Shown here: positions 1 to 36,676 of the stretch, piece after piece
Layout of the letters: each line of letters opens with the position of its first letter
How positions within the stretch are numbered: the stretch's first letter is position 1
NCBI GenBank assembly: GCA_900553205.1
Contig: USCK01000001.1
Span: forward strand, 1-36,676
Origin: an uncultured bacterium
GTDB lineage: Bacteria > Cyanobacteriota > Vampirovibrionia > Gastranaerophilales > Gastranaerophilaceae
Direction of reading: 5' to 3'
Length of the DNA stretch: 36,676 nucleotides
Position numbers and translations under genes: made by a program
Notes under the pieces: model-generated
Database searches by the model: none
The model's input: the letters and a program-made list of their open reading frames with translations, nothing else
What the model was told of the DNA's origin: nothing

Positions 1-441
1 AGTAGTCAGATAGTATATTCCAGCCGTAAAAATCAGGCTAAGAAGGAGACAGAGCTTGACTGGCTTGCTTCTTGGAATCCAAATAAAGATAAACCTGTTA
101 AAGGGGTAGGTAAGATTTTGACTGCAGAGTATTTTGACACGCTCAAAAAAGACGGGTTCCATGATGTGTATGTAAGGTCTGAGGTGCCTGAACTATCTTA
201 TGCACAAACATTTTATGAAAAAATGGGGTTTGAAACCCTGCCAAACAAACGAGAGTCCATAGTCAAATCTTCGACAAATAAATATGTTGTAGGTGATTAT
301 GATTCTGCAGAAGATGAAATTGTTCCAATGGTGGCTGTAATGTCAGGGTGGGAAAAGGCTAAAAATGTTGTTTTTCATTTGTTTAATCGTAAACCAATGG
401 AGAAGCAGTCAGTTGATATTTCGACAGTTATCAATTCTTAG
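1..441 (+). CDS. GNAT-family N-acetyltransferase, C-terminal part (5' end outside window)
   Basis: Frame 1 is open from base 1 to the TAG at 439-441, so the tracked 107-aa ORF is only the tail of a longer gene. The translation has GNAT motif A-like 'VKGVGKIL' and motif B-like 'AQTFYEKMGFE'. Confidence 0.6.
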   Translation, partial: SSQIVYSSRKNQAKKETELDWLASWNPNKDKPVKGVGKILTAEYFDTLKKDGFHDVYVRSEVPELSYAQTFYEKMGFETLPNKRESIVKSSTNKYVVGDYDSAEDEIVPMVAVMSGWEKAKNVVFHLFNRKPMEKQSVDISTVINS

Positions 442-461
442 AAAAATAAAATATGCATAAT

Positions 462-498
462 AAAAGAGCTATTCAATAATATATTGAATAGCTCTTTT
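462..498. terminator. Bidirectional intrinsic terminator between convergent genes
   Basis: Perfect inverted repeat aaaagagctattcaata / tattgaatagctctttt with a 3-nt loop. It is A-rich on the left and T-rich on the right, and sits between the GNAT stop and the rpsT stop. Confidence 0.65.
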
Positions 499-517
499 GT
501 AAAGTTTTAAGCACTTA

Positions 518-784
518 TTACTTAGCTAATTTTTTAACCGCAAGAGTTAATCTTGATTTTTTTCTAGCAGCAGTATTTTTGTGCAAAATACCTTTAGAAA
601 CAGCTTTATCACAAAGTTGATAAACTTTTGATAGAGATGCGTTTAATGCTTCTTTATCTTCACCTTGAGCAAGTTCCAAAACTCTTTTTACAGCAGTTTT
701 GATAGAAGATTTGAAAGCTACATTTCTTTGTCTGTTTGCTTCTGCGATTAATACTCTTTTCTTAGCTGACTTAATATTTGCCAT
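518..784 (-). CDS. rpsT: 30S ribosomal protein S20
   Basis: 88 aa. 'MANIKSAKKRVLIAEANRQRN...' is the canonical S20 N-terminus, and the protein is basic and helical throughout. Confidence 0.95.
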   Translation of the reverse strand: MANIKSAKKRVLIAEANRQRNVAFKSSIKTAVKRVLELAQGEDKEALNASLSKVYQLCDKAVSKGILHKNTAARKKSRLTLAVKKLAK

Positions 785-943
785 TTTTATTCACCTTTCT
801 TTATTGTATTGAACTTGAGGATTAATGACTTCCTCTCATTCGCCACGAGGATGTGAGTACAATTATTTTACACCAAAAATACATATTACAATAGGTATAT
901 TAAAATATTTTAAAAACTTAATTAAAAACAAAAAGCATATTAA

Positions 944-1222
944 TTATGCGATAACATTAAGTTTGTGTTGTTGTTTCATATCTTGTTTCATTTTAGCTTC
1001 GCATTGTTTTTTCCAAGCAGAAGCCATTTGATACATTAGTTGGTTCTTTGCGTTTGCTACTGAATTGTGTACATCTTGTTGGTGTAGGGCATTGAAACTT
1101 GTTTCGCCAGCTTTTGAAGCTCTAAGCATGCTCATATTATTCTGATTAGTCTGCATCATGGCCATGCCTGCATTGTGTTGCATAGCGATTGCTTTAAATT
1201 GTGAAATTGCTGAAACTAACAT
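944..1222 (-). CDS. Small Q/N/M-rich hypothetical protein
   Basis: 92-aa ORF with no recognisable family. A plausible upstream TTGCAC ... TGtGATAAT promoter lies on the minus strand around 1240-1275. It wins over the overlapping + ORF 825-1031, which looks like composition noise. Confidence 0.4.
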   Translation of the reverse strand: MLVSAISQFKAIAMQHNAGMAMMQTNQNNMSMLRASKAGETSFNALHQQDVHNSVANAKNQLMYQMASAWKKQCEAKMKQDMKQQHKLNVIA

Positions 1223-1437
1223 AACAAAATATACCCTTCACGTGCTTACCATATTATCACAATAATTAAAATTGTGCAACTACCATGTTGTCGAATGTGA
1301 AAGAAAATTATTGATTGTTTTTTGTCATAATTTTGTCATTTTCGGCTAGTATGGAGTGTAACTCAAGATTAACCGAAAAAATATTTTTTTTGTAAAATAT
1401 TTTTCTAAAAACACTTATTTTATTATAATATATTATT

Positions 1438-2565
1438 ATGAATAGGCGTCTTAAAAAGTTTTTGAAGTTTGTTGCAATAATCGGTATTGTTTTACTGCTT
1501 GTATTCGGTAGAGGACTTGTCAGAAAATATGTTATCAACAGAGCGTTAGGTGTGTATTATGTTTATAAAGGTGATAGAGCATATCACAAGCACAAATTAG
1601 CGTATTCAATTCAATATTATAATAAAGGTCTTGATTATTTTCCTGAACATTATACTGCTTGGTTTAACTTAGGTAATATTTATGTAGTTTATGAAGATTA
1701 TTATTCAGCTGTACTTGCTTATCAAAAAGCGATTGAATACAATCCTCGTTATACTATGGCAAGAATGAATTTGGGTATAATTGAAGCTGAAAAGCTCGGC
1801 AATTTTGATGAGGCAATAAGACAGTATGATGCTATTCTTAATCTAAAAAATAAAATATGGGCTATTCCTTTTTTGTTTAGTAACAAAAAAAGTTCTAAAC
1901 AAAATCGTGGTCTTGCTTATTATAACAGAGGTTTAGCATATAGAGAAAAAGCAATGTTTCTGTCTGACGAAGATAGAGAAATGGAGCTTGGTCTGTTGAG
2001 AAAAGCTGCAGAATCTTATGAAAAATCTCACAGAATACTTCGCAAAAATTCTGATGTAGTATTCAATTTGGCTCTAACATATCAAGTTATGGGTGACTAT
2101 AGAGATGCAGGTCTAAACTACTGCAAAGCTATTGCCCTAACACCGATGAACTATGAAGCGCATTACAACCTTGCCGTTCTTCTAAGACGATTAAAACGAT
2201 ACAAAGATGCAGTTGATGAACTGGAAAAAGCATCAATGTTGCTTTCGCTAAAAACAGATGATAGTGGCAAAGCTGCCTATGTGTTTGGGATTCTTTCTGA
2301 TGCTTCTCATCTTTATAGCAAATATGGTGCAAATGAACTTGGTACAAATATGGATATCTATGATACTGATAATCAAGATGTAAATCTTAAAAAGAAGAAG
2401 AAAAAGAAAAATCCGGAAGATGAGGACGAAGTAAAAAATTTCAACTATTCAACAGGCAAGATTGTTCCGTCTGAGGATTTGGATAAGGCAATGATGAAAA
2501 ATTTTAAAGTTTGTGCAGGCATGGATTATTTTAAGCATGAGGTAGAAGAAGATGACGACTACTAA
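1438..2565 (+). CDS. Membrane-anchored tetratricopeptide (TPR) repeat protein
   Basis: N-terminal hydrophobic segment 'FVAIIGIVLLLVF'. Several 34-aa TPR-like units are present (AWFNLGNIYVVYEDYYSAVLAYQKAIEYNP; VVFNLALTYQVMGDYRDAGLNYCKAIALTP; AHYNLAVLLRRLKRYKDAVDEL). The tail is Lys-run then acidic. Confidence 0.8.
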   Translation: MNRRLKKFLKFVAIIGIVLLLVFGRGLVRKYVINRALGVYYVYKGDRAYHKHKLAYSIQYYNKGLDYFPEHYTAWFNLGNIYVVYEDYYSAVLAYQKAIEYNPRYTMARMNLGIIEAEKLGNFDEAIRQYDAILNLKNKIWAIPFLFSNKKSSKQNRGLAYYNRGLAYREKAMFLSDEDREMELGLLRKAAESYEKSHRILRKNSDVVFNLALTYQVMGDYRDAGLNYCKAIALTPMNYEAHYNLAVLLRRLKRYKDAVDELEKASMLLSLKTDDSGKAAYVFGILSDASHLYSKYGANELGTNMDIYDTDNQDVNLKKKKKKKNPEDEDEVKNFNYSTGKIVPSEDLDKAMMKNFKVCAGMDYFKHEVEEDDDY

Positions 2566-3934
2566 TATTTTATTAAAATTATCTAATCTACTTGTTTCAT
2601 CTTCTGATATCTATGAAATTTCATCAGGTATAAAAAAAATTGTTTCTGATATCAAAGAAAATAATATATTTTTCTATGATTATTCATCACGAAAATTAAA
2701 AGATGTAATCAATAATTTTTCACCGATAGAAGATATGTATGACGAAACTGCCGTTGGAATTTTATACAATAATCTTCTAAAATTAAGAGATTGTGACTAT
2801 ATTCTTGATGGTTGCGAGGTCGTAGATGCAACACTTAAATATAATGAAGATGTCATAGTAAAAAATATTTTAATCCCTATGAAAGCTTCTGATTCAATTT
2901 TCGGAATGTTAGATATTTCTTTTGAGAATAAAAAAACTTTTTCTGTTCAATTTCTTAGAGAATTATCAGTTTTTGCAAATCAAATGTTTTTATGGATTCA
3001 AAATAAAATTCTAAATGATAGGCTTCAAGTTAATTCTAATTTTTATGATGCGTTGCGCAATATTGCAAAAATAATTGAAACCCAATATGAGTTGAATTAC
3101 ATTATTCCACTTATTGGTGAAATGATAGATAAGTTTGTATCAAATCATTTAATATATATATTTATAAAAGAAGGTTCTGAGTTTAAACTTTTTTGGCCAA
3201 CGGCTTGTCGTGATAAACGAATATATGATTTGATATCACAAATGAATTCTGAATACATAATTTCAGAGGATAGAAAAAGAGGAATTTTCCCACTTGTTGC
3301 AGGAAAAGAAATAGTAGGTTGTATAGCTGCACACAGTACGATAGATAAACTTTCGCCTAAAGAAATTGAATATATTTTACAACTGACTAAACAAGCATCA
3401 ATAACGATTGAAAGAGCAAATGTTTATGCAGAGGTTCTTAAACACGCAACTCTTGATGCTTTAACAGGTTTGAATAATCGTAGGCAGTTTGAAGTGCGTT
3501 TAAAACAAGAATACGCAAGTGCAACTCGTCAAAAGCACCCATTATGTGCAATTATGACAGATATTGATTTCTTCAAAAAAATAAATGATACATACGGACA
3601 TGCGATGGGGGATAAAGTGCTTAAATCCGTTGCACATATAATAAAAGAGCAACTTCGTGAATACGATATTCCATCAAGATATGGTGGTGAAGAATTTTGT
3701 ATTCTCTTGCCTCAAACCAAAATAGAAGAAGCAAATATTGTTGCACAGAGATTAAGAATGGCTGTTGAAAAAAATATTGTTGATGAAAATCAAAAAATAA
3801 GTGTTACAATAAGTATCGGACTCTCTCAACTTCAAGAAGGAGATACGGCAGAGGATTTATACAAACATGCAGATAAGGCTTTATACGAAGCTAAAGAGCG
3901 TGGAAGAAATAGGGTAATTGTATATGAAGAATAA
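2552..3934 (+). CDS. GAF-like sensor / GGDEF diguanylate cyclase
   Basis: C-terminal GGDEF domain with an intact 'RYGGEEF' active site. An RxxD I-site ('REYD') lies exactly 5 residues upstream, the same spacing as PleD RESD-LLARY-GGEEF. The roughly 290-aa N-terminal region is GAF-like. Confidence 0.85.
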   Translation: MTTTNILLKLSNLLVSSSDIYEISSGIKKIVSDIKENNIFFYDYSSRKLKDVINNFSPIEDMYDETAVGILYNNLLKLRDCDYILDGCEVVDATLKYNEDVIVKNILIPMKASDSIFGMLDISFENKKTFSVQFLRELSVFANQMFLWIQNKILNDRLQVNSNFYDALRNIAKIIETQYELNYIIPLIGEMIDKFVSNHLIYIFIKEGSEFKLFWPTACRDKRIYDLISQMNSEYIISEDRKRGIFPLVAGKEIVGCIAAHSTIDKLSPKEIEYILQLTKQASITIERANVYAEVLKHATLDALTGLNNRRQFEVRLKQEYASATRQKHPLCAIMTDIDFFKKINDTYGHAMGDKVLKSVAHIIKEQLREYDIPSRYGGEEFCILLPQTKIEEANIVAQRLRMAVEKNIVDENQKISVTISIGLSQLQEGDTAEDLYKHADKALYEAKERGRNRVIVYEE

Positions 3935-4400
3935 AAGCTATAAAAAAGTATGTCATTCGATAGAAGAAACTAGAGAACTTGCTAAAAAATTTGCAAGTCT
4001 TACACAAGAAAAAGGTTGTTTTGTAAATCTTTTCGGTGAAATCGGTGCTGGTAAAACTGCTTTTGTAAGACTTGTTGCAGAAGCTCTTGATATAAAAGAA
4101 AAGGTTACAAGTCCTAGTTTTACTATACTTAATGAATATCATACAGGTAATATTCCGATTTATCATTTTGATTTGTACAGATTAGAAAATGAAGGTGTAA
4201 AAACAATTACTGATGAACTTAGAGAGTATTCTACAGGTAAACAACTTACTTTTGTAGAATGGGCAGAGTTTTCGCAAAATGAGATTCCGTTTGACCGTAT
4301 AGAAGTAAATGTTACTTATGATGATGAAGATAACAGATGTTTTGAATTTACTTCTATTGGTGAAGGTATGGACAAGATTATAGAAGGATTGGCAAAGTGA
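3924..4400 (+). CDS. tsaE: tRNA t6A37 biosynthesis ATPase TsaE
   Basis: Walker A 'GEIGAGKT' and the TsaE signature 'HFDLYRL'. The ATG at 3924 overlaps the GGDEF stop; the tracked TTG at 3918 is an alternative start. Confidence 0.85.
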   Translation: MKNKSYKKVCHSIEETRELAKKFASLTQEKGCFVNLFGEIGAGKTAFVRLVAEALDIKEKVTSPSFTILNEYHTGNIPIYHFDLYRLENEGVKTITDELREYSTGKQLTFVEWAEFSQNEIPFDRIEVNVTYDDEDNRCFEFTSIGEGMDKIIEGLAK

Positions 4401-5026
4401 AACTTTTAGCATTTGATACTTGTTTAGACAAAACTTATATCGTTTTAAGAGATGAAGATAATATCTTAACCTCAAAAATTCTTGAGTCTGATGAAAAGAA
4501 TTATCATTCAGCATATTTGATTTCGACTATTTCTAAAATATTAAAGGAAAATAATCTAACTCCTAAAGATATTGAAGGAATTGCAATCAATATCGGTCCG
4601 GGAAGTTTTACCGGAATAAGAGCTTGTACGACTGTAGCTCGAGTTATGGCCCAACAGTTGAATATAAAAGCTCTTGGTGTATCATCTTTAGAAATTTTAT
4701 CAAAAGCTTGTGATGATAAATATGTTGTAGCGCTTGATGCTCGTAAAAACAAAGCCTATTTATATGCCGGCAAACTTTTAGGTGCAGTTGAATTAGAAGA
4801 AGTAGATAAGCTGGTTAAAGGTAGAGATATAATAACTGATGATAGATTGTTTGAACGATTTAAAGAACTAGGAAATAATGTAATATCTTATCAGAAAGCT
4901 GATTTTGATTTAGGTAGAGTTCTATCAGATATCGCAATAACAAGAATCAAAGAACAAGAATGTGATTGGCATAAACTTTTACCTCTATATATTCAGCCAC
5001 CACCTGTTACTATTAAAAAGAAATAA
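4397..5026 (+). CDS. tsaB: tRNA t6A37 biosynthesis protein TsaB (YeaZ)
   Basis: 'MKLLAFDT...' N-terminus and 'GPGSFTGIRACTTVARVMAQ' motif. The GTG start overlaps the tsaE stop (GTGA). Confidence 0.85.
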   Translation: MKLLAFDTCLDKTYIVLRDEDNILTSKILESDEKNYHSAYLISTISKILKENNLTPKDIEGIAINIGPGSFTGIRACTTVARVMAQQLNIKALGVSSLEILSKACDDKYVVALDARKNKAYLYAGKLLGAVELEEVDKLVKGRDIITDDRLFERFKELGNNVISYQKADFDLGRVLSDIAITRIKEQECDWHKLLPLYIQPPPVTIKKK

Positions 5027-5037
5027 AAGGATTTGAT

Positions 5038-5913
5038 ATGAGTGCTATATGTAAAAACTGGACACAATGGCTTAAGGAAACAAGGTTTTCTGCTCTAACA
5101 GAGGAACTTAAAGCAGAAACTATTCAATGGCTGGATTCTGTCGGGAATGCAGTTATTAATATGGCACAAATCCAACCAAATGACACAGTTCTTGATATCG
5201 GTTGTGGTACAGGATTATTGAGCTTTAAGGCAATCGAAATTTTAGAAAAATTGAACGGTGAAGGAAAAGTTATTTTCTCTGACAAATTTCCTGATTGTTT
5301 AGAAACCTGTAAAAGTTTTTTGAATGAAAATCCTACAACAGTAAATTGTGAGTTTTTAAACGCATCTTGTGAAGATTTAAAACTCCCTGAAGGTAGTGTT
5401 GATAAGGCAGTTATGCGTTCAGTTTTGGTGCATATTGTTGATAAACAGTCTGCTATAAATGAGATTTTCAGAGTGTTAAAAACAGGTGGATATTTCTGTG
5501 CGTTTGAACCAATCATACGTTCTAATACAAGATATTCTGAATTGTTAGACCCTCAATACATAGAGAATTATCACGAGTTTAAAGATGCCGAGGCAAAGCT
5601 TATGTCTGACCCGAATGATTCTTTATGTAATTTTGATGATTTTACAATCAAAAATAATCTTGTTAAAGCTGGATTTTCTTCACCATCAACTATGATTCAT
5701 ACAATAGAATCAAAATATACTGTAACTAAGGAAATGGTAGTACCTTGGTTTGTATCGCCTCCTTCACCTGATAGACCTTCTATGAAGGAAAGATTTATGA
5801 CTTTCTTTGATGAAAAGAAAGTGGATAAATATATTTCTGATGTTCAGAATTATCTTACAGGTAGAGAAATCTCTTTGAAAACTAATTCTGTACTTATTTA
5901 TGCGACTAAATAG
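5038..5913 (+). CDS. Class I SAM-dependent methyltransferase
   Basis: Motif I 'VLDIGCGTGLLS', an acidic post-I loop, and 'VLKTGGYF' motif. Confidence 0.8.
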   Translation: MSAICKNWTQWLKETRFSALTEELKAETIQWLDSVGNAVINMAQIQPNDTVLDIGCGTGLLSFKAIEILEKLNGEGKVIFSDKFPDCLETCKSFLNENPTTVNCEFLNASCEDLKLPEGSVDKAVMRSVLVHIVDKQSAINEIFRVLKTGGYFCAFEPIIRSNTRYSELLDPQYIENYHEFKDAEAKLMSDPNDSLCNFDDFTIKNNLVKAGFSSPSTMIHTIESKYTVTKEMVVPWFVSPPSPDRPSMKERFMTFFDEKKVDKYISDVQNYLTGREISLKTNSVLIYATK

Positions 5914-5962
5914 GTTGTAAGAGTTATGTTGTTAACTTAATAAGTTAATAATAAAGTTATTG
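5913..5962. repeat. 8-nt-periodic array flanking repeat element (left arm)
   Basis: ggttgtaa gagttatg ttgttaac ttaataag ttaataat aaagttat. It is roughly the reverse complement of the array at 6211-6250. Confidence 0.5.
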
Positions 5963-6029
5963 TATGGAATATGTCATTGCAAAAAATCTTAGATTTTGAA
6001 ACAATTTAGAACATAATCCACGGCATTCT

Positions 6030-6200
6030 GTCATATTGAGCGATAGCGAAATATCTCTAACAAGTCTTACATGAGATTCTTCGGCAAGCCGAGCAGAGGG
6101 TGAAAATCGAAAATTCATAATCGGAAAAAGTATTTTTTCGATTTGAATTTGAGTGTACCCGTTTAATGCGAGGCGCAGTAGCCTAACGGCTCTGAATGAC
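6030..6200 (-). repeat. Dispersed GTCATTCAGAG-type palindromic element, expanded copy
   Basis: The minus strand reads gtcattcagagcc...(about 100-nt insert)...cgaagaatctc...agatatttcgctatcgctcaatatgac. It aligns arm-for-arm with the compact copy at 28154-28227. The tracked ORF 5957-6202 is just its translation. Confidence 0.7.
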
Positions 6201-6210
6201 ATTTTTTATT

Positions 6211-6250
6211 TTCTTAATAACTTAGTCACTTAACTCTTAATCACTTCATC
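6211..6250. repeat. 8-nt-periodic array flanking repeat element (right arm)
   Basis: ttcttaataa cttagtca cttaact cttaatca cttcatc. The same array type occurs at 24506-24557. Confidence 0.55.
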
Positions 6251-6679
6251 TAATTTGTAACAAAATATTGCATTTTGGAGTTTGTAGGGTTGCAGAAATG
6301 TGACACATCGTAAATAATGAGTATATACATTTACAGAGTAGACTTGGATAAATTTTTTAAAGCGAAGACAAAATAGTATTATTAAAAATGACTTAAAACG
6401 CCATGTTGCTATTTTAACTGTGTTCATTTTGAGGAATGATGCCAGTCACAGATGTTACCTATCAGTCGGACAGAAACTCTAACCCATTGTGGCTATACCA
6501 TTTCTACCGACGAGGACGGGAACGGAACTCTAAGACCCACAATATCAAAAGTATTTACAAAAAACTGCTAAAATTTCTACCGAAAGATTTGCTTATGCAA
6601 ATTGAACGTAAATCCGTTCTTGGGGTCGGTTAGATAATTTGGCAGTTTTTTAATTGTTTATTTGTAAAAAAGTTATGCC

Positions 6680-8770
6680 TTATTCTCCAATTCCTTCGGT
6701 ATTTTCAGGTTCAGGCTCTTTCAAAATGTTTTCCCAATGTTTCATGCTTTGGATAATAGGTTCAGCTTCTGCATACGCTTTTTCAGGGCTCTTTAGTTTC
6801 TTTGCAGAAATCATGCCTGCCTTAGCTTTAACAGCTAATCCCACAAGTTCAGGCATGTTCATAACAGGTGCATCTTCTTTTATCAAATGGTTATGATATC
6901 TGTCGTTATAATTCTCACTAAGTCGAGGTTTCCAAGTATCAGAGCTGTTATCTCTAGGGTTGTAGTTTTTATCAATACCAAACATATCAGGGAAATGTAC
7001 CTGTATGTTTTGGGTTCCACGCATCAGCTCTGCATATTTAGCCTTCAATCTCATTTGTGGATTTCTACGGATATTATCGGTCAAGCGCTCACGTTCATTC
7101 TCTCTGTCAGGATCAGGACAAAGATAGCCCCCCAGATATTCCGGCAACCAAGCATTGCTCCCATTATTATTTGGGTCATTAATCCAGCTTTGTGTTAAAT
7201 ATTCAGCCGTTGGCATGTTATCATGCGACCCTATCAAGCTCCAATCAGGTTTGGGTGCAGTCGGCTCCCAAATTTCCTGACCTTTATCATCTTTTCGTAT
7301 CTCACCGTCCTCATCTCTCACAGGTGCCCAGTCAAAACAAGTGTTTTGTGTTCTACTGCCTGTTGTTGTTATAATTCCGGGGAGTTTTTCTTCGTTTTCA
7401 AATACTTGTTTGAAAACCCAAGACTGTTCGCCTAAGTTTTCCCATACTGCTTGTTTTGGATTAACTCCGTTATCTTCCATAGCCGGTAAAATAATATTAT
7501 GCAAAACTTTGCGATAGTTGCCTTTTGGGTCAACCTCGTTTATATTAGACAAGTTGCCGCCCCATAATTGACTTCTGTCTGCGATATTATAGGTTCTGCC
7601 ACCATCTGCACTGACAACCATGTGAACAGTGTCTGCGTTATATACATAAGGATCAACAAGTCCCATAACATTATCTACACGAACATTTTCAACATTTTCG
7701 GTTGCTTTTTTAACTTTGTTATAAAGCAGTTTCCCTGATTCACCCAATGTTCCGTCCTCATTAAACAGTTTGTTAGGGTCAGGTAGAGGGTTGTTCCAAA
7801 TTTGTGGTGAGTTACAAGGTCCACCGTATTCGGCGCCGATTTTCCAACCTGATTTAAACGCATCTTCATGAGCCCATTCGTCAGCATAAGAGAAGCCTAC
7901 AAGCAAATCTCCGATATATTTAATACCGTCTTTTTGCCGTTCTGCTTTGTCATCTTTTTCTTGTTTATCTACCAAGAACTGCGTAAACATATACTGATTG
8001 ATATCATCTTTTGACCGTTCTCTCAATGTTTTATATCTTTCTGTCGCTTTGGAATCATCTGTTTTCTTTAAAGAAATTAAGTGTCTGTCAGTCGGATTAT
8101 CCCATTTGTGAAAATCATCTGTACCGTGGATATCAGAAAGTACATGGAAAATAGCATAAGATTCAAGCCATTCCTTGTTTTCTTGTTTGAAATCGTTAAA
8201 CTCCTTGTTTAATTTTTCAGCTTTCGGATTGCCGTCTGCAAGTTTGGTTTTAAAATTCCTATAGGCTTTTTTAGTCAATAATCTTGAAACTTCTTTTGCC
8301 TCGTCAAAGTCTGACATTTCATAATCTTTGCCACTTGGTTGAGGAATGGAATTTACTTTATCAATATCATGTTTTGAAAGAATATTTGCATAACCATCCT
8401 CGGTCATTTTGCCAAAGTTTAGGAACAAAGGATTTTTTGCATAAATCGAAGCTCTGTATGGTGAGTTATCACCTTTGCAAAGTTCACCGTTTGGGCCAAG
8501 TTGAATACAGTTAAAACCGTTGGTTTTAGCAAGTTGGTTCATCTCTTTTGCAAAATACGGAGTTCCGATATAATGGTTTTTTCTCGCACCTTTTACATCA
8601 GGATAGCAAGAGCCATGCATAATAAGAGCTCTGTTTTGAATATCTAAATACTTGAAAGCCTTGTTCATATCAGCTTCCATGTGGGTTTTTTCTTCCTCTC
8701 TCAATTTGCGTTTAAAATTGAGAGGAGTAGTATTTTTGTGATTCTGATATTTGCTAATCCCTAATTCCAT
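6680..8770 (-). CDS. GH77-like 4-alpha-glucanotransferase (divergent amylomaltase)
   Basis: 696 aa with GH77-like blocks: 'IQLGPNGE..GDNSPYRASIYAKNPLFLNF' (cf. QxLPL..SPY..S.FAGNPLLI), 'IGDLLVGFS', 'VRVDNVMGLVDPY', 'WENLGEQ' and 'GSHDNMPT' (cf. THDNDT). It is divergent, so the exact activity is uncertain. Confidence 0.6.
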   Translation of the reverse strand: MELGISKYQNHKNTTPLNFKRKLREEEKTHMEADMNKAFKYLDIQNRALIMHGSCYPDVKGARKNHYIGTPYFAKEMNQLAKTNGFNCIQLGPNGELCKGDNSPYRASIYAKNPLFLNFGKMTEDGYANILSKHDIDKVNSIPQPSGKDYEMSDFDEAKEVSRLLTKKAYRNFKTKLADGNPKAEKLNKEFNDFKQENKEWLESYAIFHVLSDIHGTDDFHKWDNPTDRHLISLKKTDDSKATERYKTLRERSKDDINQYMFTQFLVDKQEKDDKAERQKDGIKYIGDLLVGFSYADEWAHEDAFKSGWKIGAEYGGPCNSPQIWNNPLPDPNKLFNEDGTLGESGKLLYNKVKKATENVENVRVDNVMGLVDPYVYNADTVHMVVSADGGRTYNIADRSQLWGGNLSNINEVDPKGNYRKVLHNIILPAMEDNGVNPKQAVWENLGEQSWVFKQVFENEEKLPGIITTTGSRTQNTCFDWAPVRDEDGEIRKDDKGQEIWEPTAPKPDWSLIGSHDNMPTAEYLTQSWINDPNNNGSNAWLPEYLGGYLCPDPDRENERERLTDNIRRNPQMRLKAKYAELMRGTQNIQVHFPDMFGIDKNYNPRDNSSDTWKPRLSENYNDRYHNHLIKEDAPVMNMPELVGLAVKAKAGMISAKKLKSPEKAYAEAEPIIQSMKHWENILKEPEPENTEGIGE

Positions 8771-8958
8771 ACTTATATAATGTAAGAATACGGATTTTTT
8801 TGCCAGTTTATGAAGAATTGTTTACAGTTTATTGCGAGATGCAGCTGTTTTGAGTTTTTAATAAATGTGACATACACTTGATTTCTTAGTATGTTTCGGT
8901 TTTAATACAATTACTGAGAAAAATTTTCTCTAGTCTTTTAGAAAGCAGATTCAAATTT

Positions 8959-9831
8959 TTGAACAACCGAAATATAAAATTAGCTAAATTTGCAGGGTTT
9001 TGTTACGGAGTAAAACGTGCAGTTGAAACTGTTAAGAAATTAAAAGCAGATAACCCTGATAAAAATATTTGCATACTTGGTGAGTTAATCCATAACACGC
9101 AAGTTATTGAAGAGCTTGATAAAATGGGGATTAAAACTCTTGATGAGCTTCCTGAACATGGTGACGGGATTTGTGTTATCAGAAGTCATGGTGCTTCACC
9201 TAAAGTGTTTGAAGATATTAAAAAAGCAGGATTTGAAATCGTTGATTTAACTTGTTTAGATGTTAAAAAAGTTCAGCAAAAAGCTATAGAACTTGCTAAA
9301 GATGGATATTTTCTTGTAATTGTCGGTAAATCTGAACACCCGGAAGTTGTTGCAATCAAAGCGAATGCTGAGTTATGGAGTCAAAATGTTGTAGTTGCAA
9401 GTCAGCCTGAACAGTTAGAAGAATACAAAGATCAGATTAAAAAACACAAAAAAATCGGTGTGGTTGTTCAAACAACTCAAAGGGTAGATAACTTGAGAGC
9501 GATAGTCGATTATCTAACCCCTATATCAAAAGAATTGCATATTGCAAATACTATTTGTTCAAGTACATCAATGCGTCAAAAAGAGGCAAAATCTCTTGCA
9601 GAAGAAAGTGATTTGATGATAGTAGTTGGTTCTAAAAAAAGTGCCAATACAACACACCTTGCAGAGATTTTAAAAGATAATTGTAAAACAATTCACATCG
9701 AAAATGATAGTGAATTAGAAAATTATAAGGATTTGATAGACAATGCCAAAGATATAGCTATTACGGCAGGTGCATCAACTCCTCAATCTGTAATTGAAAA
9801 AGTTGTAAATGAAATAAAAGGAGGAATATAA
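8959..9831 (+). CDS. ispH: 4-hydroxy-3-methylbut-2-enyl diphosphate reductase
   Basis: 'GFCYGVKRAV', 'LGELIHNTQV' and 'GSKKSANTTHL' blocks are typical of IspH/LytB. The only in-frame start is the TTG at 8959. Confidence 0.9.
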   Translation: MNNRNIKLAKFAGFCYGVKRAVETVKKLKADNPDKNICILGELIHNTQVIEELDKMGIKTLDELPEHGDGICVIRSHGASPKVFEDIKKAGFEIVDLTCLDVKKVQQKAIELAKDGYFLVIVGKSEHPEVVAIKANAELWSQNVVVASQPEQLEEYKDQIKKHKKIGVVVQTTQRVDNLRAIVDYLTPISKELHIANTICSSTSMRQKEAKSLAEESDLMIVVGSKKSANTTHLAEILKDNCKTIHIENDSELENYKDLIDNAKDIAITAGASTPQSVIEKVVNEIKGGI

Positions 9832-9832
9832 T

Positions 9833-10894
9833 ATGACAGCAACATTAGAAAAGTCTATGGACGAATTTGAAACATTGCTAGAAGAATCTTTTTCTAAATC
9901 TTATGCAGTAGCTGATATCGTAGAAGGTACTGTTATGAAAAAAGAATCTGATGGCTATTTAGTAAGCGTGAAAGGTGCTAAAATGGAAGCTTTCTTATCA
10001 AACAAAGAATTGTCTTCTGATGAACCTGAACTAGAAATCGGAGATGTAAAAGAATTTTACGTTCTTAAAGAAGAAAACGATGAAGATTCAATGTTATTAT
10101 CATTGAAAAGAATCGCATTTGCTCAAGCTTGGGCTCAACTTAACGATGCAAAAATTCAAGGTGATACAATCCTTGCAAAAGTTGTTTCTACAGTTAAGGG
10201 TGGTGTTCTTGTTGATGTTGCAGATTTGAAAGGCTTTATCCCTTCATCTCAATTAAGAACCGGTACTCCATTTGAAGGTTTAATCGACCAAAAAATCGAA
10301 GTTAAAGTTCTTGAAGCAGATCCTAAGAAAAACAAACTTATTCTTTCTCAACGTCAAGCAGTTGCAGAACAAAGAGATCAAGTTGTTGATAATGTATTAG
10401 CTTCTTTAGAAGAAGATTCAGTAGTTAAAGGTACTGTTGTAAGAATTACAGACTTTGGTGCTTTCGTTGATATCAACGGTATTGATGGTTTGTTACCAAT
10501 TTCTGAAATTTCTTGGCAAAGAATTAAACACCCTTCAGATGTTATCACTTTAGGTGACGAAATCGAAGTTAAAATTATCAAAATTGATACAGAATTAAAG
10601 AGAATTTCTTTAAGCTTAAAGAGAATGGGCGAAAATCCTTGGCAACAAATTGAAGGTCAATTTGAAGAAGGTCAAGTTGTTAAAGGTACTGTAAATAAAA
10701 TCACTACTTTCGGTGCTTTCATCAACATCTTCCCAGGAGTTGAAGCTTTATTACCAGTTTCTGAAATGAGCAATGAAAATGTTAATCCATTCAACATGTT
10801 CAAAGTAGGTGATGAAATCGAAGTTCTTATTAAGAGATTCACTCCAAAAGAACACAGAATCGCTTTGAGCGTAAAAGATATTCCTAACGCATAG
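9833..10894 (+). CDS. rpsA: 30S ribosomal protein S1 (four S1 domains)
   Basis: Four repeats of the S1 fold signature (e.g. 'VKGTVVRITDFGAFVDI', 'VKGTVNKITTFGAFINI'). A GGAGG lies 7 nt upstream. It sits directly after ispH, a common pairing. Confidence 0.9.
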   Translation: MTATLEKSMDEFETLLEESFSKSYAVADIVEGTVMKKESDGYLVSVKGAKMEAFLSNKELSSDEPELEIGDVKEFYVLKEENDEDSMLLSLKRIAFAQAWAQLNDAKIQGDTILAKVVSTVKGGVLVDVADLKGFIPSSQLRTGTPFEGLIDQKIEVKVLEADPKKNKLILSQRQAVAEQRDQVVDNVLASLEEDSVVKGTVVRITDFGAFVDINGIDGLLPISEISWQRIKHPSDVITLGDEIEVKIIKIDTELKRISLSLKRMGENPWQQIEGQFEEGQVVKGTVNKITTFGAFINIFPGVEALLPVSEMSNENVNPFNMFKVGDEIEVLIKRFTPKEHRIALSVKDIPNA

Positions 10895-10917
10895 TCAATA
10901 AGGAATTTTCAATAATT

Positions 10918-10953
10918 AAAGAGGGATTTTTGATTTTCAAAAATCCCTCTTTT
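10918..10953 (+). terminator. Intrinsic terminator after rpsA
   Basis: aaagagggattttt-gattttc-aaaaatccctcttt followed by T residues. Confidence 0.7.
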
Positions 10954-11024
10954 ACATTTATTCTATTTTGATGTAGTATAAGGTTAAGTTAACGGGAAGT
11001 AAATTATTAAGGAGAGATTTGAAT

Positions 11025-12395
11025 ATGGAACGTCAAAGACCTAAAGAACAAGATAAAATTCAACGTAGAAGTAATTTTGATGCAGTTGAAGAAAACTTTA
11101 CCAAAGAACAAGCTCTTGCTGAAGCTTCAAGATGTCTAAATTGTAAAAATCCAAGATGTGTAAAGGGTTGTCCTGTAAATATTCAAATTCCTCAATTTAT
11201 ACATGAATTAAAAGAAGGTAATCTTGATAAAGCCGGTGAAGTTATTCGTCAAACAAGTATGTTACCTTCAGTTTGTGGTCGTGTTTGTCCTCAAGAAAGA
11301 CAATGCGAAGGTCAATGTGTTTTGGGTATCAAGGGTGATGCTGTTGCTATCGGTGCTTTAGAAAGATATGTTGGTGACAACACAAGACCTGCAAAAGCAG
11401 AAATTAAACCTTCAGGCAAAAAAGTTGCCGTTATTGGTTCAGGTTGTGCAGGTATTACTGCTGCAGCTGATTTAAGAAAAGCAGGTCATGAAGTTGTTGT
11501 ATTTGAAGCACTTCACCAATTCGGTGGTGTGTTAAGATATGGTATTCCACCATTCAGACTTCCTCGTGTAGTATTGGATAGAGAAATTACATCACTAAAA
11601 GAAATGGGTGTTGAGTTTCACAAAAATGTTATTGTTGGTAAGTCAATCACTATTAAACAACTTGAAGAAGACGGTTTTGATGCAATATTCATTTGCTCAG
11701 GTGCCGGACTACCAAAAATGATGAATATTAAAGGTGAAAACTTGAACGGTGTATTCTCTGCAAACGAATTCTTAACTCGTGTAAACCTTATGCACGCAAA
11801 CGATGAACAAGCACCTACACCTCTAAGAGTTGGTAAAAAAGTTGCCGTAATAGGTGGTGGTAATGTTGCGATGGATGCAGCAAGAACTGCTGTTCGTGTC
11901 GGATTTGAAGAAGTTTATATCGTATATAGACGTACTGAAAAAGAACTTCCTGCTCGTCTTGAAGAAATCAGACACGCAAAAGAAGAAGGCGTTGTATTCA
12001 AATTCCTTCATGCACCTTCTGAAATCATAAATAACGAAGGTTATGTTGGTGGTATGAAGTTTGAAATAATGGAACTTGGAGAACCTGATGAATCCGGCAG
12101 ATGCAAACCTATCGGTACAGGCAAGTTTGAAACATTTGATGTTGATACAGTAATCGTTGCTCTTGGTACAGGCCCTAACCCTATTATTCAAAAGACATCT
12201 GCTGCTGATGGTATAGATTTTGAAACAGATAGACGTGGATATTTCACAGTTGATGAAGAAACAAGACAAACTTCAATCCCTACAATATATGCTGGTGGTG
12301 ATGTTGCTCCTGTTGGAACTTCAAACGCAATCAATGCTATGGGTGCAGGTAAAAAGGCGGCTAAAGCAATTAATGAATATTTGGCAACAAAATAA
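11025..12395 (+). CDS. gltA: NADPH-dependent glutamate synthase, small/homotetrameric type (GltD/GltA-like Fe-S flavoprotein)
   Basis: N-terminal Fe-S cluster motifs 'CLNCKNPRCVKGCPV' and 'CGRVCPQERQCEGQC'. There are two dinucleotide-binding folds, 'VAVIGSGCAGITAA' and 'VAVIGGGNVAMDAART'. AAGGAGAG lies 8 nt before the ATG at 11025. Confidence 0.8.
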   Translation: MERQRPKEQDKIQRRSNFDAVEENFTKEQALAEASRCLNCKNPRCVKGCPVNIQIPQFIHELKEGNLDKAGEVIRQTSMLPSVCGRVCPQERQCEGQCVLGIKGDAVAIGALERYVGDNTRPAKAEIKPSGKKVAVIGSGCAGITAAADLRKAGHEVVVFEALHQFGGVLRYGIPPFRLPRVVLDREITSLKEMGVEFHKNVIVGKSITIKQLEEDGFDAIFICSGAGLPKMMNIKGENLNGVFSANEFLTRVNLMHANDEQAPTPLRVGKKVAVIGGGNVAMDAARTAVRVGFEEVYIVYRRTEKELPARLEEIRHAKEEGVVFKFLHAPSEIINNEGYVGGMKFEIMELGEPDESGRCKPIGTGKFETFDVDTVIVALGTGPNPIIQKTSAADGIDFETDRRGYFTVDEETRQTSIPTIYAGGDVAPVGTSNAINAMGAGKKAAKAINEYLATK

Positions 12396-13344
12396 TTTCA
12401 AAAAATTAATAATAATAGCAATAATACAGGCAATAACTTTTATGCCTGTATTTGCTATTGATTTGGATTATACGGTTGATGATGCTATTCGGAAAAATTA
12501 TAAAGTTGAACAAGGACCAAATACAAATCCTGTAGTTACTCCTGTTCCAAAAACTGTTACACCAACATCAGTTCAACAACCTAAAAAGTCATCGTCTGAA
12601 TCAATGCCTAAATTACCTGCATTGCCTAAAACAATGACTCAGGCAAAACCTACACAAGCAAAAACTGTTCAAACAGTAAATAAAACAACAGTTAAACAAC
12701 CTATACAAAACATATCTCGTTCTGCGATTGCAAGAACAACTCAACAAACTTATACTTGTATTCCTTTGAGAAAAGGTACAGAGATAGAGATTTCTAATAT
12801 TAATGCTATATCTGACAAGCAAAAAGTCGGAACTAATATTGTTTTTGTTTCGGATAAACCTGTCAAAACTCCATATTATACAATTCCTCAGGGTACAAAG
12901 TTTGTCGGTAAAATTGTAGAATCTCATAACCCACAGATTATAGGCAATGGTGGGCTTGTATCAATAGAGGTTGTAACAATTATCCTTGCGAATCAGTATC
13001 AACACATTGATACCAGAATTACAAAGATAAATGATAAAAGAATATTTTTTGAAGATATAAAAGGCAAACATTCTTATTGGCGCAACACCATTAATAAAGG
13101 TAAATGGGGAAGAAATACATATAAGAAGATGAAGAAGCTTTCTTCTAACCTTGCTAAAGATAAAACAACAGTTATACTTTCACCGTTCACATTTGTATAT
13201 GGTGTCGCTTTAGGTGGTATAAGTACGGTATCATCACCAGTTGTATCAATATTCTGCAAGGGTGGTTCAGTAAATCTTCCTGTTGGTACAAAATTTGTTA
13301 TCAAATTTGAAAAAGATGCAAAGGTGAGAGTAAGTAACAGTTAA
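12373..13344 (+). CDS. Secreted hypothetical protein with P/T/Q-rich linker
   Basis: The tracked ORF starts inside gltA. The ATG at 12373 gives 'MNIWQQNNFKKLIIIAIIQAITFMPVFA', a signal-peptide-like N-terminus. A Pro/Thr/Gln/Lys-rich stretch and a beta-rich C-terminal domain follow. Confidence 0.5.
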   Translation: MNIWQQNNFKKLIIIAIIQAITFMPVFAIDLDYTVDDAIRKNYKVEQGPNTNPVVTPVPKTVTPTSVQQPKKSSSESMPKLPALPKTMTQAKPTQAKTVQTVNKTTVKQPIQNISRSAIARTTQQTYTCIPLRKGTEIEISNINAISDKQKVGTNIVFVSDKPVKTPYYTIPQGTKFVGKIVESHNPQIIGNGGLVSIEVVTIILANQYQHIDTRITKINDKRIFFEDIKGKHSYWRNTINKGKWGRNTYKKMKKLSSNLAKDKTTVILSPFTFVYGVALGGISTVSSPVVSIFCKGGSVNLPVGTKFVIKFEKDAKVRVSNS

Positions 13345-13360
13345 ACCCCCTTTTCATCTG

Positions 13361-13831
13361 TTATTTATGATATGTTTCGTTATTAGAAATTTTAAATGCT
13401 CGATATATTTGTTCAAGCAAAATAAGTCTTGTAAACTGATGAATAAATGTCATTTTTGATAGACTTAGTTTTAGGTTTGACATATTGCGAACTTTTTGTG
13501 ACAACCCACAAGATGAGCCAATTATAAAAACGATTTCTGAAACACCTGAGTTTGTTATTTGTTCAAGTTTTTTTGAAAAATCAACGGAATCAAATTGTTT
13601 TCCTTCGATTTCTAAGGTGATTATAAAACTTGAAGGCTTTATATGCGAGATGATTTTTTCGGCTTCGGCATCAAGTACTTTGTCTATCAGGTTTTCATCT
13701 TTTATCTCGATAGGTGTAAGTTCTATTATTTCTAACGGTGTGTAAGGGCGTAACCTCTTGAGGTATTCGTCTATACCGGCTTTTAGATATTTCTCTTTGA
13801 TTTTACCTAATGCGATAATTTTTATTTTCAT
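13361..13831 (-). CDS. rlmH: 23S rRNA (pseudouridine1915-N3)-methyltransferase RlmH
   Basis: 156 aa. 'MKIKIIALGKIKEKYLKAGIDEYLKRL' and the C-terminal 'IIGSSCGLS ... SLSKMTFIHQ' are the SPOUT RlmH pattern. Confidence 0.9.
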   Translation of the reverse strand: MKIKIIALGKIKEKYLKAGIDEYLKRLRPYTPLEIIELTPIEIKDENLIDKVLDAEAEKIISHIKPSSFIITLEIEGKQFDSVDFSKKLEQITNSGVSEIVFIIGSSCGLSQKVRNMSNLKLSLSKMTFIHQFTRLILLEQIYRAFKISNNETYHK

Positions 13832-13916
13832 ATTCTAATAATACCACCTAATTACTCAACAAGGGAATGAAATAATCAATTAAGAAGTTTATTTTTTATA
13901 TCGGGGGATTTTATAG

Positions 13917-14474
13917 ATGAAAAAACTTCTTTCAATTTTCGCAATTCTAATGCTGACTGCTCCTGTTTCATTCGGTGCAGGAGATTTTTTCAGATTTGAT
14001 AATCCGATGATGGGAAATAATCGTTGGTATAGGAATAGTATGGATAGAGAAATCAATTCTACTATTAATGAGATGAATAGGCAAAATTGGTCAAATCCTT
14101 ATGATATGTATAACAACCCTGTTTCTAAGATTTTCAGAAAGAATAATTATTCAAAAAATTCCGTAAAAGATTCTGATATAGAATATCTTTTATCCAAAAT
14201 GGAAAGAAACAGTTTCGGGCAAACATATAATACTTTGGGGATAGAAAATCGTCTTGACAGGCTTGAGGCTCAGATGTTCGGTGCTATTCAGTCAGGGGAT
14301 TACAAGAGCCGTTTGAACCGACTCAGACACGCTTATTCTGCAGAAGCAACAAGAGATTATAAAGCAAAAGGGAAAAAGGTAAATCGTTTTAAGGAGTTTT
14401 TCTCTACCGGGTATCCGACAAGTTTGCCTGCTGATGAAGATTATTATTCGTCGCTTAGAAATGGGGTTTATTAA
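13917..14474 (+). CDS. Secreted hypothetical protein
   Basis: Signal peptide 'MKKLLSIFAILMLTAPVSFGA', followed by an N/R/Y/M-rich polar protein with no recognised family. Confidence 0.5.
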   Translation: MKKLLSIFAILMLTAPVSFGAGDFFRFDNPMMGNNRWYRNSMDREINSTINEMNRQNWSNPYDMYNNPVSKIFRKNNYSKNSVKDSDIEYLLSKMERNSFGQTYNTLGIENRLDRLEAQMFGAIQSGDYKSRLNRLRHAYSAEATRDYKAKGKKVNRFKEFFSTGYPTSLPADEDYYSSLRNGVY

Positions 14475-14480
14475 TAAAAA

Positions 14481-14502
14481 GAGGAGAAATTTCTTTCTCC
14501 TC
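14481..14502 (-). terminator. Intrinsic terminator after trpB
   Basis: gaggagaaa-tttc-tttctcctc. On the minus strand the stem is followed by TTTTT. Confidence 0.55.
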
Positions 14503-14529
14503 AATTAATAATGTGTTGTGTTCTATTAT

Positions 14530-15726
14530 CTATAAAGAGTAATTTTCTAATACAAATTCTATGTCCTTATCTCCACGACCGGAAAGGTTTACAAGAATTT
14601 TGTCATTAGGATTTTGTTGTGCAAGTTTGAGCGCATAAGCCACTGCGTGAGAACTTTCCAGAGCAGGGATAATACCTTCTAATCTTGAAAGCTCATAGAA
14701 TGCAGAAATTGCTTCTTTATCATTAATAGTTACATAGCTTACACGCCCTGTATCGTGCAGATAACAATGCTTTGGACCAACTCCGGGGTAATCTAAGCCA
14801 CTTGCAACAGAATATGCGTTTGCAGGATTACCTTCGCTATCTTGTAATAACAGGCATTTGAACCCATGTATGATACCTTCTTTGCCATAAGTTATACTTG
14901 CTGCATTTTCTCCGACTTTTTCACCTTTTCCCATTGGTTCTACACCATAGATTTTTACATTTTTCTCGTTTAAAAATCCGTTAAAAATACCGATAGCGTT
15001 TGAGCCTCCACCAACACAAGCAACAACATGGTCAGGCATATCTCCTGTCATCTCTAGGATTTGTCTGTGTGCTTCTTTGCCGACTACGGTTTGGAAATGT
15101 TCAACAATCATTGGGAATGGATGTGGGCCAACAACAGAACCTATTGTGTATAATGCTGTTTCGTATTCTTTTGAGTATGCAATAAATGCTTCATCTACAG
15201 CTTCTTTTAGGGTCATTGTTCCACTTTTTACAGATACAACATTTGCCCCTAATATTTTCATTCTCTCAACATTAGGTTTTGCTTTTTGGATATCTGTTTC
15301 GCCCATATAGATATCACATTCAAGCCCCAACAAGGCTGCTGCTGTTGCAGTAGCTACACCATGTTGCCCTGCACCTGTTTCTGCAATAATTTTTGTTTTT
15401 CCCATTCTTTTTGCAAGCAGGGCTTCACCAAGGCAGTGATTAATTTTGTGTGCGCCTGTATGATTCAGGTCTTCTCGTTTTAGATAAATCTCTGCACCGT
15501 ATTTTTCTGATAGGTTTTTTGCGAAATATACAGGGCTTGGGCGTCCAACATAATATTTTAATAAATCGTTTAGTTCTTGGTTGAAGATAACATCATCTTT
15601 AAGCTTCATAAAACATTCTGTTATTTTTTTAAATTCGGCTTTTAGTCCTTCAGGCAAATATTGTCCACCGTAATTGCCGAAAAATCCTTCTTGAGTAGGT
15701 AAAATGTTGTTAATTGTTGTTTCCAT
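14530..15726 (-). CDS. trpB: Tryptophan synthase beta chain
   Basis: '[11 protein letters not shown]', the PLP-lysine block 'HTGAHKINH', 'GGGSNAIG' and 'SGRGDKD'. No trpA is adjacent on either side. Confidence 0.95.
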
Positions 15727-15997
15727 AATTAGAATCCTCCATAAAATGCTTTGTTATAACCGAGTGCTTATCCTTGAGAATTTTAGAACCTCTGGTAACT
15801 TTGCAAAGACTTACATTTAGTTCTTTAACAATGTCCCGTTGGGTTCTGCCTTCTGCTAACATAGACAGGATTCGCCATCGTTTTGACAAAGCCGACATTT
15901 CGGATTCGGAAAGCATTTCGTTTAGAAACGCTTGAACTTCTTCTTGCGAATTTAGACTAATAATAAAATTGGTAATTTCTTCAATGTTACTGTTCAT
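15710..15997 (-). CDS. TrpR-like regulator, YerC/YecD family
   Basis: '[57 protein letters not shown]' matches the TrpR/YerC helix-turn-helix layout. I prefer the ATG at 15997; the tracked start at 16042 adds a hydrophobic 15-aa extension. The 3' end overlaps trpB by 17 nt. Confidence 0.75.
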
Positions 15998-16020
15998 AGA
16001 AACAAAAATATTATAAACAA

Positions 16021-16042
16021 ATGTTACTGTCAATAGTAACAT
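16021..16042. promoter_or_regulatory. Candidate operator palindrome upstream of the trpR-like/trpB pair
   Basis: Perfect inverted repeat ATGTTACT-gtcaat-AGTAACAT. On the minus strand a TTGACA hexamer (16033-16028) lies in its centre. Confidence 0.35.
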
Positions 16043-16180
16043 AGTTAAATTGTTAAAAAATTTTTACAAGAATCTTTTAAAACACCATGAGCACTTGCAT
16101 GGAAAAATTTTAGAGGTAAAATAAAAGAAGTCGAAAATAAATTGTCCAAGTTTGGAATCTTGGATAGAAAGAAGGTAATC

Positions 16181-16381
16181 ATGAAAAAAGGAATACATCC
16201 TGATTATAAAAAAACTGTTATCAAATGTGTTTGTGGTAACGAAATAGAAACAGCATCTGTTGCAGAAAACATCACAGTTGAAATTTGCAACAACTGCCAC
16301 CCTTTCTATACAGGTCAACAAAAAATTCTTGACTCAGAAGGTAGAGTTGAAAGATTCAAAAAACGTTACGGACAAAAATAG
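16181..16381 (+). CDS. rpmE: 50S ribosomal protein L31 (Zn-ribbon type)
   Basis: 'MKKGIHPDY...' with 'CVCG' and '[10 protein letters not shown]'. The tracked TTG at 16142 is an upstream extension. Confidence 0.95.
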
Positions 16382-16410
16382 TAACAGTTTAATGTTAAGA
16401 TTTTACAGAA

Positions 16411-16441
16411 AAGAGATTGGTTTTTATCAGTCTCTTTTTTA
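16411..16441 (+). terminator. Intrinsic terminator after rpmE
   Basis: aagagattg-loop-cagtctctt followed by TTTTT. Confidence 0.6.
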
Positions 16442-16554
16442 TTATATAAAGTTTTATAATAGTTCTTTAAGTATAAATAACAATTTTACATTCACCCTCT
16501 CTCTATGTTAGAATTAATCAAGGAGTATAATTATTTATAAAAAAGGGAGAGGGT

Positions 16555-17271
16555 ATGACTCATAATAATAAACCGGAAGTCAGACTTATTGCAAAGCCTG
16601 ATAATCTTTTGAGAACAATATACACAGCTTGTAGAACTTGTTATAGCGCAGATTCTCCGTTAAATATTTTTGACTGTGATGCTGATGACGAAAAGATGTT
16701 AAAACTTATATCTCGAGTAGTTTCTTCCGGACATTATTCTACAATAGAACATATACAAGTTAGTTTTGCTATCTCAAATGTATCAAGAGCATGCACTCAC
16801 CAACTTGTAAGACATCGTCACATGTCTTTTTCTCAAAAATCTCAAAGATATGTGAAAGAAAAAGGACAATTTGATTATATTATTCCACCGACTATTGAAC
16901 GTAATCCTGAATTGAAACAAAAATTTGAAGAGTTTATGCAAGATATCTCAAATAAATATCTTGAGTTTACAGAAGCAGGGATTCCTGCAGAAGATGCGCG
17001 TTTTGTTCTTCCAAACGCAACAGCAAGTTCAATGGTTGCATCACTAAACCTTAGAGAGCTTATTCACTTGGCTAATTTGAGATTATGCACAAGAGCCCAA
17101 TACGAAATCCGTTTATTGGTAAAAGGTATGTGTGATGAACTTGTTAAGCAAGAGCCTTGGCTAAAAGATTATCTTGTTCCAAAATGCGAGCGTTTAGGTT
17201 TTTGTGACGAGGACAAATGTTGTGGCAGAATGCCTAAAAAAGAGGAAGCTATAAATGGGGGTGCCAAATAA
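16555..17271 (+). CDS. thyX: FAD-dependent thymidylate synthase ThyX
   Basis: ThyX signature 'RHRHMSFSQKSQRY' (RHRxxSxxxxSxR). Confidence 0.95.
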   Translation: MTHNNKPEVRLIAKPDNLLRTIYTACRTCYSADSPLNIFDCDADDEKMLKLISRVVSSGHYSTIEHIQVSFAISNVSRACTHQLVRHRHMSFSQKSQRYVKEKGQFDYIIPPTIERNPELKQKFEEFMQDISNKYLEFTEAGIPAEDARFVLPNATASSMVASLNLRELIHLANLRLCTRAQYEIRLLVKGMCDELVKQEPWLKDYLVPKCERLGFCDEDKCCGRMPKKEEAINGGAK

Positions 17272-18352
17272 ACAATACAGACCCTATATACTAATGACAA
17301 TCGCAGGTGTAATGTTTGCTATATGCCTGTTTGTTTTCAAGCCTGTTATAAAAATGGCTGAGTTATATACTCTTTTTGCAAGGGTTCAGCCTGACACATT
17401 GAAGCCTATACTTGATTTTGGGGCAGAGCATTTTGTTTTGTCAAATGTTGTTCCTGCGATTCCAAGTCTTGAGCTTGCAAATCTTCCACTGATTGCTGAT
17501 ATCGGGCTATGTGGACTGATAGTATTTCTTACAACGTTTGTATCTATTGTTATTCCTAATATTTTTATAGATTTTTCTTTAGGATTAATTATGATATTTG
17601 GTTATTGTCTGTTTTGTGTTACAACAAGCCGTTTTGCACATATATGGATTCCGATTGTATGGCCTGTTTTGATACAAACTTTTGTACTATCAATTTTGAC
17701 AACTGTAAAAACTGCGATGAAACAGACAAAACTAATCAATAATGTTAAATTATTTGGTTACGATATAAACCAATTTCCAAATTCAATACCTTTTATCAAA
17801 AACATTATTCAACAACCTAGAAAAACTGATATTACACTATGTTGTTTCAAACTTCGTGTTGCTCAACTTTATTTAGATGATACTTCAGCAAAAGAGATTG
17901 TTAGCAAGATAAACGAAGTGTTCAAGATAGTTATAGATGGTGTTCTAAAGCATGACGGAATCCTTGATAAAACCAGTAATAATACAATTATAGCGTATTG
18001 GTTGGGTGAGAATAACGCAATTAATGCAATAAAAGCAGTTAATGAAATAAACAGTTTGGTTAAATCAGATAATATAAAAATCTCTTGTGGTATGGATACA
18101 GAATATTCTATATTCGCAATTCTTGGTTCTGAAAATTTTGCTAATTATACTGTTTTGGGCAATATCTCTGATATCGCTGCAAGGCTTGAAAATGCTTGTA
18201 TTTTTCACAGTACAAAACTGTTGATTTCAGAAAATACGATTAATTGTGTTCAAAACAAAGTGACTGCCAAACGGAAAGGCAGTATAAGTGTTCATAGTGT
18301 GAATCCACAACTTAATTTTTATGAGTTTGAGGGGTTTGTAGAAAATGATTAA
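17255..18352 (+). CDS. Polytopic membrane protein with C-terminal degenerate class III nucleotidyl-cyclase-like domain
   Basis: About 5 hydrophobic segments in the first 160 aa. The C-terminus follows the cyclase homology layout ('ITLCCFKLRV..', 'HDGILDKTSNNTIIAYW', 'ISCGMDTEYSIFAILGS..ANYTVLGNISDIAARLEN'). The usual metal-binding Asp positions (F-x-D-I, G-D) read F-K-L-R and N-N. Confidence 0.45.
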   Translation: MGVPNKQYRPYILMTIAGVMFAICLFVFKPVIKMAELYTLFARVQPDTLKPILDFGAEHFVLSNVVPAIPSLELANLPLIADIGLCGLIVFLTTFVSIVIPNIFIDFSLGLIMIFGYCLFCVTTSRFAHIWIPIVWPVLIQTFVLSILTTVKTAMKQTKLINNVKLFGYDINQFPNSIPFIKNIIQQPRKTDITLCCFKLRVAQLYLDDTSAKEIVSKINEVFKIVIDGVLKHDGILDKTSNNTIIAYWLGENNAINAIKAVNEINSLVKSDNIKISCGMDTEYSIFAILGSENFANYTVLGNISDIAARLENACIFHSTKLLISENTINCVQNKVTAKRKGSISVHSVNPQLNFYEFEGFVEND

Positions 18353-19943
18353 TTTCGATTATCTGACACTCAAAGCGTTTGTAGAAGAAAATATTGATTT
18401 TTTAATAGATTCTAGACTACAAAAAATTCAACAACCGACAAGACGTGATTTTATATTTTCTTTTAGAAGCCGTCAAGGTGGTAAGAAGATGTATGTTAAT
18501 ATTAATCCGTCTTTTTTCCATTTATGCTTTGCAAACGAACAAACTATAACAAGACGGGATATAACATTTCCGAAACAACCACCTATGTTTTGTATGCTGT
18601 TGAGGAAGCATATAGAAGGCGCTAAGGTTTTAGATGTCAGAGTCCCTTATTATGAGAGAATCCTTGAGATAGATTTCAAATCCTCGAACGAATTTGATGA
18701 AAATATTAATCTAACTCTTGCAATAGAGATGATGGGCAAGTATTCAAATGTTATTTTGTACAATTCTGATACGAAGATAATTTTAGGTTGTGCGCATAAT
18801 GTTGGTTCAGAAAAGAGCAGAGAAAGAGAAGTTGCAGGGACTCTGCCTTATGTTTATCCACCTGAACAAAAGTACAAAAAAGATATTTTGCGATATAACG
18901 GAGAGATTAATTATGAAACCCTAAATCAAGATTTTTTAGGAATTTCAAAAAGTTTTCAAGAGCTTGTAAAAGACAAACCCCTTGAAAAAATAAAAGATTA
19001 TGTAGAAGGTCAAAACATTTCTCCAGCGATAGACGGTGATAAGTTTTCTTTGTATTCAGAACTTTTGTCTAATCCTGTGTTGCAAAACAGTGTTAATGAG
19101 ATGATTGATGAATATTTTTCTAGAGAGCAAGAGAGAGTGATATTTAAACAGCTTTCGCAAAAATTACAAACTATAATAGGTGGAAAATATAAAAAGGTTT
19201 GTAATTCTTTGAAGAAAATTAGTTATCAAATCGCAAAAAAAGATAAAGGGGAGGTTTATAAAAAATATGGTGATTTAATCCTCGCAAATCTTTATAACGC
19301 AAAAGATTTTTCTCAAATAATTACTGTTCAGGACTGGGAAGCAGATAAAGAGATGGTTATTCCTTTAGATGAAACAAAAACATTGAAGGAGAATGCATCA
19401 AAGTATTATAAATTATATGCAAAATCTAAAGATTCTAGAGAAAAATTAGCAGAATTGGAATACGGCTTGAGGGTTGAAAAAGAGTATATAGAACAAATAA
19501 AATATTCTATTGATAAAGCCGAATCAATATCTATATTAAAAGAGATAGATTCCGAAATATCATCTAACACTACTCCTAACAAAAAAGAACATGATAGTCC
19601 TGTAGAAGCTATAGAGATAAACGGGTTCAAAGTATATATCGGCAAAAATAATCGTCAAAATGATATGATAGTTTCAAAACTTTCAAGAGGTGAGGATTAT
19701 TGGTTCCATACCCAAAATTGCGCAGGCTCACATGTTTTGTTAAAAGTTCCTGATTCTAATGAACCTGATGACCAAACTATATATGAATGTTGTAAATTGG
19801 CAAAAAAATATTCAACAGCATCAGACTCAACCAAGATAGGGGTTATTTATACTAAACGCAAAAACCTTAAAAAACCACCAAAAGCTAATCTTGGATATGT
19901 TACTTACAAAAACGAAAAAGAAATCATTGTTGGTTTGGATTAA
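18345..19943 (+). CDS. rqcH: Ribosome quality-control factor RqcH (NFACT / FbpA family)
   Basis: NFACT-N-type N-terminus 'MINFDYLTLKAFVEEN', a central coiled coil, and a C-terminal NFACT-R motif 'GEDYWFHTQNCAGSHVLLK'. Confidence 0.85.
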   Translation: MINFDYLTLKAFVEENIDFLIDSRLQKIQQPTRRDFIFSFRSRQGGKKMYVNINPSFFHLCFANEQTITRRDITFPKQPPMFCMLLRKHIEGAKVLDVRVPYYERILEIDFKSSNEFDENINLTLAIEMMGKYSNVILYNSDTKIILGCAHNVGSEKSREREVAGTLPYVYPPEQKYKKDILRYNGEINYETLNQDFLGISKSFQELVKDKPLEKIKDYVEGQNISPAIDGDKFSLYSELLSNPVLQNSVNEMIDEYFSREQERVIFKQLSQKLQTIIGGKYKKVCNSLKKISYQIAKKDKGEVYKKYGDLILANLYNAKDFSQIITVQDWEADKEMVIPLDETKTLKENASKYYKLYAKSKDSREKLAELEYGLRVEKEYIEQIKYSIDKAESISILKEIDSEISSNTTPNKKEHDSPVEAIEINGFKVYIGKNNRQNDMIVSKLSRGEDYWFHTQNCAGSHVLLKVPDSNEPDDQTIYECCKLAKKYSTASDSTKIGVIYTKRKNLKKPPKANLGYVTYKNEKEIIVGLD

Positions 19944-19961
19944 GATAGATAAGCATAGTAA

Positions 19962-19976
19962 ACGGTTCTGAATGAC
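19962..19976. repeat. Half-copy of the GTCATTCAGA element
   Basis: aacggttctgaatgac matches aacggctctgaatgac at 6185-6200. Confidence 0.5.
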
Positions 19977-20086
19977 GAAAGTCTTGACAAACACTGGTTT
20001 ACGAATTCTAACTTCACTCCCCCAGCCCCTCTAAAGAATAAAGGGAGTCTGTAAGTTGGCTATGTCTGAAGAAACTGTCTGTAAAA

Positions 20087-20203
20087 TTTTACTGCTCGGG
20101 AAAATTTTAATGAAAATAGGTCAAATTGTCCCTAAATTTTACCGTTCGGTAAAAATGTTGCAATTTCGAGGTAAAATTAGTATAATTTTACCGAGAGGTA
20201 AAA
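20087..20203. promoter_or_regulatory. hipBA promoter with three palindromic operators
   Basis: TTTTACt-gctc-GGgAAAA (20087-20104), TTTTACC-gttc-GGTAAAA (20137-20154) and TTTTACC-gaga-GGTAAAA (20186-20203). TTGCAA (20158-20163), a 17-nt spacer and TATAAT (20181-20186) lie between sites 2 and 3. An extra GGTAAAA half-site sits at 20170-20176. Confidence 0.6.
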
Positions 20204-20206
20204 TTT

Positions 20207-20416
20207 ATGCAAATAGATAATATCGAAGAATTAGGTAATTATATAAAGCAAACAAGAAAATCTCAAGGTCTAACACAGGCAGAGTTAGCAATGACAGCAA
20301 ATGTCGGTGTCAGATTTTTGGTTGATTTAGAGAATGGCAAAGAAACTGCACAAGTCGGGAAAGTTTTGAAAATTTGTCAAATGTTGGGATTAAAATTAGA
20401 TTTGCAAGCAAAATAG
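20207..20416 (+). CDS. hipB: HipB-like Xre-family antitoxin
   Basis: 69 aa with HTH 'GLTQAELAMTANVGVRFLVDLENGK'. It lies 9 nt upstream of hipA. Confidence 0.8.
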   Translation: MQIDNIEELGNYIKQTRKSQGLTQAELAMTANVGVRFLVDLENGKETAQVGKVLKICQMLGLKLDLQAK

Positions 20417-20425
20417 GAAATATAA

Positions 20426-21646
20426 ATGCAAGATTTATTAAATGTTTACTTGAATAATGATTTGATTGGTTATTTAAACAAAGATGATAATGGTGGCTTT
20501 TCTTTTCAATACGATAAAGATGCAGAACAACCGTTATCAATTAGTTTGCCTTTAAGAGAAGATTCGTTTACCAATAAAGAATGCAGAGGGTTTTTTAACG
20601 GTTTATTGCCTGAAAGTGAACAAGTTAGAGTTAATATCGGAAAAAGATACGGTATTAACCCAAAAAATGATTTTTCGATACTTAATGCAATAGGTTATGA
20701 CTGTGCAGGGGCAGTGTCATTTTTTAAAGATATGCCGAAAAATTTAAAAGAATTTTATAAACTTGAAGGGCAAATATTAACAGATGATGAACTTGAAAAG
20801 TATATCAAGGAATTGCCAAGAAAGCCTTTAGCTTTAGGTTCTGACAAAAGATTATCTCTCGCAGGTGCACAGGATAAAACAGCAGTTATTTTAATTGATA
20901 ATAAAATTGCATTACCTGATAGTAATGTTCCTTCAACTCATATATTAAAACCTGCTATAGACGGTTTTTTAGAATCAATCGAAAATGAATACATTTGTAT
21001 GAAGGTTGCAGAAAAACTTGGTATTCAAGTTCCTGTCGTGCATATTGATAGTGTAAATGATACAAAATACTTTTTGATAGAAAGATATGATAGAGTAATT
21101 GCAGATGAAACAGTAAAAAGAGTTCATCAAGAAGACTTCTGCCAAGCCTCAAATATCCCGAGTGCTTATAAGTATCAAGCAGAAGGTGGAGTTGATTATA
21201 AGATGTGTATTGATATCCTCAAAAAGACTACAACTCCTGCAAGTGCAATTAAACGATTTATTGATTTGATGATATTTAATTATCTTATTGGTAATAATGA
21301 CGCACATGGCAAAAACTTTTCGTTATTGCATTATGCTAACGATAATATTGTTTTTGCACCTGCTTATGATATTTTATGCACCAGTGTATATCCTGAATTG
21401 TCAAACAAAATGGCAATGAAAATCGGTGGATATTATGAAGCCTCAAAGATTTATCCAAGACATTTTGAAAGAATGTCAAAAGAATTGGAAATAAGTAATA
21501 CACAAATTAAAAAAGTACTCAAAAAACAATGTGAAATTTTACCGGATATTGTAAAAGAAGTTTCAAATAGTTTTGATAATAATATAGAAATTTTAAAAGT
21601 TGTAACACAAAATTGTCAAAGAAATAAGAAAAATTTTGAGTTTTAA
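20426..21646 (+). CDS. hipA: HipA-family serine/threonine kinase toxin
   Basis: N-terminal coupling domain 'LNVYLNNDLIGYL...FSFQYD', P-loop-like 'LSLAGAQDKTAV' and catalytic 'GNNDAHGKNFSLL'. Confidence 0.9.
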   Translation: MQDLLNVYLNNDLIGYLNKDDNGGFSFQYDKDAEQPLSISLPLREDSFTNKECRGFFNGLLPESEQVRVNIGKRYGINPKNDFSILNAIGYDCAGAVSFFKDMPKNLKEFYKLEGQILTDDELEKYIKELPRKPLALGSDKRLSLAGAQDKTAVILIDNKIALPDSNVPSTHILKPAIDGFLESIENEYICMKVAEKLGIQVPVVHIDSVNDTKYFLIERYDRVIADETVKRVHQEDFCQASNIPSAYKYQAEGGVDYKMCIDILKKTTTPASAIKRFIDLMIFNYLIGNNDAHGKNFSLLHYANDNIVFAPAYDILCTSVYPELSNKMAMKIGGYYEASKIYPRHFERMSKELEISNTQIKKVLKKQCEILPDIVKEVSNSFDNNIEILKVVTQNCQRNKKNFEF

Positions 21647-21655
21647 ACAAAAATA

Positions 21656-21687
21656 AATCAGCCGAGATGGATTCATCTCGGCTGATT
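21656..21687. terminator. Bidirectional terminator between hipA and fusA
   Basis: aatcagccgagatg-gatt-catctcggctgatt, a perfect 14-bp stem. Confidence 0.7.
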
Positions 21688-21711
21688 CTATATTTAATAA
21701 CTAAAATGTTA

Positions 21712-23799
21712 TTATGCTTTAGCAGCTCCTGATTTTTCGATAATTTCTTTTTCGATGTTAGCAGGAACTTGTTCGTAGCATTGGAATTCCATAGAGAATG
21801 TACCACGACCTTGAGTTTTTGAACGGATATCAGTTGCATAACCGAACATTTCAGCCAATGGAACAAGAGCTCTGATTTTTTGAATTCCGGTACCTTCGAT
21901 GATTTCCATACCTTCAACACGTCCACGACGAGAAGAAATATCACCGATAATATCACCTGTATTTTCTTCAGGAACTTCGATTTCAACTTTCATCATAGGT
22001 TCAAGAATACAAGGTTTAGCTTTTCTAGTACCTTCTTTGATAGCCATAGAACCGGCAATTTTGAATGCCATTTCAGAAGAGTCAACTTCGTGGTATGAAC
22101 CATCGTATAATGTTACCTTAACATCAATCATTGGGAATCCTGCTAAGATACCACCTTCAAGAGCTTCTTCCATACCTTTTCTTGCAGGTTCGATGTATTC
22201 TTTAGGAATAGCACCACCAACGATTTTGTTTTCAAATACGAATCCTGCATTTTCTTCTGCCGGTTCGATTTGAATTTTAACATGACCATATTGACCTTTA
22301 CCACCTGATTGTCTGATGAATTTAGAATCTTGGTCTGCGTTGCCTCTGATTGTTTCACGATAAGCAACTTGTGGTTTACCAACATTAGCATCTACTTTGA
22401 ATTCTCTTAATAGACGGTCAACGATGATATCAAGGTGAAGTTCACCCATACCGGAAATAATTGTTTGACCTGTTTCTGTATCAGATTTAACTCTGAATGA
22501 TGGATCTTCTTCAGCAAGTTTTTGAAGAGCGATACCCATTTTATCTTGGTCAGCTTTTGTTTTTGGTTCAATAGCAACAGAGATAACCGGTTCAGGGAAA
22601 GTCATTCTTTCTAAGATGATAGGTGCTTTTTCGTCGCATAATGTATCACCTGTAGTAGTGTCTTTCAAACCAACTGCTGCGCAAATATCACCTGCATAAA
22701 CTTCTTCTTCTTCGATTCTTTGGTCTGCGTACATTTGTACTAGACGAGAGATACGTTCTTTTTTACCGTTAGTAGCGTTAAGAACATAAGAACCTGATGT
22801 AAGTTTACCAGAGTATATTCTCATAAATGTTAAACGACCAACATAAGGGTCAGTCATAACTTTGAATGCTAAAGCTGCGAATGGTTCTTCGTCAGAAGAA
22901 TGTCTTTCAACTTTTGTACCGTCTTCAAGTTCACCTTCGATAGCTTTTACATCAACTGGAGATGGCATTAATTCAACAATAGAGTCAAGAAGTAATTGAA
23001 CACCTTTGTTTTTGAATGCTGTACCACAAGTTACAGGAACGATTTTGTTATCGCAAACTGCTTTTCTTAAACCAGCTTTTAATTCATCAATAGAAAGTTC
23101 TTCACCTTCTAAATATTTCATCATTAAATCGTCATCTGTTTCAGCGATAGCTTCAACTAATGCATCTCTGTATTTTTGAGCTTCTTCTAACATATCAGCA
23201 GGAATATCTTCTTCCTTGATATCTGTACCTAAGTCATTAGTGTAAATTTCAGCTTTCATAGTGAATAAGTCGATAAGCCCTTTGAATTGGTCTTCAGCAC
23301 CGATTGGTAATCTGATAGGGTGAGCATTAGCACCTAATCTGTTTTTGATTTGGTCAACTACACGATAGAAGTTAGCACCTGTTCTATCCATTTTGTTAAC
23401 GAATACCATACGAGGAACTTCATATCTGTTAGCTTGTCTCCAAACTGTTTCTGATTGAGATTGAACACCACCAACTGCGCAGAATACAGCAACAACGCCG
23501 TCTAATACACGCAATGAACGTTCAACTTCGATTGTAAAGTCAACGTGGCCCGGTGTGTCAATGATGTTGATTTGGTGACCTTTCCAAGTAGATGTTACTG
23601 CTGCTGATTGGATTGTGATACCACGTTCACGTTCTTGATCCATAAAGTCAGTTACAGCAGCACCATCGTGTACTTCACCAATTTTGTGAGTTTTACCTGT
23701 GTAGAACAGGATACGCTCTGTAGTAGTGGTTTTGCCGGCATCAATGTGAGCAGCAATACCAATGTTTCTAATTTTTTCCAATGGTGTCTTTCTTGCCAT
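21712..23799 (-). CDS. fusA: Elongation factor G
   Basis: 'AHIDAGKTT', 'DTPGHVDF' and 'NKMD' in a full-length 695-aa EF-G. It is not flanked by rpsG or tuf here. Confidence 0.97.
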
Positions 23800-23952
23800 A
23801 GTTGTTTTTCCTTTTTATATTTACTAATTACGTATAACTATATACTAGTTCTTATTATAAAGTTTCGCACAAACATGTTTCTTATACAAGGAATATTAAG
23901 AATTTATGAATTTGGGGTTAGTGGTGATGAAAAATGTGTAAGTTTATGTTGA

Positions 23953-23980
23953 TTGTGTAAACTTGCAAAATGTAAAAAAT
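23953..23980 (+). promoter_or_regulatory. Sigma-70-type promoter for a candidate small RNA
   Basis: TTGCAA (23953-23958), a 16-nt spacer and TATAAT (23975-23980), in a region with no protein-coding ORF downstream on this strand. Confidence 0.45.
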
Positions 23981-23987
23981 GTTTTAT

Positions 23988-24080
23988 AATAAAAACATAG
24001 GGTGGTAGTTGTCCAAGCTACCAAATGACTCTAAGAAAAGCTAAATGGTTCTTATCTGTTTGGGTAAGAGCCATTTTTTG
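23988..24080 (+). ncRNA. Candidate antisense small RNA (putative type I antitoxin)
   Basis: It starts about 7 nt after the TATAAT. A 5' hairpin tggtag-ttgtccaag-ctacca is present. The RNA ends in a 13-bp stem (24044-24056 / 24063-24075) plus a T-run (24076-24079). The last ~29 nt are antisense to the 3' end of the small ORF at 24052-24132. Confidence 0.35.
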
Positions 24081-24132
24081 TTATGTAAAGAATTAAAAAT
24101 ACCATTATTAAAGTAAGATTTATATTTTCCAT
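24052..24132 (-). CDS. 26-aa hydrophobic peptide (putative type I toxin)
   Basis: Below the ORF-track length cutoff. The minus strand reads AGGAGG-ctgtt-ATG and encodes MENINLTLIMVFLILYITKNGSYPNR, a single TM-like core with a polar/basic tail. Confidence 0.35.
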   Translation of the reverse strand: MENINLTLIMVFLILYITKNGSYPNR

Positions 24133-24308
24133 AACAGCCTCCTTTCATAGAAATGAACAACCGAAAAGCTATATAAATTGTGTCGTCATTCTTCTGAAAA
24201 GAGTCATTTTTACCCTATGTTGCACTGTCAAGGTGCTTTATAAATATAGCATAGTTAGTATTAAATGCGAATATATTTAAATATATTTAACAATTTGTGA
24301 ATATTTTT

Positions 24309-24350
24309 TATTAAGTTACTAAGAATTAAGTGATTAAGTTATTAAGATAT
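24309..24350. repeat. 8-nt-periodic array (inverted partner of 24506-24557)
   Basis: ttattaag ttactaag aattaagt gattaagt tattaaga. It is the reverse complement of the CTTAATCA/CTTAGTAA-type units. Confidence 0.55.
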
Positions 24351-24419
24351 CAAACTGATAGATTCTGAATAACTTGAAAATTATATATTCACTAGTGTTC
24401 ATATAAATTTTTTAAGTTT

Positions 24420-24478
24420 TCAGAATGACGAGTAAATTTACACACAAAAATTATTCGGGACAGTAGTGAAGGCGCAGT
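24420..24478. repeat. Core fragment of the dispersed element
   Basis: It contains tcagaatgac (24420-24429) and aggcgcagt (24470-24478). Both are also present in the copy at 6030-6200. Confidence 0.5.
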
Positions 24479-24505
24479 TGATAAATCTCTTACGATAGTT
24501 ACTTT

Positions 24506-24557
24506 CTTATTAACCTATTAACTTAGTAACTTAATCACTTAGTCACATATTCACTTC
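24506..24557. repeat. 8-nt-periodic array
   Basis: cttattaa cctattaa cttagtaa cttaatca cttagtca catattca cttc. Confidence 0.6.
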
Positions 24558-24784
24558 TATATATAAAATTCTTTCTCATCTATTTAGATGAGATTTTTCG
24601 ATGTTTGCTATTGTTTTTGAAATTCTTGCCGTATGACGACATGAGAAGTCATGTAAATATTGACTTTCGGATAGTTGACTTTTTTGAAAACAACATTAAA
24701 GACAACATGTAACGAAAAGAATATGAGGTAATATGACAAAAAATCAGTACATACAACAGAACAACCAAATAGGAGGGCATGCTT

Positions 24785-27073
24785 ATGGGTATGGCAGCAT
24801 CACAGGCTAGGTATCTAGCACTGACCGCTCGTAAAAGTAATGTTGAGTACGAAGGCCAACAAATTAACCAATCCAGAACGGCATTGGCAAACCAGACGGC
24901 TAACCTATTCAACCAAATGATGGGAATGAGCGTCCCAACACCGCCTTCTGTTGCAGATTACACCACTGTACAATATTCATTCAGTGATGGTTCTAACACA
25001 GAAGCAATTTCAAACTACTATCAATTGGGTAATTCAGACTCTGATTACAACTATGTTGTAACAACTTACCACAACGAAAAAGTTTATCAGGGTTCTCGTA
25101 AGAAAATGAACGACCCACAGGTTCAAGCGACCTACACAAATCGCTACACTTACAATCCGTCTGATGCAGATAACAATATCAGTCGTACTGTAACAAAAGC
25201 TGAACTTAATGCTGATGGTTCTTACTTTATTCAAGAAACTAACGGTACAACTAAAACTTACCGTCCGGTTACTGAAAAAGAAGAAGATCAAGTAAAAGCT
25301 ATTAACCACGGTTTGGGTCAAAACGAAAAGAATCCTACTGTAAATCTTGCTAGTGATGATTTACGTAAGAACTTTAACATCGTTACAAACCCTACATCTG
25401 ATCAGTTGAAAGAATTAGGTGAGCTATTTGGTTATAGATCATCTAACTTCAACAAATCTACTGCAACTCAAAATGTTACTAATGCTAATATTGGTACTTA
25501 TACAGCTTGTACAGAGGCAGATGCAGACCAAATCAGAACAATTTTTGGTTCTGATGCAACACCTACATCAGTAAAAAGTGAGACAAAAAATTGGAATAAA
25601 ACTGATGCAACTGGTTATAACGCTTGTACAGATACAGATCTTGCAGCTATTCAACAGTTATACGGTGCAGATGTTACTGATGCTACAGCTTATATGAAAA
25701 AAGCTGATGGCACATATATGACAAAAGAAGCGTATGATGGTTTAGATACAACAACTAAGTCTGATGTCGAAGTAAGATCTCTTGTTCAAAATTACTACAA
25801 GAGCGGTGATTACTACATTTCAGCAGCTGATAAAGCTACTGTTGAAGGTGGTGGTACTGCTACTGCACAAACAGTAACTCGCAAAACAATGGACATTGAT
25901 GCAGGTAACCAAAGTTCATTTATTGACATTGATACAAACGATGCTGATATGGTTGCAAGAGCAATGGCAGCAATCGGTTGTACTCAAGAAGAACTTGGCA
26001 ACTATATGTTGTTCAACACAACAGACGTAAACTTCCAAGGTTTTGTAAAACGAGAAGATGTTGAAAACATGAACAAGGATAGTCAATTCTATACAGTTGA
26101 CAACTTCTCTAATCAATACTATTGGAATGGTACAGGTTATGTAACAGCTTCTGACATGGATAACAAAGTTGAAGGTGCGACATTATATGTTCCTGAAAAC
26201 AAGAAAACAGGTATTGGTATTGTTCAAGGCGGCGACCAAACTTTCTACACAGATGGTAATTCATTTGTTACAAAAGCTGATTTAGACGCTGCGTTAGCTT
26301 CTTACAATCGTTACTTAGCAACAGGTAAAAAAGAAGCTAATACAATTAATGAGATACTTGTATCTAATGATCCTGCGTTCTCTAACTATACTCAGGTTGG
26401 TAACTGCCAATTGTCAGAAATATTTGCAGCTGATTTAGAACGTGATGAAGCAATGAATACCGAAATCATGCAGATTATCAAGGATATGAAGGGTGAAAAC
26501 GGTGATAAAGTTGCAGCAGAAAACTTAGAAGCTTGTTTTGATGTTGATGCAAACGGTGACTATGTATATAAAGGTGGTATCTACAAGTTCCAAATGGGTG
26601 GTACAACATACTACACTACTAAAAAAGACTTGGATACTTCATTAGGTACATCAATCGTTGATAACAACATCGATGTTCAACAAGAAAAACTTAGATACTA
26701 CAACGGTGTATATGTAGATACAAAAGTTGAAGATACTAAGAAAGCATTGTTGGAAACAGATGGCAACGGTAGATTCAAATCTATCAAGTTGGAAGATGAT
26801 AATGTTCAATACACATTGAATGTTGAGTCAAAAACCGACGAAGATGCATACAATGATGCAATGAACAGATACTACTATGAAAAAGAAGTATATGAAAAGA
26901 ATGTATCTGATATCAATGCAAAAACTGAAATTATTCAGGCACAAGACAGAACCCTTGAACTGCGTTTGGAACAGTTGAATACCGAACAATCTGCTCTACA
27001 AAACGAAATGGAAGCAGTTAAGAAGGTAGTTGACAAACACGTAGAACTTGGATTCAAGACATTCGGTGGCTAA
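24785..27073 (+). CDS. Large hypothetical protein with conserved helical termini and a repeat-rich T/N/D/Y-rich central domain
   Basis: AGGAGG (24771-24776) lies 8 nt before the ATG at 24785; the tracked ATG at 24779 is too close. The N-terminus is 'MGMAASQARYLALTARKSNVEYEGQQINQ' and the C-terminal coiled coil ends 'VELGFKTFGG'. No signal peptide and no flagellin motifs are present. Confidence 0.85.
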   Translation: MGMAASQARYLALTARKSNVEYEGQQINQSRTALANQTANLFNQMMGMSVPTPPSVADYTTVQYSFSDGSNTEAISNYYQLGNSDSDYNYVVTTYHNEKVYQGSRKKMNDPQVQATYTNRYTYNPSDADNNISRTVTKAELNADGSYFIQETNGTTKTYRPVTEKEEDQVKAINHGLGQNEKNPTVNLASDDLRKNFNIVTNPTSDQLKELGELFGYRSSNFNKSTATQNVTNANIGTYTACTEADADQIRTIFGSDATPTSVKSETKNWNKTDATGYNACTDTDLAAIQQLYGADVTDATAYMKKADGTYMTKEAYDGLDTTTKSDVEVRSLVQNYYKSGDYYISAADKATVEGGGTATAQTVTRKTMDIDAGNQSSFIDIDTNDADMVARAMAAIGCTQEELGNYMLFNTTDVNFQGFVKREDVENMNKDSQFYTVDNFSNQYYWNGTGYVTASDMDNKVEGATLYVPENKKTGIGIVQGGDQTFYTDGNSFVTKADLDAALASYNRYLATGKKEANTINEILVSNDPAFSNYTQVGNCQLSEIFAADLERDEAMNTEIMQIIKDMKGENGDKVAAENLEACFDVDANGDYVYKGGIYKFQMGGTTYYTTKKDLDTSLGTSIVDNNIDVQQEKLRYYNGVYVDTKVEDTKKALLETDGNGRFKSIKLEDDNVQYTLNVESKTDEDAYNDAMNRYYYEKEVYEKNVSDINAKTEIIQAQDRTLELRLEQLNTEQSALQNEMEAVKKVVDKHVELGFKTFGG

Positions 27074-27115
27074 TAGTTAGAAGGTTAGAGGTTAAGGTAG
27101 ATAGAAGGTTAGTAA
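27074..27115. repeat. 8-nt-periodic array immediately after the stop codon
   Basis: tagttaga aggttaga ggttaagg tagataga aggttagt aa. Confidence 0.45.
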
Positions 27116-27288
27116 AAATAAATATATTTATATACTTACCTTCTCCTCCTTACTCTCAAGAAATACCCAAAAATGCGGCTTCAATGTCGGTCACGAATTC
27201 AAAAGCTGCTTAGTCAGACCGGTTCAAAATCCAAAGAACAAGGCAGAGCAGTAGTTGACTAAATTAATAAAAAAGCTTGAGGAAAACA

Positions 27289-35579: not shown

Positions 35580-36416
35580 ATGTATGATTCGTTCACAACG
35601 GCGATAAACACTCAGAGAGCAACTACCCACTGGATGGAAACATTAACCGATAACATGATGAACCAATATACTCCGGGGTTTAGAGAGAGTAAAATAACCT
35701 TCAGTACATTCCTAGGTGGTGCTGTTGTTGATAATCCTGTTAAAAACCAAGGGCAAGGTAAATCAACTCCGGGGACTTCAAACGAAAATGTGTTCTTTGA
35801 AGGTAGTGGGTTCTTTGTTACCAGAAACAGCGAAGGTAAAACTGCTTACACTCGTCTTGGAGAGTTTACATTTGATTCCGAAGGTGTATATAGAGCCAAA
35901 AACGGTGATGCTGTTCAGGGCTATATCCTAAATGATAACGGCGAAATTATGGCAGGCACTAAATCAATTAGTGCTGATTTATACGAAGAAACTGCTCTGA
36001 AAGGTGGGGCGCTTAGTATCCCTACAACAAATATCAAAATGTGGATTGATCCTAACAACGGTAAATTCATGGGCAAATATGACGAATATGAAATAAAAGA
36101 AGACGGCACAATATACGGTAAAGCTGACGGTGGCAAACGCTCTGTGCCTCTATACAAAATTGCAACTGCTAACTTCCATAACCCTAGTGGGTTGTATGAG
36201 GTTAAAGAAGGCGTGTTTGTTGAAACAGAGGATTCAGGGAAACCTGTTATCGGTCGTGGTTCTATCCGTTCAGGGTTGTTAGAACAAGCAAATACCGACT
36301 TCAAAGGTAATATGACAAACTATCAACAAGCAAAAGTCCAAATGGAACTTGTTAATGCGTTGATTAAGTCTAACAAAGAACTATTAGAAGAAGCGATGAG
36401 ATTAGTAAGTTCATAA
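35580..36416 (+). CDS. flgE: Flagellar hook/rod protein, FlgE/FlgF/FlgG family
   Basis: N-terminal rod motif '...MNQYTPGFRE', 'GSGFFVTRNSEGKTAYTRLGEFTFDSEGVYRAKNGDAVQGY', 'ANFHNPSGLYEVKEGVFVETEDSG' and C-terminal 'LLEQANTDF'. AAGGAGAG RBS is present. The position after fliK suggests the hook protein, but 278 aa is short for FlgE. Confidence 0.75.
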   Translation: MYDSFTTAINTQRATTHWMETLTDNMMNQYTPGFRESKITFSTFLGGAVVDNPVKNQGQGKSTPGTSNENVFFEGSGFFVTRNSEGKTAYTRLGEFTFDSEGVYRAKNGDAVQGYILNDNGEIMAGTKSISADLYEETALKGGALSIPTTNIKMWIDPNNGKFMGKYDEYEIKEDGTIYGKADGGKRSVPLYKIATANFHNPSGLYEVKEGVFVETEDSGKPVIGRGSIRSGLLEQANTDFKGNMTNYQQAKVQMELVNALIKSNKELLEEAMRLVSS

Positions 36417-36460
36417 TACTAATTGAAAAAGGTTATTAGTGTTAGTTAAACTCCATTTTA

Positions 36461-36489
36461 AGGTAGCAGGATTTCTGTTGCCTTTTTAT
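36461..36489 (+). terminator. Intrinsic terminator after flgE-family gene
   Basis: aaggtagcag-gattt-ctgttgcctt (two G-U pairs) followed by TTTT. Confidence 0.6.
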
Positions 36490-36490
36490 T

Positions 36491-36624
36491 TTGTTTTTTA
36501 TCAGGTTACGGTGGAAGTCCGGTTTGGTTTGAGTGACGAGTTTTATTTGTTATTACTAATCCTCACCACCAAACCATTCTGTTCACTTTGTTTTTTATCA
36601 GGTTACGGCGAAAGTCCGGTTTGA
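36491..36624. repeat. Two 37-nt direct repeats, 97 bp apart
   Basis: tttgttttttatcaggttacggTgGaagtccggtttg (36491-36527) and tttgttttttatcaggttacggCgAaagtccggtttg (36588-36624), 35/37 identical. Confidence 0.7.
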
Positions 36625-36635
36625 CTTCCAATGCG

Positions 36636-36676
36636 TCATTCAGAGGCTTTAGCCTTAAAAGTTAATAAGAGTTAAG
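36636..36676 (+). repeat. Start of another GTCATTCAGAG element plus 8-nt array, truncated by window end
   Basis: gtcattcagaggctttagcc then ttaaaagt taataaga gttaag. Confidence 0.5.

Follow-up and report, generated by a model that had tools for sequence, protein, structure and literature searches.

The window analysed here, the whole 36,676-nt stretch of contig USCK01000001.1 (assembly GCA_900553205.1, forward strand), comes from an uncultured gut bacterium of Candidatus Gastranaerophilales. It carries a small open reading frame (ORF) on the minus strand that converges on a plus-strand unit consisting of a promoter, a predicted small RNA (sRNA) and a terminator:

24052-24132, minus strand: candidate toxin ORF of 26 codons encoding the 26-aa peptide MENINLTLIMVFLILYITKNGSYPNR, with its ATG at 24132 and its stop ending at 24052
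24138-24143, minus strand: Shine-Dalgarno (SD) sequence AGGAGG, 5 nt upstream of the ATG
23963-23990, plus strand: sRNA promoter, with -35 box TTGCAA (23963-23968), a 16-nt spacer and -10 box TATAAT (23985-23990)
23996-24081, plus strand: predicted antisense sRNA of ~86 nt (candidate antitoxin), its start placed from the -10 box position and its end from the terminator
24004-24022, plus strand: 5' hairpin P2 of the sRNA (GGUAGUU...AGCUACC), 100% paired in 15 sequences
24043-24079, plus strand: intrinsic terminator of the sRNA, comprising a hairpin (24043-24076) and the T-run TTTTTT (24074-24079)

A first-pass annotation had proposed a candidate type I toxin-antitoxin module at this locus, in which a hydrophobic peptide gene converges on a promoter-plus-terminator antisense RNA. 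All the elements it listed are present. The AGGAGG (24143-24138), the 5-nt gap before the ATG and the 26-codon ORF lie where it had put them, and the plus-strand hairpin and T-run do overlap the end of the peptide gene, covering the stop codon and about 8-9 codons. The TTGCAA-16-TATAAT motif is also real, but its true position is 10 nt rightward of the 23953-23980 given there.

A scan of the window alone found 8 promoter-like sites against 6.9 expected, and a promoter match judged within the window alone is meaningless; terminator-like sites, at 2 against 0.3 expected, were mildly unusual. The features of the locus do exceed chance, because the ORF, the promoter positions and the hairpins recur in about 25 related cassettes with different flanks. 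This comparison set was drawn from gut metagenomes and phage contigs; 21 units were aligned, 20 were tabulated for the promoter and 15 were used for sRNA folding and energies. Rfam yielded nothing at gathering score across the window, a permissive Rfam search of 23780-24800 returned three chance-level matches far below their gathering scores, and a tRNA scan found none.

The small ORF has the marks of a gene. Among the 21 aligned units, 18 unique ORF sequences specify 14 peptides and the ORF is intact in 20; further copies beyond these units add four peptide variants. All peptides are 24-26 residues long, with the consensus MDxFNLTLFLIFLILYxLKNGS..., and at the SD position all members of the family carry GGAGG, GGUGG, GGGGG or GAGG. 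Variable sites in codons 2-17 number 14, 3 and 13 at the first, second and third codon positions (16 sites each), and pS is 0.54 against a pN of 0.19 in the peptide frame, compared with 0.08 and 0.31 in a shifted frame. These patterns indicate that the ORF is a real coding sequence under purifying selection. The first-pass annotation had named conservation of the hairpin without the small ORF as evidence against its reading; across divergent cassettes it is the ORF, and not the hairpin alone, that is kept, with a coding signature. Residues 6-18 are hydrophobic (mean hydropathy 2.7-3.5), forming a short stretch of ~13-15 residues, and the peptide is a candidate single-helix membrane peptide. 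The 26-aa ORF thus supplies what type I toxin genes share, namely a small (<60 aa) hydrophobic peptide preceded by a ribosome-binding site. No Pfam or NCBIfam model matched any of 15 peptides; a hit to the BhlA holin family was weak and non-significant (E = 0.086).

The plus-strand unit is conserved as well. In 20 of 20 tabulated units, a TTGACA, TTGAAA, TTGAAT or TTGCAA box is followed after 16-17 nt by TATAAT or AATAAT, and this -10 box ends exactly 9 nt ahead of GGGTGG; the spacers and the upstream DNA and flanks are unrelated between units despite the fixed position of the boxes. Plus-strand 23991-24085 folds better than its shuffled versions (z = -4.8), and the consensus sRNA structure has 95.5% of cells paired, a value reached by 0 of 500 shuffles, although shuffle controls, here and below, overstate significance because the cassettes share descent. 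With the sRNA covariance model R1, the window copy reaches 98 bits and further copies are detected; weaker matches at window positions 10871-10955, in L013 and at L033:10507 proved to be ordinary terminators and were rejected as family members. P2 is more stable on the sRNA strand in 15 of 15 units (-6.5 versus -3.3 kcal/mol), and extra copies carry the compensatory variants GGCAGU/ACUGCC and GGCGGU/ACC(A)GCC. The terminator hairpin, which has 15 pairs counting G-T according to the scanner, covaries as well (UA:8/CG:5). Its energy is -18.8 kcal/mol on the plus strand versus -8.9 kcal/mol on the minus strand, again in 15 of 15 units, and just 2.3 of the 8 nt that follow it on the minus strand are U. 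Being stable on the plus strand only, it is not the shared bidirectional terminator that had been envisaged but a one-way signal. Collectively, these comparisons indicate conservation of all three sRNA elements (promoter, 5' hairpin and terminator), with selection acting on the plus strand. The antisense gene therefore has its own promoter and terminator in silico, and its complementarity to the toxin mRNA is given by their overlap.

How far that overlap extends depends on the ends of the toxin mRNA, for which the comparisons suggest the following arrangement:

~23984 to ~24236, minus strand: predicted full-length toxin mRNA of ~250 nt, both ends approximate
24243-24271, minus strand: best candidate toxin promoter, TTCGCA (24271-24266), 17 nt and TATATT (24248-24243), with a TG before the -10 box
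24196-24221, minus strand: mRNA 5' arm, comprising H1-5' AACAUAGGGU (24221-24212) and H2-5' AAAUGACUCU (24209-24200)
24196-24203, minus strand: candidate anti-SD CUCUUUUC (24203-24196), overlapped by H2-5'
24033-24042, minus strand: candidate 3' anti-SD AGCUUUUCUU, between the hairpin and H2-3', from predicted ensembles
23994-24032, minus strand: mRNA 3' arm, comprising H2-3' AGAGUCAUUU (24032-24023), the P2 complement and H1-3' ACCCUAUGUU (24003-23994)
23982-23993, minus strand: U-rich tract UUUAUUAUAAAA directly after H1-3', complementary to the sRNA -10 region

The 3' and 5' arms are predicted, with support from covariation, to form a long-distance 5'-3' helix. RNAalifold found H1 unaided; 94.7% of its cells are paired, with CG:12/UA:9 and AU:15/GU:6 exchanges, a level reached by 0 of 500 shuffles. 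One further copy has AGAGU/ACUCU, and the predicted probability of H1 is 0.95. H2 lies out of register between cassette types in the MAFFT alignment, and an alignment-free test of cognate against non-cognate duplexes was used for it. Its 17 sequence variants show compensating changes, the cognate pairs averaging -10.6 kcal/mol against -6.4 ± 0.6 kcal/mol when permuted (0 of 50000), and its G.U wobbles favour the mRNA strand in 10 of the 17 variants, with L042 and L025 favouring the opposite strand. The predicted toxin mRNA folds at -61.5 kcal/mol (z = -4.1), and the 5'-3' helix is present in both its minimum-energy and its centroid structure.

Because the inverted repeat that flanks the cassette covaries, the 5' end of the toxin mRNA would pair with its 3' end, and the mRNA (~24236 to ~23984) would therefore overlap the whole sRNA. 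Most likely, then, the toxin mRNA runs on to ~23984 and closes on itself through the 5'-3' helix, covering the entire sRNA and not, as the first-pass annotation had described, the terminator alone. The U-rich tract, in which 6.7 of 10 nt are U over 21 units, likely marks the 3' end region of this mRNA, and no run of U follows the hairpin on the mRNA strand; covariation and U content are the basis for placing the 3' end.

An inverted repeat of 10 + 10 nt that flanks a cassette (23994-24032 and 24200-24221), present or absent between strains and found in many contexts, could also be a miniature mobile element or a recombinase or invertase site, in which the small ORF would be incidental. Between the repeat arms, however, the differences are transitions by which G.U pairs form in the mRNA, and this places selection at the RNA level and not the DNA level. 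Furthermore, the conserved unit, including both promoters, extends past the repeats, the ORF is under purifying selection, and the inverted orientation is absent among the cassettes recovered. We consider this explanation very improbable and reject it on the comparative evidence.

Predicted ensembles suggest that the closed mRNA is also restrained at its ribosome-binding site. When the full-length mRNA is free, the main partner of the SD is 24033-24042, within the sRNA-target region (0.60 in the window, 0.46 on average over 16 representatives). The unpaired fraction of the SD is 19% in these ensembles; with the sRNA-target region masked, the SD pairs with the 5' arm (0.56). It is mostly paired in the full-length, 3'-truncated and sRNA-masked mRNA alike, and no clearly translatable form emerges from the predictions. 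An extra helix in the 5' untranslated region, AACUAACC/GGUUAGUU, has modest support (3 pairs with double changes, a level reached by 23-32 of 500 shuffles).

Candidate toxin promoters sit at differing positions between cassette types. The TTCGCA/TATATT candidate, from which transcription would start near 24236, is conserved only within the A/B cassette types, and phage copies have in its place a TATAAT-like box 6-9 nt before AGGGU. The TTGACA at 24231-24226 that had been considered for this role is present, but it forms part of a 5' hairpin found only in the window's cassette type and is no conserved element of a promoter.

The distribution of the cassette indicates that it is accessory, multi-copy and often phage-borne. 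Strains with an identical EF-G (fusA) protein lack it (L020-L023), one strain has two units in tandem 372 nt apart (L018), one copy is inactivated by an ATA start (L004), and two divergent allele types occupy otherwise identical flanks. The cassette was absent from the orthologous position in ten other Gastranaerophilales genomes, so that synteny by itself offered nothing to compare. An inverted-repeat pattern search of viral contigs returned nothing, and BLAST searches with the cassette found no match among GenBank phages or PLSDB plasmids. Chromosomal copies are intergenic and adjoin fusA, dnaJ, a response regulator gene or dapB/asd. At least five phage contigs carry the cassette between tail-fibre and endolysin genes, the peptide gene always co-oriented with the late genes and adjoining the lysis module.

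In the window itself, the minus strand reads small ORF, hairpin and, 244 nt further on, a co-oriented EF-G gene (fusA-like, 23799-21712), an order that would suit a leader-peptide transcription attenuator comparable to the leader peptides of ribosomal-protection and resistance genes. The strains that lack the cassette while encoding the identical EF-G protein speak against such a role, as do the two tandem cassettes in one strain and the family members that have no co-oriented downstream gene or reside in phages. In addition, the hairpin is weak on the minus strand and has no U-run there. Attenuation of the EF-G gene, which the comparative data contradict, is more improbable still than a mobile element, and we reject it.

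The phage copies raise another possibility, that the ORF encodes a real small membrane protein under a cis-antisense RNA without forming a toxin-antitoxin pair. It could be an accessory (moron) gene that assists lysis timing as a holin/antiholin-like helper, or one for superinfection exclusion that is silenced by the antisense RNA in lysogens, with the chromosomal copies as remnants. Every phage-contig cassette lies between tail-fibre or tail-assembly genes and endolysin or holin-like genes, the peptide gene is co-oriented with the late genes each time, so that a lysis-related role fits equally well, and the BhlA match, weak and non-significant as it is, points the same way. Many copies, however, are chromosomal and intergenic (next to fusA, dnaJ, the response regulator gene or dapB) with no phage genes nearby, and tandem duplication, presence/absence polymorphism and the inactivated copy are typical of selfish toxin-antitoxin loci. 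A heavily locked mRNA, with its 5'-3' helix and paired SD, is moreover a hallmark of genes with harmful products (PMC6733600), and holin-like and type I toxin activities can coexist. On balance, a phage gene of this kind seems to us unlikely.

We conclude that this is probably a toxin-antitoxin-like module of type I and one copy of a hitherto undescribed family, which occurs in the Gastranaerophilales of the gut and in phages of these bacteria. The proposal of such a module is supported, at the level of sequence comparison, by conservation of the ORF, by the position-conserved sRNA promoter and by RNA structure under plus-strand selection. Apart from candidates reported in 2025 from Microcystis, type I systems have been described in Proteobacteria, Firmicutes and Tenericutes alone (PMC12390103), and the earlier statement that none are described in the lineage holds for Candidatus Gastranaerophilales.

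The closest known architecture is that of bsrG/SR4 from the Bacillus prophage SPbeta. As in bsrG/SR4, bsrE/SR5, txpA/RatA and yonT/SR6 of the Bacillus subtilis prophages, a toxin mRNA and an antisense RNA converge with overlapping 3' ends, the peptide is small and hydrophobic, and the location is a prophage or phage; here the sRNA (23996-24081, plus strand) lies wholly inside the 3' part of the predicted mRNA. In the bsrG mRNA, nt 1-35 and nt 232-262 form a closing helix whose 3' strand has its complement in the antitoxin, and SR4 binding frees the 5' strand and tightens or extends the helix around the SD (PMC3834814; PMC6562991). H1/H2 covariation points to the same 5'-3' helix and geometry in the Gastranaerophilales cassette. 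The two groups differ in that the peptides here have no sequence similarity to any curated family, as judged by Pfam and NCBIfam profiles rather than by the BsrG sequence directly, and these models gave no sign of homology to BsrG or TxpA in the 15 peptides searched. The peptide has 24-26 aa here compared with 38-59 aa there, and the sRNA ~86 nt compared with 163-222 nt. Here the end of the ORF contains the sRNA terminator, and the mRNA has a U-rich tract but no separate terminator hairpin after the 5'-3' helix. The host belongs to Gastranaerophilales (Cyanobacteriota in the broad sense) rather than Firmicutes, and function here is predicted.

Other type I systems share fewer of these traits. 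Fst/RNAII, from the par locus of the Enterococcus plasmid pAD1, resembles the cassette in its convergent transcription, ~30-aa toxin and terminator stem-loop within the overlap. The par terminator works in both directions, whereas the hairpin here is stable on one strand only. Direct repeats at the 5' ends let the par RNAs pair, whereas the 5' repeats here are inverted in the DNA, such that AACAUAGGGU...AAAUGACUCU occurs in the same orientation in the two RNAs, which are not complementary there. In hok/Sok of plasmid R1 in enterobacteria and aapA/IsoA of Helicobacter pylori, as here, the full-length toxin mRNA is locked by a 5'-3' long-distance interaction with coupled covariations, CU-rich anti-SD elements are present, and there are several copies per genome (PMC6733600). 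Their antisense RNA, however, targets the 5' region (for hok via the mok leader) and activation proceeds by 3' trimming, whereas the antisense RNA here covers the 3' end, no leader ORF is evident, and the only conserved antisense promoter-terminator unit lies at the 3' end. Within the cyanobacterial phylum, msoT1/msoA1 and other Microcystis aeruginosa loci are also candidate type I systems, several of whose antisense RNAs overlap the coding sequence and 3' untranslated region (PMC12390103). Their toxins have 39-81 aa and emerged from promoter and terminator predictions on a single genome, whereas the present family occurs in non-photosynthetic Gastranaerophilales and phages and rests on covariation rather than expression assays.

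These comparisons suggest how the module might work. The minus strand would yield the ~250-nt mRNA (~24236 to ~23984) for the 26-aa membrane peptide, and the plus strand the ~86-nt antisense sRNA (~23996-24081), made from a near-consensus promoter and ended by a one-way terminator of its own that lies within the last part of the peptide ORF. The 5'-3' helix would keep the mRNA compact, stable and poorly translated, with its SD base-paired. The sRNA would show perfect complementarity to the final ~86 nt of the mRNA, a stretch that takes in the 3' strand of the 5'-3' helix, and would carry the same sequence as the mRNA 5' arm, so that its binding would displace that arm. The freed CUCUUUUC could then pair with the SD, and RNase III could cut the long sRNA-mRNA duplex, a dual mode of SD sequestration and RNase III cleavage that has been shown for SR4 on bsrG mRNA (PMC3834814). 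Were the sRNA lost or outpaced, the peptide would be made and would damage the membrane, which may favour retention of the cassette or prophage or may act during phage infection. A broader idea, which we put forward as possible but doubtful, is that the antisense RNA mimics the mRNA 5' end: two sequence blocks shared by both would compete for one 3' partner, and strand displacement, not simple site masking, would convert the mRNA from one locked shape into the other. Within a phage late operon, the result would be an RNA-gated membrane-damaging peptide that serves the phage itself for lysis help or host shut-off, and not only for addiction.

The narrow range from which type I systems are known probably stems from search methods that depend on resemblance to loci already described (PMC12390103). 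That range would widen with a family recognized by comparative evidence in uncultured Gastranaerophilales of the gut and in their phages, and the covariance model and DNA patterns offer a means of finding such unannotated genes in metagenomes. The ~17 natural closing-helix variants, with their compensatory changes, provide material for testing RNA locks and the specificity of cognate pairs. If our reading is true, covariation would here support a type I family for the first time in the cyanobacterial phylum and its phages, and a bsrG/SR4-style design in these organisms, in which the antisense RNA overlaps the mRNA at the 3' end, a 5'-3' helix closes the mRNA and the SD is paired, would show that this design originated or spread far beyond Bacillus.

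The candidate cassette, a short peptide ORF on the minus strand with an overlapping antisense small RNA (sRNA) gene on the plus strand, lies in the 979-nt gap that separates a divergent gene pair. The features of this part of the window are as follows:

20207..20416, plus strand: 69-aa HTH protein of a hipBA-like pair
20426..21646, plus strand: 406-aa protein of the same pair, with HipA N- and C-terminal domains
21712..23799, minus strand: EF-G gene, one border of the gap
23963-23990, plus strand: TTGCAA-16-TATAAT, putative sRNA promoter
23994-24032, plus strand: left repeat arm, comprising AACATAGGGT, the P2 hairpin and AAATGACTCT
24043-24076, plus strand: hairpin, with TTTTTT at 24074-24079, putative sRNA terminator
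24132 (ATG) to 24052 (end of stop), minus strand: 26-codon ORF MENINLTLIMVFLILYITKNGSYPNR, candidate toxin peptide
24143-24138, minus strand: Shine-Dalgarno (SD) AGGAGG, 5 nt ahead of the ATG
24200-24221: right repeat arm, reverse complement of the left arm's two sequence blocks
24231-24226: TTGACA
24779..27073, plus strand: 764-aa ORF, other border of the gap

The AGGAGG-5 nt-ATG, the 26-codon ORF, the plus-strand hairpin with its T-run and the TTGACA lie where the first-pass annotation had placed them; the sRNA promoter that it reported exists, but 10 nt further to the right. Because 8 promoter-like matches were found in the window compared with 6.9 expected, such a match carries no weight there on its own. 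A 95-nt plus-strand stretch has an unusually good fold (z = −4.8). An Rfam search and a tRNA scan returned no match, and the 764-aa ORF had no Pfam match.

Exact matches of its proteins and a scan of genomes assign the window to Candidatus Gastranaerophilales of the human gut. We compared contigs encoding identical flanking proteins and sorted them into four groups. Some bear the window's cassette (A-type), and others have a divergent allele (B-type) in which the central ~210 nt are just ~55% identical between flanks of ~100% identity. One strain (L018) carries two units in tandem, 372 nt apart, each with a plus-strand promoter, and four contigs (L020-L023) encode the identical EF-G protein and lack the cassette. 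The cassette is absent at this position from other Gastranaerophilales species; in HGM07924, the nearest genome, the copy of the 764-aa protein is 96% identical. Together, the empty, tandem and A/B strains and the absence in other species indicate that the cassette is an accessory, duplicable unit and no part of EF-G regulation. A leader-peptide attenuator controlling EF-G is contradicted by the comparative data.

The surroundings also vary. The hipBA-like type II toxin-antitoxin pair (20207-21646, plus strand), just past the EF-G gene, is present in the cassette-bearing contigs L015-L019 and L024, and a DUF2130 gene stands there instead in the cassette-less L020-L023. Two full-length EF-G-like ORFs occur within 15 kb (6680-8770, 696 aa, and 21712-23799, 695 aa, both minus strand), neither in a classical str operon context; the Pfam look-up covered the second only. 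Where the 764-aa ORF would be, cassette-less strains encode a protein of 2,929-3,234 aa that has FliD_N and FliD_C domains. A possible conserved regulatory leader precedes the 764-aa gene: the ~205 nt at 24574-24778, which open with a terminator-like hairpin (24574-24593), show 74-94% identity across ten Gastranaerophilales loci. A ~215-nt segment (24327-24541), shared by the window, L016 and L018 and bounded by 23-nt inverted repeats of 91% complementarity (24327-24349, 24519-24541), may be a miniature mobile element; unrelated sequence of ~80 nt replaces 24327-24570 in five contigs (L001, L003, L004, L015 and L017). Elsewhere in the window, 30560-32860 (minus strand) encodes a 766-aa DEAD-box helicase with a C-terminal DSHCT (Ski2/Mtr4-type) domain.

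Searching with the peptide and with two DNA patterns recovered relatives of the cassette from 13 of 15 metagenome hits and from IMG/VR phage contigs (L025/L027, L026, L043 and L044). A covariance model of the sRNA then added a second copy at each of two loci, one shared by phage contigs L035 and L037 and the other on chromosomal contig L033. The GenBank phages and plasmids searched held no relative. Chromosomal cassettes occupy gaps adjoining dnaJ, a response regulator or dapB/asd. Phage cassettes (at least five contigs) always have tail-fibre or tail-assembly genes on one side and the endolysin on the other, with the peptide gene always oriented as the late genes. Because of this constant position beside lysis genes, a serious alternative is that the peptide is a non-toxic, phage-related membrane peptide under antisense control, which we consider clearly less probable than a type I toxin-antitoxin system. 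Beside the cassette at the end of phage contig L025 (1290-1340; the contig is also L027), a sequence resembling a tRNA 3' end (…GGTCAGAAGTTCGAGTCTTCTAACGCCCACCA), in which ARAGORN called no tRNA, may be an attachment-site remnant and hence mark a prophage end.

Among the 21 aligned units, 18 distinct ORF sequences specify 14 peptides; each is 24-26 aa long and follows M-x-x-[IFL]-N-[LI]-x-L-[hydrophobic x9]-x-K-N-[GS]-S, and later copies added four more variants. The coding-signature test used codons 2-17, which the sRNA does not overlap. There, 14, 3 and 13 of 16 sites were variable at codon positions 1, 2 and 3, and pooled pS was 0.54 versus a pN of 0.19 in the peptide frame (0.08 and 0.31, respectively, in a shifted frame). 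The first-pass annotation had held that conservation of the hairpin alone would count against its proposal; the ORF too is kept, and by this substitution pattern the peptide gene is a real coding sequence. Pfam and NCBIfam searches with the peptides matched no family.

Comparative data likewise support a real plus-strand RNA. All 20 of the units tabulated share one promoter layout: a TTGACA-like box, then 16-17 nt of spacer, then TATAAT/AATAAT ending exactly 9 nt before GGGTGG. The spacers and upstream DNA are unrelated from unit to unit. The sRNA consensus comprises the conserved 5' hairpin P2 (24004-24022 in the window) and the terminator, with 95.5% of cells paired and UA/CG exchanges, a level of pairing that 0 of 500 shuffles reached. 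Much of this pairing consists of plus-strand U.G, for which the minus strand would have A.C; accordingly, both hairpins are more stable on the plus strand (15/15 units): −18.8 versus −8.9 kcal/mol for the terminator and −6.5 versus −3.3 kcal/mol for P2. The terminator hairpin is followed by TTTTTT on the plus strand and by U at 2.3 of 8 nt on the minus strand. This asymmetry argues that the hairpin is the sRNA's own one-way terminator and not a shared bidirectional one.

Because of the inverted repeat flanking the cassette, the two sequence blocks occur with identical polarity in the sRNA and in the predicted toxin mRNA; a transcript can carry their complement only if it extends along the minus strand past the hairpin. 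Two predicted long-distance 5'-3' helices of that mRNA, H1 and H2, covary. In H1, which RNAalifold detected unaided, 94.7% of cells are paired (reached by 0/500 shuffles), one pair showing CG:12/UA:9 and another AU:15/GU:6; one later copy reads AGAGU/ACUCU. H2 occurs in 17 sequence versions, such as AAAUGACUCU/AGAGUCAUUU, GAUAGCUCU/AGGGCUAUC, GAAAGCCUU/AAGGCUUUC and AGAUACCUUU/AAAGGUAUCU; cognate arms score −10.6 kcal/mol versus −6.4 ± 0.6 when permuted, and 0 of 50000 permutations reached the cognate value. In 10 of the 17 versions the arms differ by transitions that make G.U pairs on the mRNA strand; in 2 the asymmetry is reversed. That the repeat is a mobile-element or invertase site is unlikely given this RNA-type wobble compensation and a conserved unit that reaches beyond the repeat. 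The arms travel together, as L018 unit 1 places an A-type peptide between B-type arms. A U-rich tract (U at 6.7 of 10 nt) follows the 3' arm of H1 in all units, and a full-length mRNA model for the window (24237 to 23984) forms the 5'-3' helix in a fold of −61.5 kcal/mol (z = −4.1). The predicted probability of H1 averages 0.95. From the covariation we infer that the inverted repeat is an RNA-level 5'-3' helix of a self-closing toxin mRNA of ~250 nt that overlaps the whole sRNA.

One strain's B-type cassette (L004:241-475) looks like an inactivated copy: its start codon is ATA rather than ATG, and the 5' arm of H2 has a C-to-A substitution. One phage (L035:4427-5392, equal to L037:624-1589) carries two divergent cassettes ~870 nt apart with a 183-aa gene between them; their peptides are MDKFNLTLIIIFLILCVLKNGSHLNR and MSNINLTLFLIFLILFVLKNGSHHKK, and they are unlike in H2 and P2, as would be the case if each sRNA recognized only its cognate mRNA.

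The closest precedent in architecture is bsrG/SR4 of the Bacillus subtilis prophage SPbeta. Nucleotides 1-35 of bsrG mRNA pair with nucleotides 232-262, and SR4, complementary to the 3' part, leaves nucleotides 1-33 single-stranded on binding while the SD-holding helix grows from 4 to 8 bp (PMC3834814); SR4 also promotes RNase III-dependent decay of the mRNA (PMC3834814; PMC6562991). By analogy, the sRNA would displace the mRNA 5' arm, which includes CUCUUUUC (24203-24196), complementary to GAAAGGAG at the SD site. Predicted ensembles agree in outline with this displacement: the SD pairs mainly with the 3' sRNA-target region in free mRNA (mean probability 0.46) and mainly with the 5' arm when that region is masked (0.56). 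The SD is just ~20% unpaired in either state, and the SD predictions show no clearly translatable mRNA form.

According to PMC12390103, which adds candidates from Microcystis, type I systems had been described in Proteobacteria, Firmicutes and Tenericutes alone. We found no literature linking them with Melainabacteria or describing one in Gastranaerophilales. Because the cassettes match no known toxin or RNA family yet share the architecture of bsrG/SR4, we propose, with good comparative support, that they represent a new family of the type I toxin-antitoxin kind.

Follow-up and report, generated by a model that had tools for sequence, protein, structure and literature searches.

A hairpin-insert protein family of gut Gastranaerophilales with conserved terminal helices and a hypervariable centre

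Introduction

To our knowledge, almost nothing is known of the cell surface of the Gastranaerophilales, a widespread and largely uncultured gut lineage. A 2026 preprint found these bacteria to be enriched in non-industrialised human populations. We analysed a 36,676-nucleotide stretch of DNA from one uncultured member (contig USCK01000001.1; 'the window'), which encodes a 762-residue protein, here called T. A sequence-only reading of this gene had described a short helical N-terminus, about 600 residues of repeated T/N/D/Y-rich sequence and a heptad-like C-terminal coiled coil, and had proposed that the middle is surface-exposed and rapidly evolving while the ends serve assembly or export. What kind of protein combines such ends with such a centre, and with which partners might it work?

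The T gene and its upstream region

The gene and its flanking elements are arranged as follows.

24574..24593, plus strand: terminator-like hairpin, upstream border of the conserved leader (terminator scan)
24660..24702, plus strand: promoter-like element (sequence; family consensus)
24771..24776, plus strand: ribosome-binding site AGGAGG (sequence)
24785..27073, plus strand: T coding sequence, 762 aa (ORF call, homologue starts, dN/dS)
27088..27157, plus strand: imperfect stem-loop directly 3' of the T stop, with no T-run (MFE -23 kcal/mol, z = -2.2)

The ORF finder called a frame of 764 aa (24779-27073). Because all homologues begin MGMAASQ and the AGGAGG box lies 8 nt before the ATG at 24785, we place the start there, in agreement with the 762 residues (24785-27073) originally proposed. 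The ORF is real and T is under purifying selection, with a whole-gene dN/dS of 0.11 against the orthologous locus L007; the product is acidic (pI 4.5).

DNA conservation with the orthologous loci L007, L088 and L010-L012 starts at about 24574, and positions 24000-24570 are not shared. In the promoter-like element TTGACTT occurs twice (24660-24666 and 24675-24681) and is followed, after a 16-nt spacer, by a -10-like TAAAGA (24697-24702). Of 85 non-identical family genes, 75 have TTGACTT upstream where 1.8 would be expected, and the family promoters carry (C)ATTAAA or TATAAA 16 nt after the TTGACT hexamer; ATAGGAG lies at about -16 in 55 of the 85. Judged by this consensus, a strong promoter is probably common to the family. 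T ranks third in codon adaptation among 26 non-reference ORFs, while three small downstream genes described below (g72, g89 and g113) rank low. Promoter and codon usage suggest that the T family is highly expressed and, together with the strong ribosome-binding site, fit a major subunit with minor partners.

Two further elements were considered and set aside. An invertible promoter formed by the inverted repeats upstream of T was rejected: the repeats do not flank the conserved promoter, they are copies of a dispersed 38-nt repeat, and they lie within a 570-nt stretch that is missing from the closest relative. The stem-loop 3' of T has no consistent counterpart at other loci, as a conserved attenuator should, and its significance is doubtful. 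Rfam and tRNA scans of the window gave no match.

Architecture and variability of T

Family alignment and AlphaFold2 modelling divide T into five parts.

24788..24925, plus strand: N-terminal helix, aa 2-47, near-invariant family-wide (AlphaFold2; 85% mean identity)
24926..25324, plus strand: N-side conserved beta-rich domain, aa 48-180 (family alignment; AlphaFold2 strands 60-161)
25325..26224, plus strand: hypervariable insert, aa 181-480 (identity, gaps, module copy number, dN/dS)
26225..26839, plus strand: C-side conserved beta-rich domain, aa 481-685 (family alignment; AlphaFold2)
26840..27064, plus strand: C-terminal helix of 75 residues, aa 686-760, with a heptad stripe (AlphaFold2; periodicity; 80% identity)

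That the first 47 and last 75 residues form long helices is strongly supported by the models, and the expected short helical N-terminus appears as a polar helix running from residue 2 to residue 47. Hydrophobic or aromatic residues recur along the C-terminal helix with a 3.5-residue periodicity (p = 0.03), forming a stripe over ten heptads (Y689, Y696, Y703, I710, I717, L724, L731, L738, V745 and H752), and the N-terminal helix has the same single stripe (L13, V20, I27, L34 and L41; p = 0.02). 'Heptad-like' is therefore a fair description of the C-terminal helix, but 'coiled coil' in the canonical sense is not, as only the 'a' position is consistently hydrophobic. Numerous invariant polar residues on both helices in the family alignment suggest extensive contacts between subunits or with partners. 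Between the helices, conservation of the N-side domain peaks at aa 48-125, and the C-side domain includes the invariant C584/F585 and a TDE.AYNDAMN motif; the C-terminus ends in GFKTFGG. The model of a minimal, 209-aa family member (pLDDT 94.5) consists of a helix (3-47), a seven-strand beta domain and a helix (134-208), with the two long terminal helices predicted to be antiparallel and the small beta domain at their tip. T has no signal peptide, lipobox or known anchoring domain.

Across orthologues and paralogues alike, the termini are conserved and the middle varies, as the sequence-only reading had anticipated: mean identity is 85% in the N-terminal and 80% in the C-terminal helix, against 17-26% at residues 181-480, where 40-65% of residues stand opposite gaps. 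The conserved part is, however, far larger than the two ends, extending over ~125-180 aa on the N side and ~280 aa on the C side. Orthologue P0003 is 95-100% identical to T over residues 1-180, 96% over 561-685 and 100% over the C-terminal segment 686-762, but 41-47% in the centre, a mosaic pattern. Between close strains, dN/dS is 0.07 in the N part, 0.33 in the centre and 0.04 in the C part. The centre thus evolves faster than its flanks, as proposed, but its ratio stays below 1 and positive selection is not demonstrated; the values indicate relaxed or mosaic evolution.

The composition was correctly described: T, N, D and Y together account for 36.5% of residues 48-685, whereas their share in 22 other ORFs of the window is 20.6% (range 15-28%). 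The repeat peptides were also all found at the places given for them (residues 237, 276, 337, 445, 487 and 607). On the T sequence alone these repeats are not beyond chance, because self-BLAST returned zero off-diagonal matches and the best off-diagonal local score, 58, was equalled in 38 of 100 shuffles; DNA tandem repeats within the gene are trivial. At the level of the family, both the duplication and the fourfold motif are real. A CT(D/E)xD...(F/Y)G module occurs twice in T, 39 aa apart, and three times in orthologue P0006. The two copies of this 39-aa module in T (aa 237-261 and 276-301; nt 25493-25567 and 25610-25687) are each modelled as a 10-residue strand and an 11-residue helix. A YY..G.Y(V/I)T..D(L/M) hairpin-helix motif recurs in the family, with 104 of 227 members carrying it but only 1 of 227 after shuffling; T has two copies of YY..G.Y(V/I)T..D in the insert and two, at aa 487 and 607, in the C-side domain. 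The figure of about 600 aa of repeats was an overstatement: the 39-aa module (two copies) and the short motif (~4 copies) account for ~150 aa, and residues 48-180 and 481-685, ~340 aa of the 'middle', belong to conserved beta-rich domains that are not repetitive.

A lineage-specific family

The invariant alignment columns yield two family signatures, MG(M/L)(A/S)AS.AR(Y/F)L.L.ARK.N.E(Y/F)(E/Q)GQQ(I/V)N in the N-terminal helix and LDTEQ.A(L/I)..E(M/L).AV.KV(I/V)...(V/I)E..FKTF in the C-terminal helix, and T fits both. On these signatures we define the 'MGMAASQ...FKTF' hairpin-insert family of Gastranaerophilales, a new and unnamed family so far found only in gut members of this lineage; our literature searches met no description of it. 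It comprises 2,386 clusters at 50% identity (representatives at E <= 1e-3) and gives 1,425 matches in 90% clusters. Length ranges from 209 to 861 aa among 226 full-length members, with the ends unchanged, and from 209 to 1074 aa among all matches. All named sources are Candidatus Gastranaerophilales or Melainabacteria. Among GTDB species genomes the family occurs on at least 521 stretches; the titles of the 80 retained are mostly Gastranaerophilales, Melainabacteria, Cyanobacteriota or Vampirovibrio, and the remainder are uninformative or are automatic labels such as Acinetobacter, Muribaculaceae and Brachyspira, which we take to be mislabels. Genomes carry several paralogues, with tandem copies at loci L008, L009, L011 and L075.

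A conserved cassette downstream of T

T heads a conserved cassette, T-g285-(g72)-g89-g113, with no known domains. The cassette is found, between unrelated flanks, at about half of 87 loci, and about half of the family genes stand alone without it. In the window, its remaining elements are as follows.

27290..28132, plus strand: g285, Gly/Ser-rich, with a hydrophobic glycine-zipper-like segment and a C-terminal helix (locus comparison, homologues)
28306..28527, plus strand: g72, small conserved ORF, 73 aa here (in most, not all, cassettes)
28623..28892, plus strand: g89, short basic ORF, helical, conserved among cassettes (gene call in L002)
28901..29242, plus strand: g113, 113 aa, insert-less T paralogue by sequence comparison (38 loci; hhalign)
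29269..29293, plus strand: terminator-like hairpin and T-run closing the five-gene cassette (terminator scan)

The 1,008 homologues of g285 are all unnamed, and the best 120 of them are 274-287 aa long and 72-96% identical; the hydrophobic Gly-rich segment is flanked by helices. In the window the g285 frame is broken by a 14-bp deletion after nt 27758, so that either the cassette is dispensable here or the assembly is in error. Neither g72 nor g89 matched any family.

The last gene of the cassette, g113, sits 1.8 kb downstream of T. It is predicted to be a helical hairpin with a turn of the D-P-(D/E)-(N/S)-P type (DPDSD here, DPENP or DPNDP in relatives), and its relatives are 108-115 aa long. 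In hhalign comparisons, the N end of T matched the N end of g113 (probability 96%, E 2.9e-9) and the C end matched the C end (probability 94%, E 9.4e-8), whereas cross controls gave probabilities of ~1%; the whole-profile comparison reached 91.5%. These alignments strongly support the view that g113 corresponds to the two end helices of T alone, as homologous arms from which the insert is missing. Because g113 would consist of these helices and nothing else, the putative role of the T ends in assembly is strengthened.

Database and fold searches

No enzyme or adhesin family was matched in sequence or structure searches, which is in keeping with the sequence-only reading. T had no match in Pfam or NCBIfam at E <= 1, and searches of T and the cassette proteins against Pfam, NCBIfam, PHROGs and PADLOC returned coiled-coil noise only; for the PADLOC defence-system models this noise was confined to g113 (E ~0.007-0.009). 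PDB sequence searches with T gave no match, the family profile found no chain at E <= 10, and the g113 profile met coiled-coil noise only, with no needle or EspA chain. Foldseek found no convincing match for the full model in the PDB or a viral library, or for a short high-confidence model in the PDB. Among specific candidates, the flagellin terminal domains (PF00669/PF00700) had no Pfam or NCBIfam match and no PDB chain, the flagellar rod/hook domains (PF00460, PF06429) no Pfam match, and S-layer, RTX and adhesin domains (SLH, RTX, Ig-like, autotransporter) no Pfam, NCBIfam or PDB match in T. The PspA/IM30 model TIGR02977 scored 19.1 bits against a cut-off of 243, over the C-terminal helix only, and no Vipp1/PspA chain was matched in the PDB. 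The cassette holds no secretion-system genes, and injectisome genes (SctC, SctJ, SctV, SctN and others) are absent from the window and from the annotated 6-10 kb locus flanks.

Discussion

Our favoured but tentative reading is that T may be the major, variable subunit of a lineage-specific, self-assembling and probably surface-exposed structure; its export, location and polymerisation are what we infer. As the g113 arms are joined by a short loop, g113 is predicted to fold back as an antiparallel hairpin, and since the T ends are homologous to these arms, T would be a hairpin of the g113 type whose tip carries an insertion of ~640 residues, made up of beta-rich domains. Contacts of subunit packing would lie in the near-invariant hairpin and the adjoining conserved beta domain, and the same parts would probably be recognised for signal-peptide-independent export. 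The distal insert (aa 181-480) would face the solvent or the environment and would diversify through indels, duplicated modules and exchange among strains and among paralogues. In this arrangement g113 may be a minor or adaptor subunit, with g285, g72 and g89 as putative assembly, anchoring or chaperone factors. An acidic, hydrophilic, T/N/D/Y-rich composition is also found in flagellin outer domains and S-layer proteins.

Several observations run against a surface structure. The nearest topologies, prefoldin and V-ATPase subunit D, are cytoplasmic, and no fold match to known filament proteins is significant. Heptads hydrophobic only at 'a' are atypical of a stable coiled coil, the dN/dS of the centre is below 1, and g285 is frameshifted in the window. 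The lack of a signal peptide, lipobox, anchoring domain or cassette secretion gene belongs here too.

It is unlikely, in our judgement, that the family is instead an intracellular coiled-coil scaffold or chaperone-like protein of prefoldin- or V-ATPase-D-like topology, whose insert binds cytoplasmic or invading (for example phage) partners. T has no export signal of a known kind, its helices are Q/N/E-rich like many cytoplasmic coiled coils, and in topology the short model comes closest to prefoldin alpha (1fxk_C; probability 0.87, target TM 0.62, E 0.45, RMSD 24 Å) and V/A-ATPase subunit D (E 0.2-1); yet fold matches with E of 0.2-1 and RMSD above 20 Å are not significant, and the NCBIfam prefoldin models give g113 only sub-threshold scores (15-17 bits; cut-offs 54-73). 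Multi-copy paralogy, a mosaic hypervariable centre and a four-fold length range are rare in cytoplasmic housekeeping scaffolds, no known defence system was matched, and a composition like that of T, acidic, rich in T/N/D/Y and poor in Cys, is met more typically in exported structural proteins. More improbable still is that T is a secreted soluble polymorphic effector or toxin-delivery protein, with g285 as membrane-active partner and the small ORFs as chaperones or immunity factors. The helix-flanked hydrophobic segment of g285, the small helical ORFs alongside and the variable region of T would suit such a system, but we hold it to be very unlikely: polymorphic toxins vary in a C-terminal enzymatic domain and are followed by cognate immunity genes, whereas the variable part of T is internal, non-enzymatic by all searches and set between two conserved termini. 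Moreover, g285 is nearly invariant, unlike toxin-immunity pairs, and about half of the family genes lack the cassette altogether.

A more specific version of the favoured explanation makes T and g113 substrates of the flagellar type III export apparatus, which Gastranaerophilales retain, and has them form a filament, sheath, cap, needle-like fibre or similar appendage associated with the flagellum or derived from it. T lacks a signal peptide and its extreme N-terminus is invariant; its terminal helices and variable insert parallel flagellar axial proteins, and flagellar filament or junction proteins account for 6 of the 50 top-ranking Foldseek matches of the full model. The best of these (9au6_A, E 8e-4) has, however, a TM-score of 0.08, and for the short model the best flagellin ranks 22nd (E 0.45). 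Profiles of the T and g113 ends against the lineage's own flagellar proteins all stayed below 1.5% probability (<= 1.3% for Gastranaerophilales flagellin; <1% each for FlgB, FlgC, FlgF/G-like and FlgE-like proteins from L040 and the window, and for FliE from L004), alongside the absence of Pfam flagellar domains and PDB sequence matches. A FliK-like gene and an FlgE/F/G gene lie 7-8 kb downstream in the window, and family genes occur near fliE-fliF-fliG-fliH-flhA in L004-L006, L020, L077 and L085, between flagellar rod and hook genes in L040, and close to canonical flagellin genes in L071 (adjacent) and L080 (~4.5 kb away); yet flagellar genes flank only 11 of 93 loci (~8 independent), against a roughly estimated chance level of ~7-10%, and we rejected neighbourhood enrichment as evidence. 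A stand-alone subgroup (most ~433 aa) carries a relaxed sigma-28-like motif, TAAAG-N15/16-GYCGTTT, at 18 of 85 genes against 1.5 expected. This motif is limited to that one paralogue subgroup and missing upstream of the window's T; we could not link it to known flagellar genes, as it is absent ahead of the flagellins and the canonical motif occurs at small genes that match no family. The canonical sigma-28 promoter (TAAA-N15-GCCGATAA) is absent upstream of family genes. According to published analyses, about 75% of Gastranaerophilales possess just part of the flagellar gene set (flhB, fliI, flgG), for which a secretory role has been postulated (bioRxiv 10.64898/2026.04.24.720558; PMC4040986). 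T would be a concrete candidate cargo for these puzzling partial gene sets. The lineage also has canonical flagellins, so that a replacement is unneeded. On balance we consider flagellar export of T distinctly unlikely. A bolder proposal is that T (major, variable) and g113 (minor, insert-less) are subunits of a previously unknown extracellular appendage, built by the flagellar-type export apparatus that most Gastranaerophilales retain although about three quarters of them have no complete flagellum; g285 would be its membrane-active or distal part, and g72 and g89 would be chaperones of the subunits. We consider this quite improbable; if true, such an appendage would join the flagellum and the injectisome as a third type of surface organelle that depends on type III export.

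That T is itself a very divergent flagellin, hook-associated protein or FliD is largely refuted, and we assign it only the slightest probability. T has the flagellin trait of conserved termini around a hypervariable centre, and the overall architecture, the weak Foldseek matches and the L071 gene adjoining flagellin speak for it, but all sequence and profile tests failed and canonical flagellins coexist in the lineage. Flagellin has a four-helix D0/D1 core, with a ~140-aa helical ND0/ND1 region on its N side; the T model has a single N helix of 46 aa (2-47), which passes directly into beta structure, and a single C helix (686-760).

Were T the main variable surface structure of these bacteria, as our favoured reading would have it, this large, diverse, unannotated family with several copies per genome would be their principal interface with host immunity and phages, a natural marker for strain typing, and one more independent case of the 'conserved helical core, variable exposed insert' layout known from flagellins. 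Even if T is intracellular, a five-gene cassette with no known domain is a well-defined structural and functional target.

Comparison with known systems

Among known systems, the type III needle and filament proteins (SctF/PrgI/MxiH; EspA) recall g113, which is predicted to be a small helix-turn-helix hairpin whose turn contains proline. The resemblance is confined to architecture: needles are ~80 aa against 108-115 aa for g113, no PDB needle or filament sequence was matched, and injectisome genes were not seen at any locus. The company of g113, a larger hairpin protein, a hydrophobic protein and two small helical ORFs, recalls needle-tip-translocator-chaperone operons, a likeness that we treat as a lead only. 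Prefoldin alpha/beta, subunit D of V/A-type ATPases and FliJ-type stalks resemble the minimal family member in topology; prefoldin and V-ATPase D are, unlike the T family, single-copy, conserved, cytoplasmic and without a variable insert, and their matches are not significant.

S-layer and phase-variable proteins such as the Campylobacter fetus SapA homologues share with T the signals of an abundant protein, an acidic pI and multi-copy paralogy with conserved and variable segments that are mosaic between strains. They differ in that T lacks SLH, RTX and type I secretion features and has both ends conserved rather than one; T loci also have no adjacent dedicated transporter, save one MacAB-TolC-like neighbour in L086.

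The closest parallel is with flagellar axial proteins (FliC, FlgE, FlgK, FlgL and FliD). These differ from T in that no sequence or profile similarity is detectable, even to the axial proteins of the same lineage; the single N helix of T stands against ND0 and ND1 of flagellin, its conserved part includes ~340 aa of beta domains, the Foldseek likeness is unconvincing and flagellar genes are no more frequent near T than by chance. In common they have conserved end helices of heptad character, a hypervariable T/N/D-rich central insert of strain-dependent length, several paralogues per genome, no signal peptide and a strong promoter. T thus appears to combine a flagellin-like layout with no detectable relationship to flagellin, and is probably a new self-assembling surface protein.

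T has near-invariant helical ends and a hypervariable centre

The ORF finder output for T, the 762-aa protein under study, spans 24779-27073 (+) and 764 aa. Because every homologue starts with MGMAASQ and an AGGAGG box (24771-24776) lies 8 nt 5' of the ATG at 24785, we place the gene at 24785-27073 (762 aa), in agreement with the sequence-only reading, whose quoted peptides were each found at their positions. The protein is hydrophilic and acidic (pI 4.5), and its middle is indeed rich in T/N/D/Y: these residues make up 36.5% of aa 48-685, where the figure for 22 other ORFs in the window is 20.6% (range 15-28%). An AlphaFold2 model built on a 30-sequence alignment (mean pLDDT 80, pTM 0.39) places a helix at 2-47 and a single one at 686-760 on either side of a beta-rich multi-domain middle, in line with the helical termini of the sequence-only reading. 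Both end helices bear a single hydrophobic stripe with a 7-residue period (L13, V20, I27, L34 and L41; Y689, Y696, Y703, I710, I717, L724, L731, L738, V745 and H752). 'Heptad-like', the term used for the C-terminus, is thus accurate; a classical coiled coil is not supported, since the 'd' positions are for the most part polar.

Conservation over 29 relatives follows the same layout, with identities of 85% and 80% at the ends and 17-26% in the centre, bearing out the contrast drawn from sequence.

Conservation along T (mean identity, and residues opposite gaps, over 29 relatives)
aa 1-47: identity 85%, gaps 0%
aa 48-125: identity 66%, gaps 1%
aa 181-300: identity 17%, gaps 65%
aa 301-420: identity 22%, gaps 57%
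aa 421-480: identity 26%, gaps 39%
aa 561-685: identity 64%, gaps 2%
aa 686-762: identity 80%, gaps 0%

The dN/dS values against the closest strain (N part 0.07, centre 0.33, C part 0.04) indicate a functional gene whose ends are very tightly constrained and whose centre about five-fold less so. Orthologue P0003 is 95-100% identical to T over 1-180; identity is 96% in 561-685, 100% in the C helix (686-762) and just 41-47% in the centre, a mosaic suggesting that the central segment was exchanged. The shortest member, P0249 (209 aa), gave a high-confidence model (pLDDT 94.5, pTM 0.68) that comprises a helix (3-47), a seven-strand beta domain (60-132) and a second helix (134-208).

Judged from the single sequence, the repeats of T are no more than chance: self-BLAST gave no off-diagonal matches, and the top off-diagonal local score was equalled in 38 of 100 shuffles. 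Judged across the family they are real. A CT(D/E)xD..(I/L)..(L/I)(F/Y)G module, each copy modelled as a 10-residue strand and an 11-residue helix, occurs twice in T (spacing 39 aa) and three times in orthologue P0006 (39-41 aa), and 104 of 227 family members, but 1 of 227 shuffled sequences, contain a YY..G.Y(V/I)T..D(L/M) motif. The repeats span about 150 aa, and the middle also includes about 340 aa of conserved domains of non-repetitive sequence, so the claim of about 600 aa of internal repetition fails on extent; the ORF, peptides, composition and helices of that reading stand.

T is related to the last gene of its cassette

Four ORFs downstream of T complete a five-gene cassette:

27290-28132, g285, rich in Gly and Ser; a hydrophobic segment resembling a glycine zipper, and a helix at the C-terminus
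28306-28527, g72, cassette ORF
28623-28892, g89, cassette ORF
28901-29242, g113 (113 aa), last cassette ORF
29269-29293, terminator-like site after g113

Profile comparison matched the N half of g113 to the N end of T (probability 96%, E 2.9e-9) and its C half to the C end (94%, E 9.4e-8), with about 1% probability in the crossed control comparisons; by these profiles g113 is a relative of T without the insert. Between its two predicted helical arms lies a short turn, whose sequence is DLDPDSD in the window and DPENP or DPNDP in relatives, so the arms are expected to form a hairpin. By homology, T is a g113-type hairpin carrying about 640 aa at its tip. Both N-termini (T, MGMAASQ, 24785-24805; g113, MGLIAAS, 28901-28921) have an invariant Met-Gly, then small residues, with Ser/Ala at position 6. 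This start matches the eukaryotic N-myristoylation consensus, which may be coincidence or a plain structural requirement.

Cassette order is kept in about half of 87 related loci, with otherwise unrelated flanks; in the other half, T paralogues stand alone amid housekeeping genes. None of g285, g72, g89 and g113 matched the family databases searched. The 1,008 homologues of g285 (274-287 aa throughout, none named) show 72-96% identity among the best 120. It is the most conserved gene of the cassette. Here, relative to loci L007 and L088, a 14-bp deletion after nt 27758 disrupts its frame and splits it into ORFs 27277-27798 and 27728-28132, which points either to a pseudogene of this strain or to an assembly error.

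Several other loci have arrangements of their own. A tandem pair of T-family genes precedes a single g285-g113 cassette in L008, L009, L011 and L075, which would permit recombination between copies. In L092 (1907-5052), ORFs of 546 and 435 aa without Pfam match, 5-8 kb upstream of the family gene, may, from their family-typical length, be further paralogues. In one case (L086, 10343-17265), a distant paralogue standing alone, P0207, is the immediate upstream neighbour of a TolC-like gene, beyond which come genes for a membrane-fusion protein and two DUF3137 proteins and a MacB-type ABC cluster. L077 (1004-1273) has an ORF resembling a type IV pilin (N-terminal KGFTLAEVLV) 5 kb upstream of a cassette, so type IV pili are also encoded in these genomes.

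Expression signals

Of 85 non-identical family genes, 75 have TTGACTT upstream. A box reading (C)ATTAAA or TATAAA comes 16 nt past the TTGACT hexamer, and there is an ATAGGAG ribosome-binding site; the corresponding elements of the window occupy 24660-24702 and 24771-24776. The stretch shared with orthologous loci has its upstream edge near 24574, right at a terminator-like hairpin. Codon adaptation of T (0.60; reference EF-G and S1) ranks third among 26 other ORFs, and that of g72, g89 and g113 is 0.34-0.36, an indirect sign that would fit an abundant T and minor cassette partners.

The 980-nt intergenic region upstream of T contains an inverted repeat (24306-24349 / 24519-24541):

24327-24349 and 24519-24541, arm I1, 23 nt, 91% complementary, separation 169 nt
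24310-24323 and 24522-24535, arm I6, 14 nt, 100% complementary, separation 198 nt

Further copies of the arm, a short repeat of dispersed type, occur at 6212-6249 and in L012 and L062, and 24000-24570 is missing in L007, the closest relative. We therefore rejected an invertible promoter; the repeat resembles a small mobile or REP-like element.

An undescribed family of Gastranaerophilales

Searches of T against Pfam, NCBIfam, PHROGs and PADLOC returned coiled-coil noise only, no sequence relative turned up in the PDB by single sequence or family profile, and a literature search found no description. The family is undescribed, without name or Pfam model, and T is remote in sequence and fold from all characterised proteins. 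The family comprises 1,425 clusters at 90% identity among scored candidates and 2,386 representatives at 50% identity (E <= 1e-3; 209-1074 aa). Named sources in the 90% clusters are all 'hypothetical protein' from Candidatus Gastranaerophilales or Cyanobacteria bacterium RUI128. GTDB species genomes contain at least 521 stretches matching T; titles of the best 80 are mostly Gastranaerophilales, Melainabacteria, Cyanobacteriota or Vampirovibrio, the rest being uninformative or automatic labels (Acinetobacter, Muribaculaceae, Brachyspira) that we take to be mislabels. Several MAGs carry at least two family loci, and some loci tandem copies. The window (G+C 34%; nearest relative among the matches listed, isolate HGM07924) is a Gastranaerophilales chromosome fragment. 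It also encodes a HipA-type toxin kinase with both HipA domains (20426-21646), between NFACT and EF-G genes.

T is not a flagellin

T shares with flagellin a layout of conserved helical ends and variable insert, and its lack of a signal peptide pointed the same way. Foldseek of the full model gave weak matches to flagellar filament proteins (best 9au6_A, E 8e-4, TM 0.08), and flagellar genes or canonical flagellin lie near family genes in some other loci. A flagellar gene cluster (34318-36416) occupies the 3' end of the window:

34318-35016, ORF overlapping the FliK-like ORF in a different frame; fliK may also be frameshifted
34899-35561, FliK-like ORF (PF02120, E 3.7e-5)
35580-36416, FlgE/F/G-subfamily protein, 278 aa (TIGR03506, 117 bits)

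Canonical flagellin genes of Gastranaerophilales lie in L071 (330-737, -), divergent from a T-family paralogue at a distance of about 370 nt, and in L080 (467-1438, +). Most Gastranaerophilales are reported to retain an incomplete set of flagellar genes (PMC4040986; bioRxiv 10.64898/2026.04.24.720558).

These leads failed in profile comparison, fold ranking, flank count and promoter check. The ends of T and g113 compared with their own lineage's FlgB, FlgC, FlgF/G, FlgE-like, FliE and flagellin profiles gave probabilities all below 1.5%. With the P0249 model, flagellin ranked 22nd (E 0.45); the topologies nearest to this model, those of prefoldin alpha and V-ATPase subunit D, were both non-significant. 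Flagellar genes flank 11 of 93 loci, where chance would presumably give, by rough estimate, about 7-10%. A sigma-28-like TAAAG-N15/16-G(C/T)CGTTT motif lies just upstream of the common TTGACTT promoter in 18 of 85 genes (1.5 expected), about 83-128 nt upstream of the family gene (L037, L039, L040, L042, L043, L045, L050, L054-L057, L059, L063, L064, L071, L072, L074). Its carriers form a subgroup of stand-alone paralogues, most of about 433 aa and some up to about 600 aa; it is absent upstream of T, and no tie to known flagellar genes was found. Canonical TAAAGTTT-N11-GCCGATT sites in L045 and L059 precede unrelated small ORFs. Since the profile and fold tests were negative, T does not belong to the flagellin or axial-protein families, and the reading of T as merely a divergent flagellin is largely refuted, with next to no probability left. 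Export through the flagellar apparatus would be an attractive possibility, of low probability.

A proposed role for T

What is established for T is its domain layout, the homology of both its ends to a hairpin protein from its own operon, how conservation is distributed, that it has paralogues, and the cassette. We tentatively favour the following explanation. The near-invariant hairpin, which carries many invariant polar residues, would be an interaction module for self-assembly and possibly export; the insert would project from its tip as the exposed, diversifying part; T would be the major and g113 the minor subunit, with g285, g72 and g89 as putative assembly, anchoring or chaperone factors. 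The sequence-only reading of conserved ends around a variable centre holds; secretion, surface location and polymerisation are putative.

An intracellular scaffold or chaperone-like protein, which we consider unlikely, would suit the prefoldin-like topology and a T without export signals (no signal peptide was found), but poorly fits centres that are multi-copy, mosaic and length-variable. That T is a polymorphic effector or toxin is highly improbable given that both its ends are conserved, g285 is near-invariant and many T copies stand alone.

Within a gut lineage that attracts growing interest, the family forms a large and sharply bounded part of protein 'dark matter', and the cassette offers a clear operon and a hypothesis open to testing, with a putative mechanism. 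What T would be, a structural protein that is abundant and variable and keeps its assembly ends conserved, is a kind known from flagellins, pilins and S-layer proteins; T resembles flagellin in evolutionary logic and differs from it in family membership.
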